From contig NW_003314327.1 in assembly GCF_000143415.4 (NCBI RefSeq), forward strand, positions 857,403 to 921,402: a stretch of 64,000 nt of DNA, read 5' to 3'. The notes beneath the pieces were generated by a model. That model did no database searches. It had not been told where the DNA came from and saw nothing but the letters and a program-made list of their open reading frames with translations. This DNA is from Selaginella moellendorffii (taxonomy: Eukaryota > Plantae > Lycopodiophyta). Shown here in pieces: positions 1 to 64,000 of this stretch; the first letter of the stretch is position 1, and each line of letters starts with the position of its first letter. The position numbers were made by a program, and so were the translations under genes.

Positions 1-361
1 GCCCATTCACCTTTATGACATTGGTGATCCAACATCATTTGCATCCTAGTCCCGTCTTTCAAAGGCTAAGCCATCCATCCATGAGTGATCATCCTAGGTC
101 CACTCTTTAGCATCCTTATGATGCCTATAGATATGGGGATTAACCTTTCCCAATATCCTTTTTTCAATCCCTACCAAATCTCTTTTCGTCCACGGCCATA
201 TTCGCTAACACTACCACTAAATCAGGGCTCAAAGGCCTAACCAATACATCCCATTGACCTCTAGAACTTCCTCACCATATAACTGTATCTTTGGTCATTA
301 TATTAGAGGATTACTTCTTTTTCTTTCCATAGTTTGGGACTTTGAGATGACATTCAAAATA

Positions 362-723
362 TCATGGCCCTACACAAGTGTCGTGGGTGCTCTCCCCACC
401 TTCCGCCCTTAAGTGCCCTAGCCATGTGGCTAGAGTGAGGTTTTAATAAGCCATGTATCCAAGTAAGTAGTGCCACTCACACTTGGATTAGGAATATTAA
501 CCATTTGATCTTTAGGGGAGCTAAAGCTAGCTTTTGAACACTTCACCAAACTACCTAGTTTATCTATCCATATTCACTTTAGCATTGGACTCTTCAATGG
601 ATATATCATCACTTAATACACAGGTATAACCTTCTTTGGTCACATTGGCCTTTCCTAGCCAAATTAGCTCTAATGTGGCACTCTTTTAGCTCCACTTTGG
701 GGCTTAAAGATCTATGTCTCACA
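362..723 (-). mobile_element. LTR-like repeat, copy A (degenerate); probable retroelement internal sequence continues toward position 1
   Basis: Its reverse complement (TGTGAGACA..AAGCCCCAAAGTGGAGCT..GGTGAAGTGTTCAA..CCAAGTGTG.GTGGCACTAC.TACTTGGATAC..GGAAGGTGGGGAGAG.ACCCA) aligns colinearly with 14250-14300 plus 14920-15230. Confidence 0.6.
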
Positions 724-3379
724 TAAATCCCTTTGATTGCAAAAAATTATAGAAAGCCTAGAAATGTGCAAATCATGAATCTAAGAGGTTAAAAACTAAG
801 TAAACCTTTGTGTAGCACACATGAATTTAGAGCCGAATTCTAAACCCATTGCACTATGAAACAAAGGTCCTGTACAATCCCACAACCACCAACTCTTTGT
901 ATTCAGCACTTACAAGCAAAACAGTGTCAGAAGGTGTCTAGCACAATTTTGGCATACCGGTGGCCTAACGCGAAGAGTAGGGTACTTTATCAACTAGTTT
1001 GTTGCTTTTGACAGCTTGTGCTCGCAGTGGAGAAGTGGGCCATTGACTGAAGCTATGTGGCCTTCTTTAGAACCTTGAAAGTATACTATGGAGCTTGGGC
1101 TTAGATCCAAGCCGGACACAAAACAAGGAGTAACATAACCTAACAGAAGCTAAATTAATCTCTCATATGGTCAAATATTATACATTTGGAACCCCCCATA
1201 GCCCCTGCCCCCCCCCCTTTGAGGAACACATGCTTTGAGCTTTCACCCAAAGCATCCCTTAGTACCAGGAGTTAGTCTTTGGGATAAGTATGAAATTTAC
1301 TAAATATGGAATGGTGCTAGAATTTGAAAGCAAGAATAACACCATAGGTTTAAAACACTCTCTACATTCTGTAAATATGCCTCTTAAACGGATCTAGACA
1401 CTTACCATAAATAGCATATGGATCCGGGAAAGAACTAACATATAGAGCATGATAGTGAGGGTGTTTGGCAGATACAATAAGCTATCATGTAGCAATATTG
1501 AAGGACTAGACTCAATATGTGAGGGTTTTTGCCAAGCTAGTGCAACAAAGAGTAAAAGAGAATTAATAAGTTGGGCCAAGTATGCTTGACTAAATAAACA
1601 CTTGGGAATTCTTTCCTTATGTTCATTCGGCCAAGTGTAGATGCTAAATCTAGTTTACTAACACTTGAACAAGAGGGGCCAATAAAGGGAACTAGCAATA
1701 CTAATCTTTTACCGTTATGACAATAAGGAAAGAATATTCATAAAGATTAGCCGACAAATATCTTTTGATACCCAAAGTTATATTTGCAACACTTTGGGAG
1801 AGCACATTATCACTATCCATACTTGAACCATAGTATGAATCACTAAAATTGGATGGAAGGCTCCTTTTCCTTTATGTCTTCTATGGAATAAAAAGTTTCA
1901 ATAACACAAATTTGAAGTAAATTGGGGAGGGAACTATATTCATGAGCAATTTAGTAGAAAATCAAAGCCACTTCCAACAGTACCCACAAAAACATTTGAA
2001 ATCAATCACTAGAAAACCAAGTTACCTTTCACATCTAATGCCAAGAAACATGCTGAATAATAGAGCACTAAGACAAGGCACTAAAGCAAGGAAGTGTCTT
2101 CTAAACCCTATGACCTAATGAATCCCTATAATGATATGTGGCATCTATATATAGCACAATGCTCATATTATAGGGACATTATCAACCCATTGGGCTAGCA
2201 TCCATGGGACATCCATTGCAATGGGATTGACATTTAATGCCAAACCAATAGAAAGTTGCCACATGGACACTGTATTGTGAGTAAAATCTACCACAGTAAC
2301 ATCCACCTTTTTACGAATTGCATCCATAATATTAACATTTCCCTGAACAAACCTTTTAGGTGTTACATGTTGCTGTTAAATATTATGGAATTTATGAATA
2401 TTTATATCTAAGTTGTAAACGATGTCGCTGTCTATTGCACATGGGGCAATCCTGTTGAAGTTCAACATTAGCCACATGGCTCAATGGGTGCATGCCATGT
2501 GGCATCATCAGACGATCCTGTTTTATTTCATAATTTGTTCAATTCACAAAAGCTCAATTTCCATTTTTCTCTCAATATATTATGGCCTTGCACGCTAGTA
2601 TGCCCTAAATCCCTTCATTTCTGGAAGTTTAGATTTCACAGGCTCCAGTTTATTTAAGAAATGGGGGAGTGGCTATGTTAAGATCCACGCATACGGTAAA
2701 TGAGGTCCAGAAGTTTCAACTGTTTAATAACAGGTCAGGGAAACGTCAGCCCGGCTAGTACACAGATCTTCTTTCCCAAAGCAATGCATTCCTGAAGCTA
2801 TATTTTTAAACAGGTGCAGCTGTGACGTATGCCCATATACATGTGATATGTTTGACAAGTATGATTACGAAGTGTTGTTGAGTTTATGGACAGGCACCTC
2901 AGGCTTGGGAAGTTGAAGGCAGAGAGTACAGTGGTGGTGAAGGTGGTCGTGATTCCATTTATCCGGATCGGATCAGGTGAGCATCTCACATTTTGTTTAG
3001 CATGTGGTTTGAAGTGTTGTAGTTGCAAACGTAACGGATTGACGAAATTAAATCACGAATATATATATATATATTAACAGGATGTCGACCAACGATTGGA
3101 GAGGACTATATTGCATGATGAAGACGAGATGATAACGCATTGCTGACATATATGAGCTATCTACCAAATTGCTTTTCTGAAACCAAGAAAGTTTCCCAAA
3201 AACAGGTCAACTTCCAAATTATAAGATATTAACATAGTTTTACAGAAAACAAAATTGAATCTAAAATTTAATTTCTATTTTAATAACATCCATTAACGCA
3301 CAATATACTTTGTTCATGGCGAATGTTACCGTGCTCTGGTCGTTGTCGGGGATTTTGTCGCTACAGCAGACTAGACAGA

Positions 3380-4140
3380 ACACAATTTGATAGCAGCAAT
3401 AAAAACCTTTCCAGTAGGCTGCAAAATGCATACTGAGATCAGCCTTGTAACTCAACACAAATGTGGGTGTTTGAAGCTCACCTGTTGTTACCAGAGCCTG
3501 AAACGCAACCAAGCAACCATCAAGAACAAATCCTTCAGGTGTACATTGCCATTACTTTGAAGTTCCTGTGGAACCGATGAAAACTTAATAGTACCAGTGT
3601 CAAACTTTGTGAGAATGAAAACAACCTGATAAAAAACATTTGTGAGGATGGCGAAATAGTTACTCTCGGCAATGGATAGGTTTTGGCTGTTCAAAGCTTT
3701 GTCCAGTAACTGCCGAGAAGTCGTCAAGTCCGGTCGCAAATGAAGGCTCCTGGCTGCCTTGTCTTAAAACTCCTTGATATTTTGATTCGGTATAAAACTA
3801 CAAAAACGAGGAAGAGGTTTTGATATACATAAGTTGGTTATATAACTTCAAAATCACATACCCGCATGCTGTAATGCAGACCTCCGAGATGCACCATTCT
3901 GACAAAGCCGAGAGAATTCCCCATTTCACATATTAGAGATGGAAAAACTGAATCCGTCGTCGCTAAGCCTGCCCAGTTTTCTGATGTCTTAATTCAGCTT
4001 CTTAGCTCTTGCCACGGGGTAGCCACAATCAGATCTTTTCTTGTTTCTCTGTTTCCTATAGAAGCATCATCAATCCAAAGAAAGAGCTGTTTTCACTTGT
4101 GCAAAAGGAGCAAAGATTTAAACTGCCCAAAGACCCCAAT
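3380..4140 (-). pseudogene. WASH complex subunit 4 (SWIP/WASHC4) C-terminal fragment, decayed duplicate
   Basis: 3600-4060 is a near-identical DNA copy of 5600-6070 (ESNYFAILTNVFYQ; ELQSNGNVHLKDLF); contains deletions and stops. Confidence 0.65.
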
Positions 4141-4421
4141 AATCAAATCTAGCCGCAGTTTCTCAGATCCAGGTTCAAATTTCAAATTTAACTGTGCGAT
4201 TTGTAAAAATTCACAAACCGCTGCATAATTGGGCTCCCGGAGCACCTTAGTACTACTGATATTGCAATTCTTAATATTTGTAAAGAAAGAAATTGATGGA
4301 CAAGAGAGTGCAGGATTTAAGTGATAACAAACACAAATATAATTTCTTATTATGCAACTTATTTGTGACTCTGGTTATCCAACCCTGTCACTTGAAGTGC
4401 TGCATGCAGTTTTAGTAGTAT

Positions 4422-4903
4422 TCAGGTACAGGAGCCAACAACACGACTCGTTCCGCCTTCTATTGGTTCCCCTGCGGCAAAAAACTTGGTTTGAGAAGTA
4501 TTACTCACGGTGACGCTTATCGTCTCAAATGACCAGATGCCTGCATTAGCAAAGCTAATGCGGGCGAGAGTAAGCTTAGCAGCACATATGACATGACATT
4601 CACGCCCTGCGAATGTGAAGGTGTTGACTTGGTTACTCTCAAAATCATCCCCTGGACCATCGAGATCAGAGAAATCCACGACAGATTCATCTGAAGAAAA
4701 CAAGCGGACATCCACCCTTTCATCTGTGCCTCTAGTTCCCGTTCTGATCTTGATGGTATAGGTGCAAGTCTGTAAAAACAGTTTAAAATGAAACTTATGA
4801 CATTTTGAAGAATTCTTACACTCTGAGAAAGAGTGTGTTGGACTCCTCTGAACAAGATCATCACCACAGCCATCACCACACTAAAAGAAACCATCTTTGC
4901 CAT
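4422..4903 (-). CDS. Small secreted PLAT/LH2-domain protein (ATS3/PLAT-like), 2 exons
   Basis: Signal-peptide exon MAKMVSFSVVMAVVMILFRGVQHTLSQS, a phase-0 GT-AG intron at 4770-4819, then TCTYTIKIRTG..TDERVDVRL..DDFESNQVNTFTF..C..IC..L..W (PLAT pattern); open frame to the stop. Confidence 0.75.
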
Positions 4904-5199
4904 TGTAGTTTCAGACACTCATTAATGACTTTTAAATACCAGGCTAAAAAAAGTGTGAAAATCGTATCTTGAAAATTAATCTTTCAAGTTTGGTAATTGG
5001 TGGCACATTTTTCAACTTGAAAACCGTGGCAATGTTGAAAATCTGACACCAATAAACCAAACCACAAATAATTGTTCTAAAAAGACTACGAATTAAGTAC
5101 ATAAATACGAAGAGATTTAAAATGCAAATTGAATAAAGTATTCGATTGTGTAGTTGGTTTTCACCCATGTGATGACAGACATCAGTCTAACACACCCAT

Positions 5200-6552
5200 G
5201 AAGCCATAGAAGCATCATCAATTACCTACACTGCCAAGAAAGAGCTGTTTTCAGTTGTGCAAAATGAGTTGAAGATTTAAACTGTGCCTTTGTCAATATA
5301 CAGTCCACAAAGTTGTTTACTGAAGGAAAACTCTGGCCCCCGTGAAAGTAAACTCCATAAGCTCGATCTCCATTAAGATACTTGTTAGCCTCTTCATGGC
5401 CTGAAAACAAAACGGTTAGTGAATTTCACAGATTTGTTCACAAACCGTTTGCATATTCTGAGCTTCTTCTTTGGAAAGCGAAGCCAGCTTCTGACTCCAA
5501 ACTTGCAAACCGTTCATCCCGCTTCCAATGCTGTCCATATCCAACCCATCCTGAAGACAAGTTCGCTCGGCCAGAAAATGAGCTCTCGCAGATTGAAACC
5601 ATTGTCAAACTTTGTGAGAATGAAAACAACCTGATAAAAAACATTTGTGAGGATGGCGAAATAGCTACTCTCGTCAACGGATAGCTTTTGGCTGTTCAAA
5701 GCTTTGTCTAGTAGCTGCCCGGCCTGAACTGCTAAAGAAGGCAAATGAAGGCTCCTGGCTGCCTCCTCAAAATTCTTTTTGATGTTTTGATCCGGTATAG
5801 AACTACAAAAACGAGGAAGAGGTTTTGATATACATAAGTTGGTTTTATAACTTCAAAATCACATACCCGCATGCTGTAGTGCAGTAATGCAGACCTCCGA
5901 GACGCACCATTCTAACAAAGCCGAGAGAATTCCCCATTTCAGATATTAGAGAGCGAAATTGATCAAGAAAACTGAATCCGTTGTCGGTAAAGCTCAGTTT
6001 TTTTATGTCTTTATTCAGCTTCTCAGCTCTCACCACGGGGTAGCCATAGTCAAGTCTCATCTTGTGTTCCTATTAAAACCATTAGTCAAGAAAAAAAAAC
6101 GTCAAAACTCTGGCAAACCTTGTAAAATTGTTGTTCCTTTACCAAACGAGATTTGATGTGATCATCAAACAGAAACTGATAAAAGACAACAAATTTCTGA
6201 GCCAGATATTGATATGCGAAATTGACTGTGGCATTCATTATTCCCATGCCGTGTGTACGTATCGAGTTTGCAACATGTTTCACGTTGACGGTTCAAGTGC
6301 TTCCGACTCCGAGCATTTGAAGGCTTTTCCACAAAGATCTACACATATGATCAACAGAAACAGTCACAGTGAATGTTGTATAATGCACCTGAGTATTGAG
6401 GTTGTAAGTGTAGCAAGCTACAAAGATGTGAATGTTATGCATAATGTCCAGAATATCCACCCCTTGTTCTAAAGTCTGTCCAGGAAGATGTATGGCATCT
6501 AGATGAAGTTCGTATTTCTGTTCCGCAAGATTTTTCATTTGATTGTAAGTCT
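5200..6552 (-). pseudogene. WASH complex subunit 4 (SWIP/WASHC4) partial gene (mid/C-terminal exons with introns)
   Basis: TYNQMKNLAEQKYELHL..HLPGQTLEQGVDILDIMHNIHIFV; [37 protein letters not shown]; LDQFRSLISEMGNSLGFVRMVRLGG; no N-terminal half. Confidence 0.8.
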
Positions 6553-7116
6553 GGAATCGAAAACAAACGCTACAGTGTAAATTTTCCAAGAAATTGCAAA
6601 TGAAGGGCAAGCTGCGGGGAGCTCCCCAAGCACATTTGCGTCGACATTGGAGAGCAACAATCTCCGCAGGCGCCGGAGAGGCGCTTCATTCGCCATGCGC
6701 GTCAGATTGTTGCTGTAGAATCCCCCGCTAATCTGGAGGCTCTGGAGCGCACCCATGCAGGACACCAAGTCCAGAACAGCGCGCCCTAAGTGAGACATAA
6801 TATGGAGCTCCAGCACCGTGACCGAATCCGCACATGCAAGCCAAATACCCTGCACCTCGTCCTTCTCGTTGCATAACAGACTGACGTTGAGCTCCTTGAG
6901 GTAGCCCGGGGCCTTTTGCTTGGCGCGGCAGAGCACGCAAAAGATGATGTCCTCCTTGTCCCTCAGCTCCTCCTGGCTATCTGCCCAGAAGTAGAAGCGT
7001 AAGCGTGTCACAGCAAAGCAGACTAAAGCGCAGCTTGCAAGGTACTCAGCATTGTCCTCGGCCACTCTGGACAAGATTTCCACCATATCGTCCAGCTCCG
7101 CAATATGTCTCCCCAT
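6535..7116 (-). pseudogene. F-box/LRR-like gene fragment abutting the WASHC4 fragment
   Basis: N-terminal LDDMVEILSRV....LASCALVC resembles an F-box; LRR-like LQSLQISG and LRRLLLSNV; GC-rich segment. Confidence 0.45.
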
Positions 7117-7185
7117 TTCTAACCTAACTATAACCCTTAGAACTTATAATCTATGGGATAATTGTCAGGGTTATTTCTTTAACCA

Positions 7186-8321
7186 TCTATAATAATAAGA
7201 ACGGAGAACCCACACCTCCGCAGCCATCCGATCCCAGGCCCGGGGCAGCCTCGGAAGCCATGGTTCTCGGCGAGGGGAGGCCAGCCCAGGCTCGGGCCAG
7301 GGCCGGTGGCCATGGTTAGCAGGAATATCGGCTCAATGTTGTGGCGGCCAATGGGCAGGATGCACGCGTGGCCGGGAAGGGAAGAGGGCGTGGTGACAGG
7401 TGTTATGCCATGCACTCCTAGGGCTCCATGGCTGCTCTGGTCGGACACGGTTGTGTGGGCATTCCCGTGAGAGCCTGTGCGTGGTAAGTAACAGGGGCAA
7501 GAGTAATGGTAGGATGATCGTCGTGGATGGCTGGCTGGAGTTTGAGGCCGCAGCTCGAATCACTGTGCACATCAAGGAGGGTGGACGCGCTGCTGAAAAG
7601 ACTGATGGCTTCTAGCATGGTAAGAAAAAGTTCTATATAACTGATTCAGTTTCCTTTTGTTAGAGCTATGGCCCTAGTGACTCATGAAACTTTCCTGTAG
7701 AGATTTTGGAAGCCACTTCCAATGCACGTAAGTAGAACTGTGCCTGTCGCAGGGTCAGGCTTGATACTAAACTGCACTCCCAGGAATTCTTTGATGTGTT
7801 GCAGCGTCTTAAGAAGAGAGCTTACCAACCCTGACTTTGGAAACATCTTCCGGGCATAGAGCACAGAGGATGAACAGCAACCCCTGTATGGCAAACAGGA
7901 AAGTTTGTGAGATCGCCTTCTTTCCTTTCCAGCTTCACAGATAGATACCTGGTGAGTTGAATCTACAACTCCTCCCAGCTTTATCTCCTGTAGGAAGGAC
8001 ATGGCTGCTTGCGTCCCCAGGTCCTCTGGAAGCTGGAGCTCGGATGCTCCTGAATGCGTAGCCATGCACTCGGAGCTTAAAATGCAGCCGGTGGTCGTTT
8101 CTGCCACCAATGACATCCCATAGCCTGGAGATCTGTGCCATGACAAAGGAAGCAAGATGAAAAAAGTTTACTTTGCAACACAAAATCATGGAACTTACTT
8201 CCCAGATTCTGAACTAGTGTAGTGATTAGTAAGCGACGAGTGCTTGAGTTCAGGTAAGAAACATATTTCTGGCACATCCACCTCTTTGTAAACCACCTAG
8301 CATTTGCTGGGCAAGTACTCG
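7186..8321 (+). mobile_element. Non-autonomous Helitron unit carrying an RCL1 fragment
   Basis: 5' A|TCTATAATAATAAG at 7186; 3' hairpin CCTAGCA-TT-TGCTGGG (8296-8311) followed by CTCG (variant of CTAG); subterminal sequence shared with the next unit. Confidence 0.75.
7682..8251 (-). pseudogene. RCL1: Captured 3' fragment of RNA 3'-terminal phosphate cyclase-like RCL1, introns retained
   Basis: SPGYGMSLVAETTTGCILS..PEDLG..A...LQEIKLGGVVDSTHQ..L.HIKEFLGVQFSIKPDP..GTVLLTCIGSGFQNL.RKVS; 5' half absent. Confidence 0.85.
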
Positions 8322-11300
8322 TCTATACATATAAAGCGATAGTGGGTAGGTTTGCTGGCCGTTGGATCCCAGGCCCGGGCCAGGGTCGGTAGCCATGGTT
8401 GCGCGAGAAATTTTTCTGATGTTTGCTCCCGGCCAATGGGAGGCGGCCAAGCTGCGTGGGGCGGGAGAAGAAGGCACAGCGACACGTGTGCCAGTGGTGT
8501 CCTGCCCCCATGCCCGTTCTTCTTAGCTCGCCCTGGATGCCCTGCCGCAATTGAGCTAACGCTTGCTTGCTGGATCAGTGGCAATCGCAGCAATTGCGCT
8601 TCTTCCTGCAAAGGTCTGTGTTCACCATCAGCCCGGCAGCCGCTAATTTGGCCCCCAACCCCAACAATCTGGATTTTTGTGTGCTGTGAAAATTTGAAAT
8701 GTCTTCATTTGGGTTTGTGGATGCTATCTAGTGGCAGAGCTGAAGCCAGAGCCAGCCCTCACAGCCAGAACCATCAGAGAGTTTGCAATCGTTGTCCTTT
8801 TGCGAGAGAGAACAAGCCCAAGGTGGGTTCTCTAACTTGCAAACCCCACCCACCTCTCACAGTTGCTCACCACACCCTGGAAAAGGTGTGCCAGTCCTGT
8901 GTCTAGGTTTTATTGGTTGCTAGATTAGTCTCTTTTGTTTACAGATTAAGGTGTGTACAGATTGTGCTCTCATTGTATAGTCTTCGTTTTTATTTTTTTT
9001 TAATTTTTTTTCCAGTGTAAGAAGAAGGCAAGTTCTGGCTTTACTTAGAATCTCTGAAAATTTTAAGATAAGTGCTTTGACACTAGATAGGTTATTTCAT
9101 CTCATTTATCATCCCTAGCAAATATGCCTCGGCTTCGCGAAGTATTAAGAGGCATACGTCACCATTTGCCTCCAACTATTGACATTAGCACATATAATCA
9201 TATTCACAACAACCTTGCATATGGTAATGAAGAAACTAATCTAGACCTTGAACATGCTAATGCAAAAATTACTTCAAATCTTGACAATGCTAATACAAAC
9301 ATAGCATGCCGATGAAGGTCATACAAATATAAACCTTGAAAATGCTAATGAAACTAATACAAATACATGTAATCATCACAGTTATACTATCTATAAATTA
9401 GCACATCAAAAGAATTATAATGACCATACAATACAACTGTTTAATATTGGAAATATGTGTCTTTTGTGGTGCATTACATTTTGAAAATGAGTCAAAATCA
9501 ATGTGCTGCCAGAATGGAAAGGTTTCCCTTCCCCAGCTTTCATCTTTACCTACTATATTGCGTATGCTTTTTAATGAAAATAGAAACTCCAATTTTAAAA
9601 TTAACATAAGAAATTTCAACAGTGCTTTGGCTTTTGCATCAATGGGTGCTAATATTGATAATTTAAGTGGTAAAGGCCCATATTGCTTTAGAATACATGG
9701 TCAAATTTATCACAAAATTGTTTCAACATATCCTGCTGCTAACGTGCCACCATCATATGGACAACTTTACATGCTTGACGCTTCTGAGGCTACAAATATT
9801 AGAAAGCAAAACCCATTCAACACAAACTGTGATTCTAATTTATTATTACAATTAGATAACTTGCTAAGAATAATAAACCCGTATGCACAAGCTTTTCAAA
9901 TGATGTATAATCTTGAATCACAAGAACAACATTGCTCAATTTGCAATAGAACCCCAAAACGTGGTGTTTACATGATTGTTAGAAGTGAAAGTACTAATCT
10001 ACATCGTTATAATTTGCCACAGACTAATGATGTTGCTATTGTTTTCGCTATTGATGAGGGTGAGCCATCTTTTGACAGAGAAATATGCATACATCCATAT
10101 AACTCACAGCCAATAAAAATCTCTATTCTTAATGAAAATTGTGATCCTATGGTTTATCCTTTACTTTTACCATTTGGTGATAAAGGTTGGCATGAAAAAA
10201 TCTATCACAATGAGTCGCATGTAACGTTACTCCAGTACTATGCATATCGATTATCTCAACGAGATAGCATTGGCAACTCTTTCCTTTATGATCAATTGCT
10301 ACATGCTGGGAAACTCACTCAACAATTTATAATTGATGCTTATGTAAAGGTTGAATCTAACAACCTTAATTTCTTTCGCACTCATCAAAAACACTTAAAA
10401 GTGGATTACTATACAGGTTTTATGGACTATGTTAGCAACAGAGCTGCTACTAATAATGTTGAACCTGGAAAAATTGTAATTTTGCCTTCTACATTTCCTG
10501 GTAGCCCACGAGCAATGCAACAACATTATCAAAATGCTATTGCTATTATCACACATTTTGGAAAACCTGACTTATTTATTACATTTACATGCAACCCAAA
10601 GTGGCCTGAAATTGTGCAAAACTTATAGCTGAATGAATCACCTGAGGATCAACTTGATCTTATTTCAAGAGTTTTCAACTTAAAACTTAAAGAATTCCTA
10701 CATGACATAAGTATCAAAGGAATTTTTGGGAAGTGCATCGCATATGTTTATGTTATTGAATTCCAGAAAAGAGGTTTGCCTCATTGTCATTTCTTAGCAA
10801 TGTTATCAAGCGAAGATAAGATAAGAAATCGAGACTCAGTTGATGAATTTGTCACTACACAGTTGCCACACCCACTGTTAGAACCAGAATTGCATAACAT
10901 AATTATAAATCATATGATACATGGTCCATGTGGTAATTTAAATCCTAGAAGCCCTTGCATGGAAAATAACAAATGCTCTAAGAATTATCCAAAAGAATTT
11001 AATGTTGAAACCATTTATTGTGTTGATGGTTATCCTGATTACTACCGTCCCAATAACAGGCGCACTTTCATAAAAAATGGTTGTACTATTGACAACAGAT
11101 GGGTTGTTCCTTATAATAAATACCTTTGTAAGAAATATCAAGCACACATCAATGTAGAGATTTGCGCTTCTATTAAAAGTATTAAATATTTATTTCAATA
11201 TGTATACAAAGGTTATGACTGTGCAACATTAGAATTCCTAACTGCATCTGAAGAACGAGGGACTTTAAATTGGGACGAAATCTCAAGTTTTGTCGATGCT

Positions 11301-13924
11301 CAATATATTTCTGCTCCTGAAGCCATGTGGCGTATATTTAAATTTCATATGCATGATAAATCACTAACTATTATACGCCTTCTAGTTCATTTACCCAATT
11401 TTCAAAACATTTATTTCAGACCAGGTCATGAACAAGAAGCACTAGAAAGAGCCACTCAAAATGGAACAATGCTTACACAATGGTTCAATTTAAACATGCA
11501 AAATACTAATGTAAGGCAATATACATATGCTCAAATTCCATTACATTACACATATAACAAATCCTCTCATAAATGGCAATTACACCAGCAAAAAGCTAAA
11601 CTCATACCAAGAATGTATTCCATATCTCCTTCTAATAGTGAGTTATACCACTTACGGCTTATATTACTCTATAAAAAAGGTGCTATATCATTTGAGGATG
11701 TATGTACTGTCGAAGGTGTTACTTTCTCTTCTTTCAAACAAGCAGTTATGGCAATGGGACTTTTAGCAGATGATTTAGAATGGCAACACTGCATGCAAGA
11801 AGCTTCTACTTTTAAAATGCCATCCCAATTAAGACAGTTATTTGTTTTTATTTGTTTGTATTGTTCACCAAAAGATCCAAATCTATTATGGGATCAATTC
11901 AAAATTGATATGTCTAAGGATTATGCTAGAAATGACATAAACTATTTTGACATTGCTTTAGTCGATATTAATTCAAAATTCCAACTACACAATAAATCTA
12001 ATTGTGATTTTGGTTTACCACTCCCAACTCTTACTCCCATTATCAAACACATGCTTAATATAGAGATCCCTGACCCATCACAAGAGCAAATAAATGCAAA
12101 TATAAATCAATTCAGTTATGAACAACGTTATATTTTTGAACTCATTATAAATGCCATTGATACTAACCATGTTTCTTTATTGATGGACCTGGTGGTACTG
12201 GAAAAACTTTTCTACTTAATACCATCATTATAGTATTACAATTAAAAAAAATAAAAGTAATCAGTATGGCATGGACTGGGATTGCAAGCATTTTGCTAAA
12301 ATATGGCCAACGGCACATATGACTTTTAAACTTCCTGTTCCTTTAAATGAAACTTCTGTCTCTGCTTTAACAATTAATAGTGATGCTGGAAAAACCATCA
12401 AACAAGCAAATGTTCTCATATGGGATGAAATTAGTATGGTTCATACACATGCTTTCTCTGTGGTTGATAAATGTTTAAAACATCTCAAATGTAATTCTAA
12501 ACCATTTGGAGGCGTTATAGTGATTACAAGTGGTGACTTTCATCAAACCCTTCATGTTGTTCCCCATGGCCATAGAACCTCTATTATTTCAAGCTCAGTT
12601 AAAATGAATAGACTATGGTCACTCTTTACAATACTAACATTAACAAAGAACATGCGTTCAAGCAATTTTTGTTTTTCTGAATGGCTTCTCAAACTTGGCA
12701 ATGGTGATAGTAGTTTACAGCTGCCATGTCTCCCACCAGATATTATCAAAATACCACATGCATTATCTATCACTACATCTGTTGTAAACTTTGTTTTCCC
12801 AAATACCGATGATATTATAAATACTCATACAGCTGCATCAAAGGTTATTCTCACCCCACTCAATGATGACACATTCAGAATAAATAATGACATTGTTGAA
12901 AGACTACCAGGTGATCCATATGTTTATTTGAGCATTGACATGGTTGACTCAGATCACCTTGAAGAGTTCCCAATTGAATTCTTAAATTCAATCACCCCAT
13001 CGGGACTACCACCACACAAATTAATTCTAAAACAAAATGTGATTTTGATTCTTCTTAGGAACATATCTCCACAAATTGGTTTATGCAATGGCACTCGCCT
13101 CATTCTCAAGCAAGCATCTCAAAACGTTTTAGATTGTGAAATTATCACGGGACAATTCAAGAGATCGCGAGTTTTTATTCCACGTATTACCCTTACACCT
13201 TCTGATGTTGAAATCCCTTTCAAGATGTCTCGAAGACAATTCCTAGTTCGTCTAGGTTATTGCTTAACTATTTCTAAAGCCCAAGGCCAAACTTTCGACC
13301 GTGTTGGCATTTACCTCCCCCAACCTGTTTTCACACATGGTCAACTTTATGTTGCTCTGTCAAGGTGTAGATCACCTGAACAACTTCGTGTTCAAGTGCT
13401 TGCAACCCCCCTTCAAGGCAATCTTATACCACATGATCAACACTTTTACACTGTGAATACAGTCTATGCTAAAATTCTTAAGTAGACTGGCAAAAAAATG
13501 GCACAATTCACCACAACAAAGTTGGCATTGACAAGTGTGCCTTGGGTGCTATCCCATTTTGGTTATGGCAAGTGCTATTTAGTTGCTAATGGCAGAGGTA
13601 CAGTTTTCATCCTATTGCTTTTTGAGTGTAGCTCTTAGGTTCCTAGCTCATCCCAGGAACCTCTCTAGCAGGCTGAGGAGCAAGTACCAACACTTGCACC
13701 AAAGATGGATTTGGAAGTATTCTTTGGGCTTTTTGTGTTCAAAATGGAGGAATGCAACTCAACAGTTATCTAATCTAGCTTATATAATGCTCATAACACA
13801 TTTGGTCATGAGAATGTCTTTCAATTGTGGAGTCGATCAGACAGCAAACATAGTTAAGCTCAGAAAACCTCTTCAAATGGCATCAAATTTGCCAACCACC
13901 CAGCATTTGCTGGGCAATTGCTAG
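8322..13924 (+). mobile_element. Helitron, formerly autonomous and now defective
   Basis: 5' TCTATACATATAAAG; 3' hairpin CCCAGCA-TT-TGCTGGG (13899-13914) then CTAG|T; internal Rep/helicase coding region. Confidence 0.93.
9124..13485 (+). pseudogene. Helitron RepHel (HUH Rep endonuclease + PIF1 helicase), disrupted
   Basis: GKPDLFITFTCNPKWPEI, IEFQKRGLPHCH, MIHGPCG, DNRWVVPYN, KYLFQYVYKG, GPGGTGKTF, IWDEISM, GLCNGTRL, TISKAQGQT, HGQLYVALSR; in-frame stops (9313, 10626) and frameshifts around 12170-12310. Confidence 0.95.
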
Positions 13925-14010
13925 TGTCTTAATAAATTTGCTCTCAGCCAATGGGAGGTTGCCAATTGCTTGGGGCAAGAAGAGGAGGTGCTGTGACATG
14001 TATCATATGC
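13925..14010 (+). mobile_element. Truncated third Helitron 5'-subterminal stub
   Basis: TTTGCTCTCAGCCAATGGGAGGTTGCCAATTGCTTGGGGCAAGAAGAGGAGG..GTGACATGT is homologous to 8421-8490 and 7345-7405. Confidence 0.55.
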
Positions 14011-14249
14011 ATGTGGAGTTAATCTGGCACCAAGAAATCCTTCTTGCCTTATCAGATGTGGATAATCTTCTTCATTTAAGTTCTTTGCTTTGACAGGGTT
14101 CTTTAGTGCAGCTCTTGCAAAGAGGAAACTTTGTTAGAGATTTGATTTAAAGGAAGAGAAATTGACAAACTTGGCCATCAGATTTTCTAGATTCTTCTTA
14201 AGCTGCTTGATTGAAGGGATATATATTGGCCTAGTTTATACTGACAATG

Positions 14250-15230
14250 TGTGAGACACAAATCCCTAAGCCCCAAAGTGGAGCTGAAAGGGTGCCATGT
14301 GGTAGTGGCCGAAGCAAAAGCCAAACGAGTGTAACACGTTTGGACTAAAAGGCTCCAATTTGAAAGGTTGAGAGCGAGAGTGGAACTCCCAACGGAATGC
14401 TCAAGGAACGAGCATGAAGCAAGCAATAAGCGAGGCTCCAAAAAGGGACCCAAAAGGACTAACACATGACACGTGGAAGTGTCCGAGATGGACTGAGACG
14501 GAGTCCAAGATGGAGTCCGAGATGGAGTCTGAGGTGGACCGAGATGGAGTCCGAGGTGGACTGAGACGGAGTCTGAGATGGAGTCCGAGGTGGACCGAGA
14601 TGGAGTCCGAGATGGACCCGAGATGGAGTCCGAGGTGGACCGAGACGGAGTCCGAGATGGAGTCCGAGATGGACTCGAGATGGAATCCGAGAAGGACCCG
14701 AGATGGAGTCCGAGGTCGAGACCGAGACCAAGACTGAGACCAAGATCGGGACCGAGACCGAGGCCGAGGCCAAGTCCGAGACCGAGGCCGAGGCCAAGTC
14801 CGAGTCCGAGTCCGAGTCCGAGTCCAAGTTCGAGTCTGAGAGGGTGAAAGCCCAAAGCGTTCGTCTCCCAGACTCTGGGGGGTTTGGTGAGCTCCAAAAG
14901 TATAGTAGGGGGGAGGACTGTAGTGGAGCCAGTTTGGCCAGGAAAGGCCAGTTTGGCCCAGAAAGGCTGTACCTAGTGTTGGGTGATGAGCTGCCCACTG
15001 GGAAATCCAAAACTAAAGTGAACACAGACCGACAAACAGGGTAGCTTGGTGAAGTGTTCAAGAGCCGACTCTAGTTCCCCCAAGAGATCGACTGACCGAT
15101 GCTCCCAGTCCAAGTGTGGGTGGCACTACCTACTTGGATACCAGGCGTGGCTCAACGGAACCTCGCTCTAAGCCCACGGCTAGAGCACATAAATGTGGAA
15201 GGTGGGGAGAGTACCCATGAGGGCCGTCAC
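14250..15230 (+). mobile_element. LTR-like repeat, copy B, with a ~620 bp internal insert containing tandem repeats
   Basis: Starts TGTGAGAC and ends GGGCCGTCAC; homologous to 362-723 in inverted orientation. Confidence 0.6.
14480..14840 (+). repeat. Minisatellite built from GAGTCC/GAGATG/GAGGTG/GAGACC hexamers
   Basis: Direct reading of the sequence: GGAGTCCGAGATGGAGTCCGAGGTGGACCGAG units grade into (GAGTCC)n. Confidence 0.9.
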
Positions 15231-17094
15231 TTTGGGCTTTCACCCCATAATCTATATTAGTATTTAAACTTAGTTTCAAACTCAATCTTAAACATTGTAG
15301 CACACTTTATTTTTCTCCCCTTAAGCCAACTGAAAAAAGGGCAATTGCTTGATGAAAGAGCCCTTAGTGGTTATTTAATCCCCATTTATCCCCCAAGGTT
15401 CCAAGGATCCACGGTGACAATATATCTAAATCTCATTTCATGATCATATGCGCTACAAATATAGCCTCAAATGATAAGGCATAGAAGTTTATCAATAAGC
15501 ACCACTATAAATAATATAAAGTGATATAATTAGATGGGAGACCTTGTTTTTATATGTATGATTTTTCTATCAAATATATAATAGAATACTTTTTGCAAAG
15601 TGGGAAGAGTGATTAATTTTTTTACAATATGCTGGTCTATATGAAGTGTTGAAGAGTTGGATTATCAAGTGCAATTGCTAACTAGGGTGAAACTTTATCT
15701 AATATTTTATGTTAATTAGTTGAAAGATGTATTATCTCAAAATGAAGCACCCAATGCTCCTTGATATATGTAGTTGTGTAGGAGGTTGAGTAGAGTTCCC
15801 CAGAAAAAGTGATCATCAATACAATTTATCGTTAGAATAAAGACTTTAAGAATTGTTAGACATTAGTTTTGAACGTGTGGTTAACATGGGTCAAAGGTAA
15901 ATTTAAAGGTATATTATAATATAATGAGTGCTAGTACAATGGTGCTTTTGAAGTGGTTCAGGAGTGATTGGTGTTAAGGAATCTCAAAAGAAGGTATAAC
16001 ATAGTCTAGGAAAGCTAAATGTTTTTTTGTTTTTAAGTGTTAGATTATAACATTAGTATTAGAAGTTAAATTTAGCTTCAAACTTGATCTTGGACTCAGC
16101 TTTGAACTCAATTTTAGACTTGGTCTTGAATTTAGTCTCAATACTTCTTTATATAAACCATCATTAGATGTCATAATTTTTGCCACATGTTGATCAATTT
16201 TTTATCCTTTTTTAGAGACTCATTTATTGATTGTTTTGTGCTCATTCCTCAAGTGCTTCTTTAGGAGTTCTACTCTCACTCTCAATTTTTCAAGTTGGAA
16301 CTTTTAAATAGATTACACTCATTTGATTTCCATTTTGGCACCATGTGGCACACATTCGGCTCCATTTTGGGGCTTAAGGATTTATAGTTTACACTTAAAA
16401 GATTAATGTTGCAAAAGATATTAAAGATTTGTAAATTATAATCATATATGTTGAGGCAATGACAATAAAACCCAATCTGAATCATCTGAAAACATTATAG
16501 TTGTCATCTATAAGAATTATTGATAGTCACTTTTTAAAGCTCTCACTCTTGAAGTATGTTTTTCCTCTTTCCTTTTTTTCTTGCTTTCTTTTGTTTTATT
16601 TTATTTTTTGATTTTGTTTTTAGTTTTATATGATGTATTTATGCCTCAAAAATTCATTGGTTTTTTGTAGTATTTTAGCAAATCTTATATGTGAACTCTA
16701 GTTTTTTTCTTTCTCAATCATTTATTTTTATTTGTTTTTCTTTTATTTTTTTCATTTTGTTCTTCCTAAGTATGTTTACTTTGCTTTACAGTTTTATAGA
16801 TATGATTTTGCTAATTTTTTTCTCTTGAAAAAACAAATACTAAAGAGAAAGGCATAGAATTTACATTTAACAATACTATTCTTGATGGCATAGTTTGATC
16901 TAACAAAAAATTGAATATTGTCATCTATAAGATAAGTAAAATTATAAATAAATTATTGTGAGGACAGTTAAGATAGTATTCTTTACACATGATCAACTTC
17001 ACTAATTTATATGCAACAACTATTACTTGAAAAGGCTTGAGCAATAATAACATTTTTGAGAATTATTTCATCAAAGGAAACTATTTGTCATTTT

Positions 17095-19470
17095 ATCTTC
17101 TAAAGCACTCAAACCTAAGGATATTTAACCCTAAGTATCCTAAAACTTTTAACCGATTAAAAAAAAATGTACTTTTATTCATAGACCCTTTTTCTTTTAT
17201 ATTTGAACCTCATGGATTGTATTTGAAATTCTTCTTTGTGGTTGCTTACAATCCACCACGTTTCATTACAAATTTACGCCTTTGTGAACGAAAGTTGAAA
17301 GCCGTAACTCTCTCGAGCCTAACAAAAGGTAAATTGGACTTACTAAATGTCAATTTTAACATTTAATGTAATTCCCCTACTCAACCAACATAGTCAGACT
17401 CAAAACCCCCTTTAATACCAAATGAAAACTCATAAATTTAAACTTCTTGGGAAGCTATCCACTATTCAAACCCAAAGACAATTAATCCTAAATATCTTAA
17501 AACCCTTAACTGATTAAAAAAATGATTATTCATAGGCCTTTATTTCTTGATATTTTAACCCTATAGATTGTATCTTAAATCATTCTCTTTGATTGTTTAC
17601 ACACTACTCTAAAAATATGTTTGATCTATATAGTCTTGAGAAAGGAGGCTTCAAGAGGGTCTAAACAAATTTGAATAAAATATTAATGGAAACTCAATAA
17701 ACATAAGAATTAAGTAAGTGATCACTTATTATTTTTCATAACCTTTCCCACAAATTTAACTATAGTTTGGATTCTTTATAGTAATTGCTTTGATTATATG
17801 GCCTTTTTGAGTGGTTTTGGCTATATAAATTTGTATAATTTTTTATGTTTGCACCAAAATTTCATTTCACACATATTCAACCCATATAATGCCCAATATA
17901 TATATATGATTTGCACCATCTCATCAAATTTTAATATCTTATACATATTCTTATGAGAATTTTCTATATGGTAATTGGTGGAAACATTTATCTAATCTGT
18001 CATATTAGTCTAAAAATATGTTATATGCAAATTTTGTTTTTCTTGGGTCTAGGAAAAAATTATTCTTAAAGAGTCAAAAAAATTCCAAATGGCAAAAATA
18101 AATTTCCAAAGATTTCCTATAGGGAATCTTTAAATTCCTTTGGGATGCCTATTTAAAATAAAACCCTCCCCTTAGAAAATTAAAGTTTATTTTAATACAG
18201 GTGAGAAGTTTTTCCCTTTCAGAAAATTTATCTTTTATCTCATGTAGTGTATTTTTCCTTTGGGAATTACTTTTCAAAGAGTAATTGCTCTACTCAAGTT
18301 AAACTTTTTAAATTGAATATTATGTGGTAAGTTTTTATTGCGTCCAAGATGTTCATTAGAGTCAACAATTGATCATAAAACCATATTCATTTTTTTTATT
18401 TACTCTTAACTTTGAGCCAATCTCACATTCAAGTCAACCATTCTTTTCACTATATTATCTTTAAATACATCAATGATAATATACTCTTCATATTTTGAAG
18501 TAATTATTCTAGGTGGGCCACTTTCTTCACAAGTCTCTATGGTTCGTTTTAAATACAAGTGAAGCAATGCTTGAATATCTCCATTAATTTATTGATTATC
18601 ACTATGATATAAAGGTTCTCTAAATCTAACTCAACCTTTTTATTAGGTGCTACTGTATTATTATCCTCTTGCTTCTTTACTCATCGAAGAGTGGTGATAA
18701 TGGGTCAACCTCAAATACAATCATAATTAATGACTTTATCCTTCACCACCTTCTTTATAATATCCAAGATACTTTGAAGCCAATTGGTTTTTCATATATG
18801 CTTCGAATCAATTAAAGTTAAATTGGAAAATGCATATAAGAACTATTGTTCTATATATAGTGCTTATTACATTGTAAACTCTTAAATTTAAACTTCCCAA
18901 AAAGTCATCTAGCCTCAGCCTGCCCTGCACCGTGAGCTCCAGTAACCCCGGGATGGCCCCCTCGTCCAGGATCATATCACGGTACTTGGATCGATCGCTC
19001 TGGCACTACTACTCAAGGACATTTAACCCTAGACTCTTAATCAATTGGAAAAAAGGGTGCACTTTTGTTTATTAACCCTTTCCTTTATATTTGAACTTTA
19101 ATGAATTATTTTTTGAGTCATTTTTTTTGTTTGTTTACAATCCACCACATTTCCTTACAAGTTTATACCCTCATAAATGGAAGTTAAAAGCCACAATTCT
19201 TCTGAAAGCCCTTAGGGTCAAGCCAAACTAAAAGCAAATTAAACTTGCCAAATATCAATTTTAACATATGGTGTGATTCTAATAGAGTTGGACCTGAGAC
19301 TTGATACCAAATGTACATTTATGAATTTAAATTTCTTAGGAGATCATCTAATCTAGTACTACTCAAACCTATTAATGCTTAACCCTAAGTATTTTAAGAC
19401 TTTTAACTGATTGAAAAAAGGGCTTTCCCTCACCATAATGGATCATATTTCCTTTTAGTTGCTTACACAC
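17095..19470. repeat. Diverged AT-rich ~360 bp unit repeat; block 17100-17600 is duplicated at 19000-19470
   Basis: A motif like ATTTAACCCTAAGTAT..TAA.AC.TTTAAC.GATT..AAAAAA recurs at ~17120, 17480, 19020 and 19375; TACAATCCACCAC occurs at ~17247 and ~19136. Confidence 0.65.
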
Positions 19471-20196
19471 ATTCATTATTACATTTGGAAAGAGGAGTTT
19501 GCCTTACTTATAAACCTTGCAAGTAAGCTCACTCAATTGATTGTAGTCTCCACACTATCAACTTTGAAGTAGTTTGCCATAGATAAATTTAGAAATTAAC
19601 CTTTAATACTAGAAATATATACTTATTAACTTGCTCACTCACTCTCTCAAGAACAATGTCACTCACTTCTTCTACCCTCATTACTTACCTCACTTCATTA
19701 CTCACCTCATCATGTCTAAACCCTCAACCTTCACTTTGCAAAACTAAGCCCTTGCTATGTTGAGCTACTCTTGTTACACAATAATCCTATCCTTCATTGT
19801 TTCGTCAGTGGTCATAGAACGATTGGAAAAAACAAAGAGGAAAAGCTACTCCCTAGCTATCAGCTACTGCTATCCTACTACCTCACACACTCAAGGTCTT
19901 GATTTGCCATTCCATCCTAAACACTTACTCCTATAGTAATAGGGATGGTGTTGGCAATGGCAGCACATGCACTCTTCCCCAAACCCTAAAAAAAGAATAT
20001 ATTACACAAGCTAAAATGGATATTCTTGGTAGGTACCTCCCACTGGAATCACTAATTACCCTTTGGGAAACCATCCCAAAAAAGAGCTCCATGGGCCTCG
20101 CCAGGAGGAAGTATAAGTGAATCAAAGTTTCATTTTTTTTCGTTGGATCTATTTATTTCACAGTGAAAGAAGGATCATGGCCAAGGGAGTTTGGGT

Positions 20197-20280
20197 GGAC
20201 ACGTGTCAAGCGTACTCTCATGACACGTGTTTGCCAAATGGCAAGACTACTTGCTATTTATAGTAGAGTGTCCACGTCGG
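20197..20280 (+). promoter_or_regulatory. Cluster of G-box/ABRE-like ACGT elements upstream of PIMT
   Basis: GACACGTGTC (~20198), GACACGTGTT (~20222) and CCACGTC (~20272), followed by TATAAA at ~20293. Confidence 0.5.
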
Positions 20281-20321
20281 AGAGAGTGTTTCTATAAACG
20301 AAGGTATTGCGTGCCCTATCC

Positions 20322-21309
20322 ATGTGTGTCGCGATTGCTGGAGGAGCTCTGCGAGGCGCGTCGGCATTTGGAGCTGGATCGATCGCTTGCCACACTCGCA
20401 ATCGCGCGGCCCCTAGGGTTTTCTTCTTCCACGGGATGGAGGTGAAATTTCTCCTTGTCCTCTCTCTTCTCTGCCCAATCCCTCGATCTTCCACAGGTTT
20501 TCTGGACGCCGCGAGCCAAGGACAACAAATCCCTCGTCAAGCTCCTCCGGGAGGAGGGCGCGGTGAAATCCGACAGGGTCGCCTGCGTCATGGAGAAGCT
20601 GGATCGCGCCTTGTTCATCGCCGAGGGCGAGAGGAATCTGGCGTACATGGACTGTCCAATGCAGATTGGATTCAATGCCACCATCTCGGCTCCACACATG
20701 CATGGCTCGTGCCTGGAGCTTCTCAACAAGCATCTCCAGCCGGGAATGCACGCTCTCGACGTTGGCTCCGGTATGAAAGAGATTTCTCTCTTTTTTCTTC
20801 TTGGTTTGCATCCTCTGAAATTTTTTCTATCTTCTCTTTGCAGGAACTGGTTACTTGACCGCTGCTTTCGCTCTTCTGGTGGGCGATCAAGGTCGCGCTG
20901 TAGGAGTGGAACACATTCCGGAGCTCGTCGAGCAGTCGATCAAAAACGTTAAGCGATCCCCGGCGGCTTCACTGCTGGAGCCCGGCGTTCTTTCTCTGCA
21001 CGTTGGAGGTAAAGAATTCATGACCCAAGCTATGAGACGTGAACTCTTCTTACAGATGGTCGACTTGGCTGGCCCGAACACGCGCCATACAACGCCATTC
21101 ACGTTGGAGCCGCGGCTCCGCAAGTGCCTCAGCCACTGATCGATCAGCTCAAACCAGGCGGCCGGATGGTGATACCGGTTGGGGAGGGAGCGCAAGAGCT
21201 GGTGGTGATCGACAAGGGGCCCGATGGATCGCTCAAGCAGTGGACCGCGTCGAGCGTGAGGTATGTTCCTCTAACTAGCAAGGACGAGCAGCTCAGGGGA
21301 GGAGTATGA
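20322..21309 (+). CDS. PIMT: Protein-L-isoaspartate O-methyltransferase (4 exons; alternative ATG at 20436)
   Basis: [18 protein letters not shown]...[18 protein letters not shown]; GVEHIPELV; [29 protein letters not shown]; VRYVPLTS. Confidence 0.95.
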
Positions 21310-21838
21310 TTGTAATTAGACTTTTGTAACTATCACGAATGAGAAGGCCTCTTGCTTCAAAAGTTGGAAGGAAGCACCATCAAATCTAAAACAACGCCTT
21401 TCCAGTTTTGAGAAATGCTGGACACGCCCCTTGACATCCTGGAAAGGTGGAAATCAAGTGCCTCCAAGTTACGTGGATTGCCTTCACCTTCAAACCACTG
21501 CAAGAAGAAGATTACAATACAAAACCACAAAGATCTGGTGTTTTGAGTCTCAAGTTGATCCAGAAGAAGGGAAATGCAGCTGGTGGAAGCGAAGGTCTGA
21601 TTGTTCTTTCAAATCTTCTTGCAGATTATGAAAGAGGATGACAGCAATTGGCTTGTCAGGAACTGGATTGGTGACAAGCACATCTTATCGAGCCTATTTT
21701 TTCATGATATTAATAAGAATAATAAGAATAATTTATGACAGTAAAAGTAAATATTATCCTTGTTTTGAAATTCCCCCCAGTTTTTCAAAAGAGGAATAGG
21801 GTATAGCGGCCAGAGAATGCCGCTCTAGGGTTTAAGGA

Positions 21839-23434
21839 ATGGAGATGGAGAGCGAGGCTCCGGCCGCGGCGCAGGATCTCCAGTCAGACGATATGATCTG
21901 CAGCCAGGACTTTTTATGGTATGCATTCCTTTTCCAATGATGCGATTAGGCGTTCTTGTTTTTCTCCCTTCTCACAGCACTGCCGATTATGTGACGCCCG
22001 TGGAGCAGCAGTTCACTGTGGATTTCAATGCTTCAGACAAGGTTCGTGAATGATTGGAAGGGAAATAAGAAAAGAAATCGTTTTTTTTTTTTTCCACTAG
22101 AATGCTGTGCTCAATGTGCCTGTGGGTCTGACGCCTCTACGGAGCAAAAGACCAAGAAGTGGTATGTGTAGCTTTGCTTTGACAATCTTACACACTCGCT
22201 CAGTTTTTTTTTGTTCTTCTTTGTATGTTCTTTTCCTAGATGAATATTTGAACCAAGAAGCAGAGAATGCAAAGACATTGTCTCTGCGACAGCGCGTCAT
22301 GTCCCCACCATGCTTCCGGAACCCTTTTGTTAACAGTGATGTGTTTCCCGAGAGAGCTAGGCAGGGTATGTTGTTATTTTTGCATTTTTCCTTCATAACT
22401 TTTATTCTCATACAGGATGTGTCTCTGCTTTTGGTTCTTCATCGCGTTACCGTGAGGAGTTCCATCAAATCAAGGTATATGTGCTTAAATTTGTATGATT
22501 TACATTCTTACACCACTGTCAGGAAATAGGACGAGGTGATTTCAGCTATGTTTATGAAGTTCTCAAAAGACTTGACGGCTGCCTTTATGCTGTAAAGCAT
22601 TCCAATCGGCGGCTGCTGAATGAGGGAGATCGGTTCGTCACTAAATCAAGAGACTATGGTATTGATTTGGCAAATTTTTCATTTTGCAGGAGGAAAGCAC
22701 TGAGAGAAGTTCAGGCACTCTCGTGTCTTGGTGAGTTGGCTTTTTCCTTTCAATATTGCCACTGGCTTCTTTAAACTTAACCAGCTTCCAGGTTACCATG
22801 AAAACGTAGTGCGTTACTTCTCTTCATGGTTCGAGAATGACTTTCTGTATATCCAAATGGAGCTGTGCGAGACGAATCTACGAGACGAGAGCCTTGCATG
22901 GACATTTACGGAGAAGAAGCTGACCGAGGCGATGTTCCAAGTAAGCAGCTCAATTGTATTGTTTTCTTAGTTTGTCTTGCATGGCAGCTCTTAAACGCTT
23001 TGAAGCACTTACACTCGCATGGCCTCGCTCACCTGGACGTGAAGCCTGACAACATCTACATTCGCAAAGGCGTCTACAAGATTGGCGACTTTGGCCTCGC
23101 TTGTCGAATCGATGGCGCCATTTCCATTGAGGATGGCGACTCGAGATATCTCCCGATGGAGCTCATCAACGATGATCACAGTCACCTTGACAAAGCCGAC
23201 ATGTTTTCCCTGGGGGCGACTTTCTACGAGCTCGCAAGACGCTCGCCACTACCAGCGTCCGGAAGCCAGTATCAAGCCATCCGCCAGGGAAAGCTCGCTC
23301 TTCTTCCCGGATTCTCTCTTGTGTTCCAGAGCTTGATCAAGTCTCTGATGCATCCAGCAGCAAAAAATCGCCCCTCGGCTGCTCAAGCTCTCAAGAACGC
23401 GCTCTTCAAGAAGTCCTCATCAAAGGTTCTTTGA
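21839..23434 (+). CDS. WEE1: WEE1 kinase (multi-exon)
   Basis: N-terminal SQDF.C/T.DYVTP; SLRQRVMSPPCFRNP; IGRGDFSYVYEVLKRLDGCLYAVK; HLDVKPDNIY; YKIGDFG; EDGDSRYLP. Confidence 0.93.
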
Positions 23435-23589
23435 GAGGAAGGACTGAAGAGATTTTCGTGGAGGAATTTTTTCGGCAAGCGCGATCTGTGAGCTTCGATC
23501 TGGATAGGGTTCTACAAGATTAATCACCTGATTGGCAGTGATGATGACGAACTCTATATGACTGAGTCAAGCCCTTTGACTCCGTAAAA

Positions 23590-23990
23590 AATCCGATCCT
23601 AATATTTTATATACTTCTTGTTGTTCCTGTCCGTTCTCCTAAAAAATCTTGTTTCAGCCACCGGATTATCATAGGAAAAACCTTCACGCCCCTTATACAG
23701 TTCTGCCTGTGCACCGAAATCCACGTGGGATCTAGCAGTCTGCTCCCCAAAACCAGTTCAAAATATGCAGACATCAACTGCAACAAGTCGTCGCCTCTTT
23801 GCAACGTAGAAGCCAATCGGAGTGGCAGTTAAAGGAGCATCTCCACTCACACTTGATGCAAACCAGAGGGTACCTCTACCCTCAATGCCCTCCAGCAAGG
23901 AGGCAGCAGCGAATGCTAGTCTTGCACGGTTCTCAGCAGAATATTAGACTTTTACGGAACAAAGAGACCACAACTAAGGTCAGGTAAAGA
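23590..23990 (-). pseudogene. Decayed NIF/SCP CTD-phosphatase copy 0
   Basis: DNA homology to 25700-26150 (GDDLLQLMSAYFELVL; HRQNCIRGVK); the DLDET region is deleted and the frame is broken. Confidence 0.75.
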
Positions 23991-25330
23991 GGAAGTGGAA
24001 TTTGATCTGTTGCAGAATTCCTGCTTGATTGGAGATGGAGGTTTCCGGCAGGTCTTCAAGCTTTTCTTGAGCAATCTGGCAGCAAAGGTGGCAATTCGGC
24101 AGCAGAACGAACTCGCAGAGAAGTTCAGCACTTTCCTGAATCCCAGTCTCATTAGCAAAGAGGCAGAAGTCCTAGATCGAAATTCTCCAATTCATCGACC
24201 CACTATTATTGTGTTCTCATTTTTGCTGAAAATCTCGCCATGGCTGGGAACCCTTTGCATTTTATACATGAGGCCCGGGAGGAATAATTTTTTATTGATT
24301 AACTTCTGATAGTGAATAAAGACTAACTATACATAATCTGCTAATTTAAATGGAGAAGTGCTTCTTATTTCCTTTCTATATATTTCCATAATCTTAGATG
24401 TGCTCATACAATCTCAGGCAGATACTTGTGCTTGATTGTCAATCCAAAATTATAACACATAAATAGTCAGAATTTCAGAAGGAAAAATGTTTTGCATATC
24501 TTGAAATTTCTTTAAACATTGGAAGAATAACTTTTTAACATCACATCAATATCACTATAAAGTCTTTCAGATTAAAAACCCATTCCATGTCTATTGCATG
24601 TTGAGACATATATATTTGCCTTTTGGTTTATTAAATTTGGCATTAACCTTCTAATTCCTTTTTCTTTTCTTAGGATTTGATAGGCATTATCAAGGTATAA
24701 TTTTTATAGTTACAAAAATCTCAAATTTGAAAAGTTTTTTATTGAGCATATTTAAGGAAATCAAATATGGTGGTGGATATTTTATCTTATATTTGTCATA
24801 TAATGAGTAATATATATAATTTTGTCATCATTTGAACAAGATAGTTAAAATTTTGTACTACAATAAAAAAAAAATTAATTGTTATATTATTAATTAAGTT
24901 TTATTCTGTTTAACCATGGTGCCATGGTATTATATAGTAAAGATTATGGCATTTTTTACTTTGCAACCATGGTTAACATTGTTATTTGCAATGACTAATA
25001 GGTAAATGTGTTAAAGGTATAGTGGCAATAACATATAATTGTGAATTCTATTTAGAATGTTTAATGAGTTTAAGAATATTGGAGATATAATTGCATATTA
25101 AGTGACTAAAAATACCTAAAAACTAAAATTTCTCATATAATAAAATAAATGTTAAATTCTATATATTTATTTAAATAAACTTTTGGAAAGAGTTATTTGC
25201 AAAACTTTGGAAATCTTGAGAGGAAAATGGCCACCTAAGCATTTATCAAGAGCATAGTGAATGGAATATTTTTCTTTTACTCTTAAAACAAAAATTATTG
25301 AAATAAATAAGCAAAACATCAAAATTAAAA

Positions 25331-26188
25331 TTATGGATTAATACGTACTGAACTCAGAAATTCTTCATCGCAATTCTCTTCACCAAGAAGTGGTATATAA
25401 ACTGGCATATCAACTTGGACTGCTAAAGGCACCCCCTTTTGAAGTTGATCCCTTTTCCAAGAGGGCAACCATGGTGTCACTTTCCCTTCAACGCCTTTAA
25501 TCACATCTAAAAGTCCTTGCTCCCTGAACTTATTAAGCCCTTTCACAAAGTCCAGTGGGTAATCACAAGCAAGTGTTGTGAGCAACTGTCCAAGCTTTTG
25601 AAGTGTGATATCTTGCTCTTGCTCATCACTTCCATCCCTAATAAACCTCTTGATGGCAATGGCATTAGCTAAAAGCATGCTTGGAAAGTTGGAGATTTGA
25701 TCATCCACCACAACAACCATGCTTAACTCCCGCCCAAGCCTGGAGATATCCTTCAATCCCCCTATGCAATGTTGCCAATAAAGCCTATAAGTAAAAATTT
25801 GTCCCTCGGGATCCAGCAGTCCCAATGCAGCTTCCGCATACGCCTGCGGAGAGGCCGTCCACAAAACCAGCTCGAAACGTGCAGCCATCAACTGCAAGAA
25901 GTCGTCAACGCAGGGCCTCTTGGCAACGTAGAAGCCATCGCCCTCACCACACTGGCAATTAAAGGGGCATCCCCGCTCACACTTGATGTAAACCAGAGTC
26001 TCATCTAAATCAAGCACCAGGGTACCTTTACCCTCGAATGCTGTCGAGCGCGGAGGCAGTAGCGAGTGCTCGTCTTGCACAGCGGCAATTGTGCACCGCT
26101 GCAAAGCCACCTGAGAGTCGAAGTACCTGGATCGCTGCCCAAACTTGACGCGCAACATTCTGAAACCCTTGTTTGAATTAGGGCTCAT
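25331..26188 (-). CDS. Intronless NIF/SCP1-like HAD phosphatase, copy 1
   Basis: TLVLDLDETLV (DxDxT), YVAKRPCVDDFL, FELVLWTAS..YA...L..LDP, KDISRLGREL..VVVVDD. Confidence 0.85.
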   Translation of the reverse strand: MSPNSNKGFRMLRVKFGQRSRYFDSQVALQRCTIAAVQDEHSLLPPRSTAFEGKGTLVLDLDETLVYIKCERGCPFNCQCGEGDGFYVAKRPCVDDFLQLMAARFELVLWTASPQAYAEAALGLLDPEGQIFTYRLYWQHCIGGLKDISRLGRELSMVVVVDDQISNFPSMLLANAIAIKRFIRDGSDEQEQDITLQKLGQLLTTLACDYPLDFVKGLNKFREQGLLDVIKGVEGKVTPWLPSWKRDQLQKGVPLAVQVDMPVYIPLLGEENCDEEFLSSVRINP

Positions 26189-26216
26189 CCAATATATTAC
26201 TTTTTAGGAATGCCGA

Positions 26217-27660
26217 ATGGAGAGAGCGAAGAGGCGCGGATCGTCATCTCCGGCCAGACTGCCGTCGCCAAGCTGGCGCTCGCGCAGCGAGAGTGAAGGT
26301 ATTCTAGATTTCCGATATTTCTAGGGCCGATGGAGCGATCGTTGGATGGGGCAATGGACAGGTGTGTCGAGGGGTGATTTTGTTTTGCCATTGGTCTGTC
26401 GAGGGCGCTTCACCAGCTTGACATTGTGAATAGCACCCACTCAGGAATGGCGAGTGGATGCTACTGGATTTCTTTTTTTCTTTGAAAGAGGACTAAACTT
26501 GAAACTGTTTGGAATACACGGCTGGAGCGTTCTTGGACGAGCTACTTACAAAGTGACTCCGAGGGGACAACTTCCAATTGTTGTTTATTGCGGTGGAAAG
26601 GAACCCTTTTTCCTACCACTTCCAAGCAACGAGTGAAGCTATAACGCCATGGTTTTGTTTCGTAGGTACTTCCAAAGGAGAGCCCGGAGATTACTGCTCA
26701 AGTTGATACGGAAGTTTCCAAGGCGGGTGACTGGGACGGAGCGCTTGATATTTTCTGGAGAAAGCAGGAGATCTCTCGACTGCCAGGAGCCTCACTCGCG
26801 ATGACTGGTATCGCCTCCGGAGAGCACTCTCAATCATCAAGGTAAGAATTTTGAGCGGAGTTATCTACGTGGTTTGTTCTCACGCATCTGTCAAGTTTGC
26901 AGGCATCCGAAGAACTTGGGACATAGATAATGGACTCTGCTCCAGAGAGCTCCTGTGCTGCTTTCTCTACAGGCGCGGCGTTGATCTTTACAGGGCGATT
27001 AGATACGAAGAAATGCTGGCCTGGCTGGAACACGATCAAATAGTTGGCCTGACGTGTGTTTTCATTTTTTTCTCTACAGAAAACGACGAGAGCGGTCGTG
27101 GTATGCTGGCTGAGGAGCCATGGCTGCTTCTCTGGCCATCGCATATCAACAGGTGACTCGATCAACTCTAGGCAGTCTTCATCGTACAGGCAATGGAGCA
27201 CTTGAATGAGAGCCGATGCGCTGGCGGTCTGTCATCCGAGGGAGCTTCCAGGTAGCTTTGAAGTCATTGAAGCGGTCGTAGCCTCCTGATAAAAGTGGCC
27301 CTCCAGGAATTATGCCCGGCAGCAGCTGATCGCTCCGTCACGAGCCTCTCTCTCAGTGGATAGACGCTTCATAATTGAGCTCCTCTCTTTCTCTACACCC
27401 ATTCAATGATTCAGAAGCCTCTCACTCAATCTTCGTTTATAACTTTGCAGCAAAGGAGCCTCGATTTCCTGTAAAGATCGAGTCGCCTCTCGCCCGAAGC
27501 GATAGCCAGGAAGGAGCTCTGGCTTTTAAAGTCTTGCGTCGCCAAGAACAAGCAAGCAACAGCCACGACCTTGGCTAAAAACACCGAGTCTGTTCCGTTG
27601 TGTGTGTGTAGGATCCTCGAGCGCTCGCATCCCTCCAACTCTGGAATGGGTCAGGGTACG
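26217..27660 (+). pseudogene. Deleted duplicate of tRNA isopentenyltransferase, copy 1
   Basis: Colinear with 31250-33080 but with many small deletions; the P-loop GKS is damaged (SGQTAVAKL). Confidence 0.85.
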
Positions 27661-28486
27661 TAGATCAGCATTTCTTCATTGAAGGTTAAAAGGCACTGGG
27701 TGGTTTAAATTAATCAATACTATGTTTCTGCAATTAAGCCCTTTCATTTTGGTTAACATTTCTCCTTGGTAATAGAACTAATATTTTAAGTTGCCAAAAA
27801 CACAATGAAACTAGAATTACTTTGGTAAAAGTTTTCTGTGGAATTTGATAATGGTTTGGAGGGCGGCTGAGGTATTTTGACGTCAAAATAGCCTAATAAT
27901 TCCTTTAAGAAGTTGTAAAGGTACATAAGATAGCTTTCCAGAATTTCTTACCATTTGTTTTCTTAACATTTCTAAATATAAAAATACTCCAAAAATAAAA
28001 ATACGTTTCCGAATACTGTATATTTGTAAAGATGGCGTATAGATTTTTATAATTTTATCACGAACCTAAATATCTTTAAAGGTTTATGAGGTTCATAAGC
28101 AATATTTAGAATTTTATTTGATAATACAAACAAATACCATATTGTGCTAATTTGGTATGCCCTTTATGCAAGTTTATATGCTTGCTTACAGGATGTTTTT
28201 TAATGAGAAAAGCTGCACTTAGTAATGTAGCTTAAAGTTTGCATGTTTTGTTATGTTAAGCTTAGCGTTACCACTATTTATTGTGAAAGAAATATACTTT
28301 ACTTCATAATTTTATTTTAGCAAGATTTATATCAAAAAGTAAATGTTAATAAAATTCTAGACACAAACTCATTCAAATGAAAGACAAATGAAACACGCAA
28401 CCTTTCGTATTAATAATAAACTCCCTCACTGTCTATCACTATAAAGATATGGGTATTAAAATATCAACTTTTTAAAGAGATTCAAA

Positions 28487-29308
28487 CTAAAGCCGCGTGT
28501 GAACACTACAGCCTTCATTACATTCCTCCTCAGCAGGAAGTGGCACATAGACTGGCATATTAGTCTTAGCTGCAAGAGGCACACCACTTTGAAGCCGGTC
28601 CCTTCTCCACGAAGGCAGCCACGGAATTGCTCTCCCAATGCCTTTGATCGCATCTAGAAGCCCTTGCTCCCTCAATTCATCAAGGCCTTTTACAAAGTCT
28701 CGAGGGTAATTACACGTTAGCTTGGTGAGCAACTGCCCAAGCTTTTGAAGTGTGATATCCTGCTCCTGCTCATCACTTCCATCCCTAATAAACCGCTTGA
28801 TGGCAATGGCATTAGCCAAAAGCGTGCTAGGAAAGTTGGAGATTTGATCGTCCACCACAACCACCATGTTTAACTCCCGCCCAAGCCTGGAGATATCCTT
28901 GAGCCCCCCTACACAGTGCTGCCTGTAGAGCCTGTGCTCGAAAATCCGACCCTCAGGATCCAGCAGTCCCAGTGCAGCTTCCGCATACGCCTGCGGAGAG
29001 GCCGTCCACAAAACCAGCTCGAAACGTGCAGCCATCAACTGCAAGAAGTCGTCAACGCAGGGCCTCTTGGCAACGTAGAAGCCGTCGCCCTCACCGCACT
29101 GGCAATTAAAGGGGCATCCCCGCTCACACTTGATGTAAACCAGAGTCTCATCTAAATCAAGCACCAGGGTACCTTTACCCTCGAATGCTCTCGAGCGCGG
29201 AGGCAGTAGCGAGTTCTCGTCTTGCACAGCGGCGATCGTGGTGCACCGCTGCAAAGTCACCTGAGAGTCGAAGTACCTGGATCGCTGGCCAAACTTGACG
29301 CGCAACAT
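28487..29308 (-). CDS. Intronless NIF/SCP1-like HAD phosphatase, copy 2
   Basis: Same motifs as copy 1, including DLDETLV and HRLYRQHC; uninterrupted 273 aa ORF. Confidence 0.85.
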   Translation of the reverse strand: MLRVKFGQRSRYFDSQVTLQRCTTIAAVQDENSLLPPRSRAFEGKGTLVLDLDETLVYIKCERGCPFNCQCGEGDGFYVAKRPCVDDFLQLMAARFELVLWTASPQAYAEAALGLLDPEGRIFEHRLYRQHCVGGLKDISRLGRELNMVVVVDDQISNFPSTLLANAIAIKRFIRDGSDEQEQDITLQKLGQLLTKLTCNYPRDFVKGLDELREQGLLDAIKGIGRAIPWLPSWRRDRLQSGVPLAAKTNMPVYVPLPAEEECNEGCSVHTRL

Positions 29309-29419
29309 TTGGAAACCTTTTCTGAATTAGGGTTCATCCAGCCCTAATACATCCTTTATATATACAACCTTTAGAATTTGGTTAATTAAGCGAAGGCCTT
29401 TTGACTAAAGCTTCTGTTC

Positions 29420-30270
29420 TATTGCCATTGTGGCAGCGTCGCCAGCGCAGGCAAGAAGAGAGCGCGGCGACGTGATCGTCATCTCCGGCCCGACTGCCGT
29501 CGCCAAGTCGCGCCTGGCGCTCGCGCAGCGGCTCAATGGCGAGAGTGTGTGCAGGTATCGCTAGATTTCCGATATTTCATGTCTCGACTGCCAGAAGCCT
29601 CACTCGCGATGACTGGTATCGCACTCTCAATCATCAAGGTAAGAGTTTTGAGCGGAGTTATCTACGTGGTTTGTTCTCACGCATCTGTCAAGTTTGCAGG
29701 CATCCGAAGAACTTGGGACACAGATAATGGACTCTGCTTCAGCTACCGCTCCAGAGAGCTCCTGTGCTGCTTTCTCTACAGGCGCGGCGCTGATCTTTAC
29801 AGGGCGATTAGATACGAAGAAATGCTGGCCTGGCTGGAACACGATCAAATAGTTGGCCTGACGTGTGTTTTCATTTTTTTCTCTACAGAAAACGACGAGA
29901 GCGGTCGTGGTATGCTGGCTGAGGAGCCATGGCTGCTTCTCTGGCCATCGCATATCAACAGGTGACTCGATCAACTCTAGGAAGTCTTCATCGTACAGGC
30001 AATGGAGCACTTGAATGAGAGCCGATGCGCTGGCGGTCTGTCATCCGAGGGAGCTTCCAGGTAGCTTTGAAGTCATTGAAGCGGTCGTAGCCTCCTGATA
30101 AAAGTGGCCCTCCAGGAATTATGCCCGGCAGCAGCTGATTGCTCCGTCACGAGCCTCTCTCTCAGTGGATAGACGCTTCATAATTGAGCTCTTCTCTTTC
30201 TCTACACCCATTCAATGATTTAGAAGCCTCTCACTCAATCTTAGTTTATAACTTTGCAGCAAAGGAGCCT
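29420..30270 (+). pseudogene. Deleted duplicate of tRNA isopentenyltransferase, copy 2
   Basis: [20 protein letters not shown], then a large deletion; 29580-30270 is nearly identical to 26774-27460. Confidence 0.85.
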
Positions 30271-31137
30271 CATGTGTAAGCTAAAGAAGTCTTCATTGCA
30301 CTTTTCACCGAAAAGTAACACGTAAATGGGCATTTAAACTTCAGCCACAAAAGGCAAACCACTTTGAAGCTTATCCTTTCTCCAGGAGGGCAACCATGGC
30401 ATTACTCTCTCCCCAATGCTTTTAATCACATCGAGAAGCCCTTCCTCCCTGAATTCGTCCAGCCACTTTATGAAGTCCAATGGGGACTCCCTCACAAGCC
30501 TGGTGAGCAACTGCCCAAACTTTTGAAGTGTGACATCCTACTCCTGCTCGTTGCTTCCATCCCAGATAAACCGCTTGATGGCAATCACGTTGTGCAAAAG
30601 CATGCTGGGAAAGTTGGAGATTTGATTGTCCACCACGACCACCGTGCTCAAGTCCCGCCCCAGCCGGGATAGATCTTTCACGCCCCCTACGCAATGCTAC
30701 CTGTAGAGCTTGTGCGCAAAAATCCACCCCTCGGGATCCAGCAGCTCCAGAGCAGCCTCGGCATACGGCTGTGGAGAGGCCGTCCACAAAACCACCTCAA
30801 AGTTTGCAGCCATCAGCTGCAAGAAGTCGTCGACGCAGGGCCTCTTGGCAACGTAGAAGCCATCGCCCTCGCCACACTGGCAATTGACGAGGCATCCTTG
30901 CTCACACTTGATGTAAACCAGAGTCTCGTCTAGATCGAGTACCAGAGTGCCTCTACCCTCGAATTCTCTCGAGCGAGGAGGCAGTAGCGAATGCTCGTCT
31001 TGAACAGCGGCGATCGTGGTGCACCGCTGCACAGTCACATGAGAATCGAAGTACCTGGATCGCTGCCCAAACTTGACGCGCAACATTTCCAAGAATTGGG
31101 GTTCTTCACGCCCTAGTAAATCCTTTATACAATACAA
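30240..31137 (-). pseudogene. NIF/SCP1-like phosphatase copy 3 with a premature stop
   Basis: KLYR-TAG-HC at 30697-30699 where copy 2 has CAG (Q); homology continues in frame downstream of the stop. Confidence 0.8.
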
Positions 31138-31179
31138 TCACAGTAATAAAAGGAGGCTTTTAACTAAACCCTCTTTCTT

Positions 31180-33147
31180 ATGAGTAGTGGGGAATGCCAT
31201 TGTGGCGGCTTGGCGCTGTGGAGAATGAGCGCTAGTGGCGCGAGCAAGACGAGAGCGCGGCGCGTGATCGTCATCTCCGGCCCGACTGCCGTCGGGAAAT
31301 CGCGCCTGGCGCTGGCGCTCGCGCAGCGGCTCAATGGCGAGATTGTGAGCGCCGATTCTGTCCAGGTATCGATAGATTTCCGATATTTCTAGGGCCGATG
31401 GAGCGATCGTTGGACGGGGCAATGGAATGCAGGTGTATCGAGGGCTGGATGTTGGAAGCGCCAAGACGCCCTTGGAAGAGCGAGAGGTTTGTGGAGGTTT
31501 ATTGGATTCCAGCAAGAAATTGTGTGTCACTGGTCTGTCCAGGGCGTGCCGCATCATCTGCTTGACATTGTGGATCCCACGGATGGTGAGTGGATTCTTT
31601 TTTTTCGTTTTCTTTGTTCGTGGAAAGAGGACTCAACTTGAAACAGTTTAGAATACACGGCTGGAGCGTTCTTCGATGATGCAAGGCGAGCTACTTACGA
31701 AGTGACTTCGAGGGGACAAGTTCCAATTGTTGTTGGCGGTACTGGTCTCTACCTGCGCTGGTAAGGATCCTTTCTGCCATTTCAGCAAGGAGTGGAGCTA
31801 TAACGCCATGGTTTTTGTTTCGTAGGTACTTGAATGGTAAGCCGGGTACTCCGAAGGAGAGCCCGGAGATTACTGCTCAAGTTGATGCGGAAGTTTCAGC
31901 TCTACAAAAGGCGGGTGACTGGGACGGAGCGCTTGAAATTCTGGAGAAAGCAGGGGACGTCTTGACTGCCAAGAGCCTCACTCGCAATGACTGGTATCGC
32001 CTCCGAAGAGCTCTCTCAATCATCAAGGTAAAGAGTTTCGAGCGGAGTTAGTTACGTGGTAGCGTTTGTCGAGTTTGCAGGCATCTGGGCAGCCAAGAAC
32101 ACGATTCTCTCTGGGACAAAAACCTGAAGCTAATAGCGACGTGAAGGAGGATATTAACTCTGCTTTAGTTACCGCTCCAGAGACGGACTACGATTTCCTG
32201 TGCTACTTTCTCTACAGGCGCCGCATTGATCTTTACAGGGCGATTGATGCGCGATGCGAAGAAATGCTGGCAGCTGGTAATGACAACAAGATGATGATCA
32301 AATGGCTGGCCTGACGTGTGTTTTCTCTTTTTTTCATTTTTTGTCTATAGAAAACGCCGAGAGTGGTCGTGGTATCCTGGCCGAGGCGTCATGGCTGCTA
32401 GATTTACGAATCCAACCAGGCTCAAGCCCGCCGTCTCGGGCCATTGGATATCGACAGGTGACGCGATCAACTCTAAAAAATCTCGGTTTCTTACCGCCTA
32501 ACCCGTCATCATCGTACAGGCAATGGAGTACTTGAATGAATGTCGATGCGCTGGCGGTGTGTCATCCGAAGAACACTTCCTGAAATTTCTCTCTTCATTT
32601 CAGCAAGCTTCCAGGTAGTCTTGAAGTCATTGATGCGGTCGTAGTCTTATGATAAAGGTGGCCCTTCCAGGAATTATGCCCGGCGGCAGCTGACCTGGTT
32701 CCGTAACGAGCCTCTCTTCCAGTGGATAGACGCTTCACAGCCACTGGTAAGTGAGCTCCTCTCCTCTTTCTCCACACCCATTTAATGATTCGGAAGCCTC
32801 TCACTCAATCTTCGGTTATAACTTCGCAGGAGAAGATCCTCGATTTCCTGACGGATGACTTCTCCAGGCCGGCCGACGTAAAGATCGAGTCGCGGGTGGT
32901 CCTCTCGCCCGAAGCGATAGCCAAGAAGGAGCTCTCGCTTTTAAAGTCTTACGTCGCCAAGAACAAGTAAGCAACAACAGCCATGACCTTGACTAAAACA
33001 CCCAGTCCGTTCCGTTGTGTGTGTAGGATCTTCGTGAGCTCCAGCGCGTGCATCCCTCCAATTCTGGAATGGATCAAACGAACACAAATTCAAGCATCAC
33101 CTTGTCAGGATCAAGCGACAAACTCACTCGCATTCGCCGCGAGCTGA
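31180..33147 (+). CDS. IPT9: tRNA dimethylallyltransferase, MiaA-type (IPT9-like), multi-exon
   Basis: [86 protein letters not shown]. Confidence 0.9.
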
Positions 33148-33331
33148 AGTATGTCCATTTTACATACACAGAGAGAGTACACAAAGAGAAGAGTTAGTAA
33201 AATTACCAACAATATACAATGCTTTCTCTCAAAAACCCGGACAGTTTTTCTTTCTTCGTTCACTCCACTGCTCTCACTCTTTTCTTCTTCTCCTTTGCTT
33301 ATCATCACAGTTCTTCGCGAGATCTTGTCAC

Positions 33332-34655
33332 TCAATCGTTGGTCAAGGGACGAGCCATGCAGCCGCAGCGAAATCTGGCCTTGCCAACCGAGTGCACGAT
33401 CTCCGCCCGAGCTTCCTCGAGCATCTTGACCACCTGCGCGAACCCCGGCCTCGAGTCTGGGTTTGCGTCCCAGCACCGGCTCATTATCTCGGCCAGCGCC
33501 GGCGGGCAGTCGGCTGGGATGCCCGGCCTGTATCCTCGGTTCACCACCGCAAATGCTGCCTGCACGGCCGTCATGTTCTGGAACGGTAGCAATCCTGTGA
33601 TGAGCTCCCACAGCACAATGCCAAAGCTGTAAACGTCCACCTTGTGCGTGTAAAGCCTGTGCTGGATCATCTCTCTGCAATGAATGAAACGGTTAGTGAG
33701 GCTTTGAAGTCTAGCTATGGAGGAAGAACACGAAAACGCGAAGAGAACGAAGAGAGAAATGCGCTTACGGTGCCATCCAGCGATACGTCCCGGTCTCGGG
33801 CGTCATCCCCTCGGTCTGGACCTCGATCCTGGCCACGCCAAAGTCGGCAATCTTGATCGACTTATCGGTGGCGATGAGCAAGTTGTCCGACTTGAGATCC
33901 CGGTGGATGAATCCCAGGTTGTGGAGGTACTGCATCCCCTGCGCGATGTCCAGCGCCTGCTTCACCGCCAGCTTGAGCGGCACGGGCCTCGACTTCCGCT
34001 TGCTCAAGAACGAGCGCACGGATCCGCCCTTGGCGTACTCGGTCACGATGCACCACACCAGCGGCTTCCGGCACGCCCCGATGAATCGCACCACGTTCTG
34101 GTGCTTGAGCGCCGCCAGCATCCGGACCTCCTGCGTGAACTGCTGCTCCATCACCTGCGCGCGCTCTGCGTTGTTCTTGGGCCGCTCCAGGATCTTCACC
34201 GCCACGTCCTCTCCGTCGTAGGTCCCCCTGTAGAGCCGGCCCGACGCGCCCTGCGCGAATGCGTGGCCCATGGCCAGCCGCCGGAGATCCAGCGTCCAGT
34301 CGTCGTAGCCCTCGAGCCCCTCGGTGGGCGAGCGCGCGTCCATGAGCGCATTGGTGAGCACGTCCTCGTCCGTGGGCGGCGGCGCGCCCACGGTGCTGGG
34401 GTGGACAACACTGTAGGAGCCCGTCACGCTGCGGTTGCCCCGCTTGATCCCCAGCTCCGGGTGCATCAGGATCGTCCTGCTCGACCCGTTAGAGCCGACG
34501 CTGCTCTCCGCCGCTGTCATCGTCACGGATCCACCGCCATTGCTCGTGTGGAGGCTGGCGACGCTGTCCACGGACATGTTGTCCGACCCGGCCGCCAGGC
34601 GCTCGTAGTAATCGTCGGCCGTGAAGCCGTAGAAATTCCCATTGAGAGCTTCCAT
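33332..34655 (-). CDS. Raf-like group C dual-specificity STY kinase (STY13/RAF22-like), one intron at ~33677-33768
   Basis: [59 protein letters not shown]. Confidence 0.93.
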
Positions 34656-35416
34656 CCTCCCGCTCCCAGATCTCTAAAACCCTAGCCTCGATCCGGCCCC
34701 GAAATCCCAACGCGCAGCGCGACTTCTCTGCTGCTCGCTGCCGCCGCGGCCACTCACCTCGATCCTCTCGCATGGCCAGCGGCACGCCGCGCGCGCGGGC
34801 GAGAGAGACGCGCTGCCGCCATAAACCCTAGGAGCTAATCGCTAAAAGAGCGCCTGCAATTCGCGCTGGCTCGCGTCTTCTAGTCGCCATGGCCGGAGAG
34901 ACAAACCAGACATTCAAGATGAATACGCGTGAACAGCAGCTGACACGTGGCGGTTGTCCTCTTGCTCTCGAATATTCGGCCCCCTGTGCCCTAAACGCGG
35001 CGGTTAGCTTAGAGATCCCCTTTAGCTTTAATTTAATGTGGCTTTGACTTCCAGTCAATGACATGGCATATGCTTCTCTACTCTAGCTAACTAAACCCCG
35101 GGAGTGAAGTGGAAAAGCAACTTCCTTAAGCGAGCTCGCGAGAGAGAAAGCGATGGGTGTTAACTAAGTAATAGTTAGAGCACACTGTACTTACTAACTA
35201 ACCCACGCCACTCCACTGTCACTACGCTATAAGCAGCTACTATGATGGTGGCAGTGTGGGCCGTTTAGAAATGGCTCTTTGCCTTCTCCTTCTTCTTCCA
35301 CTTCCCTAAAGCTCTTTTTTGATCTTCTTTCTTTCGAGCTCCTCGCTTTAGCGCGCCTAGCTCTCTTCCGGGATCCAAAGATTAAATTAGCTCGATGTAC
35401 TGATGTATGCTCTGGA

Positions 35417-37333
35417 ATGGCGACGCAGCAAGATTTCGCTGCCGCTGCTCCTCCTCCGCCTTCTTTCCTCAAATCTTGGCAGCAGCGCGTCGAGGAGCTG
35501 GGATTGCTGGCCATGGCCGATCGGACGGGGAATCGTCGAAATATCGGTGGCTTCTCGCAGGATATTTCCGACGATCGAGGGAAGAGTGAAGTAGCGGCGG
35601 CGGCGACGGCCTGGAATGGAAATGATCAGGTCGAGCAGCGGCATGCAAGAATCTCCGCCAGGGACTGCCGCCTCGATCTTGGCCTGGGGCGATTCCTGGA
35701 CGAAGTCCGTGGCCGGGATAGGATCCGTGGCATTCTTGGCGGATCGATGATCGATGGCGGCGGCGGCGTCATGCATCCAACCAATCCGCGAGATTCTCCT
35801 CCGCGGAGCCATCCCAAGCGCAGCCGGAGCTTGGGCCTGGTGGAGGAATCGAAATCGGAAGAGCAGCTCGATCCTCCAGCGCCAGATCGTTACGCCAATC
35901 TCCCGCGGCCGCCGCCGGCGATCAAGAAAGAAGAAGATCGTCCATCGCAGGAGCTGGGAGGATCATCGCCGCCGTTTGCATGCCTGGAATGCCGCAAGCG
36001 ATTCCCATCCGGTAAGGCCTTGTCTGGTCACATGAGATGCCACAGGAGATTTCCAATGATCTTAGGGCAAGGAGGAGAATCCTCCGATTCGTCAGGCTCG
36101 TCGTCTCCGCGAGCTCTCGATCGCGACCACAAGATCGCCACCGCCGCCGCCGCCTCGAGCTGGATCGACAAGGCGAAGAATCCCAAGCGAAAGATCGACG
36201 CCATCGATCAGGAGGAGGGTCCTGAGAGCAGCGACAGCATCGAGGCGACGTACGTCGCGGCAGCGATGGCGATGGCTGCCGCCACGACGATCACAGGCGA
36301 GGCAGCAGCAGCATCAGGCCCAGTGATCCCGCCTGGAAACAAGAAGATAATGACGGGACGGAGATCCGGCCGCCGCTCGTTACGCCAGAAGAATCGCTGG
36401 CGGACTCATGTTCTTGCCGCTCCAGCTGACATCAAGGACGAGAAAGATATGGCCAATTGTCTCGTCATGCTCGCGGGCGGCGGCGGCGGCGGGGCTGGTG
36501 ACACCGAGACGATCAGGCGGGCATCCTCGTGCGCGTCAGTGGCTGCCGACGATCATCATCGCCGAGCTCGATCTCCGCTGGATCCAAAGTTGCTGGCGGA
36601 TCTCGATGATCAAGGTGGCGAGGAAGTGGACTGGGTGCGCGCAAAGTCTTCCTCCTGCCGGACTACTGCTACCTCGGCGGCGTCCGCAACAGCACCAGGG
36701 AGGTACTCGTGCGCGACGTGCAAGCGTGTCTTTAAGTCGCATCAGGCGCTCGGGGGCCACCGCGCCAGCCACAAGAAGGTCAAGGGGTGCTTTGCGATCA
36801 AGACGAGCAGTAGCAGCAGCAGCAAGGCAACGACGACGCTGACCACTCTTGACGATGACTGCTACGATCCGGACGAGGAGAACCGGTACCACCCGTACGA
36901 GAAGCAGTACAGGGACTCCAGTCTCTCTAACAGATCTCTGGCAGGAGGACACGAGTGCTCGATTTGTCACCGAGTGTTCGCGACCGGGCAAGCGCTGGGA
37001 GGCCACAAGCGCTGCCATTGGGTCGGGGCAAGTAACAACAGCAACAATCCGGGTACTGCCACTCCTCCTCCTGCTGCTGACAGCAATCAGGTACTCAGGG
37101 TCTCAGCGTCCACAACGACGACTGATAACGACAGTCCGATGGTGTTGGTGGCAACTGCGGGTGATAATTGCGATCGTGATCGTCGCCCAGATCATTCCAG
37201 GCGGAGCAGCAGGCACCTGGAGCTGGATCTCAACTTGCCACCGCCGCCGGAGGACGGGCAAGGATCTGAAAGAGGGGCAAGAACAGAGACCACCAGATCT
37301 TGCGATAGTAGTAGCTTTGGACTCATTGCTTAA
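35417..37333 (+). CDS. Three-finger C2H2 zinc-finger (ZAT/EPF type) repressor with EAR motifs
   Basis: C..C...[13 protein letters not shown]; two QALGGH fingers; [10 protein letters not shown] box; C-terminal [10 protein letters not shown]. Confidence 0.92.
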
Positions 37334-37406
37334 TGCTTAATATAAAGCTCTTTGAGCCTGAGTAGTTTCATCGCCACCTTAGGGCTAGCCAGACGTTATC
37401 AAACGC

Positions 37407-39237
37407 ATGGGCACCCACGGTTACATAAGCTTCCGCTACAAAGGTGTCTACTACTGCATCTACAATGACTCCAATTTGGAGGTCCTCGGTGAAATGATCG
37501 CCGACTCTCTGAAAGATCATTCTGTCCAGCTCTTGAAATTCTTGATTGATCGTGCAGTGGTATTCCAGGTGAGAGTTCTCTGACACCCTCTTGCTGTGTG
37601 TAAATTTCCATCTGTAGTTTGAGAACGTGGAGTTTCCATCACCCGAATTCCTGGACCACGTTTGCACTGCTGCCGGGTCACAGGAGATACGGAGAGAACT
37701 TCAAGGCGGGAATCCTTGGGGCAATCCCTGGGATCTTGTCTCCCTTGGACTTTCAAAGCTCTGCTACCGTATCCTTGAGCTCGGCTTTCTCCAGTGCAGT
37801 TTCATGTTACTATTTGCTCCTCGGACAACCTATGTCCACTACACTTATGTCATCGATCTTGACACGGCCAGCTTCACCATCAACACGAGCGATAACATTG
37901 TGTCCTTCAACATGGAAAACATACCACATAACTGGATGGATTGCACGTACGCCCCCCCAGAATGGATCGCTCTTGCTGGCTGGGATGACCGAGTTCTGCA
38001 GGAGACGATGAATCGAAAGCTGAGCAGCCGTGGTCATGAAGCTTGGAATATCATACTCGGCCATCTTCTACTCCAGTTTGACCACTGTCCGTCGCTTGTT
38101 GATCAGTGAGAGCGAGAGCGAACCTGACGTTGAGTTCCTGTTTGAGATGATTGAGAGTTTGAGGCTGCTGTATGAGGCTTTCACTTGCGCTCAAATCCCT
38201 TCGTCATACGTGATATTTCCCTCAGCAAAACTCAAAGCGATCGCGAACAACGTTCACAGTGGTTCTATGATCTCTCAAGCCGTGATCGTGGAGGAGCCGC
38301 TTACATCCGACCATGCAAAGCTCCATGCTCTAGTCTTCTACGGTATGGTGTGCCAAAACTACGTGTTCTTCATGGAGCTGCCTCTCTTGGAGCCGGACAT
38401 GCAAGCGTTTGTGGAGCTTGCCAAGTATGTATTGGTGCTAGCTGAATGGGACAACATCAGCTTCACTACGTGCGAGCCAAAGAAGCGAGTTTATAGTATA
38501 TGATATGAAAGCTGTTTCTCTTCAAATCTGCCTCTGGATGACGGACTGAACCGCTGCTGGGACACTGAAAACGCTGCAAGATTGGCTTCTCCCTGAAGGA
38601 TGGAGAGCATAGAGTTCTCCTTGCGATTCAGCTCAACGAGGACGCTGGGGTCCAGAATGCTGTCTCAATGGCTGTGGAGCATTTCAAGTCTTTGGAGTCG
38701 AGAGTGGAGGAGATTTGCGTGTGCGCTTTGAGCGTCCTTCACGTAATGACTATAAAGGTTGCGAGGATTGGAGAAAGGATAACCATAGCTCGCTCCAAAC
38801 CAGCTCCCTTGATTCGTTTAGAGAGGCCTCGTACATTTCATGACTGGGAATTTGGCGACGATGAAGTAAAACTTGTTGAACCTGGGTTCAAACTTTTGCT
38901 GAGCTACTTGACAAGGTATGATCAATCTTTGTATGTTTTCTATGTAAAAAGATTTTGGAAAACCAGGATGAATCATATCGAGCTCCCTATCAATGTCTTG
39001 GATGAGAGTTACTGCCGCGTACAACGAAGTATTGGAAGCTCAATTGTTGTTCTGAATCATGCTATCGTTGAGAAATCATGTATTTTATCGGCCCGGCTCC
39101 TCGAAGGCAGTCAAGGGCTCAAAGCCCAAGTTACTGGAATTGGCGATCTTTTCCTGTGGATGAGGTATGGAAAAGATTTTCGTGGACACAAACGTAATCT
39201 GGAGTGTATGGAAAGTCTGCAATTTGAACAGAATTAA
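37407..39237 (+). pseudogene. Uncharacterised protein resembling a fungal/microbial family; frameshifted in this copy
   Basis: MGTHGYISFRYKGVYYCIYN start (missed by the ORF track); GT-AG intron at 37569-37617; YTYVIDLD..FTIN; ALSVLHVMTIKV; reading-frame breaks near 38100 and 38500. Confidence 0.6.
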
Positions 39238-40297
39238 AGGCCTCTCTTACAGTGATACAAATCCATTAGTGTACAGCTTCATTTGCTGGGAAAAGAGAGG
39301 TAATTTTAAAAAATCGTTTTCATTTCAATTTGTTTCTTGTGCTGCCTGCAAATTCAAGAGTAGCATCTATACAAATAGACTTTCGCGTCAAGGTTCCATG
39401 TCTCATCCCTGTGGAAATCTAACCCAAGAAACGAAAAGGCTCGTACCTCGGCTCGTCCACTCGTCGGAGAACCATGCCCGGGAGCTGCCAAGAGAAATGG
39501 CCCGGTCATGACCTAGAAGAGACTAACCTGTGTTAAAAAGGTTTGATGTGGGGCTCCATCTCTTAACTTCATCTGCTTCTCCATCTCCACAGCGGAAGCA
39601 GATGCATAAAATCATGGAGATGCAAAGCCGCTTCTTTGCCATCTCCAGGATCAAACACGGTGTCAAAAGTCCTTGTCTGCCTTTGATAGGGGCACTGGAG
39701 CTCGTTTGCGGCCATATTCTCGCCTGCTGGTCCGATTCGAAATGAGCAGTCGAGAAGAATGAGTCACGACGATGGAGGAGAGTTGGCTGCGCGTGGACAG
39801 AGGATCCTCCTGGACCACCACGTTTTCCTCCTGATCTTGCACTGCAAAGAGTGGATCCACTGCGACCTTGTTTCCCGATCCCCAGTCATGGCAAGCACCA
39901 CCGAGAAGAGCTGAAGGTGGCAGCCGCCTGCTGCAGGAGCTCGCGAATCCGAGGATCATTGGCGATCTTCTTTCTGCCGACATTCACTTGATGCTCCAAG
40001 GCATTCTCCACTTTGCTCTAGGGAATAAAATGCTGCGGGCACCACTGCGGCCAGGATGATGGCCACTCATCACACACCTTGCTTCTTCCCCTCTTGCAGT
40101 GTATCCAGATGCCGATGACGATGGCCACCATAATTTGACGATGCCTGCAGCGAGCAAACCCCCTTAGAAGCTCCATGACGAGGCGCCGCAAAGAGCCACA
40201 ACGGCCATTCACAAGCCATCCACCCCCAAGAAGCCGTTTTTAAAGGGGCTTAATATAAACCACAGTTTGAACTGTTAATTTTCATAATTTCACCACA

Positions 40298-41010
40298 TAT
40301 ACAAAGGTGTCTACTACTGCATCTAAAATCATTTGGACTCCTACTTGGACTTCCTCGGCAAAAGGATTGTCGACTCTCGCAAGGATCATCCTATCCATCT
40401 CTTGAATTTCCCGATTGATCGTGCAGTGGTAGAGTTCTCCCAAACCCTCTTGTTGTGCGTAATTTCCATGTCTAACGTGAAGTTTCCATCACCCGGATTT
40501 CTCGCGAAGTTTGCACTGCTGCCGGTTCACAGGAGATACAGAGAGGCGATCCATTCCGGAGGGGCGTTCGTGCAAGCCATCCAGTTGTGTGGGATGTTTT
40601 CCGTGTTGGACACAATGTTCTTGAATGTGTTGATGGTGAAGCTGGCTGTGTCAAGGTCGATGACATAAGTGACTCGATATCCCGAGGACCAAACAGTGAC
40701 TTGGAAGGGCACACGAGAAAGCCAAGCTCGAGGATACGGTGCCAGAGCTTCGTAGGTCCAAGGGAGACAAGCTCCCAGGGATGGCCACCTGGATTGTGCT
40801 GGCTGGGATGGGCCTCGTGAAGCTTGGACTTCCACTGGAAATGGAAATGCTGGGTAGCATCGGGATCCGCACTCTATTGCCTTAAAAAAGGTGAGACACT
40901 GATTCTGGACAGTGAGCTTCGACAAGGTCCATAGTGAGAGCTATCCTGACGTTGAGTTCCTGTTTGACATGGTTGAGATGGCTGTGTTGTTGAGGCCTGT
41001 ATGAGGCTTA
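40298..41010. pseudogene. Partial duplicate of the 37407 gene with an internal inversion (~40543-40930)
   Basis: 40298-40540 is forward homology (YKGVYYCI*NHLDSYL); 40543-40790 matches the reverse complement of 37720-37970; forward homology to ~38105 resumes at ~40934. Confidence 0.8.
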
Positions 41011-42199
41011 CCATAGATTAGTATCAAATGAATAACCCAGTTATAAAATATTTATATCTATTTTTAGAAATCTATTATTTTTATAATTTCATGTTTTGAT
41101 ATTGTATATATAAAATATACAAATATGGCTAGGATAATCAACCTGTATTTATAACTTCGTAATCCTACTTTATCCCTCTCATTATGTTTTAAGATTTTTA
41201 GAACATAAATATATTAAGATCTTAGTTCCCATTAATAAACTATTTGTTTGAATAGTAAGTATACTAAGTAAAAATAATTACAGATAATATAAATATTTTA
41301 ATGTAAACTTACCTGATTCAAAAATTATTATTATGAATAACAATTACTATAAATAAATATATAGTCTGGAAATATTATAATGAATAAAAACATAATATTA
41401 TGTCCCAAGTTCAAGCAAAGAACATTACCCAATCCTCTGTATACAAAATCCTAGATTGCAAGCAAAAGAGTTATATCGGGAGTTGTAACTAACAAACTTA
41501 TAAATATATTGCATTCAATTAGTAATATACACATATATATAATGTGTTCTTAGGTAGCTTTAAATGATACCTGTCTACTTATTTGCAAGATAACTGCATA
41601 TAAATAGTACATTAGTCAGTGTCTTCATATATAAGAAGTAGACAAAAAATTTGTGGTTTAAATGCTTGATAGATCTTCAAGAAACTAAATATAACACCAT
41701 GCAAAGAGTGACCCAAGGTATTTGCTTCCTTTTCTTCTGTGCTTTTTTTTTCTTATTTTTATTTATTATTTAATTTTTATGGCTAAATGCAGTTTTTTTT
41801 GTTTTTATAATGTAAAGCAATTATACTAACTTCTTTTTTTGTGACTTCTTTATGTTGCTGTAATTTTGTAACCATGTTATATTGGCCACGCTTTCATCAT
41901 TCCACATTGGCTGCTATGCGGCAGGAATCCCAGCGGGACACTGGCTAGCACGAGAAAGGCCAAATGCTTCGTTTGCGCAGTTTTGGAGCACAGAAGAACT
42001 CGCTGCTTTTTTGCGATGGTCGTCACTGTTCCATGGCAAGATGGCGGGGAGATGGCGGGTTGTGCATGGCGAGAGGGCCCTCGCGTCCAAGTTCCTAGCT
42101 GGAGACATTCCCGGTCGAGATCGCCAGTTGCAAGAACTCATGGGGGCTCGAAGAGCATCTGGCGGAGACGCTGGGCCGATCACCTGATGCTTCGAGCGG

Positions 42200-42310
42200 A
42201 ATCCAGCAGCTGGATTGCAAGGTATAGCAGCATATGCCCAGAATGGGTATTTCTCCTTGCGTGCCCAGATGCCGGAGTACACGTGGCTCATTGTGGGCCG
42301 TTGAAAGGGC
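42200..42310 (+). pseudogene. Possible PPR-gene remnant
   Basis: One frame reads IAAYAQNGY...QMPE, typical of PLS-class PPR motifs; very short. Confidence 0.3.
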
Positions 42311-42595
42311 TTCATGGAGTTTGAATATATAGCTTGGGGGGAGTTTGCTGGGAGCGCTGGGGAGCGCGCTAGGGCTTCATCGGTGAGCATTTAGCACAGC
42401 GGCCGCCGCGGCTCGCAGGATCGAGCGAGTCTATGAAAGAATTGCCGTCTAAGCGCGTGACAAGGTATGTAGTCCCTCTTCGCCTTTCCTTCCCTTTGAA
42501 AGCTACGGAGTTTGAGCGCCCGAGTTTCTTCTTGATGATGCCAATTTAACTATCGATGGTGGCTGCTACAGAGTTTGCCAAGCGAGGAATCCACG

Positions 42596-43700
42596 ATGTC
42601 TAAGTGCTGCGATAAGGTAATCCTGGTAGTCCCTTTTCCTTGCTTTCCTATGAGCTTTCTCATCTCTATCCTGTGTGATTTAGATGAATGTCGACTTCAG
42701 CATGGAGAATGAACCATGGTGGAGAAATGTGGTTGCAGAGATGAATGATATCAAGTTCCCGATCAACCAAGAGAAAACAAGCGAGCAGATGGTAGCTGTG
42801 CTAGCAGGTTGTATTGGGCGTGACAAATTCGCATCCAAAACGGCATTCGAGGAGGCACTCCTCAGAGGCAGAATAACGGAGAATGATATAGCGGAGATTC
42901 ACAGAGCGTTGAACGTGACAGACTTGGACATGGATGAAGAGCTTGGAGAATACCGCACACAGATGGTTTGTACCATTAAACTGGAACTCTCTCAAGGCCA
43001 ACTCCGGAAGAAGGAACAACTCCCCTATCTTCATCCAAGTTTGGTGCGGCAAAGAATGGTATCATTTGTGGACTCCTTCAACCATGCTCTCAACAGCTTG
43101 AACCTGGTAAGAGCATACTTTGTTTTCATTTTAGTTTGTTTGGTCTTTTTTATTCTTTGTTTCTTTTCTTGAAGGAATTGAAGGCTTCTTCCCCGGAACT
43201 AAGAGTTTCTGCTGCTATCAAGCTTGCTGCTGCTGTAGCAAAGGAGTTTCTTGAGATTCATCCTTTTGTTGATGGAAATGGGAGAGTGTCTCGCGTGATG
43301 ATGGCAGGCATTATGTTCCATGCTCTCGGTATTCACTTCACCATACCAAGGTAATGTATTATCTCAATATTCACCTTGGTATTCATCCAGTTGTTTTTTC
43401 AGCGGCCTGTTTTTCGGCTGGTTATTGCAAAAGAGTCAAGTGAGGAGGACTCCACCGTATGAAGTGGCAACATTCATGCTGGATAAGTTCTATGAGCAGG
43501 TTAGTAGTGAATTGTTACGGTGAATGGATTCCAACTGTTCTTCAGGTGACTAGTGGATTCTGCCAGCAATAGCACACCTTGACCAAGGACCTGCAGCATC
43601 AAGATCATCCGTAAGTTTGGATCACACTCACCTTAGAGTAGTTTTACTTTAGCTTGCTGAGACACAGTAGCATGTAAGTGTAATTTCTTTAACCAGGTAG
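42596..43700 (+). CDS. Spliced Fic/Fido-domain protein with a canonical catalytic motif (both ends uncertain)
   Basis: DIAEIHRAL..GEYRT; FLEIHPFVDGNGRVSRVMM; GT-AG introns at ~42617-42683, 43106-43173, 43351-43390 and 43500-43546. Confidence 0.85.
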
Positions 43701-43744
43701 CAGTGGATTTTTTACACGGACATCTTGTGATGGCATTGATGGTG

Positions 43745-43860
43745 TTCCACAGCCAAACTCTTGCAACAGATCGAGGCCGTGCGTCCCAAGGTGTTGGAGG
43801 TAGGTGCAGCTCTCGGAATTCCTAGACCTGTGTGCGTCTCCGCGAGTGTTTACGGTGGAG
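43745..43860 (+). pseudogene. Remnant paralog of the second Fic gene's 5' region
   Basis: CCAAACTCTTGCAACAGATCGAGGCCGTGC..GGAATTC.TAGACCTGTGTG matches 44752-44875, with a ~23 bp deletion. Confidence 0.7.
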
Positions 43861-44639
43861 CTCAGAAACGTTGCTTAATGCTAGGTGAGTTCCTCCAGGT
43901 CGATGCAAGGTTGATTGCAACGCCCTTTACCAAAGGATTAGGCCTTGAAAAGTGTAAGCGTCTGCTTTGTTCTCATGTTTCAGCCATCCCATCTTGCATT
44001 GTTTCACAGTCAACGTTGTAACTCAACGAGGATTTGTCCAACGAATGCAAGTGTTATTTATCCTTTGACGAGTTCTATAAACTTTTTACGTGTTAGGCAC
44101 CTCATTTTGTATTGCATCGGCGATGCAAATGGAAAACTGATGCTTGCTCACGCCGCCAGTGCCCAGAGCATTCAGGTGAGTGTGGGAATGTCGAAATGTT
44201 TTCGTGTGATTGTCGCTTGTCGCTGGAAACGATAATGCTCTAAAGTATACCAGCATTTTTTTGGGCTCGGATTCCCACGCTGCGAGTCCCTTCCTGCTTC
44301 CAAGCCAGAGAAGCTGTGCAAGACTTCGAGCAAAGGAATTGATCATCGATTCTGCTTGGCATGCCAAGATCTGGCATCTCAATCACAAAGGCCACAATTC
44401 TCTTCAGGCGGATCCACTTGGAAGCTCAAAGTAGTCGATACCAAATAAACCCTTAGACGAAGCAGTGAACAATTAAAATATTTGGGGGTCCTTAGATTAT
44501 ATACACTAAAAGGACTATCCTTTTTACCCCCAGTGGGAAAAGACAAAACGCCCTAAATTGGACGGCTAAGATCGCAAGCTAATCCCAGCCGTCGGATTTT
44601 TCGCGAATCTACCTTTGAAGATGCTGCCATTGCCCTTAC

Positions 44640-45554
44640 GTGTATAGGGTTAGATCCCTAGAACATCTTATGGAGTGGGCGACAGAGCTGCCTGGATGGC
44701 ATCGGCGGGGATGCAAAAGAGCGTGGGCGTATGTTCCAGAGGTAGGCACCTCCAAACTCTTGCAACAGATCGAGGCCGTGCATCCCAAGCTGTCGGAGGT
44801 CCCTGAGCCTACCCTTGGAAAGCAGATGCAGCTCTTGGAATTCTTAGACCTGTGTGTGGCTCCGCGAGCGTTCACGCTGGAGCCAGGCGCCACCAGGGCC
44901 AGGATGCTACGATTAAATTACGACCCCAGGGAAGGTCCCCTTGCCATCCCTGCCGGCCTGGTTGCTGCTGCAGATTACATGGATATGAGGCAAGAAAAGG
45001 GAGACATCATCAGCCTGGAGGATGTTGTCAAGGTGCACAAGCTTGTGATGATGAATCACGGTGGTGGTGAAGAAGCGGAAGCTGAGAGTGATGCCTTGGG
45101 CAAGTATATTGATGAGCTCCACGCCAAGCTGGGAGCTTTGGAGAATGATCCGAGCCTCAGTTGGCAGCAGCGTGCCCAGCGCCTGATAACAATCGCTGCA
45201 GAGACTTTGTTGTGGTTTTTCGGCCACAGGCCATTCAAAGACGGCAACGCAAGGGTGGCAGAGGTGGTGTGCGTGTGGCTCTTGGAAAGCTTGGCACCTT
45301 GTGTGCCATTTAGCATCAATCTGTGGCTTGCACTAGATGAGGGAAAGATTGGTAGTTTAGTTGGGTGCCAGAAGCAGCAGACGCATAAGAATTGCTCATT
45401 CATACCATTACCATCAGGCATAGAAGATACATCAGCATATATTGTGGAGAGGTTGTGGGTCGCTTGGAATAATGTGCTTCGTTTTGATTCTGGACCAGTT
45501 GAAGATGAGAATCCCTTTGAAAGTTTCTCAAAGTTACGTGGTACTTTTAAATAG
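44640..45554 (+). CDS. Intronless Fic/Fido-domain protein with a non-canonical motif (likely ATG at 44669)
   Basis: ISLEDVVKVHKLVM; AAETLLWFFGHRPFKDGNARVAE; 304 aa uninterrupted ORF. Confidence 0.75.
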   Translation: MYRVRSLEHLMEWATELPGWHRRGCKRAWAYVPEVGTSKLLQQIEAVHPKLSEVPEPTLGKQMQLLEFLDLCVAPRAFTLEPGATRARMLRLNYDPREGPLAIPAGLVAAADYMDMRQEKGDIISLEDVVKVHKLVMMNHGGGEEAEAESDALGKYIDELHAKLGALENDPSLSWQQRAQRLITIAAETLLWFFGHRPFKDGNARVAEVVCVWLLESLAPCVPFSINLWLALDEGKIGSLVGCQKQQTHKNCSFIPLPSGIEDTSAYIVERLWVAWNNVLRFDSGPVEDENPFESFSKLRGTFK

Positions 45555-45582
45555 TTTGTCATTTCAAAATTATATAGTTTTA

Positions 45583-45896
45583 CAAAAAGAAAAAAAGTAA
45601 TTCTATAAATTAAGATTGGAGAAATTAGTGTTTTTTTAATTTAGAAGAAATAAATTAAATAAATTTTATTCTCTATGTCTATATCATTAAAATTTATATT
45701 TAATTAATAGTCAAAATTATTTATTTATACTGCCACCATTAGGCATAAAGGATAACAAAAGAAAAAAAGTAAAGTTATAAATTAAGATTGGAGAGATTAG
45801 TGCTTTTAGTTGCACTAAATAATTTAGAAGAAATAAATTAAATAAATTTTATTCTCTATGTCTATGTCATTAAAATTTATATTTAATTAATAGTCT
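45583..45896. repeat. Local tandem duplication (~130-180 bp units)
   Basis: AAAAGAAAAAAAGTAA..TAAATTAAGATTGGAGA.ATTAGTG..TTCTCTATGTCTAT.TCATTAAAATTTATATTTAATTAATAGTC occurs twice. Confidence 0.85.
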
Positions 45897-46594
45897 GGCA
45901 TTATCAGGGATGAGTATTGTCAATAGGTTGTATGCTCTCAAGGTAAAAATAATCTATAGAGATTAAGATTGATCTGAAATAACACCTTATTTTGATTGTT
46001 GAAAATAACAATTCCTAAAAGAGTTTCCAAAAGTTATATGATTTATTAAATCATTTTTCTTTTTCATTATTATATAGTTTACAAAATAAAATTAAAAAAT
46101 TAAATTATTTTAAAAAATTTCATTGATTCTTGTGCTGTTGTTACAAAATTAAAGTAAATATTTTTGAACTAGATAGTTTATTATCTAAAATATAAAAAAC
46201 TGAAAAATAAATAAATCTTTTACTCAATCTTGGCATTTTGATTACTAAATAGTTTTACATTAAAATACTTTTAATTTCATAAAAACCTAAAATTAAAAAT
46301 AAAACTAAAATAGTATGTATAAAAAGCTAAAACACTTTATTATTTGTAATTGTGATGTTTATACAAATATTGCTAGAATAGTCTTAGACTCATCTTAAGA
46401 CAACTTTTCATTATGAGTGTTGATAATCCTAGTTTATCCCTCTTGAATTTATAATATATTACTATTAATATAGATTATAAATAACTTTGAAACACAAAGA
46501 TATGAAGAAAAACAATTATATAAATACTGAATAGGTATATTAATTGAGGATACAAATTTAGCCCCAAATGATGGTCCTTAAGCCTAACAAGGGT

Positions 46595-46679
46595 AATATA
46601 CATACTTACATACATACATACATGTGTATATATGTATATATACACACACACACACAGATATATATATATACATATATAC

Positions 46680-46716
<37 letters not shown>

Positions 46717-47180
46717 CATATATATATATATATATACATATATATATACATATATATACATATATATATATATACATATATATACATACATATATATACA
46801 TATATATATATATATACATATATATACATACATATATATATATATATACATACATATATATACATATATATATATATATACATATATACATATATATACA
46901 TATATACATATACATATACACATACACATATACATACATATACACATATACATACATATATACATATACATATATATGTATATATACATGTATATATGTA
47001 CATACATATATATATATAAATATATATACAAATGTATACTCACGTATGTATATGTATGTATATATGTGTATATGTATATGTATATATGTATGTATATATA
47101 TGTATATGTGTATGTATATATTTGTATATATATGTGTATACATATGTATATGTATATGTATGTGTATATATGTATATATA
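46595..47180. repeat. Compound (TA)n/(TACA)n/(TATG)n microsatellite
   Basis: About 590 bp of almost purely alternating purine-pyrimidine sequence. Confidence 0.95.
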
Positions 47181-48939
47181 GCTATTGAAAATTCCTTTTT
47201 TAATACTTCTTTATCTACTTTTTTTCTACAATTTAAACAATGAGAGTGTTTCTAAACATTTTTTTCCTTCAATGAGAAGATAAAGAAGATATAGAAGATG
47301 AATGAAATGAGTCTGCTCTCATATATAATATATGGGACAGTTACATAGAAAGTTAGTTGGTTCATTAAAATTTCATAGTTGATTTATGCTTTTGTTATGG
47401 CTTTATGTTCTATTTATATCATTGTTGTCAAAAGTTACATTGACAATTTCATGAAATTTATAGCAATCTATAATCTATAACCAAAAGCTCTAGATATTCC
47501 ATTTAACCAATATTTTCATCTTTTGGAGTGAAAGATTGTGTGTGTGTGTCTATATATATATATAGACACACAATGTTTATATTCCTTTCACAAATGGTCT
47601 TGCTTTTTTCCGTCCACAAGAGTGACTCTAATCTTGTACACAGAAATATATATATATATATATATAAAAGCATTTTCCATCCTCCTTATAGTAATCTAGA
47701 TATTAGATGTGTATTCATGAAATCGAGAATATTGCTTTTATTTCATTTGTAGAGTCTTGATTGTTTATAGTATTGAGTATCCTTATATTCTTTTTTCTAA
47801 GGATTGAGTCACTTTCACTAGATTTTTGAGTTAAGCACATTTTCCATAATGTAAGTGTTAAATGTTAGAGCATTGAGATTTTAACAAAACCAATATATTA
47901 CTACTTGCACACAGACAAAAGAAAATACTTAATTACTAATTATTATTATTGTTAACACAGCAGAAAACCCTAAAATTTTAAGAACATTAATTTCCTTATA
48001 CTTTCACCTAATTTCTAGGTTCATCCAAAAGCTATACAAATATCAAGCTGCAAATAAAGAGGTATACCTAAACTTTTGTGTATTCAATCCTAAATTGCAA
48101 GTACCTCCAAGCCTTCTTGTGAGCAAAATTAATGACTTTCTAAATCTTGTACTAAATTAGTAAAATAGCATATCAATGCTATCATATGTAAATTTAAATA
48201 TTATTTCAACTATCTATTTATTTGCTAGAATGTCTTTTGTAATACTTAATTCATCTATAAAGTATAACTTAATTATTTTACTTAATTAACATAGTAAGTT
48301 AATTACATACTTAAGTGCTAAATATAAATATATATTACTATTATCTCCATATCTCTCTATTACCAACTCATTCATTGTCCCATTTAATTCCAAAACTTAT
48401 TTTTCACCAAGTTAATTTATTTGAAGCCATGTTAGAATAAGTTATATTGCAATACTGAAGCATTTCAAGCATTGTCAAACTTCAGCAAATTTGAGTGCTA
48501 ATGCCCCTTGTTGATGCATGTAAACAGCTGCACACATATATATACATGCAGACGATAATATTTGAAGAATATTCATTAAGTTTAATATTTTATAAGTTTA
48601 AGTTAAGAATAATTTTAGGTTTTTACTAAGCATAAATAGTAAGTAGACCTATTTTAACTGATATCTATACAGTGACGTGAGTAGCGGTATTTCTGGTTTA
48701 AAGCTGATATGTTTGATGTCATCAAATATCTGGTGACATCAATCTGCGCTTCTTGGAAAAAAGAAGCGCTGATTTCACCCGTAAAGGTGAGCGTGCCAGA
48801 GTGGTTATCGAGCATGACTATGGGCTCTGCCCGCGCAGGTCCGAATCCTGCCGCTCACCAAATCCTTCTAGATAAGAATGTGTTATTCTAAAATTGCTGG
48901 ATTGATTCACTTAAATTTTGGCTGATGCACATGAGGCAT

Positions 48940-51900
48940 TCAAGGGACTCTCCAGGCTTCATAACCTTCTAACTTGCTTGCGCCAGATGCAAGAGACGAA
49001 AGCGCTGGCAGCATATCTCCAAACGTTGAGGAGATTGCCGCAGCAGACTTGTCACGGAGCCTCCCTACTTGTCCATCACCAATAATCGACCCAAACTTGA
49101 GAGTCCCTTCTCCAAGTCGGCTTCCCACCTAAGTAAAACATACATAGAGATCACCACGTATACAGACTAGTGTTCTTCCTTCGTACCTGGCCCATGAAAG
49201 ATTTTAGTAGAGGAGCATTGACGAGAGAAGACAACCCCGTGGAATCATCAAACGTGAAGTTTCCACCCTGCTCTTTCTGCTGGTAAGCTTTCCAGGCGTT
49301 CGAAATGTCTCCCTCTTGGTTGCCACCCGCACCACCGTTGATGGTTCTCGCACCAACGTTGCCTCCTGTGAGAGGCATACTGCAAACAAAAGAAGAAACA
49401 TCAACGGCCGACGAGGAGAGAAATGTCCAAGTTTTCTTGATTACCTGATAGGGAGAGTTATAAATCGTGGAACCGAGGCCGACAAGCCGATAGTGTTGCC
49501 ATCGGTTACAGGCTGGTTTCTTAATGCCGCGTCAGTGTAGAGACGGTTTAGCTGCGTGAGAAAGCCGAAGAGAACAGCGCAGCGATGATAACAGCGGCGC
49601 TCATTCTCCCATAGCTGAGGTTCGTAACTGTAGAAAAGTAAAACAAACCATGAGCTATTCATGATTGAGTAGATAAATGAACTTACGTAGCCCAATCAAT
49701 CGGATCCAAGTTGCTGGACAGTTTTGACAAGAGGCTTTTCACCGCTTTCTGGCTTTTAGATTTAACAGCTGCATCTTGGATGCCTACGAGCACGTCAGCC
49801 AAGAAGCGCACGTCAAAGAGAAGCTGAAGCGATCCTCTCTCGGATATCTGGACGCTTCCGGACAAGTAACCTTCGTAAGCTGCAAGGACCTGGGGTCGTC
49901 ATCAAGTGTCACAAATGAAAATCGTGGAAAAGTAAAGCGACTACCTTCTCAAGAAGTGTTGCTGAAAACGAGTGGATCACTGACTTGTCCAAAACGTGAC
50001 CCCCAACTCTGTATATTTCTTGGTTCGCCAAGAACAGCAAGGACACCGCGTAAGGCGAAGCCATGCCCGGCAAAGAGATCTTAATCTCGCCCTCGGCATT
50101 GTCCGTCTCTTGCTTAAGAACTGTTTCTTCCCATCCCTTGGAGCAGAAGTAAAGTCATATCAGCGTGACACCAACAAAACTTAACCAATGTACCTTTGGA
50201 AAACTCGTAGCAAAGAGACCATCGTCCATGCCAAGATCCTTGAGGAAAATCTTTACCAGGACGCCAGTGCTCCAGGACACCCAGAGGTTGTGTGCTATGT
50301 CCCACTGACTGCGAAGAGAACCCTGCAAAGTCTGTAATCTCGAAGAAATCCCATCTGTGGCTCTTCTTCTGCTGCTACGAAATTCCGGAAGATCACTCTC
50401 CTTCGAGAACATTTCGGACGATCTCTTGTGATGTGTTATCCACTGCTCTGGAGACCCGAAGATCACTGGCAGGTAGTGTAGGTGCGTTCCCAGGGCCAGC
50501 GAGAGCCTTCCCAGGAACAGAGCTCGTTCCAAAGTTACGAGGCTATCCAGTCCATTCGCCGTTCCCAGATCTTTAAAGCTGAGCGTGAGTTTCTTCAACT
50601 CCACCTCGAGCTCGCTACAGATGCGCGACATGCACGAAAGAACTTTCTCGTGAAGATATGGTGCGAGCTCCAGGATCCTCGTCGGACTTTGTGGCTCGCC
50701 AAGAAACATGAGAAGATCGAGCAGGATGGCATTCAGCCCGTCGTCCACCTCTTCCTTCAAACGACAAACGTCCGGACCGAAGTACAAGCTGATCTCTCCA
50801 AGCCATTCCCTGCTCGTAGGCCCTTTCGTTTGAGGCTGTCCAATATCGTCTACCAAACTTCGTAGTAAACCTGTATTCGGCTGTTGCAAGCAGGAGGAAG
50901 CGTCGATCGAGCTGAGAAGCCTCTCCACGACAGCCATGATCGTTATCTTCTCGATCCGCGAGTCTACAATGGCTTTTATCCTCCTCAAGAACATGCTCTC
51001 AAAGAGCGTCTCCCACAAGTTGACGGAGCTGTTCAACAGCAGTGCGCTCAAGAATTCCCAGGGCGAGCTAATCGTCTGGCCAAAGGCGCTCTTGAGCCAC
51101 TCCACGCCCTCTCGAAGAGCAGCCTGCTGCTCTATATGGAGCCTGATCGAGCTCTCCATCTCCGCGAGATCTTTCCCGTTGGAGACACCGTCGAGCACCG
51201 GCCGAGCGTCGTCCAAGAGCTCTTGCGCGCACACGCCAAGGAAGGAGAGGCTGCCTTGAGCCACAAACTCCCCGGACAGCGGAACCATGCGCGCCTCCAG
51301 CTTCTCCCTGTGGAGCTTCCAGGCACGAACTTCCTTCTCCGGATTGTAAATCCCTCCAAAGAGCTGGGACGACGGCGGTGCAGTGAGGATGGTGGTGAAG
51401 AGCAGCGGCGACGTTCCATTCGAGACTTCCAGGAAAAGTTGGCCAATGTGGCAGAGCGTCAGCTGGATCATGTCCACCGTTTTGTTGAGTACCAAAACTC
51501 TGTCCTGTAGAGACGAAGAGCTCGTGATCACCACCTTGGTTCTCAAGTAGCTTCTCAGCCACGACTTCCTCGTCTCGACGAACAAGGAGAAAACCTGTGC
51601 CGACGAGAGATCTTCCACGATCGCAATGGCCGCCAGCGCCACAGCGTAGTCGCTAGCTGCAAATCCGGGTTCCTGCAAGCGCTCTCGGCTCCTGGCCGAG
51701 ATCTGTCCCTGGAATGTCTCTATCACTGGCCACTGGTGGTGCCACAGCAGCGAGAAATTCGTGGCGGCGCTGGAATCGCCACCACCTCCGCCGCCGCCGC
51801 TGCTGAGGAGCAATCCATGGACCTGGCGAGCTCGCAAGAATCTTTCGGCGCCTTCCAGATACATGTGTTCGTCGAGGCAGCCCCAGATCTTCTCTGGAGT

Positions 51901-52302
51901 GTCCACCAGATACTTCACGCGACTGCCAACCCCGTAGAGATCCTCGCGGCTGCTGCCACTGCTGGAGATCGAGGCCACTGCCACCGCCGCCAAGGAGGAG
52001 GAGGAGGAAGAGATCTTGATGCTCTCCTTGAGGCGATCCAATCCCTGCGCCATACCTGAGAGATTTTCCATGACGCGGTGGCAGCAGTCCCCCATGACGA
52101 GGATGGAATCGGCGGAATCGATGAGATCCCGGTAGCTGGCCCCGACCAGCTGCCGCAGCTCCTCCTGCTTGTCCTGGATCTCCTTGCGCGTCGCGGATTC
52201 CACCTCCCGGACCTCCGCCACGGATCGCGACTCGAGGAGAGCCTCCGCATTCCTGGCATTGCCGTCGCCCCCGCCTCCTCGCTCGAATCTGCCGCCCCTC
52301 AT
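48940..52302 (-). CDS. COG1: Conserved oligomeric Golgi complex subunit 1 (multi-exon)
   Basis: [44 protein letters not shown]; [18 protein letters not shown]; [10 protein letters not shown]; [16 protein letters not shown]. Confidence 0.93.
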
Positions 52303-52762
52303 CGCGATCTCTGGCCCTATCCCATTCTACCTATTTTGTTGGAACCCTAAAATATCTGGTACGCTTGAAAATCTGGTCAAGCGGAGGGATTGCTTGATTG
52401 ATAGTGAGTGATTTGCAGAGGAATGAGCTCTCGAGCAGAGATTCACATCGATTCGGCTCCAATCACGCCATCACGGAGAAGCTATGATAAAGGGGGAAAA
52501 AGCGCAAGCCTTCGATTGCGATGTCTTCCCCGTGAATGACAATGCAAGGCTCTCGATTCGTCTTGCACAGCTCCATTTCGATCGAAGACAAATTGCGATC
52601 GCGCACCATTCACATCAAACTTCGCTGAAGAGCGGACACGATCTGGCAAGTGTTTAAGGGTTTATCTGAAAATGGGGCATTTCAAAAGCGAAGAACCCTA
52701 AAGTCTATCAATCATTTTGAGAAAGAGGACCGTTTGAGAGAAACGGGGAGAAAGGGCGAACA

Positions 52763-54866
52763 ATGGCGAGCCACAGCGGCGGGGTCGGCAGTGGCGGCGG
52801 CGGCAGTGCTAGCGGCTATGAGAGCCCGATGGTGAGGCAGGAGCTCGCGAAGCTGGACAAGGGCGGCGAGAAGCGGCGCAGCGCCCTGGCGTCGCTGCGC
52901 GCCTGCGTGGAGAAGCTCGACGCCTCGAGCGTGCCCCGGTTCTTGTCCCAGGTCGGCGACGCTCGTGATCTCTCCGTGTCGCGCCCCCACGCCATCTCGC
53001 TCTACACGGACGTGGCGCGCGTCCATGGCCGGCTCATCGCGCCCGAGATCCCCCGCATTATGATCACCATCACGCGCACGCTCTCCTCCAGCGGCAGCTC
53101 CATCCATCTCCACGAATCTTGCGCCCGGGTCGTGGCGGCGCTGCTCAGGTACGCAATCTCGCCGCTCAGCGCCATGGCCGACGCCGACAAGGTCTTCCCC
53201 GACGTTTGCAACCCTCTCATCGACGTTCTCTCGGCCAAGATCGAGCCGCTGGCCGCGGGCGCGGCGATTTGCCTCCAGGCTGCGGTGGAATCCGAGAAGT
53301 GGAAGTACGCGCCCCGGGATTTGGTCGCGGATTTGTGCGCCAGGGCGAGCGCGGTGCTGAGGGATCGTTCCGGGCAGACAGTGGGGCACATCCAGCTCGC
53401 TCGATCGCTGGTGCGTGTCGGTGCCGTGGCGCCGGATTGTGGAGTGGCGCTTCTGCGCGCTTCCACCGAGATTCTCCGCGGCAATCCACCGGCGTGGCAG
53501 CAGAAAGCCTCGGCGCTCCAGCTCGTGAGGGCGCTGCTGCTGGGCCTGGACAAGAAATCCCTGGCCGAGGAGTCGGAGTCGATTGGGAAGATCATCGAGC
53601 ACATCAGGCGAGACCGGATGCCTCACGTACGCAGCGAGGCCGTCAAGGCGCTCCAGGCGCTCAAGGCCCAGCAAGTCTCTTTCTCTTCGGACGACGCAAA
53701 TGGCAACTCGATCCACTTGGCGGAGGCCGGGATGGATTCTTTGAGTCGCTCGAGCTCGAGATCTTCCAGGAGTTTCTTGTGGGAGCAGCACCGGGAGGAG
53801 CTGTGCTCCGCGGCGGCGTCGACGTCGCAGGAGTCGCAACTTGTGAGCCTCTCGCCACCCCCGACGTCACCCGAGTCGTCCTCGCCGGTCTCGAGGAGCC
53901 GGCGACGCCGGCGGTACCCGCTGCTTCCTCCAGCGCAGCGGACGGGCTCCTCAGGGTCTTCGAGCATTGCCACTAGTGAAGACGCCTCGGATTCCTTTGC
54001 GACTTTCGAAGCTCCCGGCTTGGAATCCAAGGAGAACGGGCAGATGGAAGAGGGGTTGCAGCTGGACGATCAGTGTGCTGCTAGCAGCGAGAGCTGCGTG
54101 ATTGACGACTCCGAGGAGGTGGTGGTGGGGAACTTTTTTGGAGAAGTTGACGTTACCGCGACCGCAAGGAGCACGAATGGGCGGTATGCTCTCGTTGATC
54201 AGAGCCCGGCTAGCACGGTTACTACTGCCAATGGAGACGATGTTGCGAAGTTCTCCAACAATGTCGCAGCGACACCCGAGGTAAGCTTTCGTGTTGGTTT
54301 CCACTGTTTCATAACATCTTTTCTCGTTTTGTTTTCTTGTTTTGCAGCGAAGCGCATCGATTCTTACTGCTGAAGACTTCACAAAGTACACAACGCCGAG
54401 GAGGCTCGTGCGGTCGCTACAGGCACTTGAATCCAGTCCAGACAGTGATCCCGACGAGAAGCTGGACGACTCAGTGTTAATCGACGGGGAGGCCGAAGAA
54501 GAAGAAGAATCCAGCGAAGCGGCTTGGAGTGTCCGGGACAATCCCATCGCCGAGCAGGACTTATTCGACGATCGCCACCGCTTCCATCTTCAACAGCCGC
54601 AGAAGCATGGTGAGTGTGATGATCCACTGTTCCGGGACGAAGAAGATCAAACCGAGAACACACCGCTATCACCACCACAATCGTCGACGAAAGCGATCAA
54701 GCCAGTTGTGACGAAGAGCAAGAAGAAGAGGACATGGAAGATCGCTCGAGGATGGATTGAATGGCTACTGGGTGGACTGTTAGTTGTGGTGCTACTACTT
54801 CCTCTGGCTATGGTGGTGTTAATGCTGGGGTTTAGCACCCAGGATGTTGGCTTGGTTCCAACTTAG
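52763..54866 (+). CDS. SINE1/2-like plant KASH nuclear-envelope protein (ARM repeats + C-terminal TM + xVPT tail), intron ~54281-54347
   Basis: RQELAKLDK...RRSAL..L...VEKLD..SVPRFLSQV; AISLYTDVARVHG; C-terminal hydrophobic helix, then QDVGLVPT*. Confidence 0.8.
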
Positions 54867-54991
54867 AGAACTTAAGTTAATTTGACAATAGGCAGTACAA
54901 AGATTCGATCCCTGGACGTAAGGAATTAATATTTCCCCCCGAGCTGTCGCGACGAGCTCGTCCTAGGTTTTCCTTCCGGTTCCCGCCGGCT

Positions 54992-57686
54992 ATGGCCGAG
55001 CGCGAGTGGCTGCGCCAGATGGTGGAACTCATGCTAGGCAAGCTCAAGGGAGGCGCGCGAGTGGATCGTCGTGAGTTTTATCGGATGTGCGTCGTTCTTT
55101 CCAAGTAAGTGAGAAAGTTTTTTTTGGAGCTGCGAAATTGAGAGGTTTTGGAGCTGCAGGGCTATGGATTGCGCAATCGCTGCAAATCAGAGCCCGCATT
55201 GTGTCCACGATGTGATCCAGCTGCTCAAGCAGGTTCGATTTTGTTTCGTTGGCTATGCAATGTGAGCAAATGTTTTCTTTTTTTTTTTTTCTTCCGATAG
55301 GTGTGTACACAGAAAGACGATGCCGACGTTCGTCCTGCGATCGTGTTGGTGATGCTATCTTTCAAGGTGCTCGAATTAAATATCTATTTTTCGGGGAATG
55401 CTAACTTTCCAAGTTACTTTTCAGGGTGCTGTTCAAAAAGGATGGTTTAACAATGTGGATTATGGAGATCTTCTCTGTGTTGTCAACGAAGTAAGTACAT
55501 TCCTTTTAGGTGCCAGGCTCTCACCCGCTTTGGTTTATGCAGCTTCTCGACCTGTATGATAGACTTGGGTCTGCATGCGTGAAAACGCCAACGGATTTCT
55601 CGAGCATTGAGAAATTCACGGGTGACGTCCTTATGCGGTATGACTATCGTATTGCCCAAATAGTTGCGTTTCCTGACGGTATTGGAATGTTCTAGCTTGT
55701 ATCCGTGGCTGAAACTGGGTAACATTTTGCTATACATCGAGGCAGAGGTCAGTGATTCTTGTTATACAGACAGAGACTAAACTTTGGTGAGGTTTTAGGC
55801 TGGCTACAGGACCGTGGTTTCCGAATTTTACATCCATACTCTTGCGCCAGTGGTATGTTTTAAAAGTTTATGGTGTTTGTAACGATCATTTCTAGAAGCT
55901 TTTTACTATCAGAAGGGACGCCGTCGAACAACCGTCGTGCTTGACTCCGCCAGCTCTAGTGAGCTTCATCCTAAACGGATATCCTGTCGATAGAAGAACA
56001 CCACTTCAAATGGTATGTACGATAGTGTTGTACCTGAGTCTCAAGTTCCCGTACAGGATAGTGGACCCCAACCCCCGGCAGAGTGCGCAAGATATTGCAG
56101 GTTAGGAAATAATGTATTGCAAGTTGTGGGAGACTTTGCAGGTTTGTAAATGGGGCTGCTCAAGCTTGCTTACTCCATTGTTATTCCAGCTTCATATGTA
56201 ATTCTGGTGGCTCATACGAAGAATGCAATCTTGGTTCCAACTTTGCTGGACCTTCCGGAAACCTGGCTCTTTGGCTCGCAGGCAGGCAAGTGACTTTTGT
56301 TTCTGATAGACAGGACAGCTGAATTGGCTTGGCAATATTGCAGATGACGATCTGATGGAAGGGGCGTCTAAAGTCTCACTAAGTTGTCCCATCAGGTAGA
56401 TTTTTGTAGGCATTTCGCAAAATTGTACTGAGAACGTTTTCATGGATAGCCGGCAACGAATTGCAACTCCCGTGAAGGGTCTGGCATGCAAACACTTGCA
56501 GGTAAGGAAGTTATGATTTATTGAGCTTTTTCAAGGCAGTTGGCGGCTGTATAGTGCTTCGATTTCAAGAACTACACAGAAATGAACACAAAACGACCGT
56601 CGTGGCGATGTCCATACTGCAACGTGGTTGTGACTTTGCAAGACCTTCGTATCGACATGAAAATGGCAAAGGTAGTTCGCTGTTCGTTTTCTGTCTTTGA
56701 ACTGATTTGGTTGCTTGCAAGATATTGCGTGAGGTCGACGGGAACATCAAAGACGTGATGCTCACCAACAATGGCTCGTGGCAAATGCTGGAGTCACATC
56801 CTATAAGCTCCCGGACGAAGAAAACCGTTCCAGTGATCGTCGACCTTAGCGAGATCGACAATGAGGATGCGCCATCACTTTCTCCTTCTCGTCCGCCGGA
56901 GTCTACTACCACTCCTGTGCTCCGAAGTTCCTCAATATTTTCAAGCTCGCCGGCTCTAACGGAGGACAGGAAGCCGGATATTGCCAGCCTATCAAGAACT
57001 TGGTCCGCAAATAACATGTCATCAATCGGTTTGGCACCTAGTCGATCGCTTCCTGCGAATCTTCTGCCATCAACGCCAAACGGTTCCGAGTTGCGACAAC
57101 AACATCAGCGCAACACACCAACAACTCGACTCAGGCTCCACCGCTCGGTATTGTACTTAGAACTCTTCTGTGCTGGATTGAGTGACAACATGTTGCGGTG
57201 CAGGATACGGAAAGGCTGATGCAACAACTGGCTGCCGTGCAAGCCCAGCACGCTCTTCAAGCTCAAGCTGCGCAGCAATCTCCACAGGCTCAAGTCCAGA
57301 TGCAACAACAGATTCAGCAGCATGCTCAGCTACGGCAAGCTCACCCAGTGCAAGTTCAGTCTTTACTGCAGCAAACTCAGCAAAGTCAGGCCATTCGCGC
57401 TCAAGCTCAAGCTCAACAGCCTCAAGCACAGCAACAGGCTCAGCTATGGCAGACACATCCACAACATCATCAGGCTAGCTTCTCTCGACGACAAGCTCAG
57501 CAGCAGCAAGCTCAGATACTTTATGCTCAACATACTCTTCACTCTCAACGTGCTCCTGCCCAGCAATCTCAGCAAGCTGCGCCACAGCAAGCCGCTCAGC
57601 AACAATCTCCGCAGTTCCAGCTCCAGCCGAGGCAAATTCATCCGTGGCTTGTGATTCCAGGCTCTAGCAATGATCCGCCACAGTAG
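54992..57686 (+). CDS. SP-RING (MIZ) SUMO ligase, PIAL1/2-like, with a Q-rich C-terminus
   Basis: [72 protein letters not shown]. Confidence 0.85.
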
Positions 57687-58119
57687 GCTCTGTTGACATA
57701 GAACACTGTCTTTCCAGAGGATTTTCTTAAAGGTTGAAGGAACGAGTGAAAAATCCCTTTTGGCTTAACGTAAGAATGCATGGAATTGGAATGATGGATC
57801 GAATAGAATAAAAGCTGCTTCTATAAAGCGCTCTGGTGAGTCAACATTCTAGTCAAAATGGTTGACTGGCAAGACCGCGCGGTGGTAACTGGCGAGTGTA
57901 AAAATCTCCAGTGGATGCCGTCATGTCATGGACTGGTAGTGTCGTTAGCGCCACGTTGGCAGGGCTGCCCTAGAAGCATTATTTTTATTACTCGCTCGAT
58001 GGATAGATAGCCTCTCTGTCGCTGTTCTTCCTCGCCTTCTCTTTTGGTTCTTTGCTGCTCCTCTCTCCCTCTCTCCAATCTCAAGATTCTCTGGAATGCC
58101 GCGCGATCGCTCATGAGCG

Positions 58120-60000
58120 ATGGTGGCCGAATTGCTGCTGGCGCGGCAGCGATCGCCGTGGTGGCTGCCGCTGGCGGTGGCGCTGCTGGCGTTGGGATTC
58201 ACATTGGGGCAGGGGCAGCAGGTTGGAGTGAACTGGGGCACGCAGCTCTCGCATCCTCTCCCCGGCGATACCGTCGTGCAGATGCTCCGGAGCAACAATG
58301 TCACGCGCGTCAAGCTCTTTGATGCGGATCCCAACGCATTGCGCGCCCTCACCAAGGATTCCAGCTTCGAGGTCATGGTGGGAATTCCCAATGAGATGCT
58401 CCAGCGCCTGGCGCAGAGCTCCCAGGCCGCGGATCTGTGGGTGTCGCAGAACGTGTCGCGCTACGTGTCGGGGCGACGGCGAGCAAACATCAGGTATCTT
58501 GATCGACCTCTCCTCTTTCTTGGTGTTCTTGTTCTTGATTCTTGGTCCCCGGTCGATATTCTTGGTCTCTAGCATCGATTTCCTCGCGGTAATTTGGGAC
58601 TGTATCGATATTTCTCCCATTCCTTGTGATTCTTGCGAGCATCGATATTCTTGGCGGATTCGTCGATATTCTCTCGACAGATCGATTCCTGACAAGTTCT
58701 TCGGTCTCGATATTTCTGGATGATCTTGCCTGTGGTTCGACATAGCTTGTCTTGGAGAGCATTGGAGCATTGATGAGTCGCCTGGATCGACGCTAGAGTT
58801 TTCCTGTTCTTCCTGTTCTTGTTCTTGGCTGGGTCTAGTTTTTTCTAATTGCTGACGACGATATGGATCGATGACAATGGCAGATACGTGGCAGTGGGCA
58901 ACGAGCCCTTCCTCACCGCCTACAATCGAAGCTTCGAGGGCGTGACGCTCCCGGCGCTTCGAAACATCCAGGGCGCGCTGGCGCGAGCGGGGCTCGACTC
59001 CCAGATCAAGGCCACGGTCCCACTCAACGCCGACGTGCTGGCCAACTCGCGGCCCCCATTCCCCTCGGGCGGGATCTTCCGGCCCGAGAGCCAGGCCCTG
59101 GTGGTGAGCATCGTCCAGTTTCTGAGCCAGACGGGCGCGCCCTTCGTCATCAACATCTACCCCTTCATCAGCCTCCACGGGGACCCAAACTTCCCGATCA
59201 ACTTCGCCTTCTTCGAGGGCGCCGCCAACTCGATCGTGGACGGCTCCAACACCTACACGAACGTCTTCGATGCGAGCTATGACCTCCTCGTCGCCGCGCT
59301 CAACGCCGCGGGCTACACCAACATGGCCATCATCGTTGGCGAGGTCGGGTGGCCGACCGACGGCGACCCCAACGCCAACGTCGAGAACGCGCGGCGGTTC
59401 AACCAGGGGCTGCTCCAGCACGTCCTCTCCAACCGCGGCACGCCGCTGCGCCCCGGATCGCCCATCCACTTCTACCTCTTCGGCCTCATCGACGAGGACC
59501 AGAAGAGCATCGCGCCGGGCAACTTCGAGCGGCACTGGGGGGTGTTCACGTACGATGGGCAGGCAAAGTATTTCCTGGATATGAGCGGGCGGGGGGTCGC
59601 CAACGCGAGGCTGGTGAACGCGCAGGGGGTGCAGTACTTGCCGCGGCGGTGGTGCGTTCTTCGGCCCGGGGTGGCGGTGTCCGCCAACAGCATCTCGTTT
59701 GCGTGCGCGAACGCCGACTGCACGGCCCTCTCGTATGGTGGCTCGTGCAACTTCCTCACCGCGCAGGAGAACGCCTCGTACGCGTACAACAACTACTACC
59801 AGAAGACCAACCAGCTGCCGACGAGCTGCGATTTCCAGGGGCAGGCCGTGGTCACCACCACTGACCCCAGCATTCAACCGTGTAGATTCATTAGGCAGAT
59901 TATTCCGCCCGACGACTCGGCCGCCACCATCGCCACCACCGCGAGAATCTCTTTGCTGCCGCTACTACTGCTACTGCTGCTCGCGATCTTGGCTGTCTAG
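58120..60000 (+). CDS. GH17 beta-1,3-glucanase with X8 domain and a GPI-anchor-like tail; intron ~58494-58883
   Basis: GVNWG, VKLFDAD, YVAVGNEPF, INIYPF, VGEVGWPT, FERHWG, X8 WCV..ACANADCTAL..ASYAYNNYYQ; hydrophobic C-terminus. Confidence 0.95.
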
Positions 60001-60192
60001 AAAGCGATGTCTAGGAGAGAGGTGTTAACTTATCTGTCTCTTTGTCTCTCTCTCTCTCTATCTTTCGTGCCTGGCTGGATCGATACAACGAATTAGGTAC
60101 ACGAGAACGCGAGGACGAGAGAACGATAGAGAAAAAAAGAAGCGTTTGGTTTGGTTTTCTATATGTAACAACTTAAAAAAACTTAGCTCGCT

Positions 60193-62827
60193 TCACGTAC
60201 GATCACGTTGTCTTCGTTTTGTTCTCCTCAGTCGTTGAGGCGTCGTCGTCGTCATCGTCACTACTGCTGCTGCTGCTATTGGCACCGGATTTGCTCGTCT
60301 CTTGCCTGGAGTTATGATGTCTCTGGCGTAAGTCCTCATTATGGTGCTGCTGCTCTGGAATCGAAGTCGCAGGAGCATCTCCATCGATTGCTTCTGCTGC
60401 CTCAGGAGTAGTAGTAGTAGTAGCGGTCACTTCACTCGCGTCCTCTCCACCGAAACCAAACTCGTTGATTCGCTTGCGGTCCACGGGATATATCCAACGT
60501 TGATACAGATAAATCAAGAAAATGATGTCTGCGCAAGTAGCAGCAGATTGTGAGTCCTCTGCCTGACTTTGTGAGTGACACGAGGGGGACGGACCGGGAC
60601 TCGGGAAGAGGTAAAATGGAAAGAAAAGAAGAAAAGTATGTGGTGAGAGAACGTACCGTCACGGAAGACTGACAACCGATGCAGTATAGGCATCTTGATC
60701 ACGAAAGCGAACAAATCATCGATAATTGTGTTGAGGAACTTGTAAGTCATTTGGCGCCAGGGGAGGTGAGCCACGGACTTGAGCTTGTAGTTGATGAAGA
60801 GCTGGGGGCACATCATGATGAAACCTTTTCACACAACACACACACATGATCTTACAGACAAGGAAAAGCGGTGACAGTGGACTCACCAAAAGTGTAGACA
60901 CAGCTCGTAAGCGATGACAGGATCCATGAGTACCAGCTCTTGTGACGGTCATAAATAAGGGAATATATCGCGAAGCCCAACACAACCGGATAGAGGACGT
61001 AAGATAGGTAGCGCATCGCCAGGTCGTCATATTCCTTCGTCTTGTTCTTGGCATACGAGTCTCGGTCTCTAAATCGCAGCAGCGGGAACCGTCCACTCCG
61101 GTCCACCTGGGTTTTGCAGATTCACTGTGATTACTCACGAGCATACAGGAGAAAGAACTCATACCTCGATATGCATCGCTTTACCAATCTTCCAGAATTC
61201 AATGCAGCAGCCAACGCCTGAGCTGAGAATAATCATCCACGATGTCTCGTTGTCCAACAAGTAGAGGAAAACGACAAGCTGACAGAAAAAGTTGACAACA
61301 ACTGATCGAGCTGACAATCCCTCCATCGACTTGTTTTTGTTCCAAAACTGGATATCTACATCGTAGTCATGAGTTAAGAAACAGTGCCACAAAGACAATA
61401 AACTTACCATTCTTGAAAGCGAGGAAGTCGAAAACAGTGTGAAGAAGGGAGACAGTCATCGTGATTGCCAACAAAATGGGATTGCCCTCTAGGAAAACTC
61501 TCTGCACGGTTTCAAAGTCAAACTCTGGAATTTAGTGTAAAGTAGACCATAGTACCTTGAGTTCGTCGGCTTCACCTTCGAGCATGCTCCCATATGAGCG
61601 ATGTATCTGAAAGGACTGGTCAATCTGTAAGTAAAGCTGCCACCGAGTGAGACTGATCGGAGAAAGATCCAGATTCAGTGTCAATTCTGTCGCCGTCTCA
61701 TTGATGCGTATCAGCTTGTCGCGCAGTAGCCAAAACTCGTTGAAGAAAACGGTAGGATAATAGTTTCCTGATGTCTCTTCAAAGTTTAAGTCTGCAAAAA
61801 TGTCAAGGATAACCAAGGATGCGCAATAACAGGCCAAGGAAGGATACACTCTGCTACGGTAGGTGGAAGAGCATTCCTAGAGTACCTGCAATCGACCCAA
61901 ACATCAATTGAAATGAAAGAATCACTAGCTTTACATACTTTGTAAAGTCGTCCACCAGATTCATAGTCACATTCGGTTTCCAGAAAGAGACCCACTCGGT
62001 GATTCCTTCGTCTTCTACGACTTCTGGGAGCACCTAAGATTGAAACATAGCGTTTCATGAGCTCGGAACTCAAAGAGAAACCCAATGCACAAACCTCCGG
62101 CGCTTCATCTTTGGCCTCCAACAGACTTTTCCGTTTGTCTGTCTTTGGTTTTGGAAGATAGCTGATCAAAGCTATGAAATAGAAGGTTAGAAGGAAAAGA
62201 ATGGTATCTAGCATCACTAAACTTACAAACTGTTCTGCTAAACGATGAGAAATGGTCGTAGTCTGGGTCACTGGGGTTCGGTGAGAAGCCGGATCGTGTA
62301 AAGAATACATGCCCATAAACGGTGCCATTGTGCTTCATCACAGCCTAGAAAACAAAAAAAAAAAAAAACTTAGCAGCGGCGATCATGGCTCGGTAAGTAC
62401 CTCGGAGGGAGAATAAGTAAGAACATGGTGGCGAGAGCTATCGGGCGTCCACACAGCATATGGTACGTTGGTTTCGTGCCACACGAGCGCTTGTTCGTTG
62501 CCAAAATCTGCGAACTTACGATCCTCTGATAGATAGAACCACATATCCTTAAAAAACAAAGGATCAGTCGATAGACAGTGAAGTTCGATTGGAATTCAGT
62601 GAAAATCTTACCAGTTTCTCGCCCTTGGAGAAGAGATTGATCGACGACATCGCAGGATCAACTGGTTGCTTCTTGAATCCAAACATCTGAGATGCCAGGT
62701 ACCAGAACAAGGCCATTCGGATCATCCCCATCAGGATCTGGCCAATGCCTTGCTGCTGCGGCTGCTGCTGCTGTGCATTCCGCTGCGCGGGAGCTGGCGC
62801 CGCGACGATGGGCGCTGGATTCGCCAT
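60193..62827 (-). CDS. CLPTM1 family membrane protein (multi-exon)
   Basis: YYPTVFFNEFWLLRDKL; DIQFWNKNKSMEGLS; MMCPQLFINYKLKSVAHLPWRQMTYKFLNTIIDDLFAF; YLYQRWIYPVDRKRINEFG. Confidence 0.93.
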
Positions 62828-62906
62828 TGGAACCGAAGCGACTAAGAGGAAGGACTAGGGCTTTTGGAAGCCCTTTTTTAGGGTAGTGGGATTTTGGCCT
62901 TGAGCA

Positions 62907-64000: not shown

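Follow-up and report, generated by a model that had tools for sequence, protein, structure and literature searches.

The metazoan class II protein FICD (also HYPE or Fic-1) AMPylates and deAMPylates BiP, and its inhibitory-helix glutamate (E234) is needed for deAMPylation. The glutamate brake of FICD and of bacterial Fic proteins must be mutated before activity appears. In the class I pairs VbhT/VbhA and EcFicT/EcFicA, the Fic enzyme has no inhibitory helix of its own, and a small protein encoded by the adjacent gene gives the SxxxEG motif in trans. A beta-hairpin flap registers and docks the target peptide in Fic proteins. A canonical Fic motif is no proof of AMPylation, as related motifs are also found in Fic proteins that phosphorylate their targets or that transfer UMP or phosphocholine. 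The kinase Doc is recognized by HxFx(D/N)(A/G)NKR and the absence of a flap, and the secreted bacterial effectors AvrB and Bartonella Bep keep the Fic/Fido fold with a degenerate HxFxDGNGRxxR motif. To our knowledge, Fic pseudoenzymes have hardly been studied as a class.

Reviews of AMPylation state that plants and fungi lack Fic proteins (PMC12409994, PMC4854385), in line with an earlier note on this DNA, which had named their absence from angiosperms. A 2015 in-silico survey does include Fic proteins of plants, which it places in one group with those of amoebae and fungi (PMC4454073, supplement). Our search for literature on plant, lycophyte or fern Fic proteins found no dedicated paper. The two genes described here are already present in public databases as uncharacterised Fido/Fic-domain proteins. 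The pair matters because the reviews hold that plants are without Fic enzymes; against that view, these are two bona fide Fic-fold genes, spliced or transcribed, in a vascular plant.

A tandem Fic gene pair in Selaginella moellendorffii

The window, a 64,000-nucleotide stretch of S. moellendorffii DNA, contains gene 1 (LOC9646299, 42596-43572, + strand), with five coding exons and 247 aa, and gene 2 (SELMODRAFT_410894), which starts 1,097 bp after the end of gene 1 on the same strand. The features are as follows.

42000..42464, +, first 5'UTR exon of gene 1 (contig pieces from about 42000-42462 joined to 42572, 3 runs)
42572..42616, +, start-codon exon of gene 1, ATG at 42596, 7 codons (contig joints at about 42462 to 42570 and 42614 to 42682, GT..AG; RefSeq LOC9646299)
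42684..43106, +, coding exon 2 of gene 1, residues 8-148 (contigs; RefSeq exon structure)
43175..43350, +, coding exon 3 of gene 1, with HPFVDGNGRVSR at 43259-43294, His177 to Arg188 (Pfam Fic PF02661, E 3.4e-10; motif scan)
43403..43499, +, coding exon 4 of gene 1 (contig joints, 4 runs)
43546..43572, +, last coding exon of gene 1, stop TAG at 43570-43572 (contigs; RefSeq)
43748..43861, +, degenerate copy of part of gene 2 (coding residues 27-71), within the gene 1 3'UTR
44670..45554, +, gene 2, single-exon ORF of 294 aa, pseudo-Fic (ORF, Pfam, hhalign, AlphaFold, Foldseek, contigs)
45225..45263, +, degenerate Fic motif HRPFKDGNARVAE of gene 2 (profile alignment, motif scan)

Transcription was assessed from assembled contigs, the depth of which is a poor gauge of expression level. 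The four coding introns of gene 1 (42617-42683, 43107-43174, 43351-43402, and 43500-43545), all GT..AG, were spliced out in contigs of 4 runs, drawn from 4 studies. The 5'UTR intron 42465-42571 was also skipped, although X8 keeps it, and an alternative 3'UTR intron (43674-43752) was skipped in one run. Contigs extend about 90-105 nt beyond position 42000, so the transcript starts upstream of it; the 3'UTR reaches at least 43692, and 44036 in one run. Exon by exon, the spliced gene 1 model agrees with the RefSeq LOC9646299 protein, from which it differs at 6 residues. Gene 2 contigs were unspliced from 44658 to about 45532 and present in all four runs.

The pair is a nuclear land-plant (lycophyte) locus rather than contamination. 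It is found in tandem on reference scaffold GL377578.1 as well, its closest database matches are S. moellendorffii proteins with 96-97% identity, and plant genes, including a TORTIFOLIA1-like gene, lie elsewhere in the window. The earlier note had read the locus from its letters as a nuclear one, with one canonical and one non-canonical Fic gene, at least 4 short spliceosomal introns in the former and an intronless latter about 1 kb downstream on the same strand, and it had proposed RNA-seq and a search with Pfam PF02661 as checks. All of this held: both motifs were found, every gene 1 intron was confirmed, gene 2 is transcribed unspliced, and both proteins exceed the 24-bit gathering cut-off of PF02661, gene 1 with 51.8 bits (E 1.5e-13 for the full protein) and gene 2 with 29.4 bits (E 1.5e-6).

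Gene 1 as a candidate Fic transferase

The full Fic motif reported for gene 1 is present, with no catalytic residue missing: HxFx(D/E)GNGRxxR is complete (H177, F179, D181, G182, N183, G184, R185, and R188). The conserved helix with His80 is encoded by coding exon 2, as is the beta-hairpin flap (residues 103-121, nt 42969-43025), modeled by AlphaFold as strands 103-110 and 113-121 with pLDDT 84-87 (77 for the whole model).

FICD was the best structural and profile match of gene 1. The model superimposes on FICD residues 261-433 with Z 14.2 and an rmsd of 2.7-2.8 over 168 residues at 24% identity, and the two have in common the HPFxDGNGRxxR motif, the flap hairpin, and, upstream, the conserved His helix. 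When gene 1 and its relatives were combined in a profile, this matched FICD with E 2.8e-47, whereas similarity to FICD at the level of the single sequence is confined to the motif region (E about 3e-4). Gene 1 is nevertheless not an ortholog of FICD: in contrast to FICD it lacks a transmembrane segment, a TPR domain, and a TVAIEG-type inhibitory helix, and Fic is its sole Pfam domain; none of its segments is hydrophobic (maximum hydropathy 1.37).

In class II proteins, the conserved His helix is preceded, at a distance of about 60 residues, by an N-terminal (S/T)xxxE(G/N) helix, which gene 1 does not have. The pattern [ST]xxxE[GN] matched neither gene 1 nor gene 2 nor any plausible ORF on the transcribed strand in 41500-46500, in agreement with the earlier note, which had seen no canonical autoinhibitory motif in either protein; the two matches in this region are antisense, one of them spanning a stop codon. 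The family HMM matches gene 1 only from position 50 on, downstream of the inhibitory segment, the alignment has a gap in gene 1 where relatives carry SSNxIE, and the confident part of the model begins at FICD residue 261. The roughly 50 N-terminal residues in which its relatives and FICD carry the inhibitory SxxxE helix are absent from gene 1. Its own first ~55 residues are modeled with pLDDT below 55 and include several glutamates (E17, E26, E37, E63/64), and one of these could still block the active site.

Gene 1 probably encodes an active, non-autoinhibited nucleotidyl transferase. Such an enzyme would be soluble and catalytically competent, would most likely transfer AMP, and would work without glutamate autoinhibition. 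Since gene 1 lacks the FICD-type inhibitory glutamate, the bifunctional switch of FICD is not expected. Gene 1 is a candidate for the first biochemically tested plant Fic enzyme, and it may naturally be free of the glutamate brake.

The nearest named relatives of gene 1 are amoebozoan and fungal Fido proteins, namely those of Heterostelium (PPL_00220), Balamuthia, Borealophlyctis, Chaetomium, Orbilia, and Cristinia, which belong to the eukaryotic Fic group termed "E2" by Khater and Mohanty in 2015 (PMC4454073). Like gene 1 they are eukaryotic, FICD-like, and soluble, but identity is 20-30% only and most keep the SSNxIE-type segment. Many carry two canonical Fic domains in one protein, and these form supported clades of their own without the Selaginella genes.

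Gene 1 resembles the class I enzymes in having no inhibitory helix of its own and a second gene adjacent, and the class I Fic fold matches its model with Z of about 11.6-11.9. However, the class I partner is a small protein, whereas gene 2 encodes a 294-aa Fic fold, lacks the SxxxEG motif, and also occurs as a solitary gene. No adjacent small SxxxEG protein was found among the ORFs of the transcribed strand in 41500-46500 or in gene 2 itself.

NCBIfam and PADLOC scans gave only sub-threshold or generic Fic similarity for gene 1 (for example, SoFic with E 1e-10), and PADLOC had no match for gene 2, which ties the pair to no known defense system. TIGR01550 (DOC_P1) matched gene 1 only, with 16.6 bits, below its cut-off of 38.65.

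Gene 2 as a conserved pseudo-Fic

The gene 2 protein consists of a family-specific N-terminal part of ~94 residues and a Fic core (residues ~95-270) without the flap hairpin. Its profile aligns to the gene 1 family in hhalign with 97.6% probability and E 3e-12, and nearly all of its best 50 Foldseek matches are Fic proteins, with Fic-1/FICD at the top (TM about 0.5); a PDB sequence search with gene 2 matched nothing. The AlphaFold model, of moderate confidence (pLDDT 66), is all-helical, with no strands and about 30 residues missing at the position of the flap.

In an ungapped profile alignment, Arg187 occupies the catalytic-His position, Ala194 that of the second Gly, and Glu198 that of the last Arg, which are the three substitutions the earlier note had seen. 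The flap is lost, and so are the catalytic His, one Gly of the anion hole, and the last Arg, which binds phosphate; without them the predicted protein cannot work as a Fic transferase. Doc also lacks a flap, but gene 2 has Arg for the His and Ala for the Lys of the Doc motif. AvrB (Z about 10 against the gene 1 model) and the Bep proteins likewise combine a Fic fold with a degenerate motif; they are bacterial effectors, and AvrB keeps the hairpin, whereas the hairpin is lost in gene 2, which resides in a plant nuclear genome. No similarity above family level was found between the gene 2 sequence and AvrB or the Bep proteins. The gene 2 C-terminal tail, modeled at low confidence, contains a near-motif, SGPVED.

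A solitary paralog of gene 2, with about 89% identity, is flanked in both haplotypes by a PPR gene on one side and an unrelated gene on the other. Missing catalytic-motif residues and flap, together with truncated or chimeric reference gene models of this paralog, would fit a decaying pseudogene, a dead Fic duplicate with incidental transcription. The chance of this is very slim, and it is largely refuted by the state of the family. All four gene 2 ORFs (two loci in two haplotypes) are intact and full length, spurious introns rather than stops lie behind the truncated paralog models, and contigs of gene 2 occur in each of the four runs. The family dN/dS is 0.23 at a dS of about 0.3 (bootstrap CI 0.15-0.35, maximum 0.49 in 1000 resamples), and 0.21 for the Fic core alone. 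The degenerate motif is itself kept: RPFKDGNAR and the final Glu are identical between gene 2 and both paralog haplotypes, one of which has Val for Ala197. As gene 2 is transcribed and its family is under purifying selection at two loci, it is a functional pseudoenzyme, conserved rather than a pseudogene, and clearly illustrates how selection can maintain a pseudoenzyme of the Fic family.

Origin and pairing of the two genes

An exhaustive HMMER search with gene 1 against 1.84 billion representatives returned 54 weak matches, no ortholog, and no relative below E 1e-7, the best match outside the gene itself having E 2e-7. Word-based searches recovered nothing besides the Selaginella proteins and two weak matches without a name, and neither approach detected a gene 1 paralog. 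In a maximum-likelihood tree of 63 Fic domains, gene 1 and gene 2 sit on long branches, neither is placed with support, and the clades that dom1 and dom2 of the double-Fic proteins form leave out both. The tree lends no support to horizontal transfer, a donor, or a split double-Fic origin. An AU test of a gene 1 plus gene 2 clade gave p 0.875, with the constrained tree having the higher likelihood. The two are most simply old, strongly diverged in-lineage duplicates, although their sister relation may come from long-branch attraction.

The account that we favor, and hold to be somewhat more probable than the rest together, starts from the observed gene structures, transcription, family and fold, lost residues, and selective constraint. 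It describes the locus as two highly diverged, expressed, FICD-like members of the Fic/Fido family, old duplicates of which gene 1 would be competent and uninhibited and gene 2 a functional pseudoenzyme. Gene 2 would act as a binding protein or scaffold, and what it binds could be gene 1 or a target of gene 1 but need not be either. The earlier note had instead proposed horizontal acquisition, and the recent arrival of a bacterial Fic toxin module that later gained introns would agree with the mostly bacterial distribution of Fic proteins, the frequent horizontal transfer described for Fic genes (PMC4454073), the reported lack of Fic proteins in other plants (PMC12409994), and language-model look-alikes drawn mainly from bacterial and phage Fic clusters. 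Such an arrival is highly unlikely, as the lack of any relative below E 1e-7 leaves no donor-like sequence, the named relatives among the 20 matches looked up are Amoebozoa and fungi rather than bacteria, eukaryotic FICD is closest to the family profile, gene 1 carries a long UTR and is interrupted by five to six spliceosomal introns, and the tree places neither gene with support.

More can be said for a functional tie between the duplicates, in which the pseudo-Fic protein of gene 2 would bind uninhibited gene 1 or its targets and restrain or redirect it, an arrangement that would parallel, in a eukaryote, the FicT/FicA toxin-antitoxin pairs of bacteria or the control of FICD through its dimer. 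The two are neighbors that share a strand, the same runs contain transcripts of both, gene 1 is without the inhibitory segment, gene 2 is conserved though catalytically dead, and SGPVED offers a near-motif. The gene 2 fragment within the gene 1 3'UTR points to a shared history of both genes. However, gene 2 has no canonical SxxxE(G/N), and no gene 1-like sequence was found near the solitary gene 2 paralog in either haplotype; the second gene 2 copy has no detectable gene 1 paralog as partner. Pairing is thus not obligate, and this weakens the possible enzyme plus regulator or decoy arrangement of the earlier note. We regard a restraining partnership as unlikely. Its broader form, in which an uninhibited AMPylase restrained or targeted by a dedicated pseudo-Fic partner would be one unit of a large Fic expansion specific to the Selaginella lineage and acting in stress or immune signaling, is quite doubtful; if true, the pair would match the Fic toxin-antitoxin systems of bacteria on the eukaryotic side, and in a kingdom reputed to be without Fic enzymes.

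Inverted repeats around the pair consist of TA-rich microsatellite only, with no cassette boundaries or transposon ends flanking it. Direct repeats (D6/D7) and tblastn agree on the gene 2 fragment in the gene 1 3'UTR, which has 87-91% identity to 44747-44883 and is also present at 8911-9024 of the reference locus (L002, tblastn). The likeness between MKELP, the start of a gene 1 upstream ORF, and MEKELP, the start of the gene 2 paralog, was dropped as unsupported, because the two upstream regions show no similarity beyond the known 43753-43861 fragment.

Compared with one further allele, gene 1 differs at 6 non-synonymous and at 3 synonymous sites. The clustering of all 6 replacements in codons 92-145 could suggest diversifying selection, yet the 3 synonymous changes share the same stretch (codons 59-149), and this reading was therefore rejected. 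In gene 2, His186 corresponds to Arg in the paralog.

Fic-family membership and gene structure

The locus holds two plant Fic-family genes, gene 1 with an intact motif, probably encoding an active Fic protein by prediction, and downstream gene 2, a conserved pseudoenzyme with a degenerate motif. The pair contradicts the textbook claim that plants have no Fic enzymes, and provides two clean candidates for biochemistry. The sequence observation of the earlier note is confirmed, and its interpretation is partly supported. Both proteins score above the gathering score of Pfam Fic in the PF02661 search which that note proposed, and both are already listed as "Fido domain-containing" in UniProt. The genes lie on a common strand, as follows.

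42465-42571, + strand: 5'UTR intron of gene 1, 107 nt, retained in one run
42596-42616, + strand: coding exon of gene 1, from spliced contigs
42684-43106, + strand: coding exon of gene 1, from spliced contigs
43175-43350, + strand: coding exon of gene 1, from spliced contigs
43403-43499, + strand: coding exon of gene 1, from spliced contigs
43546-43572, + strand: coding exon of gene 1, from spliced contigs
43674-43752, + strand: alternative 3'UTR intron of gene 1, seen in one run
44670-45554, + strand: gene 2, single ORF of 294 aa, ATG to stop

The gene 1 model, with a product of 247 aa, was built using spliced contigs from four public runs, each belonging to a different study. The RNA nature of these runs is a guess of the tool, but the presence of joined forms lacking the introns demonstrates an RNA source. 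All joints are GT..AG, which bears out the proposal of a spliced gene with at least four introns, and the introns of the coding region are absent from contigs of all four runs, as the suggested splicing check would have it. Transcription begins upstream of 42000. The 5'UTR (about 41900-42595) is GC-rich and unusually long (>550 nt). Indels between strains are numerous near 42040-42135 and 42261, and an upstream ORF begins out of frame at 42433. Gene 2, described earlier as intronless, is a single ORF transcribed unspliced in four of four runs (contigs from 44658 to about 45532), and the contigs contain two allelic forms over 45303-45460.

The closest matches are both from Selaginella moellendorffii, SELMODRAFT_410894 for gene 2 (97% identity) and LOC9646299 for gene 1 (96%), and the two genes are in the same order on GL377578.1 of the reference assembly. 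The window aligns to this scaffold at ~96% across gene 2 and at ~91% with indels across gene 1 and its flanks. Given this alignment and a coding divergence (dS) of about 0.02, the window represents another haplotype or accession within this species. On translation, the RefSeq protein of LOC9646299 has the same exon structure as our gene 1 model and differs at six residues. The gene 1 alleles show nine coding differences, six replacements and three silent; all are within codons 59-149 (window 42684-43130), including the flap discussed below, and the CDS shows no difference outside that stretch.

Predicted activity of gene 1 and conservation of gene 2

A PDB search with a profile that combined gene 1 and 44 of the HMMER matches described below hit FICD, the metazoan Fic AMPylase, across its entire domain (E 2.8e-47), which places the gene 1 group in the FICD-like branch of the Fic family. 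The AlphaFold model of gene 1 (pLDDT 77, pTM 0.74) superimposes 168 residues on FICD 261-433 (Z 14.2, rmsd 2.7-2.8). Gene 1 is not a FICD ortholog; hydropathy and Pfam scans found neither a hydrophobic segment nor a second Pfam domain in it.

The gene 1 motif residues are complete (H177, F179, D181, G182, N183, G184, R185, and R188), and the invariant upstream His is kept as H80. Residues 103-121 are modeled as a long beta hairpin (pLDDT 84-87), which is at the position of the flap registering target peptides in Fic enzymes. FICD and most relatives carry an SSNxIE-type segment ~60 residues ahead of the H80 helix, where gene 1 is gapped in the alignment. A motif scan found no canonical inhibitory motif in the gene 1 protein, in line with the earlier reading. 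The cause of this absence is visible in the family HMM match, which starts at position 50, past the SSNxIE-type segment, and in the alignment gap just mentioned. In the structure alignment, the N-terminus offers ~38 low-confidence residues to cover ~82 FICD residues. Loss of the inhibitory Glu in FICD (E234) and in bacterial Fic proteins leads to constitutive AMPylation and abolishes deAMPylation. By analogy with this effect, gene 1 is predicted to be a non-autoinhibited transferase, with the caveat that its poorly modeled N-terminus contains several Glu.

In an ungapped profile alignment, gene 2 has R187 in place of the catalytic His, A194 for the second Gly, and E198 for the last Arg, the very replacements read from the sequence beforehand. 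His186, one residue upstream of R187, is not a conserved substitute, since the paralog of gene 2 has Arg there. According to the profile alignment, gene 2 lacks the ~30 residues that make the flap in gene 1, and its model is strand-free. The top structural matches of this model (pLDDT 66, pTM 0.70, confident core 95-215) are almost all Fic proteins, headed by Fic-1 and FICD (TM about 0.5).

The paralog, ~89% identical in DNA, is on GL377636.1, and its second haplotype on GL377616.1 shares a kinase, a PPR gene, a 578-aa gene, DUF7356, and Nup160 as neighbors. Full-length intact ORFs occur in all four copies (two loci, two haplotypes each), those of the paralog encoding 304 aa (10001-10915 of L001, the GL377636.1 copy) and 301 aa (about 8385-9290 of L003, the GL377616.1 copy). 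Comparison of the two loci gives a dN/dS of 0.23 with dS about 0.3 (bootstrap 95% interval 0.15-0.35; 0 of 1000 resamples above 0.49), or 0.21 for the Fic core alone. The paralogs share the degenerate motif, bar one Ala-to-Val in one haplotype. The intact ORFs, low dN/dS, and retained motif rule out a dead gene and identify gene 2 as a conserved pseudoenzyme. In the reference annotation, the paralog models SELMODRAFT_425030 and SELMODRAFT_421411 are truncated or chimeric through spurious introns, not stops.

Probable shared history and origin of the pair

Gene 1 and gene 2 are 27% identical over 64 residues, and a profile comparison aligns 155 columns spanning the Fic core (probability 97.6%, E 3e-12). 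Codons 27-71 of gene 2 recur as a degenerate 114-nt fragment in the 3'UTR of gene 1 (43748-43861), also present in the reference haplotype and 87-91% identical to 44747-44883 over seeds, which points to a shared duplication history. The alternative 3'UTR intron stops exactly at the border of this fragment. A clade joining the two genes was not rejected by an AU test (p 0.875), and the constrained tree was 25.9 log-likelihood units better than a quick free search; long-branch attraction could be contributing to this result. A recurrent pairing, as the earlier proposal of an expanded module implied, does not hold for this gene type, since no gene 1-like sequence lies within 8-10 kb of the solitary gene 2 paralog and homolog searches, including an exhaustive HMMER search that covered 1.84 billion cluster representatives, found no gene 1 paralog.

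In that HMMER search, gene 1 matched itself alone below E 1e-10, and the other 54 matches ranged from E 2e-7 to 1e-3. Among 20 weak matches looked up, the six with a named organism are all eukaryotes: the Amoebozoa Heterostelium and Balamuthia, the chytrid Borealophlyctis, and the other fungi Chaetomium, Orbilia, and Cristinia. One of the relatives checked has a compact, bacterial-looking gene context, and neither gene takes a resolved position in the tree. The locus may reflect ancient eukaryotic descent with loss, or transfer, which the earlier note had favored. The supplement of Khater and Mohanty (PMC4454073) contains a clade joining Dictyostelium, plant, and fungal Fic proteins, with which our data agree.

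Many of the relatives looked up are double-Fic proteins. Six (P0005, P0007, P0014, P0026, P0035, and P0041), amoebozoan, chytrid, or unassigned, have ~580-617 aa and two canonical Fic domains in tandem. The tree groups their first domains in one supported clade and their second domains in another; the internal duplication is therefore old.

Surroundings of the locus

Right downstream of gene 2, at 45585-45900, an AT-rich unit occurs twice, 172-183 nt apart at 90-99% identity; the reference annotation treats this region as an intron leading to another gene 2 C-terminus, which the contigs do not support. A TA/TACA-rich microsatellite of ~0.7 kb (46475-47243, GC about 21%) follows, with spurious long ORFs on both strands and abundant palindromic pairs. 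The four longest + strand ORFs of 37407-39237 had no Pfam match at E 0.01. Plant genes in the window include TORTIFOLIA1-like, Vps51/Exo84-like, C2H2 zinc finger, and NIF phosphatase genes, along with a Helitron. At 9420-13485 (+ strand) there are three consecutive long ORFs. The first begins with a Helitron helicase-like domain, PIF1 helicase and 2B domains are in the third, and because of these domains the region is identified as a largely intact Helitron transposase region.
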